Assembly: GCA_026025795.1 (NCBI GenBank)
Contig: JAPEUG010000003.1
Coordinates: 62,001-126,000 of the forward strand
Reading direction: 5' to 3'
DNA from: Thelocarpon superellum
Lineage: Eukaryota
Length of the DNA stretch: 64,000 nt
Shown: positions 1-64,000 of the stretch, in pieces
Layout of the letters: each line of letters opens with the position of its first letter
Numbering within the stretch: the stretch's first letter is position 1
The notes under the pieces: model-generated
What the model was told of the DNA's origin: nothing
The model's input: the letters and a program-made list of their open reading frames with translations, nothing else
The model's database searches: none
Position numbers and translations under genes: made by a program

Positions 1-1
1 C

Positions 2-493
2 TTTCACGATGCACGTCTTCACTCGCCCTCCTCGTCCTCCTCCGCCGGGTCAGCACAAGGCGCGAGTCCTGTCTCTCTCTGGCAACTTCAATTCATCGTA
101 AGCGACGGCCTGGTGCACTCGGATCGCCGCGACGACTTGGCACGCATGGTGCGCGCGGCGTTGGCGGAACGAATCATGGTTGTCTTTCTGATTGTTGATG
201 CCCCGTCTTCATCCACCGTGGATGGGGAGGGGAAGAAAGGGAAAGGGAAGGGAAGTATTGTCAACCTCACGACCGCCACGTTCTCTTCCGACTTGCGTAC
301 CGATGAGGATGGAGCTGATGGAGATGGAGAAAGCGGAGGAAAGGGAAGTGGAGCAGGAAAAGTCACGATGACCAAATACCTCGACGCCTTCCCTTTTCCC
401 TACTACATCATCGTCCGCGACGTGCGCGATTTGCCTTCTGTCCTTGCTGAGGCATTACGAGGGTGGTTTGCCCAGGTTGTGGATGCTACGTAG
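2..493 (+). CDS. MDN1: Midasin / Rea1 AAA-ATPase, C-terminal MIDAS (VWA) domain; 5'-truncated by the window edge
   Basis: Open frame from base 2 reads LWQLQFIVSDG...IMVVFLIVD...YLDAFPFPYYIIVRDVRDLPSVLAEALRGWF, the characteristic midasin C-terminus; stop TAG at 491-493. Confidence 0.9.
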   Translation, partial: FHDARLHSPSSSSSAGSAQGASPVSLWQLQFIVSDGLVHSDRRDDLARMVRAALAERIMVVFLIVDAPSSSTVDGEGKKGKGKGSIVNLTTATFSSDLRTDEDGADGDGESGGKGSGAGKVTMTKYLDAFPFPYYIIVRDVRDLPSVLAEALRGWFAQVVDAT

Positions 494-640
494 CCCCCCT
501 CCTCTGGCCCTATTCTCTCCTCTCCTTTCGGCGTCTCTTTTGCCCTTTCTCTCCTGTACCATGCATTGTCCTCAAATTCAATCTCAATTTTGGACTTCAT
601 ATATGCTACGCTCATGCTGTAAGTCGCTACCTTCAGAGTA

Positions 641-670
<30 letters not shown>
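641..670. repeat. (TG)4(AG)11 microsatellite between convergent MDN1 and ZIP genes
   Basis: Direct reading: tgtgtgtg followed by agagag... to 670. Confidence 0.9.
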
Positions 671-671
<1 letters not shown>

Positions 672-675
672 ATCT

Positions 676-2331
676 TCATTCCTCCGTCAGAGCAAAACTG
701 CCCCCCAACAACGCCATGCCGAGAAAGGCAAAAGTAAAGCACAAATGGCGATGATGATCCAGGCTCAAGCTCTCCGAGAACAACTGCAGCGCTACGGCCG
801 TCATAACGCCCGCTGTCACCGCGAACATGGCGCCGTACACGCCCTCGCTTGGTTCCATCCCGCCGTCCGCGCCGCCCGCTGGGTTCAGCCACAGCGCGGC
901 CACGCCCGCGCCCAGCGGCTGGCTGATCCCGCCCAGTAGACTGCTCCAGAACATGGCCTTCCATCGGCTATTCAGCGCCAGGAAGAGCGGGAGCGCCATG
1001 GAAAAGCCTTCGACGACGTTGTGCACCACCAGCGCCATGAAGACCGCGAAGCCTAGTTTCGGGTTCGCGTGGTTCGTGGCGAACGTGATGAACCCTTCCG
1101 GTAGCTTGTGCAGGGCGATGGCAATGGACGTTTGGAGTCCGATGGAGAGGAAGGCGTTGGTGGGCACGTGGTGATGGTGCGGCGAGTGCGAGGTCGTGGA
1201 TGAGGTGGACGGGTCGTACGTCTTGGTGTGGGCTTCGATGTCGTCGAGGTGGTGGTGGTGGTGGTGGTGGTTTGTTCGTGATGAGCTGGGTCGCGAGGAA
1301 CGGTGAGAGGGCCGCCGAGAGGTCGATGCCTCTTCGGAGGAACAGGCGTCGACCGTGGATGGGTGCGGGTCAAAGACCGGCCCGTGCAGGTGTCGTCGAC
1401 CTCCCTGCCGTGGCTCCGCCGTGTTGGACTCCGCCTTGACCAGCTTGTATTTGAGGCAGTCCGTGCCGCACTTGTCTCCGTATCCGTGACAGGGTCCCCG
1501 TTCATCACACGCCGGCTTCGTCCCGTACACTATCGTCGAGACCCCGCTCGAGAGCTGTGACTTGAGCGCCGTGGGGATCCCGAGGGTAAAGGAGCTGGAC
1601 TTTCGTGACAGCCGTGGTCGTTCCATCATGGCCTGCCCGTTGACCGAAAGCAGCGGCGACGTTTCTGATGCCCCACTCCCGCTCGACAAGACCCCGTCCC
1701 TCCATACGCGACCGTTGAGCCGCGCGTCTTCATCGACCAATGAGACCTCCTCGTCCTGGTCGTCGTCTGCATCGCCATCACCGTCACCGAGACCGTCATG
1801 CCCATCCCCATCGTGGCTGTGATCGCAATCCACCACGTGCGACGGAATGAAATGATGCATGAACCGTGACACCACTTGGATGCCAAATGCGCCCAAGAGA
1901 AAGCATCCCGTCAATGTCCACACTGCCGCTCCCGGAGAGAAGCCTCCCTTTTCGAGCGATCGTTTCGACGCTGGAAGCATGCTGTAGAGGGAGGAGAAGA
2001 GCTTCACGCGTCAGGGTTAGCGTCGACCTCGAACGTTGACCCGCCTTGCCATTGCCACTCACCATCACTCCGAAACTAAGACTCAACGAGGCGGACAAAA
2101 AGACATGACTGTCTTGGATGCGAAAGCGCTTCTTGCCCGGAAAGAGCCGGACCAGATAATCCACGCAGATGATGCTGGCCCCGAGGATGCAGGCTGAATG
2201 ATGTCAGCGTGGCGGCCACATCGAGTCGAGCGGGTTGATATCTGCACACCGACACCACTGACGCAGGTCATAATCAATCCTCGAACGTCATTTTGCGGAA
2301 CGATCGTGGGGAAGCCCCCGAGTGATTCCAT
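676..2331 (-). CDS. ZRT3: ZIP-family (Zrt3-like) zinc transporter, 3 exons
   Basis: ATG 2331 (MESLGGF..NDVRGLIMTCVSGV), intron, ACILGASIICVD..FLSASLSLSFGVM, intron (gtgagt..ctaac..aag), LFSSLYSMLP...; His-rich loop and ZIP motifs IALHKLPEG and VHNVVEG; multiple TM segments. Confidence 0.85.
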
Positions 2332-2739
2332 CCTAACGACTCGTGGAGCGTGTAGGCACCAATGACGAGGGGCGTCCGTAGGGCTGCTCGGATTGTAGCC
2401 TACATGCTCCGTAGGTCGACGACAGACGTGGGAAGCAAGAAATAGGCGATGTGCGAGATGTGCGAGGTCTCACGGACTATCTATACGGACCGTACATCGG
2501 TTCTTGCACCGGAATTCATCGGACGGCACTGGTATCCAACAAGGGATCTATCAAGCTTAATGCCCATTCCGCTCTTTTCGGGACGTCACTGAAGCGAAGG
2601 CTTCGGGGTGGGGGACTGTGACTTACCTCATACCAGTCGCGAAACCGACGGAGTATTGCTGTCTAACGGATTATGTTACTCGCAGTTAGGAACTCAACTT
2701 ACCTCCAGTTAACCCTCCGCAGCTGAGTAGCACCTATAC

Positions 2740-2782
2740 TCGTGCTCGCACTCGTGCTCGTACTCATGCTCGTACTCGTGCT
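2740..2782. repeat. Degenerate hexamer repeat (CTCGTG/CTCGTA)n
   Basis: ctcgtgctcgcactcgtgctcgtactcatgctcgtactcgtg read directly. Confidence 0.7.
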
Positions 2783-3110
2783 GATGGTGTGCCTGCAGGT
2801 TCTCGTAGGAACGAGGCAGCTCCTCTGGCCCTTGTCCTCATTCGTCCTGGTGCAACTCTGGTCCGCGTGCCGAGCAGCTCCATCTCGTTCCCCCTTGATT
2901 GGCTGACGCGACACGTCTCCCGGGACCGAGCCAGTTGAGGCGCGCGTCTCACCTGACCAGCGTCACCTCGGCCAGGCACCATGCTGGGAGATGGATAGAT
3001 CCAGAGGCCAGCCATGGCCGTCTCTGCTGCGGACAACATGAGATCCTCGTCCTCGTCCTCGTCTCCGCTCTCGTCTTCTTCCGCCCTCTTTCCCTGACTC
3101 TACCTCCAAC

Positions 3111-4109
3111 ATGTCCAAAGCGACGTTGGCCATCATCGCGGCGGCCAGCGCGGCCGCGGGAGCTGCCGTCACCGCCGCCTTCTACTCCACCCGCCTCGAC
3201 CCTCCCTCGCCCGCTCCCTCCACCCTTCCATACCCGGCGGCCAACTCGACCATCCGGACGGCGCGGGAGACGCTGGCCCCCGTCGATCCCGCCGGCCTCT
3301 TTCAGTATGGCTTTCCCGGCCCCATCAACGACCTGGCGACGCGCAAGTCCACCGTCTCCTCCTTCGACCGACGCCAGCGGAACCCGTCGTGGGTGGCGGA
3401 GCACATCACCCCCGAGTCGCTGCTGATGAAGAACGGCGACCGCAAACACTCGTATTTTGTCGAGGACGCATCGCTTCCCGAAAGGTTCCGGGCCAAGCTG
3501 AAGGACTACCACCTCTCGGGCTACGACCGCGGTCACCAGGTGCCCGCCGCCGATGCCAAGTGGGACCAAGAAGCCATGGATGATACCTTCTATCTGACCA
3601 ACATGTGCCCCCAGGTGGGCGACGGCTTCAACCGCGACTACTGGGCCCACCTCGAGGACTTTTGCCGTCGCCTCACCAACACCTATCCCTCCGTCCGCAT
3701 CGTCACCGGGCCCCTCTACCTGCCGCGCCGCGACCCGGTCGACGGCAAGTGGCGCGTCTCGTACGAAGTCATCGGCAGCCCGCCCAACGTCGCCGTGCCC
3801 ACGCATTTCTACAAGGTCGTCTTCGCCGAGGATGGCAAGGTCGGCGGCGACGTCGCCCTCGGCGCCTTCGTCCTGCCCAACACGCCCATCCCTAACGAGA
3901 AACCCCTGGCCGCCTTTGAGGTCCCCATCGAGGCCGTCGAGCGTGCCAGCGGTCTCGAGTTTGCCTCCAAGCTACCCGCCCTGCGGCGGAAGCGCCTCTG
4001 TGGCGAGATCGAGTGCAGCATCACCGTGCGGCAGTGGGCCGAGCGCCAGAAGAATCTCCTCGGGGCTCCGGTCCGGCCCGCCCTCCCGGGTCCCTCGCGC
4101 GAGGAGTGA
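3111..4109 (+). CDS. NUC1: Mitochondrial DNA/RNA non-specific nuclease (endonuclease G)
   Basis: Single-exon 332-aa ORF with SGYDRGHQVPAAD (DRGH motif), TFYLTNMCPQVGDGFNRDYW, VAVPTHFYKV, VERASGLEF. Confidence 0.95.
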   Translation: MSKATLAIIAAASAAAGAAVTAAFYSTRLDPPSPAPSTLPYPAANSTIRTARETLAPVDPAGLFQYGFPGPINDLATRKSTVSSFDRRQRNPSWVAEHITPESLLMKNGDRKHSYFVEDASLPERFRAKLKDYHLSGYDRGHQVPAADAKWDQEAMDDTFYLTNMCPQVGDGFNRDYWAHLEDFCRRLTNTYPSVRIVTGPLYLPRRDPVDGKWRVSYEVIGSPPNVAVPTHFYKVVFAEDGKVGGDVALGAFVLPNTPIPNEKPLAAFEVPIEAVERASGLEFASKLPALRRKRLCGEIECSITVRQWAERQKNLLGAPVRPALPGPSREE

Positions 4110-4279
4110 GAGGACAGCGCGGTAGAGGGATGGATGGAAGGCATCGTGGTGCACTGTGATGCATAGCGTGGTGGCGGTGTATTTGGTGTAGAGTGGAATA
4201 TCATGGATTTCAACGCCTGGGGATTCTGAACACATGAACAAGCAGGGGAGAAGATCCACCGTGCAACGACCAAGGTCCC

Positions 4280-4625
4280 TCACAACGACACCCGTCCCTT
4301 CTCGCGCTGTAAGCGTCCCAAGTACTGCCGGCTCACCGCATCCCACGCCGCCATATACTTCTCCATGCATTGCGTCAAGCACGTCTGCTCGCCCCGCGAC
4401 AAGCTCGAGCCGGGCTTGGGGATGCACTTGTCGAAACACTGCTGGTTGACTTTCTGCATGGTCCCGTGCGTCAGTCTCGTGGCACACCCACCGGCCCATC
4501 GTGTCGCATACCTCGACAATCTGTCGTGCATTGTTGACCGCCGCCTCTTGCCGCACCGAGTCCATGACCGCCGCCGCCGACTCGACCGGCGTCGCGTTGC
4601 TGTCCAAGCCGCCGAATGCGTCCAT
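4280..4625 (-). CDS. TIM13: Mitochondrial intermembrane-space small Tim chaperone Tim13, 2 exons
   Basis: MDAFGG..VRQEAAVNNARQIVE, intron (gtatgc..ctgac..cag), KVNQQCFDKCIPKPGSSLSRGEQTCLTQCMEKYMAAWDAVSRQY with twin CX3C motif. Confidence 0.92.
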
Positions 4626-5337
4626 GAGGAAGTGGAAACGAAGGACTAGCGACGGAGAGGAGAAAGGAGATGAGACGCCGAAAGGTGAAAGATGAAAAGG
4701 TGAAAAGGTGAAAAGATGGTCGCGGGGACCGTGTTGTTGCGACTTGACTGCTGCTACGACCCGACGACAGAAAGCCGATGAAGATTGTTGCCCTTGACGT
4801 ATTCTCTTGGGAGCGCTCCCGGGCCCACTCGACCCCCGTACTGTGGAGGCTCCATACGGGAGCTCGAGGCTTCTGAGTAAGCCGCCTCACGTGACCCACA
4901 ATAGCTGTATATTAGAACGACGGATAGCTTCCGTAGAATAGACCACCCATCTCCAGTGGAATAACCGGGGTGCGTCAGTACCTAGTGGGAGAGCTTCAGC
5001 TGCCGGACAGCTGTACGAGTAGCTAGGTAAAACGGCGGCCGATGCGCCCGTAACAGTCCGGTCCCCATAGCTCCACCCGGTAAAGCGGCGAGGGTTTGGA
5101 ACCTTCCCCGGAATGGACAAGAGGCCACCTCGAAGGGAACATGCGGCGCCGGTAGTCGACCTGGTGGCGCCAACGACCACGGGCATGTCAGGATGATATC
5201 TCTCCACCATGACCGCCGCCCATCCCCCCCCCTCATGTAATTAAGTCGTGCCCGCCATCCTGCTCCTTGCACGCAGTGCCATCCCCGCCCACGATTCCTA
5301 TTTTCCCACGACCATTTTGGTGCCGTCCCCGATGGTC

Positions 5338-6590
5338 ATGTTGCTCCCCTCTCGCGGCATGCTCCTGGGCCTCGTGGTCCAGGCGTGTGCCGTGCTGGCC
5401 TTGGACACTTCGCAAGATGTGAAGAGTATCTCCGTATGCCCTCGCCCAGCCCCCCGCCGCCGTGACATGGATGGAGCAACCGGCCGAGCTGACCGTGGCC
5501 CCCCGCTTAGTTACGGACACATAGTATCGCGCCGGTACGCTTCGACCGCCGGGACCACATGCCCCTCATGCCCCCCCCCGCTGACGCAGCTTGACACAGC
5601 CCTACTTGGACTCGGATATGCAAAGTCGATGGTTTGATTTTGGAGGCGATACCATCGTGCGCGCCGACCAGTGGGTGCTCTCCGCGGTGAAGGGGAGGGG
5701 GTGGACGACGCTGACCCTGATGCGCCACATCCAGATACATCCGCCTGACGTCGGATCGGCCCTCACAGCAAGGCTGGCTGTTCTCGCGCATTCCCCTCAC
5801 GGCGACGAACTGGGAGATTGAGGTGGAATTCCGCATCCACGGCAACGGCCATCTGCACGGCGATGGCATGGCCATGTGGTTGACGAAGCAGCATGGCACG
5901 CAAGGGCCCGTCTTTGGCTCGGCCGACAACTTCGAGGGGCTCGGCATCTTCTTCGACACGTACAAGAACAACCGGCCAGGCGTCGTCTTTCCCCTGGTCA
6001 TGGCCATGATGGGCGACGGCCAGGCCACCTATGACAACAACAACGACGGCAAGGCCAACGAACTGGCCAGCTGCTCGGTGGGTCCCTTTGTCCCCGCCTT
6101 CCCCGCGGATGGCACGCTCATCGCACGTTCGTAGGCTCGTGGCATCCGGGGCGCCACGCATCCCACCAAGGCCCGCCTGACGTACTTCCAAGACGCCATG
6201 CTCAAGCTTGACCTCCAGTACAAGGGTCCGGAGGAGTGGCAGGAATGCTTCAACCTGAGCAACATCAAGGTGCCGTCCATCACCTACCTGGGCTTCAGCG
6301 CGCACACGGGCGAGCTGTCGGACAACCACGACATCATCCGGGTCGAGACGAACAATCTCTACAGCGCCGACATCCTCCAGCCCCGACCGGGCGATGATGG
6401 CGAGGGCGGGAGCACGCGCAAGGGCCGCAAGGGTCCGAAGGCCTGGGACAAGGGCCGCGGCGACGCGCCGCGCGGGATCGGCTTGATGGGTTTCTTGCTC
6501 CGCCTAAGCTTGTTCATCCTCGTGCTCGGTGGGGCCTACGTCGGATACACCTCCTGGCGCGCCCAAAAGCGACGAGGATCGCGCTTCTGA
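5338..6590 (+). CDS. L-type (legume-like) lectin, VIP36/ERGIC-53 family ER-Golgi cargo receptor, 5 exons
   Basis: Signal peptide MLLPSRGMLLGLVVQACAVLA; spliced LRTHSIAP/PYLDSDMQSRWFDFGG, HGDGMAMWLT, FEGLGIFFDTYKN, YLGFSAHTGELSDNHDII; C-terminal TM helix and basic tail KRRGSRF. Start ATG could instead be 5332 or 5359. Confidence 0.9.
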
Positions 6591-7958
6591 GTCGGACACC
6601 AGACGGACACGTCCCCGGTCACGGACGGGTGGGCGAGGGGGACGAGGTGCAAGGGGAAGGGGAGGGGGGGAGGGAAGGGGAAGGGAAAGATAAAGGGAAA
6701 GGGAGAAAGAGGCAAGTCGTCAGGCCCAGTGCCAGGGGCTGTCGGTGGAAGGGTGTGATGTGATATTAGCACGGCGCCGCCCATGTACTTAGTCGTATCT
6801 CCGTCGTTAGGTATACCATATGCATAGGAACGGTGTCCTCCACGACAAGATGGACCGACGATGACCACCACCACCGACTAGCGGGAGTCTGCGCGATCAT
6901 GGCAGAGTTTGGATGGCCTGCGAGCACGAGCACATGCACTCACCCTTGGCACCACCCGACCAACCGACCAACCGACCAACACCCCCTGTGGGTTGGCATC
7001 TCCAATGCGCTTTTCCCATGCGCTGTATTGGATGTGGCCACTTGAACCCGCAGGATTGTGACAGTGCGGGATTTGATAGGTCGACCGACCCTAATCACGC
7101 CTCCTCCCCGGTCGATATTCAGCTATGCGAGGGGCGGTCACTTGCAGCCAAACGAGCGTCGGCCATGCAAAAGCCACGCCCGTCGTCCGCCATGCCCGGC
7201 GCGAGGTCCGCGTGCAGTCAACCATGCGACGCCCGCTTACGGTGTTTTGGCTTTGGCCGGGTGCCCTTCCTTCCAGGTCATGGAGCCAGACCGGGCGGTG
7301 CGACGGAGAAGAGGAGAGAGGTGAGCGGTGCCGACGTGGGCGCGGGTGTGGGTGCGAGAGGCTCCCTGGGCGCCTGGGCTGCCGAGCCCTTGACCCCGGG
7401 CCCTGGGTCCCTGGTGCGGCCGGGGCCTTGACCACGGTCATGATCATCATATCCCCATCACCTGCTAGCATAACGGCGTCGGCGGCCCGACAGGATCGGC
7501 AGAAAGGAGCAACGCTTGCCGCCATCCGCAACGCAGGTTCGATGGGTTTACGGGAGCGGATGGGCAGGCCGCAACCTCTCCTACGTACTTCTGCAGTGCG
7601 ACGACAGGGTCCATCGTCCGGGCTAGGTGGTCGAGTCCCAGCGGCCCGCTGCCCCCAGCAGCCCAGCTGCCCAGCAGCCCAGCTGCCCAGCTGCCCAGCT
7701 GCCTTACCCGAAGCTAGACGTTTTGGGGAAGGCAACGCTGCCGATCCCCTGTCGCAAGCACCGCAAACCGCCGGTGCGCTCCGCGTTGTTGCAACCGTGC
7801 AACCTTACAACGTGACGGTCTTCCGCCCAAAGAGAAGAAAGCAGCGTCGTCGCGGTGCCCGCCGCGGCAGTGCCCGTAGTACGAGTAAATAGTGCGCAGC
7901 AGCAGCCCCGTCACGGAACGAAGCACGACGTACTTCGTACCAAGATCGAGTGCCAGTG

Positions 7959-8020
7959 CAGAGCCAGAGCCAGAGCCAGAGCCAGAGCCAAAGCCAAAGC
8001 CAAAGCCAAAGCCAAAGCCA
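7959..8020. repeat. Compound hexamer repeat (CAGAGC)5(CAAAGC)5
   Basis: Direct reading, upstream of the PKA gene. Confidence 0.9.
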
Positions 8021-8198
8021 GCACGACGGCGAGAGACAAAGCGAACGAAGCATTGCATCGGCCCACGCCGCCACGACATGGACCTTCTCTCCCCCACCGT
8101 CCCTTCTCCCACCATCCCAATCCCTCTGCCCTCCCTCGCACCCACCCGTCACGCATGCTCCCGTCCGGTCTGCTCTCGTCCGGGCGCACGTGGTTTGC

Positions 8199-8230
8199 TT
8201 GAGCATTGAGCATTGAGCATTGAGCATTGA
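8199..8230. repeat. Heptamer repeat (TTGAGCA)4+
   Basis: ttgagcattgagcattgagcattgagcattga. Confidence 0.9.
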
Positions 8231-8715
8231 TCATCGATCATTGCCCTGTCCCCGTCCGTTCACCGTCGCCACCGACCCAACGGGCATCGGTGCGTGTGCG
8301 GCGGACTGGGCACCTCCATCCGGCCGCGGGCTCGTAACCGTAACCGAATCACTCCCCCACGGACGCCCGACCATCAACACGCAACGTCCGTCGCCAAAGT
8401 GCGGCGTCGTCGTGCTCGCTGGCTCCGTCGCCTTCCGCCTCCGCCGCCCCACAATCTCACCACCAGGGTCCCCACCATCCCATCTCCACGTCAATCAGCC
8501 CGCCCCCTCCAGCCTCGTCCAGTGCCTGACGCCGGACGCGACCTACGTCCCGCGTGTCAATTGCCCCTCCTCGCCCGCTCACCTCGCCGTCGTCTCGTCC
8601 GGAAGGTGCGCTGGCCCCACCCTCTCCGGTCGTGCCGACGCTCGCGACGCGCTCCAGGCTGGCTGAGTGACGCCCGCCGGGCCCGCATCACCTCCCGCCG
8701 TCGTGCTCGCTTCAC

Positions 8716-10432
8716 ATGCCGACCCTCGGCTTCCTCAAGAAGAAACGGACCAAGGAGTCGTCGACGACTTCGCCCACCTCGCCCACCAGTGAGTCCCCCA
8801 CGACGGCCAGCGCCGCGTCGTCGCGTGGCTTCAAGGGCTCCATCGCCTCCATCTCGGCCTCGTCGCAATCCTCCTACCCGCCGGCCTCGTCGGTGCAGAC
8901 CTCGGCCAGCTCCGTCAAGCCCAACGAGCCCATGTCCCTGGTGGAGTCCCGATCCGCCCCCCCACCGCTACCCCCCTCCGAGTCCGGCCTCGCGCCCGTG
9001 TCGCACGCGCCGCCGCCGCCGCTGCCGTCGCAGGACTCGTCGGCCCCGCCTCTATGCCCGCCCGACCCCGACCCCCAACCCACCCACGCCGCTCCCGTCG
9101 CCGCCGCCGCCGCCGCTGCGCCTGAACCGACGCCGGTGCCGGTGAAGGTGGCGGCGCAGGATGCGGCCCGAGCCCCCAGCCTGGCCAAGATGGACACGCG
9201 CGAGGACCAGGCGGAGTCCAACGGGGCCGCCGCCGCCGACGCACCGGTCGTCCCCGCCGCACCCAAGTCGGTGCCGCGCGTGACCAAGGGCAAATACAAC
9301 CTGAGCGACTTCTCCATCCAACGCACCCTGGGCACGGGTAGCTTCGGGCGGGTGCACCTGGTGCAATCGCGGCACAACCAGCGCTTCTACGCCGTCAAGG
9401 TGTTGAAGAAGCAACAGGTGGTGAAGATGAAGCAGGTCGAGCACACCAACGACGAGCGACGCATGCTCAGCATGGTCAAGCACCCGTTCTTGATCACGCT
9501 GTGGGGCACCTTTCAAGATTCTCGCAACATCTATATGGTCATGGATTTCGTCGAGGGCGGCGAGCTGTTTAGTCTGCTCCGAAAATCTCAGGTACGTGTG
9601 CGTGGCTGCGTGGCTGCGTGGCTGCGCGCGTGCCGGGCGTGGTCGTGCTAACACGCGCCATAGCGGTTCCCCAACCCTGTGGCCAAGTTCTACGCCGCCG
9701 AGGTCACGCTCGCGCTCGACTATCTGCATTCCACCCACATCATCTATCGCGACCTGAAGCCGGAAAATCTGCTGCTGGACCGTCACGGCCATCTCAAGAT
9801 CACCGACTTTGGCTTCGCCAAGGAGGTGCCGGACATCACCTGGACGCTGTGTGGAACGCCGGACTACCTAGCGCCAGAAGTCGTGGCATCCAAGGGCTAC
9901 AACAAATCGGTCGATTGGTGCGTCTGATGCTGGCGTCGCCTTCCTACTCGGCTGACACGGCGCAGGTGGTCGCTTGGCATCTTGATCTTTGAAATGCTCT
10001 GTGGCTTCACGCCCTTTTGGGACGGCGGTTCCCCGATGAAGATTTACGAGAACATTCTCAAGGGCCGGGTGAAGTATCCACCCTACATCCACCCGGACGC
10101 ACAGGACCTCTTGCAACAGTTGATCACCCCGGATCTGACGAAGCGACTGGGGAATTTGCACGGCGGGTCCAAGGACGTGATGCAGCATCAATGGTTCGCG
10201 GAGGTGACGTGGGAGCGGTTGGCCAAGAAGGACATTGATGCGCCCTACGTGCCACCCGTTCGCGGAGGCGTCGGCGATGCCAGTCAATTTGACCGGTACC
10301 CGGAGGAGACGGAGGAGTACGGTGTCATGGGCGAAGATCCGTACGTGTCATGTCCTCGTTTGCGAGACCGCTCTCGTCGTCACCAAGCATCGCTGACTGC
10401 CCAGACACGGCCATCTTTTCCAAGACTTTTGA
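8716..10432 (+). CDS. pkaC1: cAMP-dependent protein kinase catalytic subunit, 4 exons
   Basis: [15 protein letters not shown]-terminus typical of filamentous-fungal [46 protein letters not shown]; last exon ends HGHLFQDF (FxxF) with TGA 10430-10432. Confidence 0.96.
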
Positions 10433-10890
10433 TCCGCGCTTTCCTCGCATCATCCATGTGCGCCGTCCCGTCAGGCGCACGCGTCCAGGTCATCATTCTC
10501 GGCATCAACATGCTCTTTCAGCGTCATCATGGGACCCACGTTACCGTGTTCCGTCCCGGGCGTGGCTGGTTTTCATTGGGATTGTCGCGGTCAAAAGAAC
10601 AAAGAAATCTATATCGGGGACCGGAATTGGAAGGGTGGCGCCAGCACGGGAAGGGGTACACATTGCGACTTGGGTGTCGGCGGACCCTCTATTTTTCATG
10701 TGGGTACAGAGGGACAGAGGGACAGACGAGGACGAATGGGTGAGGATGGAGCGGAGTGGATCAGGGTCATGCCTTGCCTCACCTACGACTTACCTCCTTT
10801 GAGGGCGGAGAGTGCTTGTGAAGAGGTTCTGCCGTTCTCTGCATGTATGAATGTAATCAGAGATTGAAGGGATGAGGCGAGGGTGAGGTT

Positions 10891-10956
10891 GAGGGCGAGG
10901 GCGAGGGCGAGGGCGAGGGCGAGGGCGAGGGCGAGGGCGAGGGCGAGGGCGAGGGC
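10891..10956. repeat. (GAGGGC)11 perfect hexamer repeat
   Basis: Direct reading, between the convergent PKA and NOC3 3' ends. Confidence 0.95.
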
Positions 10957-11384
10957 GGGAGACGAATGACGAAGACGAGACCAAGCATAACCCTATCCTG
11001 TGACCTCCTTGCACCATCTGCCCGTGAACAGTCGTGCAAGCAGCCATCGCCCAGCAGACGAACCACGCTGACGGTCATCTAAACTCACTCCTGTCTCGTT
11101 TCTCCGAGGAAGAAGGACAGGTCACATGACAGGCCATCACGTTTCGCTCGTGCAGGCACCTGTTTACCTCCTCTCCTCTCTCATCTCTCTGTCTTCATTC
11201 CGCACTTGTCGTTTCAGACTTTGTGCATCTTGCATCATGCACCGTGCATAAATGTCCAGGTGTCATCTGTCAAACAACCGTGACATGTGAATGCCCCACG
11301 TGATGTATTTGACCGCTGTCGGAGAGAACCAATCGTAGGTATTGCATCATCTCTCCCGCGTGAATTTGACCAGGAGTAAATACC

Positions 11385-11410
11385 ACCTACCTACCTACCT
11401 ACCTACCTAC
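11385..11410. repeat. (CTAC)n tetranucleotide repeat
   Basis: cacctacctacctacctacctacctac downstream of the NOC3 stop. Confidence 0.85.
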
Positions 11411-11540
11411 ACTCCACGCTCACTGTTTGTTACGCACGCAGCTAGACCAGTCCTCTTCAAACCGAGGAGGGAAGACGAGGTCGAGTCGTCGTTCGTTTGC
11501 GGTTTACGTAGTTTGAATTGGTTTGTTGCATACCACGTTC

Positions 11541-13717
11541 TCATATCTCCGTCGCTCGCTCCTCTAGAAGCGCCTGTGCCTTCCTGACGACAGGGTCATA
11601 GTGGCACCGTAGCAGCTCCCCCTCCCAAATCGTCGCAGCGGCAGGATTGGCCGCGTCCACGCTACCTCCCAGAGGATCCCACACGCCGTCTCCCTTTCGT
11701 AGGTCTGTATGCCACATTCGCCCAACCAGGCGCTTGTGCCGCGTCGTCAGCGACGCGAGGAGCGTGAGTAGCGCCGTGGACGTCTTGGCGGGCGTTTGGA
11801 GAGACGTGGTGAGCAGCGTTTTGGTGAAGGCGAGGATCCGCGTTGGGGGTGTGTTGGTGCTCGCTTTGCTGCTGGCCCGGGGTCCGGAAGAGGTGTGAGA
11901 GATGGAGGCAGACAACGGGAGGACGGCACTGCGTAGACACCGTACCAGTAGCGTTGACTGTGTGCTGTGGTTCACTGTCGGTGCATGCCCGCCATCTCCT
12001 TCCCTTCCCCCTACCGTGGTGTTCCCCGACGGATCGGGTAGATGTAATCCGCCGCCCTCGCGCCGCTCCAGGTCCGGATCGAGACAGAGAGGATAGAGCG
12101 TGCGGTAGAGATGCGAGACGAAAAAGGATAGGTCCAGGTTCAGACTCTTGCTGGTCGTGCTGCTTTGGCCCTCCAGTAGCGCAAAGGCGGTGATGGTGCA
12201 GAGGAGGGATTCGCGCGCTGGGTTGCGGTCTGTGCCTGACTCTGACTCCGCCTCGTCCGTTTTTTCCACCTTCGTTTCGCCGGTCTGCTCCTCTTCCTCG
12301 CCATGCTCCGCCTCCGAACGACGGATTAGATCCTTCAGTGCCTCCAGCAAGTCACCAAAAAAATCTTGGTTGATCAGATGCGCGTACTTGGCCAGTCCCT
12401 CAAGGACCGCGCCCATGAGATGCGGAACCCCAGCCTTCAAGGTCCGGAAATACGTCGTGAATACCAACTTGAGCGTCTCTGCCTGCATCCGATCGCGCTC
12501 CTCATGCGACACGGTCGCGTCCGCTTCGCGCATCTCCACCTCCACTGCGCGTCGCTCCTTCTCGAGCTTGCGCTGCTTCTTCGTCCGGAACTCGCGCCCC
12601 TTTTTCCCCAACGCTCCCTTTCCGGTCCGTGGCGTCTCGGCCTTGTCGATGCGGCTGTATGATCCTTTGGACGAGAACTCGGACAGGAGTCGGAGCTGCA
12701 AGAAGGTATTGAGGACGCTTTCGTCCACGCGGTAGTGGCGCGCTTTGATCATCTTGGTCAGCTGTCCCGCTGCGTCCAGTGACGGCGGGCCGTCGTCGTC
12801 GTCCTGGAAGAGCGTTTCGAGCGTCGAGCGACACTTGGTGAAATCCTGGTCGATTCGTCGACCGCCCAATCTGTCCACGAGAATCTGGAGCAGCTCGCCG
12901 CGGAAGTTGAAATGCGGCACCGCCGTCACCAGGGCACAGGCACACGCGATGGCAACGCGCGCCAGAGCCTGGGCATCTTCCGATGATCCCTCTCGTCCGG
13001 CTTTGGACAGACGGGCCAGATCCCGCACGTATCCTTGATATCCCCCCACCAGCGCTTGTTCGTAGGTACGGAGTCGGCGCACGTCTTTGGAGACCTTGAC
13101 AGTCCCATCATCCTCCCCTAGTGGCCGTATTCGATAGCCTGGAATGACGTCTTGGTAGACTGCCAGCTGCGTGGCGAGGGCCAGCTTCTTAATCGTCACG
13201 TTGCTCGACGAGGCGAACTGTGCCAGGCCTCGAAAAGATCCAGCCTGACGGTCAGCGTGATCTCGTCTGGCCAATGCATGTGAATCTGACATACATGCTC
13301 CTCTGGGTCCTCCCTCAGTAGCCCGGCTATCCGGGCCAGCTCCTCCTTGGCCTCGATGATCTGCTGTCGGAGGGGAATCTTAGGTTCCAGCGACTCAGGC
13401 TCGACCGTTTCCACCGCGGCGTCCACATCTGGCAAATCTTCCTCATCCTCGGTATGTTGCACATACACACGTGCCGGCAACCTTGACGGCTCTACTCTCC
13501 CCTCTGCCGTCTTGATGGGTAGTCTCGTATCCTCTTGATCCGACTTTCGCTTCTTGCGCGGTCGTTGCTCGTAATCCTGCTCCAGATCCCAATGTGAGGC
13601 CGAAGGGAGCAAACCACGGTCACTCTCTCCGTCGGGGACCACCGTCGAGATGGAGAAAAGATCGTGGGCATTCTCCGTCGACGGCTTGGGCCGTTTCGCG
13701 GTGGACTTGTTTGCCAT
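11541..13717 (-). CDS. NOC3: Nucleolar complex protein 3 (60S biogenesis, CBF/Mak21 domain), 2 exons
   Basis: WDLEQDYEQRPRK, RLPIKTAEG, AKEELARIA..EDPEEH, intron (gtatgt..ctgac..cag), VYQDVIPGYRIRPL, VPHFNFR, LEGLAKYAHLINQDFFGDLL, IWEGELLRCHYDP. Start codon tentative. Confidence 0.92.
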
Positions 13718-13995
13718 CTGTCTCCCGTGGCGAGTGCAATGGATTTGTATCGCGTCCATAATCAACTTTAGTGGGCGGACGTGACCGGCGGCAGAGCCGA
13801 AGAACTGCTGGCAAAGGCGGTGAGAAGAGGTCGGCTAGCGGCAGAAAAGCAAACTTCTCCCACCACTGCGAGCACGAGGACAATTACTCGTCGACGACCA
13901 ACTTCAATCAAGAGATTCCATTCTCTGCACGAATACTCGTCCTCGTTCCCTGCCCTGCCCTCGGCACTCCAACTCTGAGCTGGGGTCCCGTCGAA

Positions 13996-14658
13996 ATGAG
14001 ACCCCTCACAGAAACCGAGACCCAAACGCTCTTCAGCAAGGTAGCCAACTACACGGGCCGCTCGCTGACGCATCTCATCGACTCGCCCTCGCCCACGCCC
14101 ACCTCGGCCTCGGCCTCCACGTCAGCCTCCACTTCGTCCCCTCCCGACCGCCATGTCTTCCGCATGCACGAATCACGCGTCTATTACGTCCGCCTCTCCA
14201 TCGCCAACCTTGCCACGTCCATCGCGCGCGACAACCTGCTCTCGCTCGGGACCTGCCTGGGCAAATTCACCAAGACGGGCAAGTTCCGGCTTCACATCAC
14301 GGCGCTGGATGTGATCGCGCCCCACGCACGATACAAGGTCTGGGTCAAGCCGAATGGCGAGATGCCGTTTCTCTACGGTGGGCACGTCGTCAAGGCGCAT
14401 GTGGGCCGCTGGAGTGATGATTGTCCGGAGCACCAGGGGGTCGTGGTCTACTCGATGGATGATACACCGCTAGGCTTTGGCGTCACCGCACGTTCGACGG
14501 CCGAGGCGCGGAAGTTGGAGCCGACGGGGATCACGACTTTCAGACAGGCGGATGTCGGCGAGTATCTACGTGAGGTGAGAGCGGATCCTTGGCTACGCCC
14601 GTGGCTGCCGGACCGCCGTGCTGACTCGTCTCAGGAGGATACGCTCTTCGTAACCTGA
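13996..14658 (+). CDS. NIP7: 60S ribosome subunit biogenesis protein Nip7 (PUA domain), intron 14575-14634
   Basis: MRPLTETETQTLFSKVANYTG, LGTCLGKFTKTGKFRLHITALD, KVWVKPNGEMPFLYGGHVVKAH, QADVGEYLRE/EDTLF. Confidence 0.96.
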   Translation: MRPLTETETQTLFSKVANYTGRSLTHLIDSPSPTPTSASASTSASTSSPPDRHVFRMHESRVYYVRLSIANLATSIARDNLLSLGTCLGKFTKTGKFRLHITALDVIAPHARYKVWVKPNGEMPFLYGGHVVKAHVGRWSDDCPEHQGVVVYSMDDTPLGFGVTARSTAEARKLEPTGITTFRQADVGEYLREVRADPWLRPWLPDRRADSSQEDTLFVT

Positions 14659-14745
14659 TGCAGAATGCACCAGGTCGATTCCCGGTCGCCACGTGTCCTC
14701 ACATATGCTGTTGCGGATGCAGGTGCAGGCGGACATGCAAACGCA

Positions 14746-14790
14746 GATGCTGATGCTGATGCTGATGCTGATGCTGATGCTGATGCTGAT
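14746..14790. repeat. (GATGCT)7.5 hexamer repeat
   Basis: Direct reading in the 147-bp gap between the NIP7 and SRP72 stop codons. Confidence 0.92.
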
Positions 14791-14805
14791 CCACTTCCTG
14801 ACACA

Positions 14806-16878
14806 TCATCGCTTCCCACCCTTTTTCTTCTTGCTGCTCTTCGACGATCCACCGCCGCCTCCGCCGCCACCCCCGCCGCTGGCCTTCTCCACCTTGACCG
14901 CGCCGGCCCCTCCCACCAACGGAAGCCGTTCTTCCGACCCCGTCGCACTCACGCCACCCTGCGTCAACGCCGCCGCCCGCATCTTCCCCTTCTTCCCCTT
15001 CGGTCGATACGTCGAGCGGTCGCGCAGGGGCAGCCATCGCTCGGGATCCGGCGCTTTCTGAGGATCGTAGTGCTTGGGCAGTCGAGACTTGCGCACTCGC
15101 TTCTTGCCTCGTTGTTGTTCGTCCGCCGCTGCTCGCTTCTTACTGCCCGTGGTAGACACGGAGGACATCGAGGGAATGCCGGCGTCGAGAAGCGCGGCGA
15201 CGTCGACGCCCGCCGTCAGGCGAGCGACCGGAGTCAACTTGCCGACTTCCGACGCCACCAGGTCGGGCGACGTGGTCGCATTGGCCGCCACATACCCGGC
15301 AATGGCGCCACGATGACCCGCCTCTTGCTGCCGGAGATCGTCAAAGATCTCGGCGGCGGCCTGGTGGTCTTCCGTCTCGCTCGACTCCAGCAACGCGATG
15401 CCGGCGGCGAGCAGCAAAGATGGAGACGCGTGTGCGTTCGCCTTCTCTTTTGACTTGTGCTGCCAGTATGATGCGGCCTTGGCGAGCTCGGACGTGATGT
15501 GTGATCGCCGACCTTGCACTCTGTACAGTGAAACCAGTACGGCAACAAGGCCCGGAGCAAATCGAACGTCTTGATCCGCAGGCGTGCTTGAAGTCTCCAA
15601 TCGCTTGAAGAAGGCCTCGAGGAGAGCAATGGCCGAGCCGTAGTTGTTGTGCACCATGTAGAGCTGAATGGCCGTCAAGAGCAGCCCGACGTCCGCCGGC
15701 CGCTTCGCCAGCTCGGGCAAGATGGCCTTCAACGCCGCCTTGCCGTCTTGGCTGCGCGCATGAGCCGCCGCGTTGACGACCGCGATGCGGTTGACGGCGC
15801 TGGAGGCGGTCGGTGCAGCGTGCGCCGCGATATACTTCGCCGTCGACGCCGCCACGCCGCTGTACTTGAGACAGGACAGGTCCAGCACGTAGCCATTCTG
15901 CCGCAGGAGACGCGACTGATACGCGAACGGCCATGCGGTCTGGGGCAGCGGTGGGGACGAGTGGAAGTGCCGGTGTGCGAGAAAGGGGTTCTTGGCGTGC
16001 GTCGTGGAGATGATGTCGTTGTTCTGCGCAATCTGGCGCGTCGAAAGGTCCGCAATCTCGCCGATGGAGATCCCGGCCCGGACCTGGTCCGCCTCGTCGT
16101 GCTTGCCCAGCCGCGTCAACGTGTACGCGAGCTGGACGGCGATGGGGAGGAGCTCGGCGGCCTTTTCGTCCTCCGCGAGCTCTTCGGACGCGTTGCACAG
16201 GTCTCGTGCCCGTTTCAAGAGAAAGGCGGCTTGTGTGAGCTCTCCCCGAGCGATGTGTCGGCACGCCACGTTGTACACCGTCTCGAAGGCCTCGAGATCT
16301 TCCCGGCTCGCGCCTTGCTTGGGCGCCGCGGACCCCTGGCCCGCCCACTCGAGCTGCGCCACCGTCGCGCTGTGGTTGATCCGGAGCTCGCTCTCCTCGT
16401 GTTGCCCCTCCGCTCCGTGCGCCACGAGACCGGCATAGATATCCGCGGCGCGCGCAAAGTCTTCGAGGCGGTAGGCCTACACGATCAGCCCTGTCCGACT
16501 CGATCTCCCCTGACCCAAGGTAGGCAGACGACTCACCACTTGCGCCTCGACATGCTGCATGCCTCGTCCATGGTCGGCCGAGTGCGACCGCGAGAGTTCC
16601 TCGGCCTCCTCGTATCGTCCCACTTTGTACAAGGCGTAGGCGCTCTCGAGCGGTGTCTGGGTCTTCAATGCCTCTCCGCCCTCCTCCAGCACCTGCAGCG
16701 CGTCCTCGTAGCGTTCGAGCTTCAGCAGGGCCCGGAGCTTGGCCGTCTGAGCCTCCGCGTGGTTCTTGGATTTCTTGAGCACCGCATTGGCCGCCTTCAG
16801 TACCTCTTCGGGGTCGTCGAGGGTGGTGCGACGCAGTTGTGCGGCCAGCGCCTGTGAGGCCGTGTCGGCGGCACCCAT
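14806..16878 (-). CDS. SRP72: Signal recognition particle subunit Srp72, intron 16477-16536
   Basis: TPR N-terminus (ALLKLERYEDA, LESAYALYKVG, HVEAQV/AYRLEDF) and SRP72 RNA-binding motif PDPERWLPLRDRSTYRPKGKK..TQGG; Lys-rich tail. Confidence 0.95.
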
Positions 16879-17641
16879 GACTGCAGGGCAAGGCTTTGCT
16901 AGGGCATCCGGCACGCCATCCGCTTGTCGTATCAGTCGAGACAAAAGAGGGCCATGGTCATGGGTCTCCTTGTCACAGTCCACGTCTGGTCCGCGGGCGT
17001 CCTCCCACCACTGATCGTCCAAATTGATGCCGGATTGTGTGCGGAAAGGTCGTGGAGTGCCCCACTACATACGGCACGCGAGATCGGCCAAAGGTGACGT
17101 GAGCATATGTGCCAATCACGCAAGCGTAGCACTCCTGCGCTCGTCTAATCAGACGGGGAACGCCGTGGCCTCAACTCTCCCTCACACACTTTCCATCTCA
17201 TCGGATCAAATCCGCCTGCAGAGCGAGAGGGAGGTTGTCATCCATCCAGGGACGATCCAGAAATGATTCAGGGATGGTTCGAGGAAAAGACACGGGGGCA
17301 CGCCTCATCACGTCGGAAGCTGCCCGAGTCCATCCGTTTCATTGCTTGCTATCGTACACATCGTCGCTGGGAGAGACCCCCCTCCATCGTGCCATCGTTC
17401 CGGGTGACTCGCATGCGGTCGTCTGCGGGGTATCTCCTCGCTGTCCCACCTTCTCATCTGCATTCCGGGACCCCCGTGAATCCTCCTGTGCCAGGCCTCC
17501 ATGCCTCCTATGATTGTCTTATCCGGGTCCTCCTCCGAGGAGCCCTCCTTATCTGTGACGGTACCATCTGGTCAGCTGGTGCGTGCCATGGATCGAGGGA
17601 GCGCTTGACCATACGTGGAATGGGGGGCGCGTGAGCTGGGG

Positions 17642-18253
17642 CTACCAGTCGTCCCAGCTGGCCTCCGATTCTCCCTCCGTCCACTCCGCTTCGTCCTCCC
17701 GAGCCCGAGCTGCGGCCTGGGCCGCCGCCTCGGCCGCCTCGGCCGCCTCAGCCTCCCGCTTCTGCCGCCGCTCCGTCATGATGCGCTCGAGCGTCGGCTC
17801 AGGACATTGCTGTGCCCGCAGCGTATACTGGCGGGTCCTCAGGACGCAATCCCGGCACCACAGGTAGAATCGCATCGCGAGGCGGCGTGACATATCATGC
17901 GGCCCGTCCCACTCAAGCCAGTGCACCAGGTTCTCCCACCCCCGCAGCGCTTCGACGGCCATGGCGATCCAGTGACACTCCAGCAGCGTCTTGTCATCGC
18001 GCCACGATGAGGCGTAGTTGTCCCATGCGCGCTCATTGAAAGGGGCGTCGATGGGGCAGAAGGTGTGACGGTCGGCCGTCATGAACTCAAAGGCGTCGAT
18101 AGCGTGCCCGGCGCGGTCGCCCCAGAGTTGGATGGAGTCAACTTTGACCTGCATGTGACGTGGCAGGCGGTCGTACAGGTCAAGATTCATGTGCCAGGGG
18201 GAGTCTGGCGGGGCATGGTAGTTGCGTCCGCGGTCATCCGTGACGCGGGCCAT
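17642..18253 (-). CDS. Hypothetical protein (~203 aa), single exon
   Basis: ORF from ATG 18253 with GC3-biased codons, Trp-rich helical core and Glu/Ala-rich tail; no named domain recognised. Confidence 0.55.
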   Translation of the reverse strand: MARVTDDRGRNYHAPPDSPWHMNLDLYDRLPRHMQVKVDSIQLWGDRAGHAIDAFEFMTADRHTFCPIDAPFNERAWDNYASSWRDDKTLLECHWIAMAVEALRGWENLVHWLEWDGPHDMSRRLAMRFYLWCRDCVLRTRQYTLRAQQCPEPTLERIMTERRQKREAEAAEAAEAAAQAAARAREDEAEWTEGESEASWDDW

Positions 18254-19703
18254 GCTGGACGACGTCGAGGGAAGAGCGAGGACGAAGAGGAAAGCGCTGC
18301 ACGCGTGGTGGAGACCAGGGCCTCTCCGTTTCGATGATGCTCTTGATCGAGGCAGCTGACGGGCTGGGACAAACAGGTGGAGGAGTGGCAGCACGAGAGA
18401 CCTCGAGGCAAGCGTGATGGAGGAAGCTCAGAGGGTCTGGTGTGGGTCACTGCCCTTCTCGAGGCATGGTACGTACGCTCTGTGCTTGACGGCCGACGAG
18501 CTTCACTACCACGTTCCCAACCCTCGATAGTTGACTCGGGCGGGGCTGGGTCGGCCACCATCACCAAGTTCCAGCACCCGGACTGTGTGGTCTCTACAGC
18601 GCGCAGCGGACAGTGAAGTGCGTGAGCATGATTGCATCGTTGTCTGACCCGTGCTCGCTCCTGGGAAGTCGTATCTCTTGTTGTCGTGCCGAGACACATC
18701 TGGGATGATTTGGACCACGGGCTTCGTTCACTTCCTCATCCAACTGCACCGAGCATTCGAACGCTGGCGTCAGAGCTACAAGCTCCTCGAGAACAAGACG
18801 TGGCGCGAGGTGCCGGTGGGCTCGCGAGTCCTGTTCGGCTACCCGCAGGGAGGCAGCGAGGTGCTATACTACTGTCCAAGAGCGCTAGTAGCGCTCTTGG
18901 ACCCCTACGTTATGTGGAGACCTCCAAGCACTCCAAACGCTCCAGTAACGGAGGGTCCGAAAACGTGGATGTTCTTGAACACCTCTGAAGTTCCTGACAC
19001 ATCTAGCTATTGGTCTATCTTAAACATACGGGCTGGAGCGATTGCTTATTCTCGTGTGGCTTTTTGATGGCTTCCTTTTATTCCCCGATGACCAGTATCT
19101 AGCTAGTTACCAAGCGAGGTCAGTGACAGAATCCGATCAACTAGGCACGTGAGTAAGGCGGAGGATTTGGGCAGTTTGGGTGTTGTAGGCTGCCTCGCAT
19201 TGCCAGAAGGGCGACGCGAACAACACGACTGATCGTGGTGAGAAAGCTAGGCGCGTCACGAAGTTGGCTCACTCACCCTTCTCCCTAGATGTGTCGGAAA
19301 GTCGCCCGACGCCATGACCGGCTTGGAGATGAGCGAGCATGGCAAACTGACAGCGGGTCTGGTGACCGTCGAACGAGCGAGGGGACACATCGGTAGCGAG
19401 TACTGGCAAGGCAAACGGTTTGTTTCAAACCGGGGCTTCAATCGACGAGCAGATTGAAGACGCAGTCCTCGTCCACGTCAGCGAGAGCTTCCTTGCCTCC
19501 TTGCTTACAATCTACATGGCTTCCGTACATATCCCGTTCGTTCCTTTCCTCTCCTTGTGTGTCTCTCCCGTCAATCCCTATCGACTGCTTTCTCGCTCTT
19601 GTCCTTGCTCCATTCTCCATGCGTGCAATACAACGGCCATGCATGAGACATGAAATACATGGACCACGACCGTCTCTGCAAGTGATTTTCGCTGCCTGTA
19701 TTA

Positions 19704-20756
19704 ATGGGTAATCTCACCAGCAAATTGCGTCGAAATCGCCAGTCCTCTGTCCCATCTCCTCGGCAGGCTGCACGGCGATCTGCACACGAGGCAGAGCAAG
19801 GACGATTCTCGGATGAAGAGCTGTATGGCTGGATCAATGACGGGGTAAGTATGCTCCGTGGGTACTTGGACATGATTGAGCGCGAGATGGGAAGGCGTCA
19901 GGAGGCTGCTGGACGTGGGCGTGAACGTCGGAGTCGTACTCGGCCAGTTGGAAATGGACATGGGCGCGGAAATGACCATGGACAGGGACGCGGAAGTGGA
20001 AATGGAAATGGAAATGGAAGAGGACGCGGGCAAAGACGAGCGGCGGCCAGGAACACCTACGACGAGCGAGAACACCACCCTTCCACGCCTCACCCTGTGA
20101 TGGGGGGATACATGACGCGCGGCAGGCTCGATCCCAGGCCATCGGCACACGCAGCATCGCCACGGCCACACCAACCTTCAGGTGCAAATGTAGGCAGCGC
20201 ACAAGGTGCCACGTCCGTCTCGACGCCCTCAACACCCGCGAGCGACGGGCGGCGCCACCACCACCACCGTCGCAGGACCAACGGCGCCTCGTACGCACGG
20301 AAACGTGACCTGGGTTCCTTCCGCCCGCCGATCCCCGGCGTTCCAGCCGCACACCCGGCCTTTCCTTGGCTGGACGAAATGGGCCACGAGGGTCCCTCCG
20401 CGGGTATGGAACACGAGCCTTTTGCTGCGGTCGATGACGAACCAGTTCGACCGCCGGGCTCGATTCCGCCCCTTGCTCGCCCTCCTCATCCCGCGGCCGC
20501 GGGTCTTCCGGCGATGCCGTTGAATGGCCTTAAGCCTGATGGGGGAGGGGGGCGAGGAGAGGAGATGGATCCGAGGATGGACCAAGGAGTAGACGTGGAC
20601 ATGCTCGGCGCTCATCTGGTCCCGCCTCATCGCGGAGGACCCGGCGCGGGAAGCGAGCGTCGCCCGCGAGTCAGCTCCCTTGGGCCGTGTCGCCACGAAC
20701 GCCGCGCTGGGGGTCAAGCGGGAGGGAGCTCAAGGGAGAAACATAGGCGGGGATGA
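19704..20756 (+). CDS. Hypothetical low-complexity protein (MGNxxS N-terminus)
   Basis: 350-codon ATG ORF preceded by a pyrimidine-rich tract; Arg/Gly/Pro-rich; exon structure uncertain (possible gtaagt donor near 19845). Confidence 0.35.
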   Translation: MGNLTSKLRRNRQSSVPSPRQAARRSAHEAEQGRFSDEELYGWINDGVSMLRGYLDMIEREMGRRQEAAGRGRERRSRTRPVGNGHGRGNDHGQGRGSGNGNGNGRGRGQRRAAARNTYDEREHHPSTPHPVMGGYMTRGRLDPRPSAHAASPRPHQPSGANVGSAQGATSVSTPSTPASDGRRHHHHRRRTNGASYARKRDLGSFRPPIPGVPAAHPAFPWLDEMGHEGPSAGMEHEPFAAVDDEPVRPPGSIPPLARPPHPAAAGLPAMPLNGLKPDGGGGRGEEMDPRMDQGVDVDMLGAHLVPPHRGGPGAGSERRPRVSSLGPCRHERRAGGQAGGSSREKHRRG

Positions 20757-21668
20757 GAGTGGGGAGGGGACAGGTGCCGCTGGGACGAACAGCGGTCGTT
20801 ATCCGGCGCCGTTGGGGGCCCATGCTGTTGATGGCGGTGCTCAGGGAGGAACCTGAGGATCTGCACGGCAAAGTGGGTGTGGTACATCGGAGTCTTGTCG
20901 AGAGAATGCGTGTGCTGGTAGACGGAAGGGATGTACCGTGGTGCCTGAATTCCCGCGTCCGTGCTCTCCCTGTAGATCTGACCCTGGAATCCGTCGAAGC
21001 ACGGTTACCCCGCGTCTGGACTTGCGCCATTGTCACTCTTCTCGGTCATGGATTGGCTTGCTCGGTCCTTGAGCGGGGGAGGTCGAGAGATTCTCCCATG
21101 CTCTCCGACCGTGCGGCCAAGGTCAGCAGCCGGCTCTTCCATTTCGGCTGTCGTGCCCCACTCTCTCGCTAGGGCTGGGGCAGATGGCGCCTCGCGTCTA
21201 CCAGAATAAAGGAATTCTCCCTCCCACCAAGATGTGTCAGCCCCTCTCCTAAGCGATGTTCAGTTAAGGTGCGGCCACGCTCTCGGCACCGATCAACGTC
21301 ACAGCGGTAGGGGCAGGACAGGTAGACTAACCAACTGACCCACTACTGACGAACCAGGCAGGCTGCTGGTTTGGCTCGTCGGCGTCGAGAGCCGAAGCTT
21401 TGCGAGAACAGACCGCCTTCACACTCACTCAGGTCACTACTTCCCCAGCGCACACCAGCATGAGCCATTACCTATTATAATGCTCATTGGTCGAAAGATA
21501 TATATCGCAAGCAGATCACGCTCCATTGCTTGTACAGCGTCGATCAGGTCGTCCACCGGAAGACCTCGTATCTGCAAGCCCAGCACATCAATCGGGTCCA
21601 CATTGTCAATTTTGGACCTCTCCACCAAGCCATTGCATGAACCCTTGTCTCAGGCAGCAGACAGCAAG

Positions 21669-22334
21669 ATGGCTCAAAACGAAGGTACGTCCGTTGCATT
21701 CATTGATCCATCCCCAAAGCTGAACCGCCCCGCCCCAGATGCATTCAACGCAGCGCTGTTATCGAACAGCGAATGGGCGTCTCAGACGGCCTCGACGAAG
21801 CCCACGCTGTTCCCGAGCCTCGCGTCCGCGCAGCACCCCACGATCCTATGGATAGGGTGTGCGGACTCGCGGGTGCCTGAGACCACCATCCTCGGTCTGC
21901 CGCCGGGCCAAGTCTTCGTGCACCGCAACATCGCCAACGTGGTCCACCCGGGCGACATCTCGTGTGCCTCGGTGCTGGAATACGGCATCGTGCATCTGAA
22001 GATCAGCCACGTGGTGCTGTGCGGGCACACGAACTGCGGCGGCGCTGCGGCGGCGCTGGCCATCACGACCGACGCCGCCGCGCCGGCCAAGAGCCTCGGC
22101 GTGCTGGACCCCTGGCTTCATCCGCTCCGGGCCCTGCGCGCCCAACATGCGGCCGAGCTGCAGAAGCTCGCTCCAGCGGAGGCTGCCGTGCGTCTCGCGG
22201 AGCTCAACGTCCTGGCGGGCGTGGAGACGCTCAAGGAGAACGTGGCCGTCAAGAACGCCTTGCGCGAGGGAAAGGTCACCCTTCACGGTGTCGTGTATGA
22301 TACCGCGTCGGGACTATTGAGGGTCTTGAGCTAG
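21669..22334 (+). CDS. NCE103: Beta-class carbonic anhydrase, intron 21685-21738
   Basis: ILWIGCADSRVPE, VFVHRNIANVV, VVLCGHTNCGG (CxDxR and HxxC zinc ligands), HGVVYDTASGLL. In-frame upstream ATG at 21480 (see findings). Confidence 0.95.
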   Translation: MAQNEGTSVAFIDPSPKLNRPAPDAFNAALLSNSEWASQTASTKPTLFPSLASAQHPTILWIGCADSRVPETTILGLPPGQVFVHRNIANVVHPGDISCASVLEYGIVHLKISHVVLCGHTNCGGAAAALAITTDAAAPAKSLGVLDPWLHPLRALRAQHAAELQKLAPAEAAVRLAELNVLAGVETLKENVAVKNALREGKVTLHGVVYDTASGLLRVLS

Positions 22335-22716
22335 TCTGTCGCACCCGGGACTTGCCCATCGGATACTGGATATCGGGACTCAAGCGCAGCTAGGACAAGA
22401 AGCAAGCAAGCCAATCTCTTGGAGAGCCAACATAGGTCACGCAGATGACTTGGCGCCAGTCCCACTCTGCCTCCCCTCAGCGGACGATGGTGCATGGGCG
22501 GAACCGAGTAAGAATACACGACAGCGCGTTATCTACCCTCGCTGTCCACAGCGGGATCCCCTCCACAGGCGAGTACGGTACAAGTACAGCTGCTTGCTCG
22601 CAGTACCACGCAGGACGAAAGTAAGCCAGAGGGCGAGAGGTTGAGTCGTACAACAGCCATGGCTCGAAGAGCAACGAATGTGAAGGAGAAAGGGAAAGAA
22701 GACAAGCTGACCAGCG

Positions 22717-25052
22717 CTAACTCCTCGTTGGCGGACGGACCATTCGTCCGCGCGTCGTGGTAGTCGTAGACGCGGACGAGCGAGTCCGTCCTCTCGTCAC
22801 CTGAGCCGTCATTGTGCCTCCTTTTCCTCCTCGTGGGGCTCGAGTCGTGCCGACGGTCTTCGTCCTGCTTGTTTTCGTAGCCGTAGCCGTCCGCTTCTTC
22901 ATCACCTGCACTGCTCGCGTGCGCGCTCGCGTGCGCGTCGCCGGGACGACCACTTTCCTGCCTCCTCTTCCTCTTCTTTTCCCTCTCCCGCCTCCGCTCC
23001 CACGCCCGCTGCTACGCTCGCTCTGGGCGGTGGTCGTCGTCGTCGTCGTCCCCTCCCTTGCCACCACCCCTCGCTTCCCGACTCCTCGCGTGGTGACGCC
23101 TCGCGCGGGTGTCGTCGCCTTCGGACTGGCCTCGTCCGCGTCGGACTCGATCGGAGACGTGTCCCGTCGTCCCAGCAGCAGGTTCCGCACCTTGCCCTTC
23201 TTGATCTCGCGCTCCTCGCCCGGGCGGATGAAGCGATGGACCGTGCGGTGGTCGAGCACGCGCTCTTCCTTGTCGTGCTTGCCTTCCTTGTCCGTCTTGG
23301 GCCAGGCGTATCCGTACAGCTTGCTGTGTCGTTCGCATCGAGGGCAGGACGAGCGTGTAAAGTAGGCGTCGGGTTGCACAAAGGCCCCGTCGCAGATGGT
23401 GCAGAAGATCCAGGCCGAGTAGCTTTCGCACAGGAGAGACTCGGTCAGGACGTAGTCGCCGGGGGTGCGGATCGCGGTGTTCGGAGCATCGGGCTCGTCG
23501 GTGCTGCGGAGGACCGTGTGAGTGGTGTGAGTCGAGGCAGGCGTGCGTTTCTGGGACGAGGTCGGTCGACCGACGACCGTCGTTGTGCTCTGATCCATGT
23601 CGACGTCCGCCTCCGCCTCGGCCTCCAAGACCTTCGAGGCCACATTCGCACGCGTGCGTGGCCCCTGCTCGTCCTGGGCCAGCATCTTCTCCACCAACGT
23701 CGTAGACGCGAGCGGCGCGTCGGAGACCGAGGAGGCGTCCGTGAGGGCGCCGGAGCGAGGCGTCTCCTCGAACGCGAAGGACGACGGCGTGCTGTCCGCC
23801 ACCGTCATGGATCCATCCGTCGAGCGCGAGAGCGTAATGGTGACGGGCTCGGAGTGAAGGGGGGCAGTGGCAGCAGCGCGTGAGGCTGGAGGGTGAAGGC
23901 GGGTGGAATCGGCCGTGGCTTCGTCCTCCGCATCCTCGACCTTTGGCGGGACGAGAGCGTCGATTCCGTGAGACGAGGCCGCCTGACCGTCCATCCTCAC
24001 CGCGGCTCCGGCCGGCGGGATGTCGGCGAGCGCCGTCCGGATTGCGCTCATCGCCCGACTCGAGCGCCGCTTCTTCAGCACGGGTGTGGTCATGGTGGGC
24101 GTCAGCGAGTCGCGATCGAAGGCATACTTCCGCTTCCTGCGAAAGGAGTAGGGTCCGTCGTCTCGGCCGTCTTTGCGCGGCGTGGTCGACGCGCCATTCG
24201 TGGCCATGTCGCCGGCCGCAGCCCACCCATTCTTGCCCGAGGCCTCGCATGAACCACACAAGCACTCGCAGTTCTCCAGCCCAAAGTAGTCGTCTCCGTA
24301 GGTCACCGTGATCTCCTCGCCCACCTCGATCTCGCGCACGGCTACGACCTCCATGCCGTTGGTCCCCGTCGTCACCAGCCGCGCGTTGGCGTCGCAGTCG
24401 TGGTTGGCGAATCGTGCGGGACCCAAGAAGAGCGAGGCCGATTTCTTGCGACTAGACATGACGATGCTGAAGTCGCGCCGCCGGAGATCCAAGTCGGCTT
24501 CCTCGTCGCGCGTGAGGCTGACCTGGATCCCGCTGAGGTACTTGACCGTCTCCCCCTTCCGAATCACCCGTCGCGCCGTCACCGCCGCCTCATGCGACAC
24601 GACGGTGTAGCGGTTGGTGGTGGAGACTTCAAAGGGACAATCCGGTAGGTAGATGTGCACGTATTTGCGCACGTGTCGCCGAAAGTCCTCCTTCTCCTTG
24701 TCCGACTTGAGCCGGCCCATGAACTGGCGCAAGCCGGGTAGGTCCAGCAGTCGTCGCTCGGCCTGGCCGGCGTCCTTGTCGACGATGACGGCATGGCGAA
24801 TGATGGACGCCACCTCTTCGTCGTGGATGCCGCGCGACGCAAAGTACTTGGATCGATTCTTACGGATCGTCGTCCAGAAGTAGACCTGAGGGCGCCCGTC
24901 AGCAAGGGCGGACGGAGGGAGCAAGCACGGCAGCCGGAGAAGCGGAGCAAACGAACCCGATCCACCAGAGCGTCGGTGATGATGTCGTCGTAGCTGGCCA
25001 GTTGCGCCAGCGTCAGGGGCTCTTTCCTGGGTGGCTGGGTGTGGGCCGGCAT
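22717..25052 (-). CDS. SET9: Histone H4K20 methyltransferase Set9/KMT5, 2 exons
   Basis: LTLAQLASYDDIITDALVDR/VYFWTTIRKNR, SET motifs LFLGPARFANHDCDANA and GEEITVTYGDDYFG, post-SET CECLCGSCE, C-terminal CPRCERHSKLYGYAWPKTDK. Confidence 0.95.
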
Positions 25053-26253
25053 GGTGCTCCAGCTCCCGACGGGGATCGCGTCACCACTCCAGTTGCCCGT
25101 GGCCGCGACCGTGACCAGCGCACCCCACCGACACGCCAGTGGACCATGGGCCGCGTCGTGAGGACATGAAAGGAAAAGAGACGAGAGGGAGAGGAAGAGG
25201 AAGAGACCCGCCGTTTAGGGTCGAGGCAGGCGGCCCGGCGAGGGCATGGCTCGACCGGGTTCGCGGTCAGGTCCAATCGAGTTAGCGCACCATCCGGGCT
25301 GCCGTCACGCTTTCCCTTTCCTCTCTGTCCGTGCCGGTGCCAGCACCCCAGCCACTGAACCGATAACGCCCGCCGCCAAGCCGGCCCCCGTCAAGGGCGC
25401 CGTGGGTCGCGCGGCGCTCAGGAACACAACGGCGGGTGCCGGACTCCGGCATGGCGGATGACTGGTGTGGGATGGGCCCCAGTGCCAGCGATCAACTTGT
25501 TGTGTGGGCGACTCATTGGTTCACCGCGATGACCAAGTGTCCCCGGGTCTTCCGAGTCGGCTAGCATCTACGCCTCGCCACCACACTCGACAAGTTTGGT
25601 ACTTGGTAGAAGTAAGGACGGCGTACGAGTGGTTATCGCCAAGCTCGTTCCTGATCGGAACCTTACAGCGCACGGGATACGAGGTCCATTTGCCGGGCAT
25701 TCCTGTATACCTGTCTCGGCTATGTTTCGTTACGGCTCGGCCTTCAGCTTAAGTTTCATAAATGAAGTTCTCCTTGTCGCCACCGTACAGGAAATGCCCC
25801 GATAGCTAGGCGTTCAAGGCGAGATTTATTCGACAGAGTCATGGTCCGTCTGTCAAAGGGTATCAGTCTTCCGACTTCGTTGGCAGAGTGACGTCGTTTG
25901 ACATGAGGGCCACTATTGATTGGAACAGTTTGCGAGTGGAAAGTGATATTCTCCAAAATACCCAGAACCAATATTTTATTCGAAAGGGCAGTTCAAGATA
26001 TCGTTGTCTCAAGCTTTCTGACGGATGGCAATCTCTACACGGCTGTTCAAGGTGAAATGTACTCCACGATGTATAGCAAAAGTAAAGCCGTGCCGTGCCA
26101 CCCACGTTGGTCAGAGATCTGGTGTTGGTCCACTTTACGTGATGTTGGGCGCGCGAGCGCTTACAGCGCTAAAAATTGCACCGACCTGAACCCGATCGTC
26201 TGCAGCATCGCGAAGTCGATCCATCCAACCGTCAACCACATCATGCTGCCACG

Positions 26254-26877
26254 ATGATCCAACTCAAGGTAACCATCCGCGGCCTGGATCGAGAATGCAG
26301 AGCTGATGCGAAGCACTACCTCAGACGATGCTTAATTGCATCGACAATTCTGGCGCCGCCATGGTCGAATGCGTGCAGGTGCTGAAGATGAAGCGACACG
26401 CCCGCATAGGTACGAGAGCCGACTCGATCGTGAAATGAACGCCTCCTGACGAGGAGATCATGGCAGGCGATCGCATCGTAGTGGTGGTGCAGAAGCAGCG
26501 GAGTTTCGGCCCCGAGAGCAGTCCGGGCGGCGGCGGTGGAGGCGGTGGAGCCATCGCGGCCGCGAATAAAGTGCGACGGGGAGATATCCGACACGCGGTC
26601 GTGGTGCGGACGGCCAAGAAATATCAGCGGCCGGATGGGAGCGTGGTCCGCTTCGACGATAACGCGTGCGTGCTGGTCAATAAGGCGGGTGAGCCGATCG
26701 GGACCCGGTTGAATGGTAAGTCATGTTGTCCCGACGTGAGTGCGTCTACGTGCCATCGAGGGCGTGAGAGTGAGAGCGGACCGCGGCTGATACAAGAGGG
26801 TCATAGGGATCGTGGGGATCGAGTTACGAGAGAAGAAGTGGTCGAAGATTCTGTCATTGGCGCCGATGCATCTATGA
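26254..26877 (+). CDS. MRPL38: Mitochondrial ribosomal protein uL14m, 4 exons
   Basis: [102 protein letters not shown] 26875-26877. Confidence 0.93.
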
Positions 26878-26978
26878 GGGCTGGAGAACCTAGGCGCCAG
26901 TGCGCCCTTATGCTCTCGCTGCTCCAGTTCCGTTGTGTATTCCTCCCAAACGCCATCCCGTGCAAATATGATCGAACA

Positions 26979-27700
26979 CTAGGAGAAGACCGTCCCACAC
27001 GCGCAACAGACGTAGAAGAGTTTCTGTGGGCCCCATGGTCAGACGGAGGGGGAGCAGGAGGAGGGGTAGAAGGGCCACCTACCATGCCGGTATTGGCAGA
27101 TCGCTGCTGCGACTGGAAGAAGACCGCCTCGGTTTCGGAGCAATGGGGGCATTGCCGGTTGGACCGGGGCAGCTAGAGGTCAGACGACCATGTCAGCACG
27201 GTTCGGAAGGATCTGATGAAGCATCACTTCTCGCACGCGCCATCATCATCCGTCTCCTCGGGCGGCGAATCTGTGCTCTCGCATGTGTCACAAGACTCCC
27301 CGTATCCACTATCGCTCGCCAGCTCATTCTCCGCCAAGACGGTTCCGCGGTGCCCGCAGTGGGCCATCCACCCGCCGCAAAAGTCACACGCGATCATCTG
27401 GCCACAGAGCGTACAGAAGCCGGGCGGACTAACCGTGGGGTCGGAAGCGACGTCTTGCGTCACGCCCTCGGTCTCGCCGACCGTGTTGGAGAGGATGTTG
27501 CGAAAGACACAGGCCGACGCGGCCGGCTCACTGAACTGGCAGGTGCGACAGGCGAACATCAAGGTTGCCGTCTGGGGGTCTTCCTTGGGGTAGAGCATGT
27601 TGGAGCATTCTTTGCAGAACTGAAAGGTGATGTTGGTGATCTGTTTCCGCACCTCGGGCGGGGGCCCATCGGTCGTCGAAGCTGCATCGGGGGTGGACAT
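26979..27700 (-). CDS. RPB9: RNA polymerase II subunit Rpb9; exons 27700-27434, 27172-27083, 27023-26979 (133 aa)
   Basis: [22 protein letters not shown] (Zn ribbon 1), [47 protein letters not shown] (Zn ribbon 2); GT-AG boundaries with CTGAC branch points. Confidence 0.96.
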
Positions 27701-28347
27701 GTTGGCTCGGAACGCGAGGACGAGGGAGTTTAAAGACGTGGGATGACAGGTGGAAGGTGGAGGTGAGAGGCTGCGCCTTGTCGTGTGGATGTGTGTTGGT
27801 CGCTTCGGGTGGCGGGTGTCGCTGCTTGTCCCTGGAGGAAGAAAAGCCAGAGAGACACAGCAGCGGTCGGGTTCTTATGGGAGAACAGGAGCCGGGAGCT
27901 GGGAGGTGCCCACGAGAGCAGCTGCACTTAACCACGCGATCCGCGGTGAAAGAGGGAACGAGTGAATGCACAATTTAGCCACCCAAGACCATACCGGTGA
28001 GTGCCGTCAATTGGTGACTAATACTCGTAGCGCGAGCGAAGAGATGGTGGGGCGAATTTGTCGTCTTAGCGCGGTCCGTAGTAGAGTCACCCGTGTTGGC
28101 GCTGTCGCCTTACCGGTAGCATCGTAGACAGCGGAAAGCGGGACCACGGCCGTCCCCGCGCTGCCCGCTGCGGTGTCGGCCGCTCGTTCCTGCGTCTGCT
28201 CAATGCCCCCCATCCCCGCCACGCTCGGCCGGCCCTCATCTGCCCCGAACCATACACGCATACCACTCGCCCGACATCGGTCGACACGTGGAGTCACCGG
28301 TTGCTTGCTCATTGAATAGATCCTAGATCCTAGTGGGATTAGGTAGG

Positions 28348-29233
28348 ATGGTAAGTCTTGTTCATGGAATGCCTTCGTCATCCCATCTGCCCTACCCGGC
28401 CTGGCTGCCACTTCCATCGCGGTTAGTACCCCAACTCAGACACCATACTGATGCCTCGCCCACCACCCGCACAGACGGATACTGGTCTCCCTCCCAACTG
28501 GGAGGTGCGGCATTCCAATTCCAAGAACCTGCCCTACTACTTCAACGCCGCCAGCAAAGAGTCACGATGGGAGCCGCCAGCATCGACTGATACGGACAAG
28601 CTCAAGGCCTACATGGCGCAGCACCACAGCGCATCCGCCTTACGTACCGAGACGGCGGGACAGAATGAGGGCAAGATCCGTGCCGCCCATCTACTGGTCA
28701 AGCATCGCGACAGTCGACGGCCCGGCAGTTGGCGAGAAGTACTCCGCCCCGCCCTGACGTGGACGGTGCAGTCACGAGCTGACGGGCGCCTGCTGGCGAC
28801 GCTCTAGGCCGAGATCACGCGGAGCAAGGAAGAAGCGCTAGAGATTATTGCAGCCCACGAGAAGCGCATCCGAGCAGGCGAGGCCAGTCTCGGCGACCTG
28901 GCCGTGACCGAGTCGGACTGCAGCAGCGCGAGAAAGCGAGGGGATCTGTGAGCTCGACCCTCGTCTATTTTGTGATGCCAGGCGACGAACAGCTAACAGT
29001 CGCTTACGATAGTGGGTTCTTCGGCCGAGGCGAGATGCAGAAGGAATTCGAAGAGGCTGCCTTTGCTCTCAAACCAGGCGAGGTCAGCTCCGTGGTCGAG
29101 ACCGCATCGGGCGTGCATCTGATCGAAAGGTGAGCACATGCCACTACGTTCCCTCCCAATGGACTTTCTTCCCTTTCCCTACTCGATGCGCAACTGAACT
29201 GATGATCACCGTGATCTTGCCAGACTTGAATGA
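28348..29233 (+). CDS. ESS1: Parvulin peptidyl-prolyl isomerase Ess1/Pin1 (WW + rotamase), 5 exons
   Basis: ATG|gtaagt one-codon exon, then [30 protein letters not shown] (WW), [67 protein letters not shown] stop. Confidence 0.96.
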
Positions 29234-29508
29234 TCCTTCAAGGGTCGTCGTCCGTGGGAGATGCCCACTAGGGCGGCCAGAGGCGTTGGGACGCGCGAGG
29301 ACGCATCATCACCTGATGAGATATCGTGGGAGCGCGGACCTACTTGATATGCATACACGAGCAGAATTCAAACATCATTTTGGATGTTCCCACTCTTCGT
29401 ACTACTCAGCATGAGGCCTTGATGGACGTTTCCACGACGAGTAAGGGCGTTTCCATTAGTAGCTATACACAAATATCGAGAGGGACCTCTGCCAAAGAGG
29501 CGAGCCAG

Positions 29509-31419
29509 CTAGATCAACGCCTGGCCCTTGAACATGCCCTCGCGCACCTCTCGCACCACGTCCTTGCGATCATTCTTGCCGACGAGGACGATGCCGCGGC
29601 CGCGGCGCCCCATACGGCCCGTGCGGCCCAGACGGTGGATGAAGTCGATGGTCGAGTGCGGCACGTCGTACAGGATCACGTGGCGCACCGCCAGCGTGTC
29701 GATGCCGCGCGACCCCAGGTCGGTGGTCACCAGTACCTTGGTGTTAGGCAGCGAACGCTTGACGGCGGGCGGGGCGCGGGGCGCAGGGGTGTAAGTGGCC
29801 GTGGGGGCGTTGGTGGCGTCACTGCGCACGCCGGCTTCGGCCTTCTCGCTGCGCGTCGAGGTGAAGCTCGCCAGCAGCGCGGACTGTCGCTGCTCGGGCG
29901 TGTCGCGGCTCAACGACACGGCGTCGATGCCCTTGCTGATCAGAAAATCCGTCACCTCTTGTACGCGATCGCGCTCGTTGACGAAGACGAGGATCCGCTT
30001 GATCTCCATCCGCTCCTGCTCGACTTCGCCGTGCGAAATGGCGTGTTCGGCGGCGGTGCGGCCGATGGTCCAGATCGTGTCGGCGCAGGCGAGGTTCTTG
30101 TTGCCCCGATACGGGTCCTTGTCGATGTCCACCACGCCGAGCTGCACGCGCCGGGGGATGGCGTGGAGGTTGGGCGTGACGAGGCGTCGGATGTCCGGGA
30201 AGCGTTGGCGGAGAAAGGAGTCCAAGCTGCGCGGGATGGTGGCGGAGCACAGGATCAGCTGCTGCAGGGAGGGTGTCGCGCGATCGATGATGGCCGAGGT
30301 GAGTGGGGAGAAGGAGCGGTCGAGGAGCGAGTCGGCCTCGTCGACGATAAGATGCGTCACGCGACTGAGCACATTGGGGTCGCTGTCCGCGATGCTCGCG
30401 AGCAGGTGTGGCGTCGCGACGAGGAGATCGATCCCGCCGGGCGAGAAGAGGCGGTTGCGTACCACCCGGCCCGTGTAGGCCGACGAGATGAGTCCCGACC
30501 GAAACTTGACGGCGTGCGCGAGCCCCTTGGCGAGGGTACCGACCTGCGAGACCAGTTCCGATGTGGGCACGAGGATGATCGCCCGCGGACGACCGGTGGT
30601 CGGGTGGGCCTGATTGGAGAGCGGGGGGAGCTCCAGGCCGTTGGGATCCGGAGCCGGCTGCTGTCGTTCCTGCTCGTCTCGTAACGCCTGCTCATAGGCG
30701 GCAACATCGGCATCCTGCGCTTCGGCGCGCTTGATGGCGTCGATCGTTGGGAGGAGATAGGCGAGCGTCTTGCCGGACCCGGTTTCCGCGGCGAGTAGGA
30801 ATTCGCCTCTGGCCCCGCTGGTCGTCTGGCCCCGACGTGACTTGCCCTCGGCCCCCAGGAGGATGGGAATGGCCAAGCGCTGCACGGGGGTCGGCGTGAC
30901 GAGGTCGAGGCCGGGCAGGGCCTGGGTCGTGATGGCCTCGTGGATGGACGGCAGCAATGGGAAGCTGTTGAAGGATTCGACCTCGCTGATCCGGCTCTTC
31001 ACTCGCGAGCGGTGCGCATATGACACGGGGGCCAAGGACCGCTGCATCTTGAGCGCCTTGAAGTCTCCTCGTGGTCGGCTCCGTTCTCGCTCCGGCACCG
31101 AGGTACGAGTAGCTCGCGATGACGGGGCAGGCGAGCGACTCGGTTCCCCGCGGATGCCGGCCTCCCTCATGTTCATCGCCGCAAAGGGACCGGCCGAGCG
31201 TCGTGTCGGCGACTTGCGGTCAGGCTCCGTCGGCCGCGGCGGTTGGGCGACCTTGGGCGAGAGGGTCATGCGCGATGGCGCTCGCCGTCGTACCTGCGTC
31301 AAAGACCGCGACATATTCAAGCGCGATCGTGGTAGCATCGGCCGAGCGGCCGTGAGGAAGCACCAGGGACAGATGGACGCTGGGGCCATGGCCCGTTGCC
31401 GCACCTCCGCCCACACCAT
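29509..31419 (-). CDS. MRH4: Mitochondrial DEAD-box RNA helicase Mrh4
   Basis: PTPVQRLAIP, AAETGSGKT, VPTSELVSQ, IVDEAD, LCSAT, SRGIDT, HRLGRTGRMG, terminal VVREVREGMFKGQALI; Arg-rich presequence-like N-terminus. Confidence 0.92.
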   Translation of the reverse strand: MVWAEVRQRAMAPASICPWCFLTAARPMLPRSRLNMSRSLTQVRRRAPSRMTLSPKVAQPPRPTEPDRKSPTRRSAGPFAAMNMREAGIRGEPSRSPAPSSRATRTSVPERERSRPRGDFKALKMQRSLAPVSYAHRSRVKSRISEVESFNSFPLLPSIHEAITTQALPGLDLVTPTPVQRLAIPILLGAEGKSRRGQTTSGARGEFLLAAETGSGKTLAYLLPTIDAIKRAEAQDADVAAYEQALRDEQERQQPAPDPNGLELPPLSNQAHPTTGRPRAIILVPTSELVSQVGTLAKGLAHAVKFRSGLISSAYTGRVVRNRLFSPGGIDLLVATPHLLASIADSDPNVLSRVTHLIVDEADSLLDRSFSPLTSAIIDRATPSLQQLILCSATIPRSLDSFLRQRFPDIRRLVTPNLHAIPRRVQLGVVDIDKDPYRGNKNLACADTIWTIGRTAAEHAISHGEVEQERMEIKRILVFVNERDRVQEVTDFLISKGIDAVSLSRDTPEQRQSALLASFTSTRSEKAEAGVRSDATNAPTATYTPAPRAPPAVKRSLPNTKVLVTTDLGSRGIDTLAVRHVILYDVPHSTIDFIHRLGRTGRMGRRGRGIVLVGKNDRKDVVREVREGMFKGQALI

Positions 31420-32260
31420 GATGCTTGGATCGTGGAGGAAGAAAGCTGACTGATCTTCTTCCTGGCGGGCTCCTGTCGTCCGACGAGCCTTCGTCGGTTG
31501 GTGGAGCACCCCCTTCGTCGTGCAACTTTTTTGCGCGCGACGTCAGTGGTAGCACGAGTGCTCCTAACGAACGGCAACAGCCGAAGGCTAAGGCGAAAGC
31601 AGTAAGGAGCAGGTGTCGGCCGCATGGTGGGATCACGGACTGGCGCTTTCGCCCAGCAGTGCTGACGCACTAGTCACGTTGCTAAGCGGGCCAAGCGGGC
31701 AATGTTTTTGTTTACCCTCCCTGACGACCACGAGTATTCGTACGACGGCCACGGGCCTGATTCCCGTAGCGGTGCGCCGGGGGTCTGCCACACCTTGCCA
31801 TCCTCCCCTCCTCCCCCCTCCCACAAATACTCGTGCTCCTACTCGGCCGGGCGATGCGCGGACCACCTTTGTTCTCGCTTTCTCGGTAGTGTAAATTGGG
31901 CACCTCCCACCATCTCTCATGTCAAGTGGTGGTGGTCTGTTAGCAAGTGCTGGATCTGTACACACGCACCACACGCACCACACGCACCGCACGCACACCA
32001 GATCCTCATCCACGCTCCCTCTTTCACCCTCTCGACCCATCCGCCGGTCAACGACGCTACTTGCCGGCCGGGCATCATCATCCCTTGCCCGGTGACCAGC
32101 ATCGGGGGTCTACCTCTCTCTTTTGACGATTGTTTTGATCGTGTTGTCACGCTTGTCGTGTGGGTGTGCTATCGCATCAGGCTCACAACATTGGGCACGT
32201 CAAGGCACCGAGCATACGAACACACACACATCACAGTGTGACCGCGCCCAAGCGGCCACC

Positions 32261-35200
32261 ATGCCCGCGCAAGGGGCAAGTGCTACCCCACCGTGTGTTT
32301 GGTGAGCCGCCACTGATTGTCACAGGTCCAGCCTCTGCGCATCCAGAAGCACACGCCGACGTCATCTCCGGCCAAGATGCATGGCGCGGCCGCCCAACGA
32401 CCGTTGTCCGAGCTCGGGCCGATGGAGCGTCGTCGGAACTCGCCCAGCTTCAGCCAGACAAGCAAGGTTCGTGCCGTGCTCGTGCAGTTCACCACCACAA
32501 GGGAGGGCCACGACGCTGATGGGAGACATTGACAGGCAATGGCCGTGAATGATGGCGACTCCTCGCCCTTTGAACCCTCGCCCGTCCACCCATCGAAGGC
32601 CACGTCGTCGCCACGCCTCTTCTGGCAGGGTCGCGATCCGGCCTCCTCCCGTCACGGGGTCGACAACAGTCCCACGCGCCCCCACGACACCTCGCCGTCG
32701 CCCCAGAAGCGGTCCTCCATTGAGAATCTCAAGCGTGCCTCGCGGGTCCGCAACAGCAACATGTTCGCGCGCCAGCACAAGGACGAATACGATCCCACCT
32801 CCGCCCCAATTGTAGAACGACCGCTGGCGAGTGGACGCCCGCTGAGCTTGCAGGTCCAGGGCAACGCTTTTGGCGCGCGCGGCATTAACGGTCTACGCGG
32901 TGAAACGCCTACTCAGCTTGACGCGCCGGCCGTCATTGGCGGGAGCAGCAAGATCCCAACGTTCAGCGGCGCCCGCTCCCCTCTCAAAAGTAATGGCGCC
33001 GGTGCCAGCACCGGCTCGCCGACCAAAGACCGCCAGTCGCCCACCAAGTCCTCTTTATCGACCCCGAGCAAATTCAAATCCTTGCCCCGAAGTTTCGACC
33101 CCGAGAACGCAACTTGGTCCGAGGAAGAGTCCGGTGGTGAACAACACGAGCTCCCTGCGGGTCGTGTCTTGCATCGCCACGCCAAGAGCGTCACGTTCGA
33201 CGCCGCGCCACCACAGGTCAACGAGTATGAAATGTCGACCCCCGACCTCTCCTCAGTCGGGACCGCCTCGCGTGAGGGTAGCCACGACTCGGTCGATGAC
33301 GAAGATGAAAGCTTCGGCCACGGCGACTCCATTGACCGAGACGATAGCTTTGATGCTTCCTTGGAAGATACCGAGAAAACGCCCGTAGTAGGCCCGGACG
33401 ATTGGCGCCGCTCCCTCACCGGATCCTCGCCGGCCCCCTCGGCCGGCCGCGTGGAAGACCCATTCCAGAGTGACGCGACCGATCTAGGCGACGACCGCCG
33501 CCCCTTGCCGCCCTTGCCGGGCCTTCGCGACGGCGGGAGCACGCTTACTCTGCCAAGCGCGCCTTCGCCCGTCGCGGTATCCAAATCTGACATCAAAGGC
33601 ATTGGCCGCCACAGTATGTCGCTGGAGGATCGACTTCGCCTGATGATGGTCAACGAAACCGACAAGGCGCCGACTCCGGCGCCGAAAGCGCGACCGCCCA
33701 TGCCGGGTACGTGGATGAGCAGCCAGGACGCGCGTCCCGCGACGCGTGAGACGCCCAAAGAAGTCGATACTTCGGCCGCGGGGGCTAAGAGCCCCAGCGA
33801 AAAGCGCATCTCCCGAGCGGCCATCTTGCGGAAGGTGATGGAGCAGAATCAACACCGAGACGAAGAGCGTGGATCTTTCGTCCCCATTCCGGCGGGTGCA
33901 GCTCCTCTGCGAGGCCTGGCCATCGACCTCGACCCCGACGTCCCGCTGCCCTCCACTGAGATTTCCGCGATGCAATCCCAGGTGGAGACGACCACCAAGA
34001 CCAAGACCACTACGACGACCTCTATCAAACAGGAGTCGGCCGATGATGGCGAGGTGGACGTCTATTCTATCCCAGACATGTACCAGGGATCGGCCGACGA
34101 CGGCCGTGGAGGGGGCCGCTCGCAAGACCACGGACAGGTCGGGGACGACGACTTGGAGAGCAGCTATTCGCGCAATACCTATGGCGATGAGATGTCCGAG
34201 CCCTCGTTCTCCATTGCCACCGATGATGGCTCGACCACGCCGCGCGCCACGAGTCCAGAGCGTGCCACTACCAACCGCGACGTGCCGCAGGATGATGATA
34301 TGTCGTTGCCTGAATTTGCATCGGTGTTGAGCGACGAAGATTTGGGTTTCGCCCTGCGCTCCTACATGTCACACTCGCCGAATCACGCTATGGAGGCCAC
34401 CGCGACCGAGACGTGGGCCGTCCAGCGGCCCGTCACCCCCAGCGCCGAGCCAGTCTCGCCCATCTCGCCGGAGGAGGACGAGCTTGAACGACTGCAGACC
34501 CCGGACTCCGTCATTCGTCACCCGACGGGGAGCGACTCGCCCCCCAGCCCGCCTCCGAAAGCCGAATCTCCCGTCGTGCCCGACCCTGTCGCGACGGTCA
34601 AGGCGCCCGGCGGGAGGCTGAAGACGCGCCCGTCCGTCACCCCCTCGGATATGGCCGCCATGGCCGCCGTGCGACGCCAGGTGAGCGACTCGGCCCGGCA
34701 TCCGCTCCCCGCCGATCCCCCGGCCATGCCTGCCATCCCCGAGCGCCATCGGCATCGGGCCGCAGGGCAGGGGGCGGACGATTCGCACAACAGCACGATT
34801 GGCGAGTTGGACGAGTCTGAATTGAAGTTGGACCTCTCCGTCCACGATGGAGACGAGGACTTGAGCTATGGATTAGATCGCGAATTTGATCGTCTGCTAG
34901 AAGCGAAGAAGGTAGGGCACGGAAACTCCTGATCTCTCTGCCGCGCCCCCCAACGTATCCGAACGGACTGCTGACGTGATCCCGTGGTCCGCAGCGAGGT
35001 TATCTGATGCGCCAGAACACCAAGGTCATTGTGGCGAGTGGCGATGGCAACCCGCGACCGAATCCGCTTGACCTCAAGGCCGCGACGGCACGTGGCACGC
35101 GTTCGGCCGGGAACTCGCCACGGAAAGCGAGCCATGACCGGACGCAGCAAACGTGGAGTGTCGAGCCATGGAACGGAAAGATGCGGCAGCGGAGCGTGCG

Positions 35201-36773
35201 CGAGAGATCGCGCAGCCCGCACAAGAAGGCGGCGAGCGGTCCCGTGCCGCCCTTGCCTGGTCAAGCGAGCAATGCGGCCGGCGGGTGGGGCGCGGCCGAG
35301 GACGAGCTGGTGGCCGAGGAGCGTAGGGAGGGCGTGGAGCGTGGCCGACTGTTCGTCAAGGTGCTAGGGGTGCGCGATCTGGACCTGCCGCTCCCAACAA
35401 GTGCGTCGAACCCTGACCCCTCTGCCCCATCCTGTCAACCCAATGGCTAATGCCGGGCGCAGATGAAAAACCAGTCTTTGCCCTGACGTTGGACAATGGC
35501 ATTCACTGTGTCCAGACGGCCTGGCTGGACTTGAGCAAGAACGCGGGCATTGGACAGGAGTTTGAGTTGGTGGTGCTCGACGAGCTGGAGTTTACCTTGA
35601 CTTTGCAGACCGAGGAGCTTGTGCCGCCCCCGGCACCGGCGGCCTCCCCGTCGAAGCGGGCGCAGAAACCATCGACGTTCAGCCGTGTATTCGCCTCGCC
35701 ACGCAAGCGGAAAGAGATGGAGCGCAAGCAGCAGGAAGAGGAGCAGCGAGCGGCGCGTGAGCGGGAGCGTGCCGCGCTGGCGCGGACCATGGAGCGATCC
35801 GACACGGCGTGGGACGTGTGGAACGGTCTCATCGCGCAGGACGGCAGCTTTGGTCGATCGTATTTCAGCCTGCAGGAATACGAAGACCGCGCATACGGCC
35901 GGCCCCACACCGTTACCATCCCCTGCTTCAATGAATGGGCCTCGGAGCAGACGGCGGCCGGGAGCAGCACCAGGAGCAAGCACGGCGGCGTCCAACGCCG
36001 CCCGCCCTATCAGGTTGGCCACCTCGAGCTCCAAGTGCTCTACGTGCCCAAGATCAAGGGTGCCACGGACGAGGACATGCCCAAGAGCCTCAACCAATGC
36101 ATCCGGGATATGCGCGATGCCGAGGCGAGCCTGGGCCGGCACTGGGAGGGACATCTGAGCCAGCAAGGAGGCGATTGTCCGGTACGTATCCAACGCCATA
36201 GGGCGAGCGCCCGCAGGCCGCCCGCAAGCGTGCTGACTGTCACGACAGTATTGGCGCCGACGTTTCTTCAAGCTGGATGGCGCGAAGCTGACGGCCTACC
36301 ACGAGGCGACCCTCCAGCCACGGGCCACTATCAACCTGGCCAAGGCGACGAAGCTCATCGACGACCGTCGCTCCCTGGTGCAGAAAGACGTGGGCAAGGG
36401 CGGCCGGGCCCGTCGCCGGAGCGCCTTTGCCGAGGAAGAGGAAGGGTACATGTTTGTCGAGGAAGGCTTCCGCCTCCGCTTTGCCAATGGCGAGGTCATC
36501 GACTTCTACGCCGACAGCGCCGCCGAGAAGGACGGCTGGATGAAGGTCTTGGACGAGACCGTGGGCAAGGAGACGGGGCCCAAGAGTTGGACGCATCTGG
36601 TCCTCGCACGCGAGCGGGCGTCGGGCGACCCCCAGCACCACGCCACCGCGGCTGGCCGCGCCCCACCCACGCCCGCCAAAGGCGGTATCACGACCTCCAA
36701 GGCCCCTGAGATTCCGCCTCGTCAGCGCAAGCGCGGCAGCACGACCAGTGCCCCTCGGATGATGGTCTTCTGA
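32261..36773 (+). CDS. BUD4: Anillin-related bud-site/septation protein Bud4 (DUF1709 + PH), 6 exons
   Basis: gccaccATG 32261, GC-AG intron 32276-32325, VQPLRIQK..RPLSE..RRNSPS, intron 32467-32535, SPRLFWQGRD, RSSIENLKRASRV, KSVTFDAAPPQVNEYEM, GYLMRQNTKVIVAS, GRLFVKV, LSQQGGDCP/YWRRRFFKL, FRLRFANGEVIDFYADS. Confidence 0.92.
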
Positions 36774-37088
36774 TCGACGACGGCCACGGACGTCACGAGG
36801 AGCATCTGGAAAGATTCACGGTTGCCACGCCCAATCAGCCGCCTTTGGGGCTCCATCCGGCGAAGCTTCTCTTCCCCTCATGTCGCGCTGCGTGCGCATC
36901 TGACGATCTGCTTCTGCATCCCCTTGCTCATGCTAATCCTCGGTCAATCTCTCCTCGTTCTTCATTCGTCCTTCCCAACCACTCACCTGTACATCCTAAG
37001 TGCGCCCCCTACGTTCCGCGTGCAACGCACTCGTATGATGATGGAATTCCCTTTAGTGTAATGAGACATCCCGATGGATTCAACGTGA

Positions 37089-38030
37089 TCAGACCTTCCG
37101 TCCTGCGCCGGTATATGGTCCTGATTGGTTTCGCTTCTTGACGACGACAGGTGCTGTGATCTGCACGGCCTTGATCTGTGCTGGACGATATTCGGCCGCA
37201 GCAAGCTCATCCATCCACGGCAGCGACGTGACCGGCACATGCTCTTTTACGTAGTCAAGGAGGCCCTGGGCTTGGTCCGCGTCGTGCATGATCCCGATCA
37301 TGCTGACCGAGGGGAGGGCTATGGCGGCGGCCAAGCCGTTTCCCGCGGTACGCGGAAGCATCACCACCTGAGTCGGTTTGCGATCGGGGTGTGCTCGTGA
37401 CGCGGTCGCAGCCATCAACGGCAGCGAGGCCTGCATCAGCGTAGTCTGGGCCGATGGCACGACGAAGATGGCCGCGAGAGGTCTCAATGCCGGTGCGGTA
37501 GTGTTGGGCAGATCCGGACGTCGTCTGAGGGTGACCGGGCGCGACTGCTCGGAGAGCGCTTGGAGGTGCCGGATGGTGTGGTTGAAACCAATGGTGAGGG
37601 AGGAGAGGAGATGTGACGGAGGATCTGGGAATCCATCACGCATCGTGTCATCCGGATGCAATGGATCCTTTTCCGGTGCTCTCTTGCGCTTGGATGCTCG
37701 ACGGCCTTTGGACGGGCCTGGCCGAAGGGCGCGGTGTTGGCCGACGGGCCTTACGTAGCTATTGACCTGATGAGAGGTGCACGTGGTGGGGCTTCGAGGC
37801 TGCTTTACATACTCGCAAAGTAGGGTCAATATGGTCTCCTGTTGGTCCACGGGCACCTCTGGCCTGGCCATCTCCACCCTGATCAGCTACATACGATATG
37901 AGGGGCCAGAGGAAGAGGTCGTTGGGAAAGCCCACCATTGCGCCGACGTGTACGGAGAATCCAGATGGAAAACGGTTTTGGATGACTTGGCTGCCTTGCT
38001 TGCGGGTACGGCTTTACGCGGCGCGTCCAT
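37089..38030 (-). CDS. POP3: RNase P/MRP subunit Pop3-like (L7Ae-related), 3 exons
   Basis: KTVFHLDSPYTSAQW/PEV..QETILTLLC/YVRPVGQHR..SKGRR..KRKR, LTIGFNHT, LAAIFV, LPLMAATAS, LAAAIALPSVSMIGI, HVPVTSLPWM, YRPAQI resemble fungal Pop3. Confidence 0.72.
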
Positions 38031-38135
38031 AGCGATGGAAGGCGTCCGACAAGGAAGGCTGCTGTATCTGCCCTCACGCACGAAGATGGTGCCAAGCACT
38101 TCGTATTCGGGCACATCCGCAGTCAAGAGGTACTT

Positions 38136-38177
38136 GTACCTCAGTACTCTGTACCTCAGTACTCTGTACCTCAGTAC
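38136..38177. repeat. 15-bp tandem repeat (GTACCTCAGTACTCT) x~2.8
   Basis: tgtacctcagtactctgtacctcagtactctgtacctcagtac, about 100 bp upstream of the POP3 start. Confidence 0.88.
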
Positions 38178-39647
38178 ACAAAAATGCTCGTCCTGGCGAT
38201 GACAATGCCTATGCCGGATCTAGGACATTTCGGGAGTCGGCTGCCGCTGTCTGATGCTGCAGCCAACCACAGGTCCGCAGCCTTATTGACCCGTGGCGAA
38301 TCGTCTGCGGACTGCCGTGGCTTCAGTGCGCGGCTAGCAAACTCACTTTTTGCCCGTCATCTCGTATCGATAAGAGCTCGGTCAACACACAAAGGAATGC
38401 TGTCGACCGGACCGCCCAGCGCGACCACCCTCGTGGGAGAATCTCTACTTCTTCATGTGGACGTGGTGTCATCATCACTGCTGGGGGTACGTGGATAGTC
38501 GGTACCAGCGGGATGATCCCCACTGTACTCTTGGCCACGGGGGAATCATCAATACGAGAATATTAGTAGCTTCGGGGCGCGCCCCCATCGGAGGGGCCCG
38601 GGGCCCGGGGCGCCTCAACACTCACTGCAGCAGATGACAAACACTTCAATTGACACTAACAGGCAGTAGTCGCGTCGCTGCACCGTGTGATCGGGATACT
38701 ACCCATCCTATCTACGGCCGACCTGGGTACCTAACGCATAACACGGCAAGGTAAAAGTGGTCTAACATCGCGGTGGTGTAGTCGTGGTTTTGGGATGTCG
38801 TTGTAGAGCAATTCACTGGGTCGTCACTGTCCATCCGCTACTTCCAACAAAGAGAAGGGCCAAACACGGCGAGAGCAAACAATCTGGTGTGACTCTCATC
38901 AGTGTCCGCGCAGAGGACGCTGAAATTACTCGCAGGACAAGTGACGACGCAAGCGAGTGACGAAGCAAGCCTGCTGTCGACGACGCAACTCGCGTCCCTG
39001 TACGCTCGCTCAGTGTACAGTTACGAGAAGGCAGTCGCGAAAGGTCCAGCGGTGACGGGCCCAGCATTCCATGGTACCGTGGGGCACAAATCGCTGACCC
39101 AAGCGTATCCTCTCCATCAGAGCTGAGCCTCGCAACTCGACCAACCTTCTCTGGCTGGCTCAACCTTGCCTGCGTACGCTGGCGACCCCGCTGTCTATCG
39201 CTGAATCTGTCCTGGCGTCCTCCCCGCTCCTCGAACCCAGGCCGGAGGAGCGAGTTGCTGCCGTCGCTCCTTGGTCGCTTGCTGCCGCGAGGGCCGTCGC
39301 CATCGATCCTGGGCGCCAGCATTACCGTACCGCACTACCGCACGTCAGCGCTACAGCGCCACAGGCTCGCCTGTAGATCGACCCAACGCGCCGTAACTAC
39401 CGACCGCCCAAGCTTTCCCTCGTCCGCCGTTGTCATCGTCTAAAACAAACGGCACACGGGCACCACGCCGGAGCTCTGCATCGCGGGGCACCACCGTCAC
39501 CCTGCCACTGCCCCCCTCACCCTCCACGCAGGCTGGAGCCCTGCGCCGCGACGCGTTCCGGGCTCACCCCGATTGGCACCTTCTCGTCCCACTCGTGCCT
39601 GTGCCGGTGCGTTTGTGGCCAGTGCTCCGCTGGCCGCGTCCGCCTCC

Positions 39648-42600
39648 ATGGACCCCGCCGACGTCATGGCCGTCGATACTGACGACTTTCCCCGCCACGT
39701 CGAACGCGATCTCTCCTCAGACAGCGGCGGCCCCCGACGGGACTCGACCGAGGATGCCGATCCCAGCCTGACCAGAAAGCGACAACGTCTGGACAGTAGT
39801 GCCGCCGCTGCCTCGCGAAGCATGTCGGCCGATCGGGCACCGGCCCTCGATCCTCGGCCACCGCACGACGCTGAGCCCAACCCTGACCCCGACCCCGAAT
39901 ACGATCACGACGACGACGACGGTCGGCCAAACTCGTCGACATCTCTCCCTCCATCGACCTCGCTACCGCATCTCCACACGCCCGAACCGTCCGATTCGCC
40001 GTCCTCAGTTGCCGACGAGGATCCATCCGCCGCCTTGTCCTCCCACAAGCGAAACTCCAGCAAGGTGACGATCAATGTCCGCACGCCGCGAACCGACAAC
40101 GTGCCCGAGCCTCCGCTCACCCCGTCCGTCGAGCTAACGGCCGAGAAGGCGCGCAGCTCATCGCCGACGTCAACGGCCGCACCCGCGACGGATGCACGGC
40201 CAGCCGGTGCCCCGCCGGCGCGAACACCGTCCACTCATACCTCGGTGGCCTCGTCGCCCGCCCCCAGCCCCGAGGTGGAGGTGGCGGAGGTGGAAGACAT
40301 GGACCAAGACTACGCTGACACCGCCGCCTGGACCCCGCTCGTCAGCATGGTGGCCGCCGGACGTCACGGCCTGCTCATCGAGCGCTTTCCCTTCTACACC
40401 CATGGCTGCGATCCCAAGCAGGTGGTGACTCAGGTCATGAATGTCTTGGAAAAGGGTAGCGAGACGAATGCCAACATCCTCGCCGAGCTACGCAATTGGT
40501 TCGCCGAGTGTGTGGCCGCGGCCGAGCATCCCTCGTTCGAGTGGTACGAGGTCTACTCGGAGCAGCAGTTGTTCTGGGACGAGGTGCCCGCCCTCATTGA
40601 GGGCCTCTTGCGCCGGCGCGCCCGCTTCGAGGGGAGTTTCCACCACGAATGCCTCACCATCGCCCCCGGAAATAGCCGCTGTGACCTCGAGGATCTCTTG
40701 ATCCAGTTCATCAGCCTCTGTCGCCAACTGATCCTCGTCGATCTGAACACCCTCGAGCAGTCGCGCGGCTCCAAGGAGGAGCCCGACCTCATCGCCGGCC
40801 GCTACCAGGTCGTCTTGTCCTGGACACTGATGGGCACCGCCTCCACCGAGGTTGGACTCTGGCAGGTCCTGGAGAAGGAATATGGCTTTGACGTCGACGA
40901 CATGATCTCCCGCCTAGTGCGCCACCTGACGCAGTCGCCCCGGAACATCATGCCGCACCTCCCCCGCTACACCGACCTGGTGCTCGAGCGGATCCCGCTG
41001 TGTCACAAGATGTTCCGTCACACCTGGCACGCCGCCTGGATCGCCCAGCGCATCATCGCCGTTGCCATCGATCACATCGCCAGCGGGCAAGGCGACGGCG
41101 AGGGAGATGAGAGCGAAGCGGCAGACGACGCCCTCTGGAGGCGGATTCCCCACCACATCGCCGAGCTCGGGCAGATCATCTACCATCGCTTGGAGGAGGC
41201 CATCTCCTCGCAACATAGCCTGCCCCGCGAGCTCGTCAAGGAAGCCTGCTACCACCTGCAGACCCTCTTGTTCGACGTCGCCCAGGCCGACCGCGCCCTG
41301 GGCCGTCGCCTGCTGGAGGAGAAAGATGGACCGTCGGATGAGATCAAGAATGACGACCTGCCCGACCTCCTCTCGCGCGCCTGGAAGTTCATCGTGCTGC
41401 GCAAGTGCATCGTCGCCGGACGCATGGAGACGCGTGCGCAAGGGCTCGAGATCATGTCGGACGAGCTCCTCGATACCTGGCAAAAGTACGGCGTCAAGGG
41501 CATCGGCCTGCCACCGATGCAGTACCTGGCATCCTTCATCCTCAAGCACCGTCTGGTCGAGTACCTGATTGGCGTGGACTCGCACCTGCAGCTGATGGAG
41601 CGGAGCAGCAATGTCATTGGCTTCCTCATCGTCACGAACAAGTACACCACCCGCGAGACCGACACCATCTGGCACACCGTCCGGACCAGCGAGAATCCCC
41701 GCGTCGTCAGTGCCGTGCTCCACATGATCAAGGGCATCTTTCCCCCTCTCACCTACTCCTCATTGCTCTACCTCTGTCAGAAGCTCATCGAGCTCCCGCT
41801 ACCCGCCTTTGACGGACCCATGCTCAGCTATGCCTCGGGCCTCTTGCACGCCACCCGCGAAAAGTTCCGACATCTCCAGCAAGCCCGGCTGGACAGCACG
41901 CCCTACCATCTCTGCATCCGTCTCGTGCGCGAGGCGACCGCGCTTGATGCCGTCCCCCACGCCGGCTTTGCGACCGTGTCCCGCTTTGCGCTCAAGGAGC
42001 TGCACGAGCTCATGCACTGGGGTCCAGAGGCCGACGAGCGTCATCGCATCTACGAAGAATGCCTACTTGACATTGGCGAATACCGGCCGACCGCGACAGG
42101 GAGCATTTGCGTCATCAACACCCTGCTCAACCAGCACCAGAGCCTGGGCGATACGCGGGCCGATCTGACCATGCTGGCCACCGAGGGGGACCTGACACGC
42201 CGCCTCATCGACGAGCTAGACCATCATCTCCACAACACGCGGCCCCTCGACGGCTATCCCCCCGTGCTGAAGCCGCGCTTGGACCTCGTGGCCGAGATCA
42301 TTCTCACCGAGCCGGCCACCATCACCGCCCCCCTGGGCAAGCAGTTGTGGGACTGCCTGCTCAACGACCACACCTTGGCCCCCGCCGACCGTGACGCGGC
42401 GTGGACGACGCTCTGTGGGGTGATGAACCGTCTGCGGGCGCGGAATGCCCTCGTGGATGGCATCATCAACGACTACCTGCCCACTCTCGATCCGCGCAAC
42501 ATCACCCCGGCCGTGCTGGGCTTTGCGCAGCAGGCCATCCAGTACGAGCATCGAATTGGCCCGGCGCGGATGCCACAACCGCCGGCGGAAGACGGCGCTA

Positions 42601-45600
42601 TGATTGTCATTCCCGGGGTCGAGTTGATCTGGCGCATCATCCTGCGTGCGCCTGACGATGCCATCGCGGCACAGGCCACGCAGTATCTGGTGGGCGTGTA
42701 CCTCGCCGCGCCATCCTTGACACAAGCCTCGCCCGCCGCCGTCGAGGCGACGCACCTCGCTTTGACCGATCGATGTGTGCAACGGCTCCTGTCGGCCGCG
42801 TCCACGCTCAAGGCCCTCTCCGACGGCACGGCGAGTGGGGAAGATGAGCCCATGGTCCTCGTTGCCTCCGATGACGAGTTGCGCGAGGAGGAGCTCGGCT
42901 TCAGCCGGTCACTGCTGCTGCTCCGGGAGATCCTCGCGCGCTTGCGCACGCGGCCACAGCCGAGCCCCCAAGTGGCGTCGTCCGCCTTGTCCGGTCGCTC
43001 GCCCTCACCAGCCCGGGGCGATGAGGTGTTGGGCGAGCGCGTGCAGGTCCGTTACCAGGCCTCGGTCGACAATAGCCAGCCGGCGATGCGACAGTTTGAC
43101 GTCGGCACCCTGGAGACATGCGAGGACCTGAAGCGCCGTCTCGCCGCCGCCACCGGATTTGCACGGTTCAAGCTGTACTGCGCCGGCTTCCTGCTCGATC
43201 TCGACACCGAGCCTCATCGCGTGTTGGGCGACCTTTCGCTTGGGCCGAGCCCGGTCATCATCGTGAATCAGCTGCATGACCGGGCCGAGGCCGAAGAAGC
43301 CAAGGCCCCGGCGGGTCTGTCCGTGGTGGAGATCGAGGTCTTGAAGCACTTTGACGAGCTGTATGAGCTCTTGGGGATAGACGAGCATCTGGCCTGCCAG
43401 GTAAGGGCTCTCGCATCCCTTCCTTAGTCGGCCGTGACAGGTGACGCGCTAACGGAGCGACAGATCTGGGATCTACTCTACGCCTTTCCCCCGCAGCGTC
43501 CCGCTCGGCACGCCGTCCTTGTCGAGGGCTCCATCACGACCCTCTTCCCGCCAGGGCTGCCGTTCAAGATCATGTACTCGACCCGGACGTTCCGCACCTG
43601 TCTGGATGAACAGGTGCAGATGACGCAGCCGGACGAAGCTTTCATCGGTCGGGGCGTGCGCAGTGTCGTCGGGGCCTTGAGCCAGCCCACACTTCTCGAT
43701 GGCGTGGCCGATCACGATCTGACGATCAAGGTCCGGAGCATGCTCGTCGACTGCCTCCTGCGCTTCTTAAAGGAGCCCGTGGCCGACGTGACGTCGGCGG
43801 CCTACTTTCCTGATCCCGCGGGGACCGTTGGATGTCTGGTCGACGTCGTCAAGGCCACCCGCGTCCCCCGCGCCTGGTCGCCGCCCGAGGCGAAAACGCT
43901 GACCTGCGACAGCTTCGCCGTCATCCTCGAGGCGTCGCTGCACTCGGCGCAGGTCTGGACCGCCTTCACCACCCGACCCGACACCACGGAGCTCGTTCAG
44001 CATCTCATGCTCGACGACTTTCGCGTCCCAGTGCGCGAGCGCACCGGCCAGATCATCGCCAGCTTCTGCAAGGTCCTGCCGATGTATGTGCGCCCCTTGG
44101 TCTCCCGCTCCGCACCACGCACTGACCTCGCCCCTAGGCCGGCCAAGGTCACCGCTCGCGAGTTCGCCGCCTTCTTCTGGCAGCTCCTCTCGGCCATCCT
44201 CCCCCAGGCGACCGGGAAGCAGGCGAGCTCACAACAGCTGTTCGACGCCGCCCTGGCCGTGTTCCGTGCCGTCGGTGAATCCGGTCGGGATGTGCTGAAG
44301 CTGAGCCAGTACGTGCGAGAGTGGGGACAGCTTTTGATCGAGCACCACCATGACGAGGTATGTGTGCGCGGCGCGCCGTGCGCGGTACTCCCCGGCTCGC
44401 GTGGGTGGAGCTGATCTGCAGCAGGCTGTCGGCCGTGAGACGATCGATCACCTGGTCTTTGGCTTCACGCGCTTGCTGCATTGGTGCATCCAGTTGGCCC
44501 GCTCCTTCAAGCAGCCCCTCCAGACCGGAGAGCTGGCGCGCGACCTCTTCGGGCACTACCTCTTTCCGGAGCTGTCGCCATTGACCAGCGAGGGAGAGAT
44601 GGTGGCGCGGGTGCCGATCTTGCATAGCCCGACGCGACATGAGCTGAACCAGCTGCTCCTCTCGCTCTGTCAGGATCCCGGCGACTATCAGCGGGTGCTG
44701 ACGCAGGCGGCGGAGTTGGTTGACGACCCGTCGGCGTACAACCTGGGGTGGCAGTATCAGCGGAGCAAGTGGATTCGCTCGCCGACCGGCTACGTCGGCC
44801 TGCATAACCTGTCCAACACGTGCTACCTCAACTCGCTCTTCACCCAGCTCTTCATGAATGTCAACTTCCGCGGCTTCATGCTGGACGCCAACGTGGCCGA
44901 CGCCGAGGGCTCGCAGAAGCTGTTGGCCGAGACACAGAAGCTCTTTGCGCACATGCAGAACAGCTGGCAGGTGTCGGTGGAGCCCAAGGACCTGGCGGCG
45001 TCGATCCGCACGTACGATGACGACAACATCGATGTGACGGTGCAGATGGACGTGGACGAATTCTACAACCTCCTCTTCGACCGGTGGGAGGGCCAGATCC
45101 TGTCGGACGAGGCCAAGAAGACCTTTCGCGCTTTCTACGGCGGCCAGCTAGTGCAGCAGGTCAAGTCCAAGGAGTGCACGCACATCTCGGAGCGTGAGGA
45201 GCCCTTCTCCGCCATCCAGTGCGACATCAAGGGCAAGGCGACGCTGCAGGACAGCCTGCAGGCCTACGTCGAGGGCGACATCATGCAGGGCGACAACAAG
45301 TATTCGTGCACGGCGTGCGGACGCCACGTGGACGCGGTCAAGCGCACCTGTCTCAAGGAGGTGCCGGACCATCTCATCTTTCACCTCAAGCGCTTCGACT
45401 TCGATCTGCGCCAGATGCAGCGCAGCAAGATCAACGACCACTTTGCCTTTCCCGACACCCTCGACATGAGCCCCTACACCGTCGCGCATGTCACGGCGGC
45501 CGACGCGGCGGCGGCGCCGGCGGAGGACATGTTCGAGCTGGTGGGGGTGCTGGTGCACAGCGGCACGGCCGAGTCCGGGCACTACTACTCCTTCATCCGC

Positions 45601-47712
45601 GAGCGGCCCATAACGAGCCTCTCGCAGACGTCGGGTTGGGTGCAGTTCAACGACGCGGAGGTCAGCAGCTGGGATCCGGCCAACCTGGCGGCGCAATGTT
45701 TCGGCGGCCCGGAGGGCTGGCCACAGGTGCGCGGCGAGCCGGCGCTGTTACCGCCCAAGCAGTACAGCGCATACATGCTCTTCTACCAGCGCGCCTCGGC
45801 GCTGGCGGCGGAGCAACAGTCGCAGCAGTCCTTCAGCGCCGGCTGTCCCAAGAAGCTCCCCGTGCCGCGGGCGCTGGGCAATTACATCGCGTGCGAGAAT
45901 GAGCTCTTCATCCGCAAGTACTGCCTCTGCGATCCCTTCCACGCACCCTGGGTGCGGTCGATGTTGAACCTCCTGCCGCGCGTGCACCCGAGCCCGGGCA
46001 CGGCGGATCATGAGACGGAGCGGTTGGCCATCGGCCTCACGGTGCAGCACGTGGACCAGATCGTGGGCCGGATGAAGGACGCGCCGGACGTCGAGAGCCT
46101 GCTCGCGTCGCTCGTGCGGATCGTGGCCGCGTGCCCGCGGTGTTGCAAGCTGGCAATCGACGAGATCACCAGCAACCCGGAGCTCATGCGCAATCTGCTC
46201 CTGCGCTGCCCCATGGCCAAGCTCCGGCACGACTTTGCCCTCTTCTTCATGACGGCGCTCCGGGCGCTCCGGGAAGATGACGCCAAAGCCTACGGGATCG
46301 AGCTGGTGCAGGAGGAGCCGCTGGAGTGGACCGAGGGCGCGGGCGCGTTTCAGGACGTGCTGGGCTGCATGGACGGGTTCTGGGAGGTGATTGAGTGCCA
46401 CATGCGCGCCTGGGACGACTACTTTGGACTGCTGGTGCAACTGGCCAGCCTGGGCGAGCCAGAGCTCATCGCAGTGCTGCACGAAGGCTTCCTCCGGCGC
46501 TGCCTCGAGGTTCTGGTGGCCGACTACCACGCGGAGCTGCGAGTGGAGTACGAGCGCATGCTGCGACTGATGTCCAAGGGGCGCAAGGTATCGTACCACC
46601 GCCTGATTGAGCTGCTGAGCCTGTTGCTGTGCCGGCTGGACCTACAGAACCGCCGGCTGGCGCGGCATGAGGAAGAGCGCACGGCGCAGGCGGGCCTCGA
46701 CTCGTACCCGCTCACCAAGGACGAGGAGGCGTGCCTGGTGCTGCACCTGCGGCACAACAAGAGCCTGGTCTTCCTTTCCAAGATACTAGACGTCAACCAC
46801 AATCCGGTGGCGGCGCGCAGCATCGTGGCGCACCTAGTGCTGGCGGAGCCGCCCTTTGGCTGGCTGCACAACGTGCACAAGACCCTGGCCGCGGGCATTG
46901 CCATCGATCCGGCCTCGCTCGCGGGACCGTATCTGCAGGCGGCCGTGACCTTTTGCGAGTACGCGCCGGGGACGAGCGAGGTCAAGGATCTCATCTTGCG
47001 CACGGCGCGCGAGGTCGACACGATTGGGGGGTACGGGGGCTACGAGCACCTCCAGTTCTTCCGCTCGCTCGTGGCTGTGCGCAACCTGCGCTGGCCGAAC
47101 CTGCTGGACTTCTTCCACCTGCGCGTGCTCGAGGCCATGCGCTTCTGGGCGCCGGTGCTCCTGCTGTACTACGACCGCAGCGTGCGCCTCGAGACGGAAG
47201 CGTTGGTGAACAAGATCGCCTTTGACTACGACGTTCCGGCCGACGAGCACGCCGAGCGCGTCACGGACACGATCCAGCGTGCGGCGCGCGAGCTGGGCGC
47301 GGCCTGTCTACATCGGATCCACGAGCAGTACATCGGGCCCAACTCGCACACGGACTCGAAATTCGTGGCGCCCATCTGTCGGGTGCTTGGTCGATGCCGC
47401 GATTACTTTGAGGAGGTAGAGGATACGGACTTTGGCCGGCAGTTTCGTGGTATGGTTGGCCCCGGATGCTCTGACATGCTGATGGGAGGACCGTGCTGAT
47501 GAGAGGCAGTGGTGATGGCTCAACTCATGGATCTGGCGGTGGAGGAGGTGGAGGACGTGGCATCTGGTCGGTGGTCTTTCACATCCTGCGTTGTTGAGCT
47601 GGTGGCTAACGTCGGACTGGGCACAGAAGAATGGGACAACGATTCCAACATGGCCAGCGACTCGTCGGAGATTGATCCAACGTCGCAAGCCGTGGAGCTG
47701 TCCTCGCCATAG
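39648..47712 (+). CDS. Large ubiquitin C-terminal hydrolase (USP34/USP24-like, C19 family), ~6 exons
   Basis: Cys box GYVGLHNLSNTCYLNSLFTQLF, QMDVDEFYNLLFD, LIFHLKRFDFD, His box GVLVHSGTAESGHYYS, FNDAEV, SAYMLFYQR; long N-terminal helical region; GT-AG introns near 43401, 44083, 44358, 47450, 47567. Confidence 0.9.
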
Positions 47713-48603
47713 GGATCGCGCCGATTCATGCCGCCGACTACGCTCTCCTCCTGCCGCATGATCGGGGTGTCTGTGCCCGTGCTGGCAGGCGTTTGGCACG
47801 GGCGTCTCGGTCGTCATCTTCTTCCGCGCTTGTGTGATGAACGGTTCGGGATACACGGGACAGGGAGGGAATGGGAAGAGATGGGACGCGCTCGACAAAA
47901 CAGAAACGTGTGGGACGGATAGAGGCGTTGGGATTCTTTCGCAGCAGCGGCGAGATTGGTGGAGAAGGCGAGGGATCAGTCGGTTGATTGGTCCACTGCA
48001 CAGGATCTTGCATCTCTCGCCTTTCTCGCTGTCTGTATTCAGATTTCTTTGTGTCACGAACGGGAGAGGGATGAAGAGACCCGGGAGGCAGGACGTTGCT
48101 CCTCCCTCCGTCGTCGCCGTCTCTACTCTTCCCCGTCACCTTCTTTTTCCCCTTCACTTTTCCCTCCAATTCTCGACCACATGCACCGCGCCTGTCCAGT
48201 GCTCTTCGTTCATCTTCCTCGCGTCACTGAACCCTCGGTCGATTGGACGAGGGACGAAGGATGAAACCAGGTCGGGTCGGGTCGGGTCGGGTCAGAGGGG
48301 ATCAAAGCAGATGGAATGGATTCGGATGGGATATGAAGCATAGCGAGGAAGGAAGCGTGGTGTCTGTCAGTCGGCGCATCGTATCGACGAAAGCATGCAC
48401 AACACAGATCGAACAGCCCTAGATCAGCCAGCCAGCCAGTCATTTAGTTGGTCAATCGACTTGATAGAATATTCATAATGCATGCAGCACGCAACCTTTA
48501 CAGATGACTCGCCGCTACTGAACTGACTGAGAAATGTCTCGCCGTTGGAATCTACTATACATCTACCTATCTACCCAGCTGGCTAGCGGGCGGAACACGA
48601 CCC

Positions 48604-50276
48604 TCACACATCCTCAAATTCAACTTGGTCGTCGTCGTCGTCGTCTTCGTCCTCTTCACTGTCCTTCCTCTCCGCCTCGGTGGTCTGGTCCGCCTTGACT
48701 GGGCCATGTGTGGGATTCGGCGTCGATGCCGAGCCGGATGTGGGAGTGGACGTGGACGTGGATGCGTGGTCGAGTTTCACGCGCTTGCTGGGGCTCGTTT
48801 CTTGTCCTGCTGCTGCTGCTGCTAGTTTTCCATCGATATTTGTGCTAGTGATCGCTGTGGCGGTGGCGGTGGCGGTGGTGCCGTTGGTAGGGGTGGGATG
48901 AGTCGGAGCATTGACGTCCACGACGACGTCTTCGAACTCCCCTTCGTCCTCCTCTTCATCCTCTCCCGCCTCCTCATCTTCCTCTTCTCCCTCCTCTCCC
49001 TCCTCTTCCTCCTCATCTTCAAGTTGCTGCGCCATGGCTTCCTTCTCCTTCTCTTGCGCCATGAGCTGATAATAGCCCGCTAGTTCGTCGTTCAGTTCCT
49101 CGGTCTTGCGTTTCTCCTCCGTGCCCGCTTCGTCGATCTTCGTCGTGGTGCTGCTCGCGGTCACGGCCACGGCGACGCGATCGTGTGCCATGGTTCCAGC
49201 TGCGCCCACGCCCGCGTCTGCGCCTGCGCCATTGCCCGCTCCCGTGCTGTAGCCCGTGACGGTGCTGTTGCTGATCCACACCGGCAGCGCGTTCTGCTTC
49301 GCCAGCGCGGCCTTGCGCTCTTCGTCCGCCGCTTGCTCGGCCAATGTCCTTTCGTCCGTCGATGTCAGTGATACCTCGATCTTCTGCGCGGCGGTCTGCG
49401 AGAGTCCCTTGACTGCCGTGGGGATCCCGCCCGACGCTCCGTTCAGCGGGACAGAGGGCGCGATGGGGTTCGTCGTTTGGTTCCGTAACACGGGCACGGC
49501 GACGCTGATCGCCTTTTCGAAGGAGGAGCTGGGCTCGTTAGTCTGGATGCAAGGGAAGGTGTGGGAGGGATGGACGGACTCGGGGATGAAGACGTCGTCG
49601 ATCTGAGGGAGCAGCTCCAACAGCGGCTTCAGCTGGCTGTTGAGCTTGCTCTGCTTCTCGTGCCCGCCCCGGTCGCCCGCCACGCTCTCGTCTCGTTGGA
49701 GCAGGCCGCCGCATCGATGGCACAGGAAGCCCTCCGGGCCGATGTTGTCCAGGACCTCCAGCGCCGTCCACTGGGCTTTGCATCGCGGGCAGAAGTAGTC
49801 CTTCTTCTCCTCCGTCGGCTTGATCATGCCCTCGACCTCCTTGCCCACGCGGTACATGCGGTATTTGATCGCGTCCAGCGTCTGGCGGTAGTCGACGTAG
49901 TAGTAGGTCTTGGTGATGGGCCGCTGCGTGCCCTCGCGCGCTTCTTGCCGGTTGTGGCTGCCAGTCCATCAACACCACGGGGTCCATCCATGACGGGGCG
50001 AGAGAGGGGCGAGAGAGGTGCATACACGGCCAGCAGTCGGTGCTCCTCCAACTTCGCACAGAGCTTGCGCAGTTCTTTGGTCTGCATGCCGAGCAGATGG
50101 GCCAGGTCATCATCGCGGAGACTGGTCCGCATCTCCCGTCAGCGCCGGCGGGACACGGGGACAGGGGGCGGGAGATCCTACGCCGAGTGGACCATCAGCG
50201 CGTCCACCACCAAGACATGTTTGGTCTCGTAGAAGGCGCGCGCCACGCTGCGGATGAGGGTGTTGGCGAGGTCCAT
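48604..50276 (-). CDS. TFA1: Transcription initiation factor TFIIE alpha subunit, 4 exons
   Basis: MDLANTLIRSVARAFYETKHVLVVDALMVHSA/LRDDDLAHLLGMQTKELRKLC, TYYYVDY..DAIKYR, Zn ribbon YFCPRC..FLCHRC, QNALPVWISNSTV, acidic EFEDV tail. Confidence 0.95.
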
Positions 50277-50702
50277 GGTGGAGGGTCCGACGGGGAAAGG
50301 AGTGAGCCTTCCACCCAGAAGGATCGTGAGAGCAAGAAGGTGGCAAGATGTCAAGTCTCTCTATCGTCCAGGCAAGACGGGCGGATGCGTCGGGATGGGA
50401 CGGTGAGGGCACACGAAGCAACCAGTCCTCGACCGCTCCATTTCAGGCATGTAGGGCAAGCTGTTACGGAGGCTATTGACCGGGCATTGTTCTCCAGCCA
50501 GCTTGTCACTTGCATAACGGGACAGCAGTCACAGACCCTCCGGAGAGCCGTGTGGCACGGGGGGGGAGCTGGTAGGGCTGAGGTAGCGAGACGACCCCCA
50601 CCCGGGCTGCATCCATTCACCGTCCGCTCTTTCGACACCACGCCGGCGGCCATTGAACGCTGCCACGGTCACAGCATGGTGGTAGTAGACCATGCGCCAG
50701 CT

Positions 50703-52609
50703 ATGGCGTCGACTCCTCCACCAAGGCACGGCCCCAAGGAGCATCCCATCGACGCCACATCCACGTCTGACGCTGCTCCCGACCCCACGGCCGCGGAGTC
50801 GAGAGGCGACAGGCCCGGCGGCCGTGGCCCGAATCGACCACGACGTGACGATGCCGGGCCGGGCCGAGGCAAGGGGAAAGACTGGGGACGGCGGGCCAAG
50901 AGAGGAGACAAAGGTCGAGGAGCATGGAGGTACCTACTCAGGCGCCCACTCTCTCGACATGACTAACTAATCAAGTCGGACGCCGCTAGACAAGAGAGCC
51001 CGCCGTGAGGGCGAGCCCGCGGCCAAGAAGCGTCGGACGGCCGTGGAAGGGGAGGAAGAGGTGGGCGATGCGGCCGGGGACGAGGCAGGGGCGGAGGAGC
51101 GGAAGCCCAAGCGTAAGGTGGCCGTCTTGATCGGATATTCGGGGACGGGCTACAAGGGCATGCAATTGTGAGGCGCGGCAGATGGCCTGACAGACATGGA
51201 CTGACCAGTGCAGGAACGCGACGGAGAAGACGATCGAGGGGGACCTCTTTGAGGCCTTTGTCGCTGCCGGAGCCATCTCCAGGGCCAACTCCGACGACCC
51301 GAAGAAGTCCTCGTTGGTCCGGTGTGCGCGGACCGACAAAGGCGTCCACGCCGCCGGCAATGTCATCTCGCTCAAGCTGATCGTGGAGGAGGCGGACGTG
51401 GTGCAGAAGATCAACGACCACCTCTCGCCCCAGATCCGCGTCTGGGGCATCCAGCGCACCAACGGCAGTTTCAGCTGCTATCAGTTGTGTGATTCCCGCA
51501 TCTACGAGTACCTCATCCCCACCCACGCCTTTCTCCCGCCCCATCCTCGCTCGCCGCTGGCCAAGGTCTTGCTCCAGGCGGCGGAAGCCACCGACCTGGA
51601 CGGGTACAAGTCTCGGCAGGAGGAGGTCGCGTCCTTCTGGAACGAGGCCGAGCAGCGACATCTCCAACCGGTGCTGGAGACCATCGACCCGTCCATCCGA
51701 TCGGCCGTGCTCGCCACCGTCTATGCCAGTCACGACGATGGACAGCCACAGCCTGACGACGACGTGCCCGCCAAGCCACTCGACCAGATCCTCGACAGCG
51801 ACGACGAGGCGCCCGGCGACGCGAAGCGTCCCACCGTACCCAAAGTCACGGACGGCAACGGAGAAGAGGCGTCGCAAGCGATCCGAGCAGAGCGAGCCAG
51901 GATGGACGAAGCCATCCGCAAAGCAAAGGCGGCCAATCTGCGCGCCAAGAAGAGCTACCGCATCTCTCCCGCGCGTCTCCAGCGGATCCGGGACGCCCTC
52001 GCGCTGTACCACGGCACGCGCAACTTCCACAACTACACGCCCGACAAGAGCTTCTACGACCCGAGCGCGAAGCGGCACATCAAGAGCTTCGTGGCCGACG
52101 CGCCGCTGATCATCGGCGACACGGAGTGGGTGTCGCTGAAGGTGCACGGCCAGAGCTTCATGATGCATCAGATCCGGAAGATGGTCGGCATGGTCGCCCT
52201 CGTCGTCCGTGCCGGCTGTGTGCTGGACCGCGTCGCGGAGAGCTACGGCCCCGCGCGCCTCAGCATCCCCAAGGCGCCCGGCATCGGCTTGCTCCTGGAA
52301 CGGCCCATCTTTGACTCCTACAACGACCGCGCCGCCAAGGAGTATCAGCGCGAGCCCATCGATTTTGGCAAGTACGAGGCAGAAATCAAGGAGTTCAAGC
52401 AGCGCGAGATCTACGAGCGCATCTTCCGCGAGGAGGAGCAGGAGAACCAGTGAGTTGATGTGATGTGGTATGGCATGCGCCGGCCCAATGCTCACGGCCC
52501 TTCCAGCTTCCATGCCTTCTTCGCCAATGTCGATGCGCTGTCCAACGACCAACTCCGCTTCCTGACGTCCCATGGTCTCGCAAAGGATCCGAAGAAAGGA
52601 GGATCGTGA
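50703..52609 (+). CDS. PUS1: tRNA pseudouridine synthase 1, 4 exons
   Basis: RKPKRKVAVLIGYSGTGYKGMQ, KTIEGDLF, RCARTDKGVHAAGNVISLK, CDSRIYEYLIP, GTRNFHNYT, HGQSFMMHQIRKMVG, IPKAPGIGLLLE; last exon ends TGA 52607-52609. Confidence 0.96.
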
Positions 52610-52865
52610 TGTATGTACATTTAGACGGGCGTCCATTCTGTCGTCGTGGTTCTCGTATCAGACACTCGTGGTGGACGAGCCTGTCCTTCCCTACCGCTCT
52701 CGTACTGTAGCTGCATCGGCCACAGGGTCTTTATGAGACGCAAAAGATGTCCCGTGACACGAGCGGCGAGCATCGTCCACGCCGACGAGCCGGACGCCGC
52801 GTCCGGCACCGTGCTGCGGACAATGGGATGGCGAGCGAGGGTGTGGCCCGAGTCCTCTCGACCAT

Positions 52866-53456
52866 TCACAATCCCCCCTGCACCGAAAAAGACGAGATGA
52901 GCAAGACCAAGACGTTGATGATGGACCAGATGAAGGGGATCCACGTCGACATCTTGAAGAAGCCGGCATTGTAGACGGCGCCGAGACTGCGTGGCTCAGG
53001 TGATGTCAGTCCCGTTGATAGAAGACGCAACGTGCGTAGCGAATGGCGAAGAACCGGGGCAAGTGGAACATACATCAACCCGACCACGCTCCCAGCGAGC
53101 AGAGCCTCGATGCCGGCGACAAAGGCATAGATGATGGGCACGACCCACACAAACTTCCAGCTCTTCCACAACATGGCGACCGCATAGGCGCCGGCGGCCA
53201 GGTGAAAGGCACCATAGACGATCAAGGTCCACAGGAGCGTGAAGCGCCAGATGTCGCTGCTGTAGTAGAGGTACTTGGCCACGTCGGGCGAGAAGGTCGG
53301 GTTGATCTGGATGGAGAGGTAGTAGAGTGAGGGGAAGGGCGGAGTGGTATAGCCGATGGGCGCCGGATTCTGATTGCTGTGATGGTCAGCCACAGCCACG
53401 CACCACGAGCGAGTCATCCATCGAGTCGGGACGGAATACTGACTTGAGGGTCGCCA
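52866..53456 (-). CDS. TMEM170-family small integral membrane protein, 3 exons
   Basis: GYTTPPFPSL, YLYYSSDIWRFTLLWTLI, LLAGSVVGL/LGAVYNAGFFKMSTWIPFIWSIINVLVLLISSFSVQGGL; three hydrophobic helices. Confidence 0.85.
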   Translation of the reverse strand, partial: WRPSSQYSVPTRWMTRSWCVAVADHHSNQNPAPIGYTTPPFPSLYYLSIQINPTFSPDVAKYLYYSSDIWRFTLLWTLIVYGAFHLAAGAYAVAMLWKSWKFVWVVPIIYAFVAGIEALLAGSVVGLMYVPLAPVLRHSLRTLRLLSTGLTSPEPRSLGAVYNAGFFKMSTWIPFIWSIINVLVLLISSFSVQGGL

Positions 53457-53710
53457 TGGTCGCCGGGGTCGCCGGGGTCGCCGGGATCGCCGACCGTGGG
53501 ATACGCCGGGGGAGGGAGGGCCCGTGGGGAGCTCCTCGTCAATGACGTTGGGTGCCGATCATAACATGGATCAGCGCCGGGTAAGTCGGAGTGAGTGGCA
53601 TCGCGTAGCCTCGGCATCATCGCCCAACGCCGCATGGCCGAGAGCTACCTGACCGCACCCAGAACGTCTCATACCATTGACGTCTCGGGCATGAGAGCGG
53701 TGGACCCAAT

Positions 53711-56099
53711 ATGCCCGCCGATCGTGCCCTGGGATCATTGCTGCGCTCCCTTCACACCGCGCGGGGACCCCCGGAGCAGGCGCAGTAGGTGCTGGCGGGA
53801 GAGCCCCCAAGACCAAGCTAACACGCGCACAGGCTAACCTCCACGGCGGCGTCGCTCCTACTCTCCCTCTCCAACCCCCTCAATGTCACTCTCTTGACCT
53901 CGCAAGTGCTCGCCGCGCCGGCCTTCTGGAGCCGACCCGACGGACTCCGGACGTGTCTCCGGGTCCTGAGCATTTTCCACTCCGCCAGCCGCGCCCGGCT
54001 GAAGCACGGCGATGGACGACATGCGAGCCGGGTCGGGGACGCAGCGGGCGTGACGGATCGAGATGAGTGGGTCAAGGCCATCGTCCGTGGGGCAGACGAG
54101 AAGTCGCCGCGGTGGCGCCATCTCTTGGTGCTCGGCGGGGTGTTGCTCGGCTTCGACGTGCCCGAAGGAGATGCGTTGCCTCATGGCTTACGACGTGACC
54201 TGGAGGCGGCCCTGGTCAAAGCGGCCAATCTTGCCCTCGAGGTTGCGCCGGGACGGGCTGGGCTGGAGGGGCATTGTGTCACCTTTGTCCTGAATCACGC
54301 CTTTTCCCTGCTCTCCCACCGTGCTCGATCGGAGCTGGCTTATGACGTACGTGAGATGACGAGCATGCACGAGGGACCATGACTTACTGGAACAGGCACT
54401 ATTACCAGTACTGGTCGAGGCCGTCTTTCTCTCGTCCGAAGGCTTTCAATCGGGATACTTTTTGGCGGCCATTGATGGAGATGTCAAGCAACATTCGGGC
54501 GAGAAGTTTGCCTGGTCGGTGAGTAGAAGGTTGGCCGCAGGCCGAAGGCATGTGTTGACGGGTGTTCGTAGGCCCAATCTCCCACCTTTCTCCGACTACA
54601 AGAGATGAACGCCCGACCGCTATTCGCCGCCATGGGACCATTGTCACGACTGATAGCACACACGGCAGAATGCGTGAAGGATCCCTTACTGGTGCGGGCA
54701 GCGCTTGAACAGCTCTCCATCTTCTCTCGGACGATGGTGGTAAAGTGGCGGCGGAACAAGCTCTCGGAGATTGATTTCTCAGAGGAGGGGGGGTATCTCG
54801 ACGCCACGGCGCTCAAAACGACCCTTCCCGCCCTCTGGCAGACGCTCAAGACGGCCCTGTTCGCCACCGTGACCGTCTTACGAGGCGCCATGGCACGGAT
54901 CCTACAGGACCGGGTGCTGGCAGATGACCGACGTGAGTGACGGCCCCTGGCACCCATGACGGCCGAACCTAACCCAGCCAGACGCGCCCTTTCTGGCACG
55001 GCAGATCCTCCACACCCTACGAAGCCTGTACTTCATCTCCTCGCGACTGGGCGCCAACGCTTTCTCTGCGACAGTCTTCGTCTCCCTATCCGCCATCGAC
55101 ATCCTGTCGCGCTACCCCGCGCACGCCGAGGCTTATGTGATCGAGATCCGGCCCAGCGAGCTTGGCCGCATACCGAAGCACCCGCTGGACCGGAGCCTGG
55201 ACCTCAACTTCCTCAACACCGTCGAGCACATGACGCCCGTGCTCAGTCCGCGCGTCAACGAGGACCTCCTCGTTGCGGCCGTAACGCCGTATCTGACTTC
55301 GGGCGGGAACCCGAATCTCCGCGAGATCTTCGAGGCCGCGCACAGCGTCATGCTGGCTGTGTTGTCCACGCCGCACAATGCGGAATTGACGGCGAGGATC
55401 ACGCCATTTTATGTCGAGTCCTTATTCCAGGTGCGACACCCTTACCCACTTGCCCAGCGACCCGCTTCCTCCTCCCTTGCCACGGACACTAACAGCCGAC
55501 AGACCTTCCCACGGAATCTCTCGGCGCGCCAATTCAGACTCGCCTTCAAGAGCGTGATACGTATCTGCTCGCCGCCGTCCCCGCTCTCCCGCACGGCGCC
55601 AGATCTGGCACCCGTGCTGCTGGAACTACTATTGCTTAGGGCGCAGAACGCACCCAACACACCCCTCCCGCCGCCTCCACCCTCTGCCTTTCCCACTCCT
55701 CCCTCCACCCGTCCAGCAAGGAGGGGAGAAAGAGCAGGAGCCCGAGACGAAGAAGAAGCAGGGGACGAGCCGACCGAGGCGACCATAATAGCACTCACGC
55801 TCCTCGACTCCCTCCCGTATCTCTCCCTCCCCCTGCTCGAGGAATACCTCCCCCCCGTCGCGCAGATGACGCGGTCGATTGCCGACCCGGTCCAACGAGA
55901 CATCGTGACCGCGCGCTTCTGGGACGTCGTGAGTGCAGGTGAGATGGACGTCCAGCGGGCCGCGAGGTGCGTGGCGTGGTGGGGTACGAGAGGCGGCAGG
56001 GAGGCCGTCCTTGGTCTTCCTGCGCAGGGGGACGAGCGCGGATATGGAAAAGGAGGCGTGGGCGTGGGCGTGGGCGTGGAGATGTCAGGTGCGTTGTGA
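53711..56099 (+). CDS. PEX8: Peroxin 8, ~6 exons
   Basis: MPADRALGSLLRSL/..AASLLLSLSNPLNVTLLTSQVLAAPAFW, WRHLLVLGGVLLG, WRRNKLSEID, LFATVTVLRG, FEAAHSVMLAVL, FPRNLSARQFRLAF, EMDVQRAARCVAWWGTRGGRE. Confidence 0.88.
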
Positions 56100-56224
56100 T
56101 GATGCATTGTGAATGTCTTCCGTCGTTCGCCTCTGTAGATAAGGAGGTAATGATGTGTATGGAGGGGTAAACGGAGGATGGACAAGGATGATGATATGGT
56201 ACAAGACCATGCTGCACGTCTGCC

Positions 56225-58343
56225 CTACCTCGCCCCCCTATATTTCCCCATGCGTTGCTCCATTGCCAGACTCTCCTGCTGTGAGGGAAGCGGGCCTCGT
56301 TTCCGTATACTTGCTGCGGCTGCCGCCGCCGCGGCTTCAATGCCCGCCCCTCCCATTCCTCCTCGGTCGTAATACGCGGCGTTAGGATCCTGCGCACCGT
56401 ATGATGGATGCGAATTGCCACCGGCACCGGCACCGGCACTCGCGAGCGCACCAAACGACGGCATTTGGAAGCCCGCAGGCAGCAACCCAGGCGGGATGAC
56501 CATGCCCGGTTGGAGGGGCGGCGGAGGGGGCGGAAGCGCGCCGTTTGCTGCACCGGGGACTAACCTCGCGCCGGCGCCGCTCATGAACGCCGCGAGCTGT
56601 GCAAAGTCCGGCTGTGCGCTTCCCCCTGCGGCCTGCAGCCCCGGGAGGCCGGTGGCATGTCCGCCGTGCAGAGGAGGTGGGGGTGGGGGCGGGAGAGCTG
56701 TCATGCCTGGGAAGTGCGCCTGGGGTCCACCGACACCGGCCGAGGGAGAAGCGTTGGGTAGACCGGGTATCCCCGGGATGCCTGGGAACGAGGGCGCTTT
56801 GGCGGGCATCTGCTGGTCGACTAGCCCATCGGCTTCGTCTTCGACTTCCTGGGCCCGCTGTTCGCGCAGCTGCTTGCGCATTTCTTGCCGGTCGTACGTC
56901 CCCTGTGCTTCCGCCGCCGCTTCGCCGATGTGGTATCGATCGTTGAAGCACGCGCGTTCGCCCGGTCGCGGTCGGCTCCAGAAGCGCGTGATGCGGTCGT
57001 TGGATCCCGAGGCGAGGATATGGCCCAGCGGATGCCAGTCGAGGGACCAGATGGCAAAGTCGTGCGCGTACGGGAGTCGGTGGGCCGGGTAGACGGACTG
57101 CGCCGGCGCGAGGGATGGATCGGGGCTGTCGTAGGGGGCGGCGGAGATCGCGATGCCGGGCGGCGGGTTGGGTTCGTCGAGGAGGTAATGGAACAGACTC
57201 CCGTCCGACCCGCCCGTGCTGAGGAGCGAGAGGTGCACGGGATGCCACGCGATGGTCGAGATGTCCTTGTCATGCCCCTTGAGCAGACAAATGTCCCGCA
57301 TCATGCGGAGGTCGAACACCCGCGCCACCTGGTCTCGCGCGCACGTCGCCAGGAGCTGGCCTCGCGTCGGCTCAAAGAGGGTTTTGGAGATGGTGTTTTT
57401 GTGTCCGCGGAGCGTCGTCAGACATCGTCCCGTCCGGGGATCCCACAGTTTGACCAAGTGGTCCTTGGACCCGGACACTAGCAATCCCTTGGTCGGATGC
57501 CAATCCACCGACTTGGCATCCCAGTTGTGGCCCGTCAAGACCGATTCTTCCACGCCGCCCGCAAAGTCGAAGATCTTCAGCGTCGAGTCGTCCGAGGCCG
57601 TGACGAATTTCGAGTCGCTCGGGCTGTACGCCAGATCGCGAATCGGGTCGTTGTGCGCTTGGATAACCTTGACGTTGTTGAAGTTGGGCTGCCAGTATTT
57701 CACCACCCCGTCTTGGTCGGCCGAGAGCAGCCAGTCATCGCTGTGAGAGTAGGATGCAGCGCGAATGGCGGAATCGTGCGCCTGTTCACCCGTCAGCTAC
57801 CCGGCCCCCGGCCCCGGCCCCGGCCCCGGCCCCGCGTCCGGTATCAGATCACGGACCTGCATGATGGTCTCAAAGTTGAATCCCATCCCATTCCATAACG
57901 TAAACTCCCCGCTGCTCGAGGCCGTCAACAACCGGCGTCCCTCAGGGGTCCATCGCACGACGTTGATCGGGTGTTTGATCTTGTTCAGGGAGGCATGGAG
58001 ATGTTTGGCCGGGATCGCATCGACCGGATTGCTGAGCTTGGCGGCGGGAGGCAACATCTGCCCACGGTATCAGCACCGGTCTTTCCCCCCCCACGACATA
58101 CCCACATCGACCTCGTAGCTGGCGCTCGGCCGCTCCACTTCCCCACCCCCGTGACCCTTGTAACGCGCGTGTCGCACCTGCATCCAGTGTACCATACTCG
58201 CGCCATAGTCGGTCAATGGTCCTGAGGCCAGTCAGCCGAGATTCATTTACCACGTCGCCATTCTCACTTCGTCCGCGTATCCTGGGGGGCCCCCCATCAT
58301 GGCCACCGCCGGCATGCGCCCCAGCATAGTCTCGTTCCATCAT
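56225..58343 (-). CDS. PFS2: Polyadenylation factor subunit 2 (Pfs2/WDR33, WD40), 4 exons
   Basis: [110 protein letters not shown]. Confidence 0.96.
57805..57834. repeat. (CCCCGG)n repeat inside a PFS2 intron
   Basis: cccccggccccggccccggccccggcccc read directly. Confidence 0.85.
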
Positions 58344-59774
58344 GTCAATCTGATCACGGACCGCGTCGATTCATCAATCATCCATTCACGTTGAGGAGTG
58401 GAGGATTTGGGCAAGGCGTCGCCCGGTCCAGGCAGACCGCTGCTTACACTTGTAGACGTCGGACAAAGCAAACTGCCGCGACGTAAGTTAAGTCATCACC
58501 CGTTCGCGGCTCTCTCGCCAAAGATTTGGCTCGGTGGTTCGCAAAGCGCGCCACCCGAGCGGCTCCGCTTCGGTTATTCATCCAGGTACGAGTACTGACG
58601 CACCGCGAAAAATAGACTGAAGAGGGTGGTTCATTCTATGGAAGCTATCTGTCGTTCTAATATACAACTGTGGTGGGTCATGTGCAGTAGCTTAGTCCAA
58701 AGCCTAGAGCTCCCGTATAGAGCCTCCACAGTACGATCCAGGTACTGATCCACGTACTTGGTACAAATACTCGCCCTGGGACCGGCACCAGTACCGGTAC
58801 CCAGGCACGACCCGCCAAGACCGCCACCCTCTCCGTCGTCCGATTTCTCCCGAGGCGCTCGAGGGTCTCGACACGCGGACGTTGAAAAGGGGCGACGACG
58901 TTGCATTGGTGGCACCGTCATCGGACGAAGAGCTAGTGGCTGTCATGGAACAGCAGAAACGTGGCGACCCAGCGACAATGGGGAAAGGTCTCGGACATGC
59001 TGTGGAGGCACCCTGAATCTCGATGGTGGATCTTGCCCGCTCCAATTGTCCTCACTCATGCACGGACTGGGGCGTCTCATTGGTTGCGGTGGGCAGGGCA
59101 ACCTCCGGGTGCTGATTCCCGACGAGGTCTCCATCCTCGTGCAAGTACCGATACATGTGCGATCCCCCACTCGCTGATTGCGGAGATGGGGGGTGGGAGG
59201 AGATGCAAGCTGCACGGAACTGGTGCATGCCAGCGGTGCAGACGGGCGTCGGGGAAGGCTCCAGTGGCTTGTTTGGCGGGCTTAACTGGAGCATCGTTCG
59301 CACCATGCCCGTTGCATCGCGCTACCCTTGGCTTCGGCCCGCTAAGTTGCCAAAAGTTCCGGCTGTGCCAGGTCGCGCCGGCAAGGTCAGAGGGCAAATC
59401 TTGCTTCCAATGGCACTTGCACTTGCACAAGAACGAAGAACAAGGTTTCCCAGACGAGCGGCTCGTCGCTGCACTCATCCCCGATGCATTACCCCTCCGA
59501 AATCCACCCGAGCTCCCCCTCCGCCCTCCAACCTCACCCGCTCCATTCCGACCTCTCTGATCAGCACAACATTCCTCCACTGCACGCCATCGCGGCCAGC
59601 ACATTCTCCCCCCAACCTGCCCTCCCGTCTCTTCTCTCTTTCATCGGCCTCCATGGCGATTGGCACCTCCCAGGGACTTGCTCAACAAAGGGACGGGGTT
59701 GATGACGTTCATCCTTGAGCGCTCCTCGCCACACTTCCTTGCTTCCGAGACCCGTCGCCGCCACGACGACGACC

Positions 59775-61472
59775 ATGGCCACTGAAACCCACACGACCAC
59801 CACCACGGCGACCGACGTCGCGCCGCCCGCCTTGTTTACCAAAGCCCCCTCTTCCCCGACCAAAGCACCCCCTCCTTCCCGTCTGGCGAGCGCCAATGGC
59901 CACGCCCCCGGGCTCTCGCCCCCCGCGATCGCCACAACGCCCCCGAGTCCGAAGATCCAGCACGTCGCGGCCGTGCACTCGAGGCTCCGGACGTCATGCC
60001 TCAGTCATGACTCCGGGTCCACGCCCAGCTTTCTAGGCTTTCGCAACTTGATGGTCTTGGTCCTGATCGTGTCCAATCTGCGTTTGATGGTGGAGAATTT
60101 CATCAAGTACGGCGTGCTCATCTGTCTTCGATGCCATGACTACCGTCGCCAAGATGTCGTTCTGGGCGCCTTTCTCTTCCTGCTTATCCCCTGTCACTTG
60201 TTCGGCGCGTACATGATCGAGGTCGCCGCGGCGGCGCAGGCGAAGCGGACGATCGGGCGGCGGAAGAAGGACGACGTCTCGGACCTGGCCGCCGTCCAGC
60301 GCCCCGAGGAGCGGCGGAAGGCACTCTCGACGTGGCGGATGATCGGTCTGGCACACGCCATCAACGCCACTCTGGGGCTCTGCATCACGAGCGCGGTGGT
60401 ATACTGGTTCATCCACCATCCGCTCATCGGCACCGCGTGCGAGTTGCACGCCATCATCGTCTGGCTCAAGACCTGTTCCTACGCCTTTTCCAATCGCGAT
60501 CTGCGCCTAGCCCTCCTCTTCCCGGCCACGGCGACGCAGCTGCCGGCCATCTACGCCGCCTGCCCCTACCCGCAGAACATCACGATCCAAAACCTCTCGT
60601 ACTTTTGGTGGGCGCCGACTCTGGTCTACCAGCCCGTCTACCCCCGCACCGATCGGATCCGCCTTGGCTTCGTGGCGAAGCGGCTGGCCGAGACGGCGGT
60701 GCTCAGCATGTTCATCTGGATCCTGTCGGCGCAATATGCCGCCCCCGTCCTGCGGAACTCGCTCGACAAGATGCAGACGCTGAATGTGGCATCGATCATC
60801 GAGCGCCTGATGAAGCTTTCGACCATCTCCCTGATCATCTGGCTGGCCGGCTTCTTTGCCGTCTTCCAGTCGCTCCTGAATGGCTTGGCGGAGCTGATGA
60901 TGTTTGGCGATCGCGAGTTCTACACGGACTGGTGGAATAGCCCGAGCGTGGGGACGGTGCGTCAGGCGTCCCGCCCTGTGCAACAAGAGCGATGCTGACG
61001 CGACACGCAGTATTGGCGGACGTGGAATAAGCCCGTGTACCAATTCATGAGGCGACACGTCTACACGCCGCTGATTGGACGCGGCTGCAACCCGAACGTG
61101 GCCAGCGCCATCGTCTTCATCTTCTCGGGCTTCCTCCACGAGCTGCTGGTGGGCATTCCGACCCACAATATTCTTGGTGCGTCTTCGTCTTCGTCTTCGT
61201 CTTCGTCCTCGTCCTCGTCCTCCTCTTCCTGGTGCTGGTCGCTCGAGTCTGACCAAACGATAGGAGTGGCCTTTGTGGGCATGGTCATTCAGATCCCCAT
61301 GATCGCCATCACGCTGCCTTTGGAGAAGATGAAGGGCACGAATGGGAAGATCATTGGCAATGCCATCTTTTGGATCTCTTTTTGCTTGGTGGGACAGCCA
61401 TTGGCCGCGTTGTTATATTTCTTCGCCTGGCAAGCCAAGTATGGCAGTGTCAGCAAGGCGCTCATGCGATGA
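59775..61472 (+). CDS. DGAT1: MBOAT diacylglycerol O-acyltransferase (DGAT1-type), 3 exons
   Basis: SCLSHDS..PSFLGFRNLMVLVL..NLRLMVENFIKYG, FWWAPTLVYQPVYPRT, ERLMKLS, FGDREFYTDWWNS/YWRTWNKPV, FSGFLHE, GNAIFWISFCLVGQP. Confidence 0.9.
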
Positions 61473-62201
61473 GCGCATTCACGGTAGAAGACTCAGCTGG
61501 GTATCGATTAGCAGGCCTGGAGACGGCAGGTCACCCGAATAGAACATATGAACAAGCTCGCGCACACCGAGCAGGGCACGTGGAGACGGGCGTGTGAGAT
61601 TGGAGTCTTGAGATTTTGACATTTGACATTTGACGTTTGAGACGCAGCAGACGCTGCACAACCATGAGTCGGACTTCGGGACGACTCGAGGGCCGTGGGA
61701 GTACGCGTACGACCCAGGATGCCTGCTCACGTCGAGACGAACGGTAGGCGACCAATAATGGCGCAGCTGGGGTTGGACCAAGGACGGCCGAGAGCAGCGC
61801 CACTAACTCTCATTTCCCTAGAGCTTCAACTGGGCCAGGCACCCGCTCAGGCACGCGGCCAACTGCCGCCTCCCCCAGGCCCCCCGGCGTTCTTGATAGT
61901 GGTGCCGCCGAGCCACTTCTTCCAATTCCTTCTATAGAGCAGAAATGTAGTCTGCTTTTCCGAGTCCTCGGATTCACCAAGAGGACATGCTTGTAGTTAA
62001 ATGTCGTGAGCCAGGCGCCATTATCTCCCCCCCCTCTCCTTGACCACTCTCACCGACCTACCACTCATTCATCCTCACGGACCACCGTCGCTCCCAAACC
62101 CCTTCATTCGCGTGTCGAATACTCCAGCAACCAACCGTAGACCAACCTGCGCGTCAAGCACTCGTGCTCCCACGAGTTGACCCACCCCAGCTCCCGCCGC
62201 A

Positions 62202-62723
62202 ATGACCACCGTCCTTGAGATTCCCAAGGAGTATGGGTGCGTGGCGCCCCTTCCCCTCCGCCGTCACCACCCGCCCGCCGACACTGGCTAACCGGTCGCC
62301 AGATACGTGCTCGTGACGGCGTCGGCCTCGGGCCTGCTGAGCGCATACCACACTCTCCTGGTGGCACGACGCCGCAAGGCCGCTGGCATCAAGTATCCCA
62401 ACTACTACGCCTCGGCTGAAGAAGCTGCCGCCGCGCCAGCCGCCTACTCCTTCAACTGCGCGCAGCGTGCCCACGGTAACTACCTCGAGCGTCTGCCCAC
62501 GGTCCTGTCGTGCATCCTCATAAGCGGCCTCCACTATCCGCTTACGGCGACGGGCTTGGGCGTGGCGTGGGGCGTGGGTCGGGTCCTCTATGCGCAGGGA
62601 TATGTCCAGGGTACGCCGGACGACACTGGCAAGGGGAGGAACAAGGGCTATTTCCATAACTACATCGAGCTCGGGCTCATTTTGCTGGCCGCGGCGACAG
62701 GGGTGGGCATCATCATGGCGTGA
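62202..62723 (+). CDS. MAPEG family protein (microsomal glutathione S-transferase 3-like), 2 exons
   Basis: MTTVLEIPKEYG/YVL.., RRKAAGIKYPNYYA, FNCAQRAHGNYLE, GLHYP, GRVLYAQGY. Confidence 0.92.
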
Positions 62724-62757
62724 GCGATCATCCTTAAGGACGTGACGAGCCGCCGAT

Positions 62758-62807
62758 GGAGCTGAGCTGGAGCTGGAGCTGGAGCTGGAGCTGGAGCTGG
62801 AGCTGGA
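62758..62807. repeat. (GGAGCT)n hexamer repeat
   Basis: Direct reading in the ~100-bp gap between the convergent MAPEG and acetyltransferase stops. Confidence 0.9.
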
Positions 62808-62821
62808 TACAATCCATAGCA

Positions 62822-63604
62822 CTACGGAGCATGTCCAGTCTTGCCCCCTGCCTGACCCTCCCGGTCCATCTCCGTGTCGACCTTGCGTAAGACCTTGGCC
62901 GGATTGCCAGCTACGACATGGAACGCGGGCACGTCTTTGGTCACTACCGAGCCCGCACCAATCGTGGCTCCCTTGCCGACCTTGACTCCTGGTCTACGAC
63001 ACCGATGAGCGGGGTCAGAGTACGTGTTGGTCCACACTCACAAAATCGTCACGTTGCCTCCAATCCAGCAGTCTTCACCGATGTCGATCTCCTCTCCCAG
63101 CTCCGGCCCCCGGGTGCCGTCACGGAGCGCGGGATCCAGTGGGTGGGTGCCGCTGTAGAAGCTCACGTTAGGCCCGACCAATGTCCGGGACCCGATCCGA
63201 ATGGCACAGGTGTCGAGGAAGATGGCATTGAAGTTGATGTAGACATTCTCGCCCAGGTAGATGTTGGTGCCGTAGTCGGCGGAGAAGGGGGCCTCAACCC
63301 ATGGATGGTCCTCAAAGAGAGCATCATCCGCCTCTTGCGTCGCGGCGAGCGGCGGTAGCGGGTTCAGGTCTTGGACGATGCTATCAGGCGTCAACGAGGG
63401 CGGCGGGATCGGCGGCACGGGTGGGCCACCCTACTCTTGCCACAGCTCCACCAGACGTCGGCGGGGCACCTCGCCCGCCGTATTGAAGCGCCGACAGGCG
63501 TGTAAGCATCGCTTGCGATCTTTCACGAGGCCTGGGTGAAAGGCATGGTAGAGCTCTCCGCTGAGCTGCCTCTGCTTCTGTTCGCGGTAATCGGTGAAGT
63601 CCAT
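62822..63604 (-). CDS. Maltose/galactoside O-acetyltransferase (Mac + left-handed beta-helix), 3 exons
   Basis: [106 protein letters not shown]. Confidence 0.93.
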
Positions 63605-63814
63605 GTTTCTGGCGTCGTGAAGCAGTTCTGGCGTGGACGGGACTCGACAGGAGCGAGTCACCGTTGCAGGCATGCCACACCGCACGCACGCCCAGCTGCA
63701 AGCCACCAGTCTCGCTCCGCGGAGCCTCAGCCCCGGGACAGCCTGTTGAGCTGTGCGCCTAATTGGAGCTTGGCTCGGCCGGTTGGTCGAGCGAGAGAAA
63801 GCGCCACGCCACGC

Positions 63815-63843
63815 CAGCACCAGCACCAGCACCAGCACCAGCG
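63815..63843. repeat. (CAGCAC)n hexamer repeat
   Basis: cagcaccagcaccagcaccagcaccagc upstream of the acetyltransferase. Confidence 0.85.
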
Positions 63844-64000
63844 CCGATCGCTCTCCAAGCTCCGAGCTGCAAATATTACCGGCACGCTGGGAACCGCTTC
63901 GTACGGACTCGTACCAGCACGCGGAGTGAGGCCCGCCATAGCTCTTTGTTTCACCTCCCCGGTGCCACCCAGTCTCGACGGCGCGCCTCCCTGTATCACC

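Follow-up and report, generated by a model that had tools for sequence, protein, structure and literature searches.

Organization of the RPB9 locus

The window analysed here is a stretch of 64,000 nucleotides from Thelocarpon superellum (contig JAPEUG010000003.1, positions 62,001 to 126,000), whose minus strand carries RPB9, the gene for a subunit of RNA polymerase II, divided into three coding exons. The coding part of exon 1 (27434..27700, minus strand, as are all features of the gene given below) contains 89 codons starting at the ATG at 27700, encodes the N-terminal zinc ribbon and the linker, and ends in GAC CCC ACG (DPT) directly before the donor of intron 1, GTTAGT (27433-27428). Intron 1 (27173..27433) is 261 nt long, lies in phase 0 and ends with a TAG acceptor at 27175-27173. 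Exon 2 (27083..27172, 30 codons) encodes the first half of the TFIIS-type C-terminal ribbon, and exon 3 (26979..27023, 14 codons followed by TAG) its second knuckle, with the second CxxC; between them lies intron 2 (27024..27082), which is 59 nt long and has the donor GTAGGT. The canonical spliced Rpb9 thus encoded has 133 aa. Its identity is supported by a match of residues 26-61 to PF02150, the N-terminal RNA polymerase M/15 kDa zinc ribbon (E 8.2e-11, 42 bits vs a cut-off of 25.2), and by a match of exon 2 alone to PF01096 (E 2.8e-8, 33.9 bits vs a cut-off of 21), while exon 1 shares 82% identity with the Thelocarpon Rpb9 model and 95% with P0059.

When translation is continued from exon 1 through the donor, the frame remains open for 69 further codons (27227..27433), up to a TGA stop (27224..27226) that lies 51 nt before the acceptor. 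The resulting read-through protein of 158 aa lacks exon 2 and, by construction, the PF01096 C-terminal ribbon, having in its place an alternative C-terminus with eight Cys, which are arranged as CxxC-x5-CxxC at tail residues 7-19 and then as one more CxxC. The conserved core of this tail, C-x2-C-G-x4-C-x2-C, spans 27377..27415, at an offset of 18 nt from the donor, and the tail ends in an acidic stretch (after the motif, D+E 26% and K+R 4%). A branch-point-like GCTGAC, identified by consensus match only, is found at 27192..27197, 3' of the ORF stop. These features had been pointed out in an earlier note, made from the sequence of the window alone, and the minus strand bears them out: the 261-nt intron with its GTTAGT donor, GCTGAC and TAG acceptor is there, the 69 extra codons with a stop at 27226-27224 give residues identical to those quoted, the eight Cys, their spacing and the acidic tail are each present in the translated extension, and the switch point falls at the DPT|LPR linker, as exon 1 closes on DPT.

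Just 3' of RPB9, a convergent neighbour on the plus strand (26439-26720) codes for a ribosomal protein L14 of bacterial type (PF00238, E 1.9e-23), which is probably the mitochondrial uL14. A Gly-rich stretch stands ahead of its domain, and its coding part stops at a GTAAGT-like site near 26720.

Chance expectation within the window

As a null model for the open frame we used 5000 dinucleotide-preserving shuffles of intron 1. An ORF of at least 69 codons was obtained in 285 of the 5000 shuffles (5.7%), and open runs of 66, 70, 85 and 87 codons occur in four of the intron's other five frames as well. Because of both results, the open frame alone is unremarkable in DNA of 60% GC and constitutes weak evidence without comparison. 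At least eight Cys occurred in 7 of the 5000 shuffles, and the CxxCGx4CxxC motif in none. GC content at the third, first and second codon positions of the ORF was 0.72, 0.58 and 0.57, respectively, which is exon-like.

Related sequences and distribution of the extension

Searches restricted to the tail recovered no orthologues: a word-based search with residues 90-158 had a single match, the window's own ORF, and HMMER, run with the 69-aa tail on 1.84 billion representatives, gave just an unrelated repeat protein rich in Cys and Gly (P0123, E 3e-6). Orthologous tails surfaced only with exon 1 as the query and through a search at the DNA level. The exon 1 search identified 241 Rpb9 proteins, 120 of them listed, and among these 120 there are 60 spliced models (DPT|LPR), 50 that read through the donor and 10 with other joins or without the linker. 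The sequence C-x-x-C-G follows shortly 3' of the donor in 37 of the 50 read-through models among the 120 listed matches, in agreement with the remark in the earlier note that some database models of Rpb9 end in CxxC tails. It is missing from the 13 others, two of which differ by a single Cys-to-Tyr or Cys-to-Trp change of the Leotiomycete motif. P0055, in which the C..CG match sits only in the canonical ribbon, was not counted as a tail carrier.

According to the lineages looked up, carriers of the extension comprise Thelocarpon (Thelocarpales), Candelaria and Candelina (Candelariomycetes), Sclerophora (Coniocybomycetes), Rhynchosporium and other Helotiales (Leotiomycetes), and Cephalotrichum (Sordariomycetes). 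Pleopsidium, Circinaria, Lobaria and Pseudocyphellaria, which we take to be Lecanoromycetes, carry it as well.

Genomic loci were collected by scanning metagenome contigs with alignment A1 (tblastn matches), and the best 80 of 234 relatives were taken, a sample that leaves out Eurotiomycetes, Dothideomycetes and early-diverging Pezizomycotina (Pezizomycetes, Orbiliomycetes). Intron 1 is held at the same phase-0 position by 77 of these best 80 loci; the remaining three (L019, L064 and L065) have neither intron and are transcript-like contigs of the spliced form. Exon 1 is 100% (L016) and 97.7% (L005) identical to Fusarium, 95% identical to Metarhizium (L022) and 77-84% identical to Neurospora in nine loci, and many other loci have an exon 1 that is 90-100% identical to Helotiales or Lecanoromycetes. 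In the Metarhizium-like L022, intron 1 measures 543 nt and the extension 152 codons. The contig of L022, which stops within exon 2, shares a name prefix with that of L019; it might be an RNA-derived contig with a retained intron. In many of the Lecanoromycete and Helotiales loci, both the tblastn match and the open frame start only at residue 33-35 and leave out what lies upstream of MLYPKED, which suggests an extra intron within the coding part of the N-terminal ribbon, one that is missing from the window's gene.

A single locus among the 65 unique ones, L072, has an intron 1 without the motif. This is a Helotiales-like RPB9, with an exon 1 that is 93% identical to Claussenomyces, and its intron 1 measures 89 nt, with a read-through that still starts VRLP; to judge by its sequence, the lineage looks like one that shortened intron 1 and lost the extension. 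Considering L072 together with the 13 of 50 listed read-through models mentioned above, the motif is not universal, having been lost or having degenerated in some lineages.

The extension evolves as coding sequence

The pattern TGY-N6-TGY-GG was searched in the three frames of 65 unique introns, drawn from the 77 intron-bearing loci and the window. It was found in 64 of the 65, a proportion that overstates its prevalence because the 80 loci were ranked by a query including the tail and are therefore biased towards tail bearers, and its first occurrence was always in frame 0 relative to exon 1. The offset of the motif from the donor varies between 15 and 192 nt and takes 17 distinct values, each of them a multiple of 3. 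No stop stands ahead of the motif, even in loci where it lies beyond the end of the tblastn match by which they were selected.

The variability of the aligned codons has the same periodicity. In 63 unique motif-anchored sequences, the codons of the invariant Cys, Cys and Gly show third-position entropies of 0.97, 0.82 and 1.83 bits, and mean entropy at codon positions 1, 2 and 3 is 1.32, 1.20 and 1.71, respectively. In the pairs with the greatest divergence, tails were saturated or could not be aligned, and selection was assessed instead on 13 independent alignable pairs with 72-98% intron identity. In these 13 pairs, substitution rates at positions 1, 2 and 3 were 0.079, 0.084 and 0.160 within the ORF (chi-square p 3e-6) and 0.156, 0.181 and 0.141 in the sequence 3' of the stop (p 0.55). 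Likewise, 9 of 12 indels within the ORF were multiples of three nucleotides, vs 3 of 19 in the sequence 3' of the stop. The dN/dS ratio was 0.26 in frame (bootstrap CI 0.19-0.33), vs 1.16 and 1.08 when the frame was shifted; in exon 1 it was 0.05, so that the extension is less constrained than the exon from which it continues.

Orthologous copies of intron 1 range from 89 to 830 nt, with a median of 226 nt (159-830 nt in carriers), and those of intron 2 from 47 to 129 nt. The ORF occupies a median of 70% of intron 1, and the distance from its stop to the acceptor has a median of 72 nt in the orthologues.

Conservation of the frame and of the Cys in orthologous introns and a dN/dS below one were what the earlier note had asked to see, and all three were found, the Cys conservation within the limits given below for the third and fourth Cys. 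These comparisons establish, at the level of sequence, that the extension has been kept in frame and has been evolving as coding sequence across the sampled leotiomyceta lineages.

Anatomy of the alternative C-terminus

The core C-x2-C-G-x4-C-x2-C is often followed by Gly and has a hydrophobic residue and usually a Pro ahead of it. The Cys4 motif that the earlier note had proposed is conserved only in part: the first CxxC-G occurs in all 63 of the anchored sequences, as the anchor itself demands, and the third Cys is found in 53 of the 63 unique sequences, but the fourth is found in only 36 of 63, Leotiomycetes having three Cys. Alignments A2 and A4 show no variation at the Cys, Cys and Gly and hardly any at Cys105.

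The tails are acidic throughout (pooled D+E 27.4%, K+R 6.9%). Whole tails are 60-100% identical within Fusarium and Neocosmospora, and 3' of the motif they are unalignable between classes. Acidic stretches around Trp, of the type D-D-W-E-P or W-E-D-P-F...Y-D-E-E, were observed in tails of different classes (L011, L060, L062, L025, L016 and P0084), including those of Fusarium and other Sordariomycetes, and are found neither in the window's own tail nor in the short tails of Leotiomycetes. From their sequence, such stretches could be a short linear binding motif.

Comparison with known domains gave nothing above the cut-off for the tails in Pfam and nothing significant in sequence searches of the PDB with the tail (E 0.6-2.5). 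Alignment of A2 with A3 by hhalign extended only through DPT and a low-confidence gapped CxxC; with no credible homology in that comparison, an origin of the tail by duplication of the C-terminal ribbon was not supported. In AF2 models, which contain no ion, the window's protein (55 sequences) reached pLDDT values of about 90 in the N-terminal ribbon, 76-83 in the motif and 54-61 in the tail, and the Fusarium protein (46 sequences) only 57-58 in the motif and less than 60 in the tail. A plausible reading of these models is a small knuckle that would depend on metal, with a disordered acidic tail after it.

Database records and splicing signals

The read-through product is already on deposit for several species of Fusarium. 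A protein of 186 aa is recorded as RPB9 in F. verticillioides 7600, F. oxysporum, F. fujikuroi and F. proliferatum, and next to it, under an adjacent accession, F. verticillioides 7600 and a number of F. oxysporum records have a canonical product of 131 aa. In F. graminearum PH-1, the product on record for FGSG_06531 is the 179-aa read-through form. The corresponding intron 1 of Fusarium (L016, 1440-2017) measures 578 nt and holds an extension of 99 codons. The annotation pipelines behind these records presumably call isoforms from transcript evidence. A search for RNA sequencing runs covering 26950-27760 of the window turned up none, and the paired records of Fusarium are the only indirect sign of mature mRNA with the extension. 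Annotation alone is nevertheless no sign of function, because F. oxysporum also lists a 119-aa product of intron 2 retention (P0151), in which intron 2 is read through to a stop after two codons and there is no conserved extension. More generally, many deposited models of 113-186 aa named 'RPB9' or 'hypothetical protein' are the read-through isoform. In the literature searched, the scope of which ended short of supplements and subscription journals, no description of a read-through isoform of Rpb9 was found.

The donors of intron 1 are mostly GTTGGT (27) and GTGGGT (21), and 48 of the 60 unique sequences have G at +4, whereas the donors of intron 2 in the same genes have A at +4 in 43 of 56. 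As far as can be told from these sites, a systematically non-consensus donor of intron 1 fits incomplete splicing.

Alternative explanations

Different scenarios might explain the conservation of an open frame within intron 1. The earlier note's proposal of a second Rpb9 isoform, in which ribbon 1 is kept and ribbon 2 is exchanged for a Cys knuckle and an acidic tail, is supported by the sequence comparisons, and we hold it with good confidence that the best reading is a selected alternative C-terminus of Rpb9, made when intron 1 stays in. These fungi would thus probably make a second, shorter-ribbon form of Rpb9.

One alternative, which we regard as improbable, is regulated unproductive splicing, in which retention of intron 1 would only lower the amount of canonical Rpb9, e.g. 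via nonsense-mediated decay, and the encoded peptide would be a by-product. The weak donor of intron 1 agrees with it, and so does the position of the ORF stop upstream of a spliced intron. An mRNA that retains one intron and has a spliced intron downstream is a likely target of nonsense-mediated decay, which counts against a protein product; with the read-through stop lying upstream of the spliced intron 2, the retained-intron mRNA of RPB9 is a likely target of this kind. Moreover, a preprint reports that RPB9 dosage sets polymerase fidelity and that polymerase errors cause intron retention (bioRxiv 10.1101/026799), and a feedback loop through dosage, fidelity and retention is conceivable on that basis. 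A by-product, however, would not keep Cys-x2-Cys-Gly with free third positions, indels in multiples of three, an omega of 0.26 and acidity across classes. Unproductive splicing is compatible with a functional protein, but is insufficient alone to account for the data.

To a second alternative we give very little credence. If the ORF held another in-frame donor close to its end, splicing from there to exon 2 could produce an insertion isoform, with the knuckle and the acidic stretch placed between the linker and an intact C-terminal ribbon, and models of 209-232 aa from five Fusarium species (P0125-P0128, P0132) do hold both the tail and PF01096. The five models, however, join tail and C-terminus in five different ways, three of them without the first knuckle and one by translating the polypyrimidine tract, as expected of predictor artefacts, and they are probably mis-annotations. 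Each ORF closes at its own stop, and a consensus-like phase-0 donor is present in only 4 of the 60 unique ORFs, vs 7 and 7 in the other phases, on which count a conserved in-frame second donor was rejected.

The sense frame might also be incidental to an element acting at the RNA level (a splicing regulator, an intron-hosted snoRNA or another non-coding RNA) or to an antisense gene, to which the length of the intron, C/D-box-like words near the 3' end of the window's copy and the open antisense frames of the window's intron would lend themselves; we consider the chance of this slight in the extreme. Conservation follows the codon period, and spacers differ in length only by multiples of three nucleotides, against what an RNA element would lead one to expect. 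Within 26000-29000, Rfam searched up to E 10 yielded nothing relevant, its sole match being to a 21-position viral pseudoknot (E 9) at 26811-26836, outside the gene, and nothing in the window reached the gathering score. An antisense gene was rejected, as no more than 13, 23 and 9 of the 60 unique ORFs are free of stops in the respective antisense frames.

Least credible of all is a functionless chance frame in a GC-rich intron, which the 5.7% of shuffles reaching at least 69 codons and the four of five other frames open for at least 66 codons would allow, but which is refuted by the comparative data on frame, codon signature, substitutions and dN/dS and by a motif seen in 0 of 5000 shuffles. 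Neither a chance ORF nor an RNA element nor an antisense gene is compatible with the results on frame, codons, indels, dN/dS, antisense frames and Rfam taken jointly.

Proposed mechanism and function

Under the reading of a selected alternative C-terminus, intron 1 would be a dual-use sequence. Its removal would give canonical Rpb9 with N-terminal ribbon, linker and TFIIS-type C-terminal ribbon; if it were left in, or if the transcript ended inside it, translation would run on from exon 1. The resulting protein of 158 aa would consist of the N-terminal ribbon and the full linker to DPT, a Cys knuckle of 13 residues and an acidic, probably disordered tail. The weak donor (GT[T/G]GGT) may keep the splicing of intron 1 incomplete, so that both products are made, and the short product would dock on Pol II via the N-terminal ribbon and linker, the outcome being a polymerase devoid of the functions of the C-terminal ribbon and with an acidic tail at the jaw.

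Within yeast Rpb9, the first zinc ribbon (Zn1) and the linker serve in start-site selection and transcription-coupled repair, and the second ribbon (Zn2) in the contact with TFIIE, in UV-induced degradation of Rpb1 and in the coupling to TFIIS and fidelity. The short form would most likely sit at the Rpb9 site of Pol II without the functions of the C-terminal ribbon, adding an acidic tail at the jaw. That a form without this ribbon can be functional is indicated by a study in yeast, in which Rpb9 1-52 (Zn1 and linker) was enough to bring back autophagy and the transcription of ATG1, Zn2 not being needed (PMC9638876).

A more far-reaching scenario can be put forward only tentatively, and we consider it rather doubtful in its full extent. 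Filamentous ascomycetes would have two kinds of Pol II, differing in the C-terminus of Rpb9, with their ratio set by the weak donor. The short form would dock and drop the Zn2 functions, and its knuckle and acidic, aromatic-studded tail, located at the jaw and facing downstream DNA, would recruit a partner (a TFIIH PH-domain factor or histones) or sense redox state or metal, an arrangement that would go back to the common ancestor of the leotiomyceta lineages sampled and have been kept ever since. If this two-polymerase scenario were true, it would amount to a splicing-controlled switch of a core polymerase subunit.

Core subunits of Pol II are usually treated as single invariant products, and intron retention in fungi mostly as noise. 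Here, a core subunit gene has a second C-terminus, in frame and under selection, from Fusarium to lichen-forming fungi. Should the short form enter Pol II, the polymerase would be tuned by splicing, and the candidate properties are fidelity, the coupling to TFIIS and TFIIE, and repair-linked turnover of Rpb1.

Comparison with known systems

Compared with canonical Rpb9 (POLR2I; PF02150 and PF01096), the short form derives from the same gene and the same exon 1 and is identical in the N-terminal ribbon and the linker to DPT. The difference lies beyond this point, where the C-terminal ribbon of exons 2 and 3 is swapped for the 13-residue Cys knuckle and the acidic tail, the latter C-terminus having no Pfam match.

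The Pol I subunit A12.2 and the Pol III subunit C11 have the Rpb9-type N-terminal ribbon in common, and the part that follows is varied to alter the properties of the polymerase. These two subunits, however, are products of separate genes and have full TFIIS-type C-terminal ribbons, whereas RPB9 would here supply two C-termini from one gene by alternative processing.

Intron retention is the dominant form of alternative splicing in fungi, and retention of RPB9 intron 1 is formally the same event. While most fungal retention events are regarded as noise, the case of RPB9 stands apart through a frame-conserved ORF that is under purifying selection and common to several classes.

Yeast RPB9, to our knowledge, has no such intron. 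The nearest counterpart there is the engineered Rpb9 1-52, which lacks Zn2 like the natural short isoform and is functional for some of the roles of Rpb9 (PMC9638876). Rpb9 1-52 is artificial, whereas the natural isoform would add a conserved knuckle and an acidic tail to what the truncation retains.
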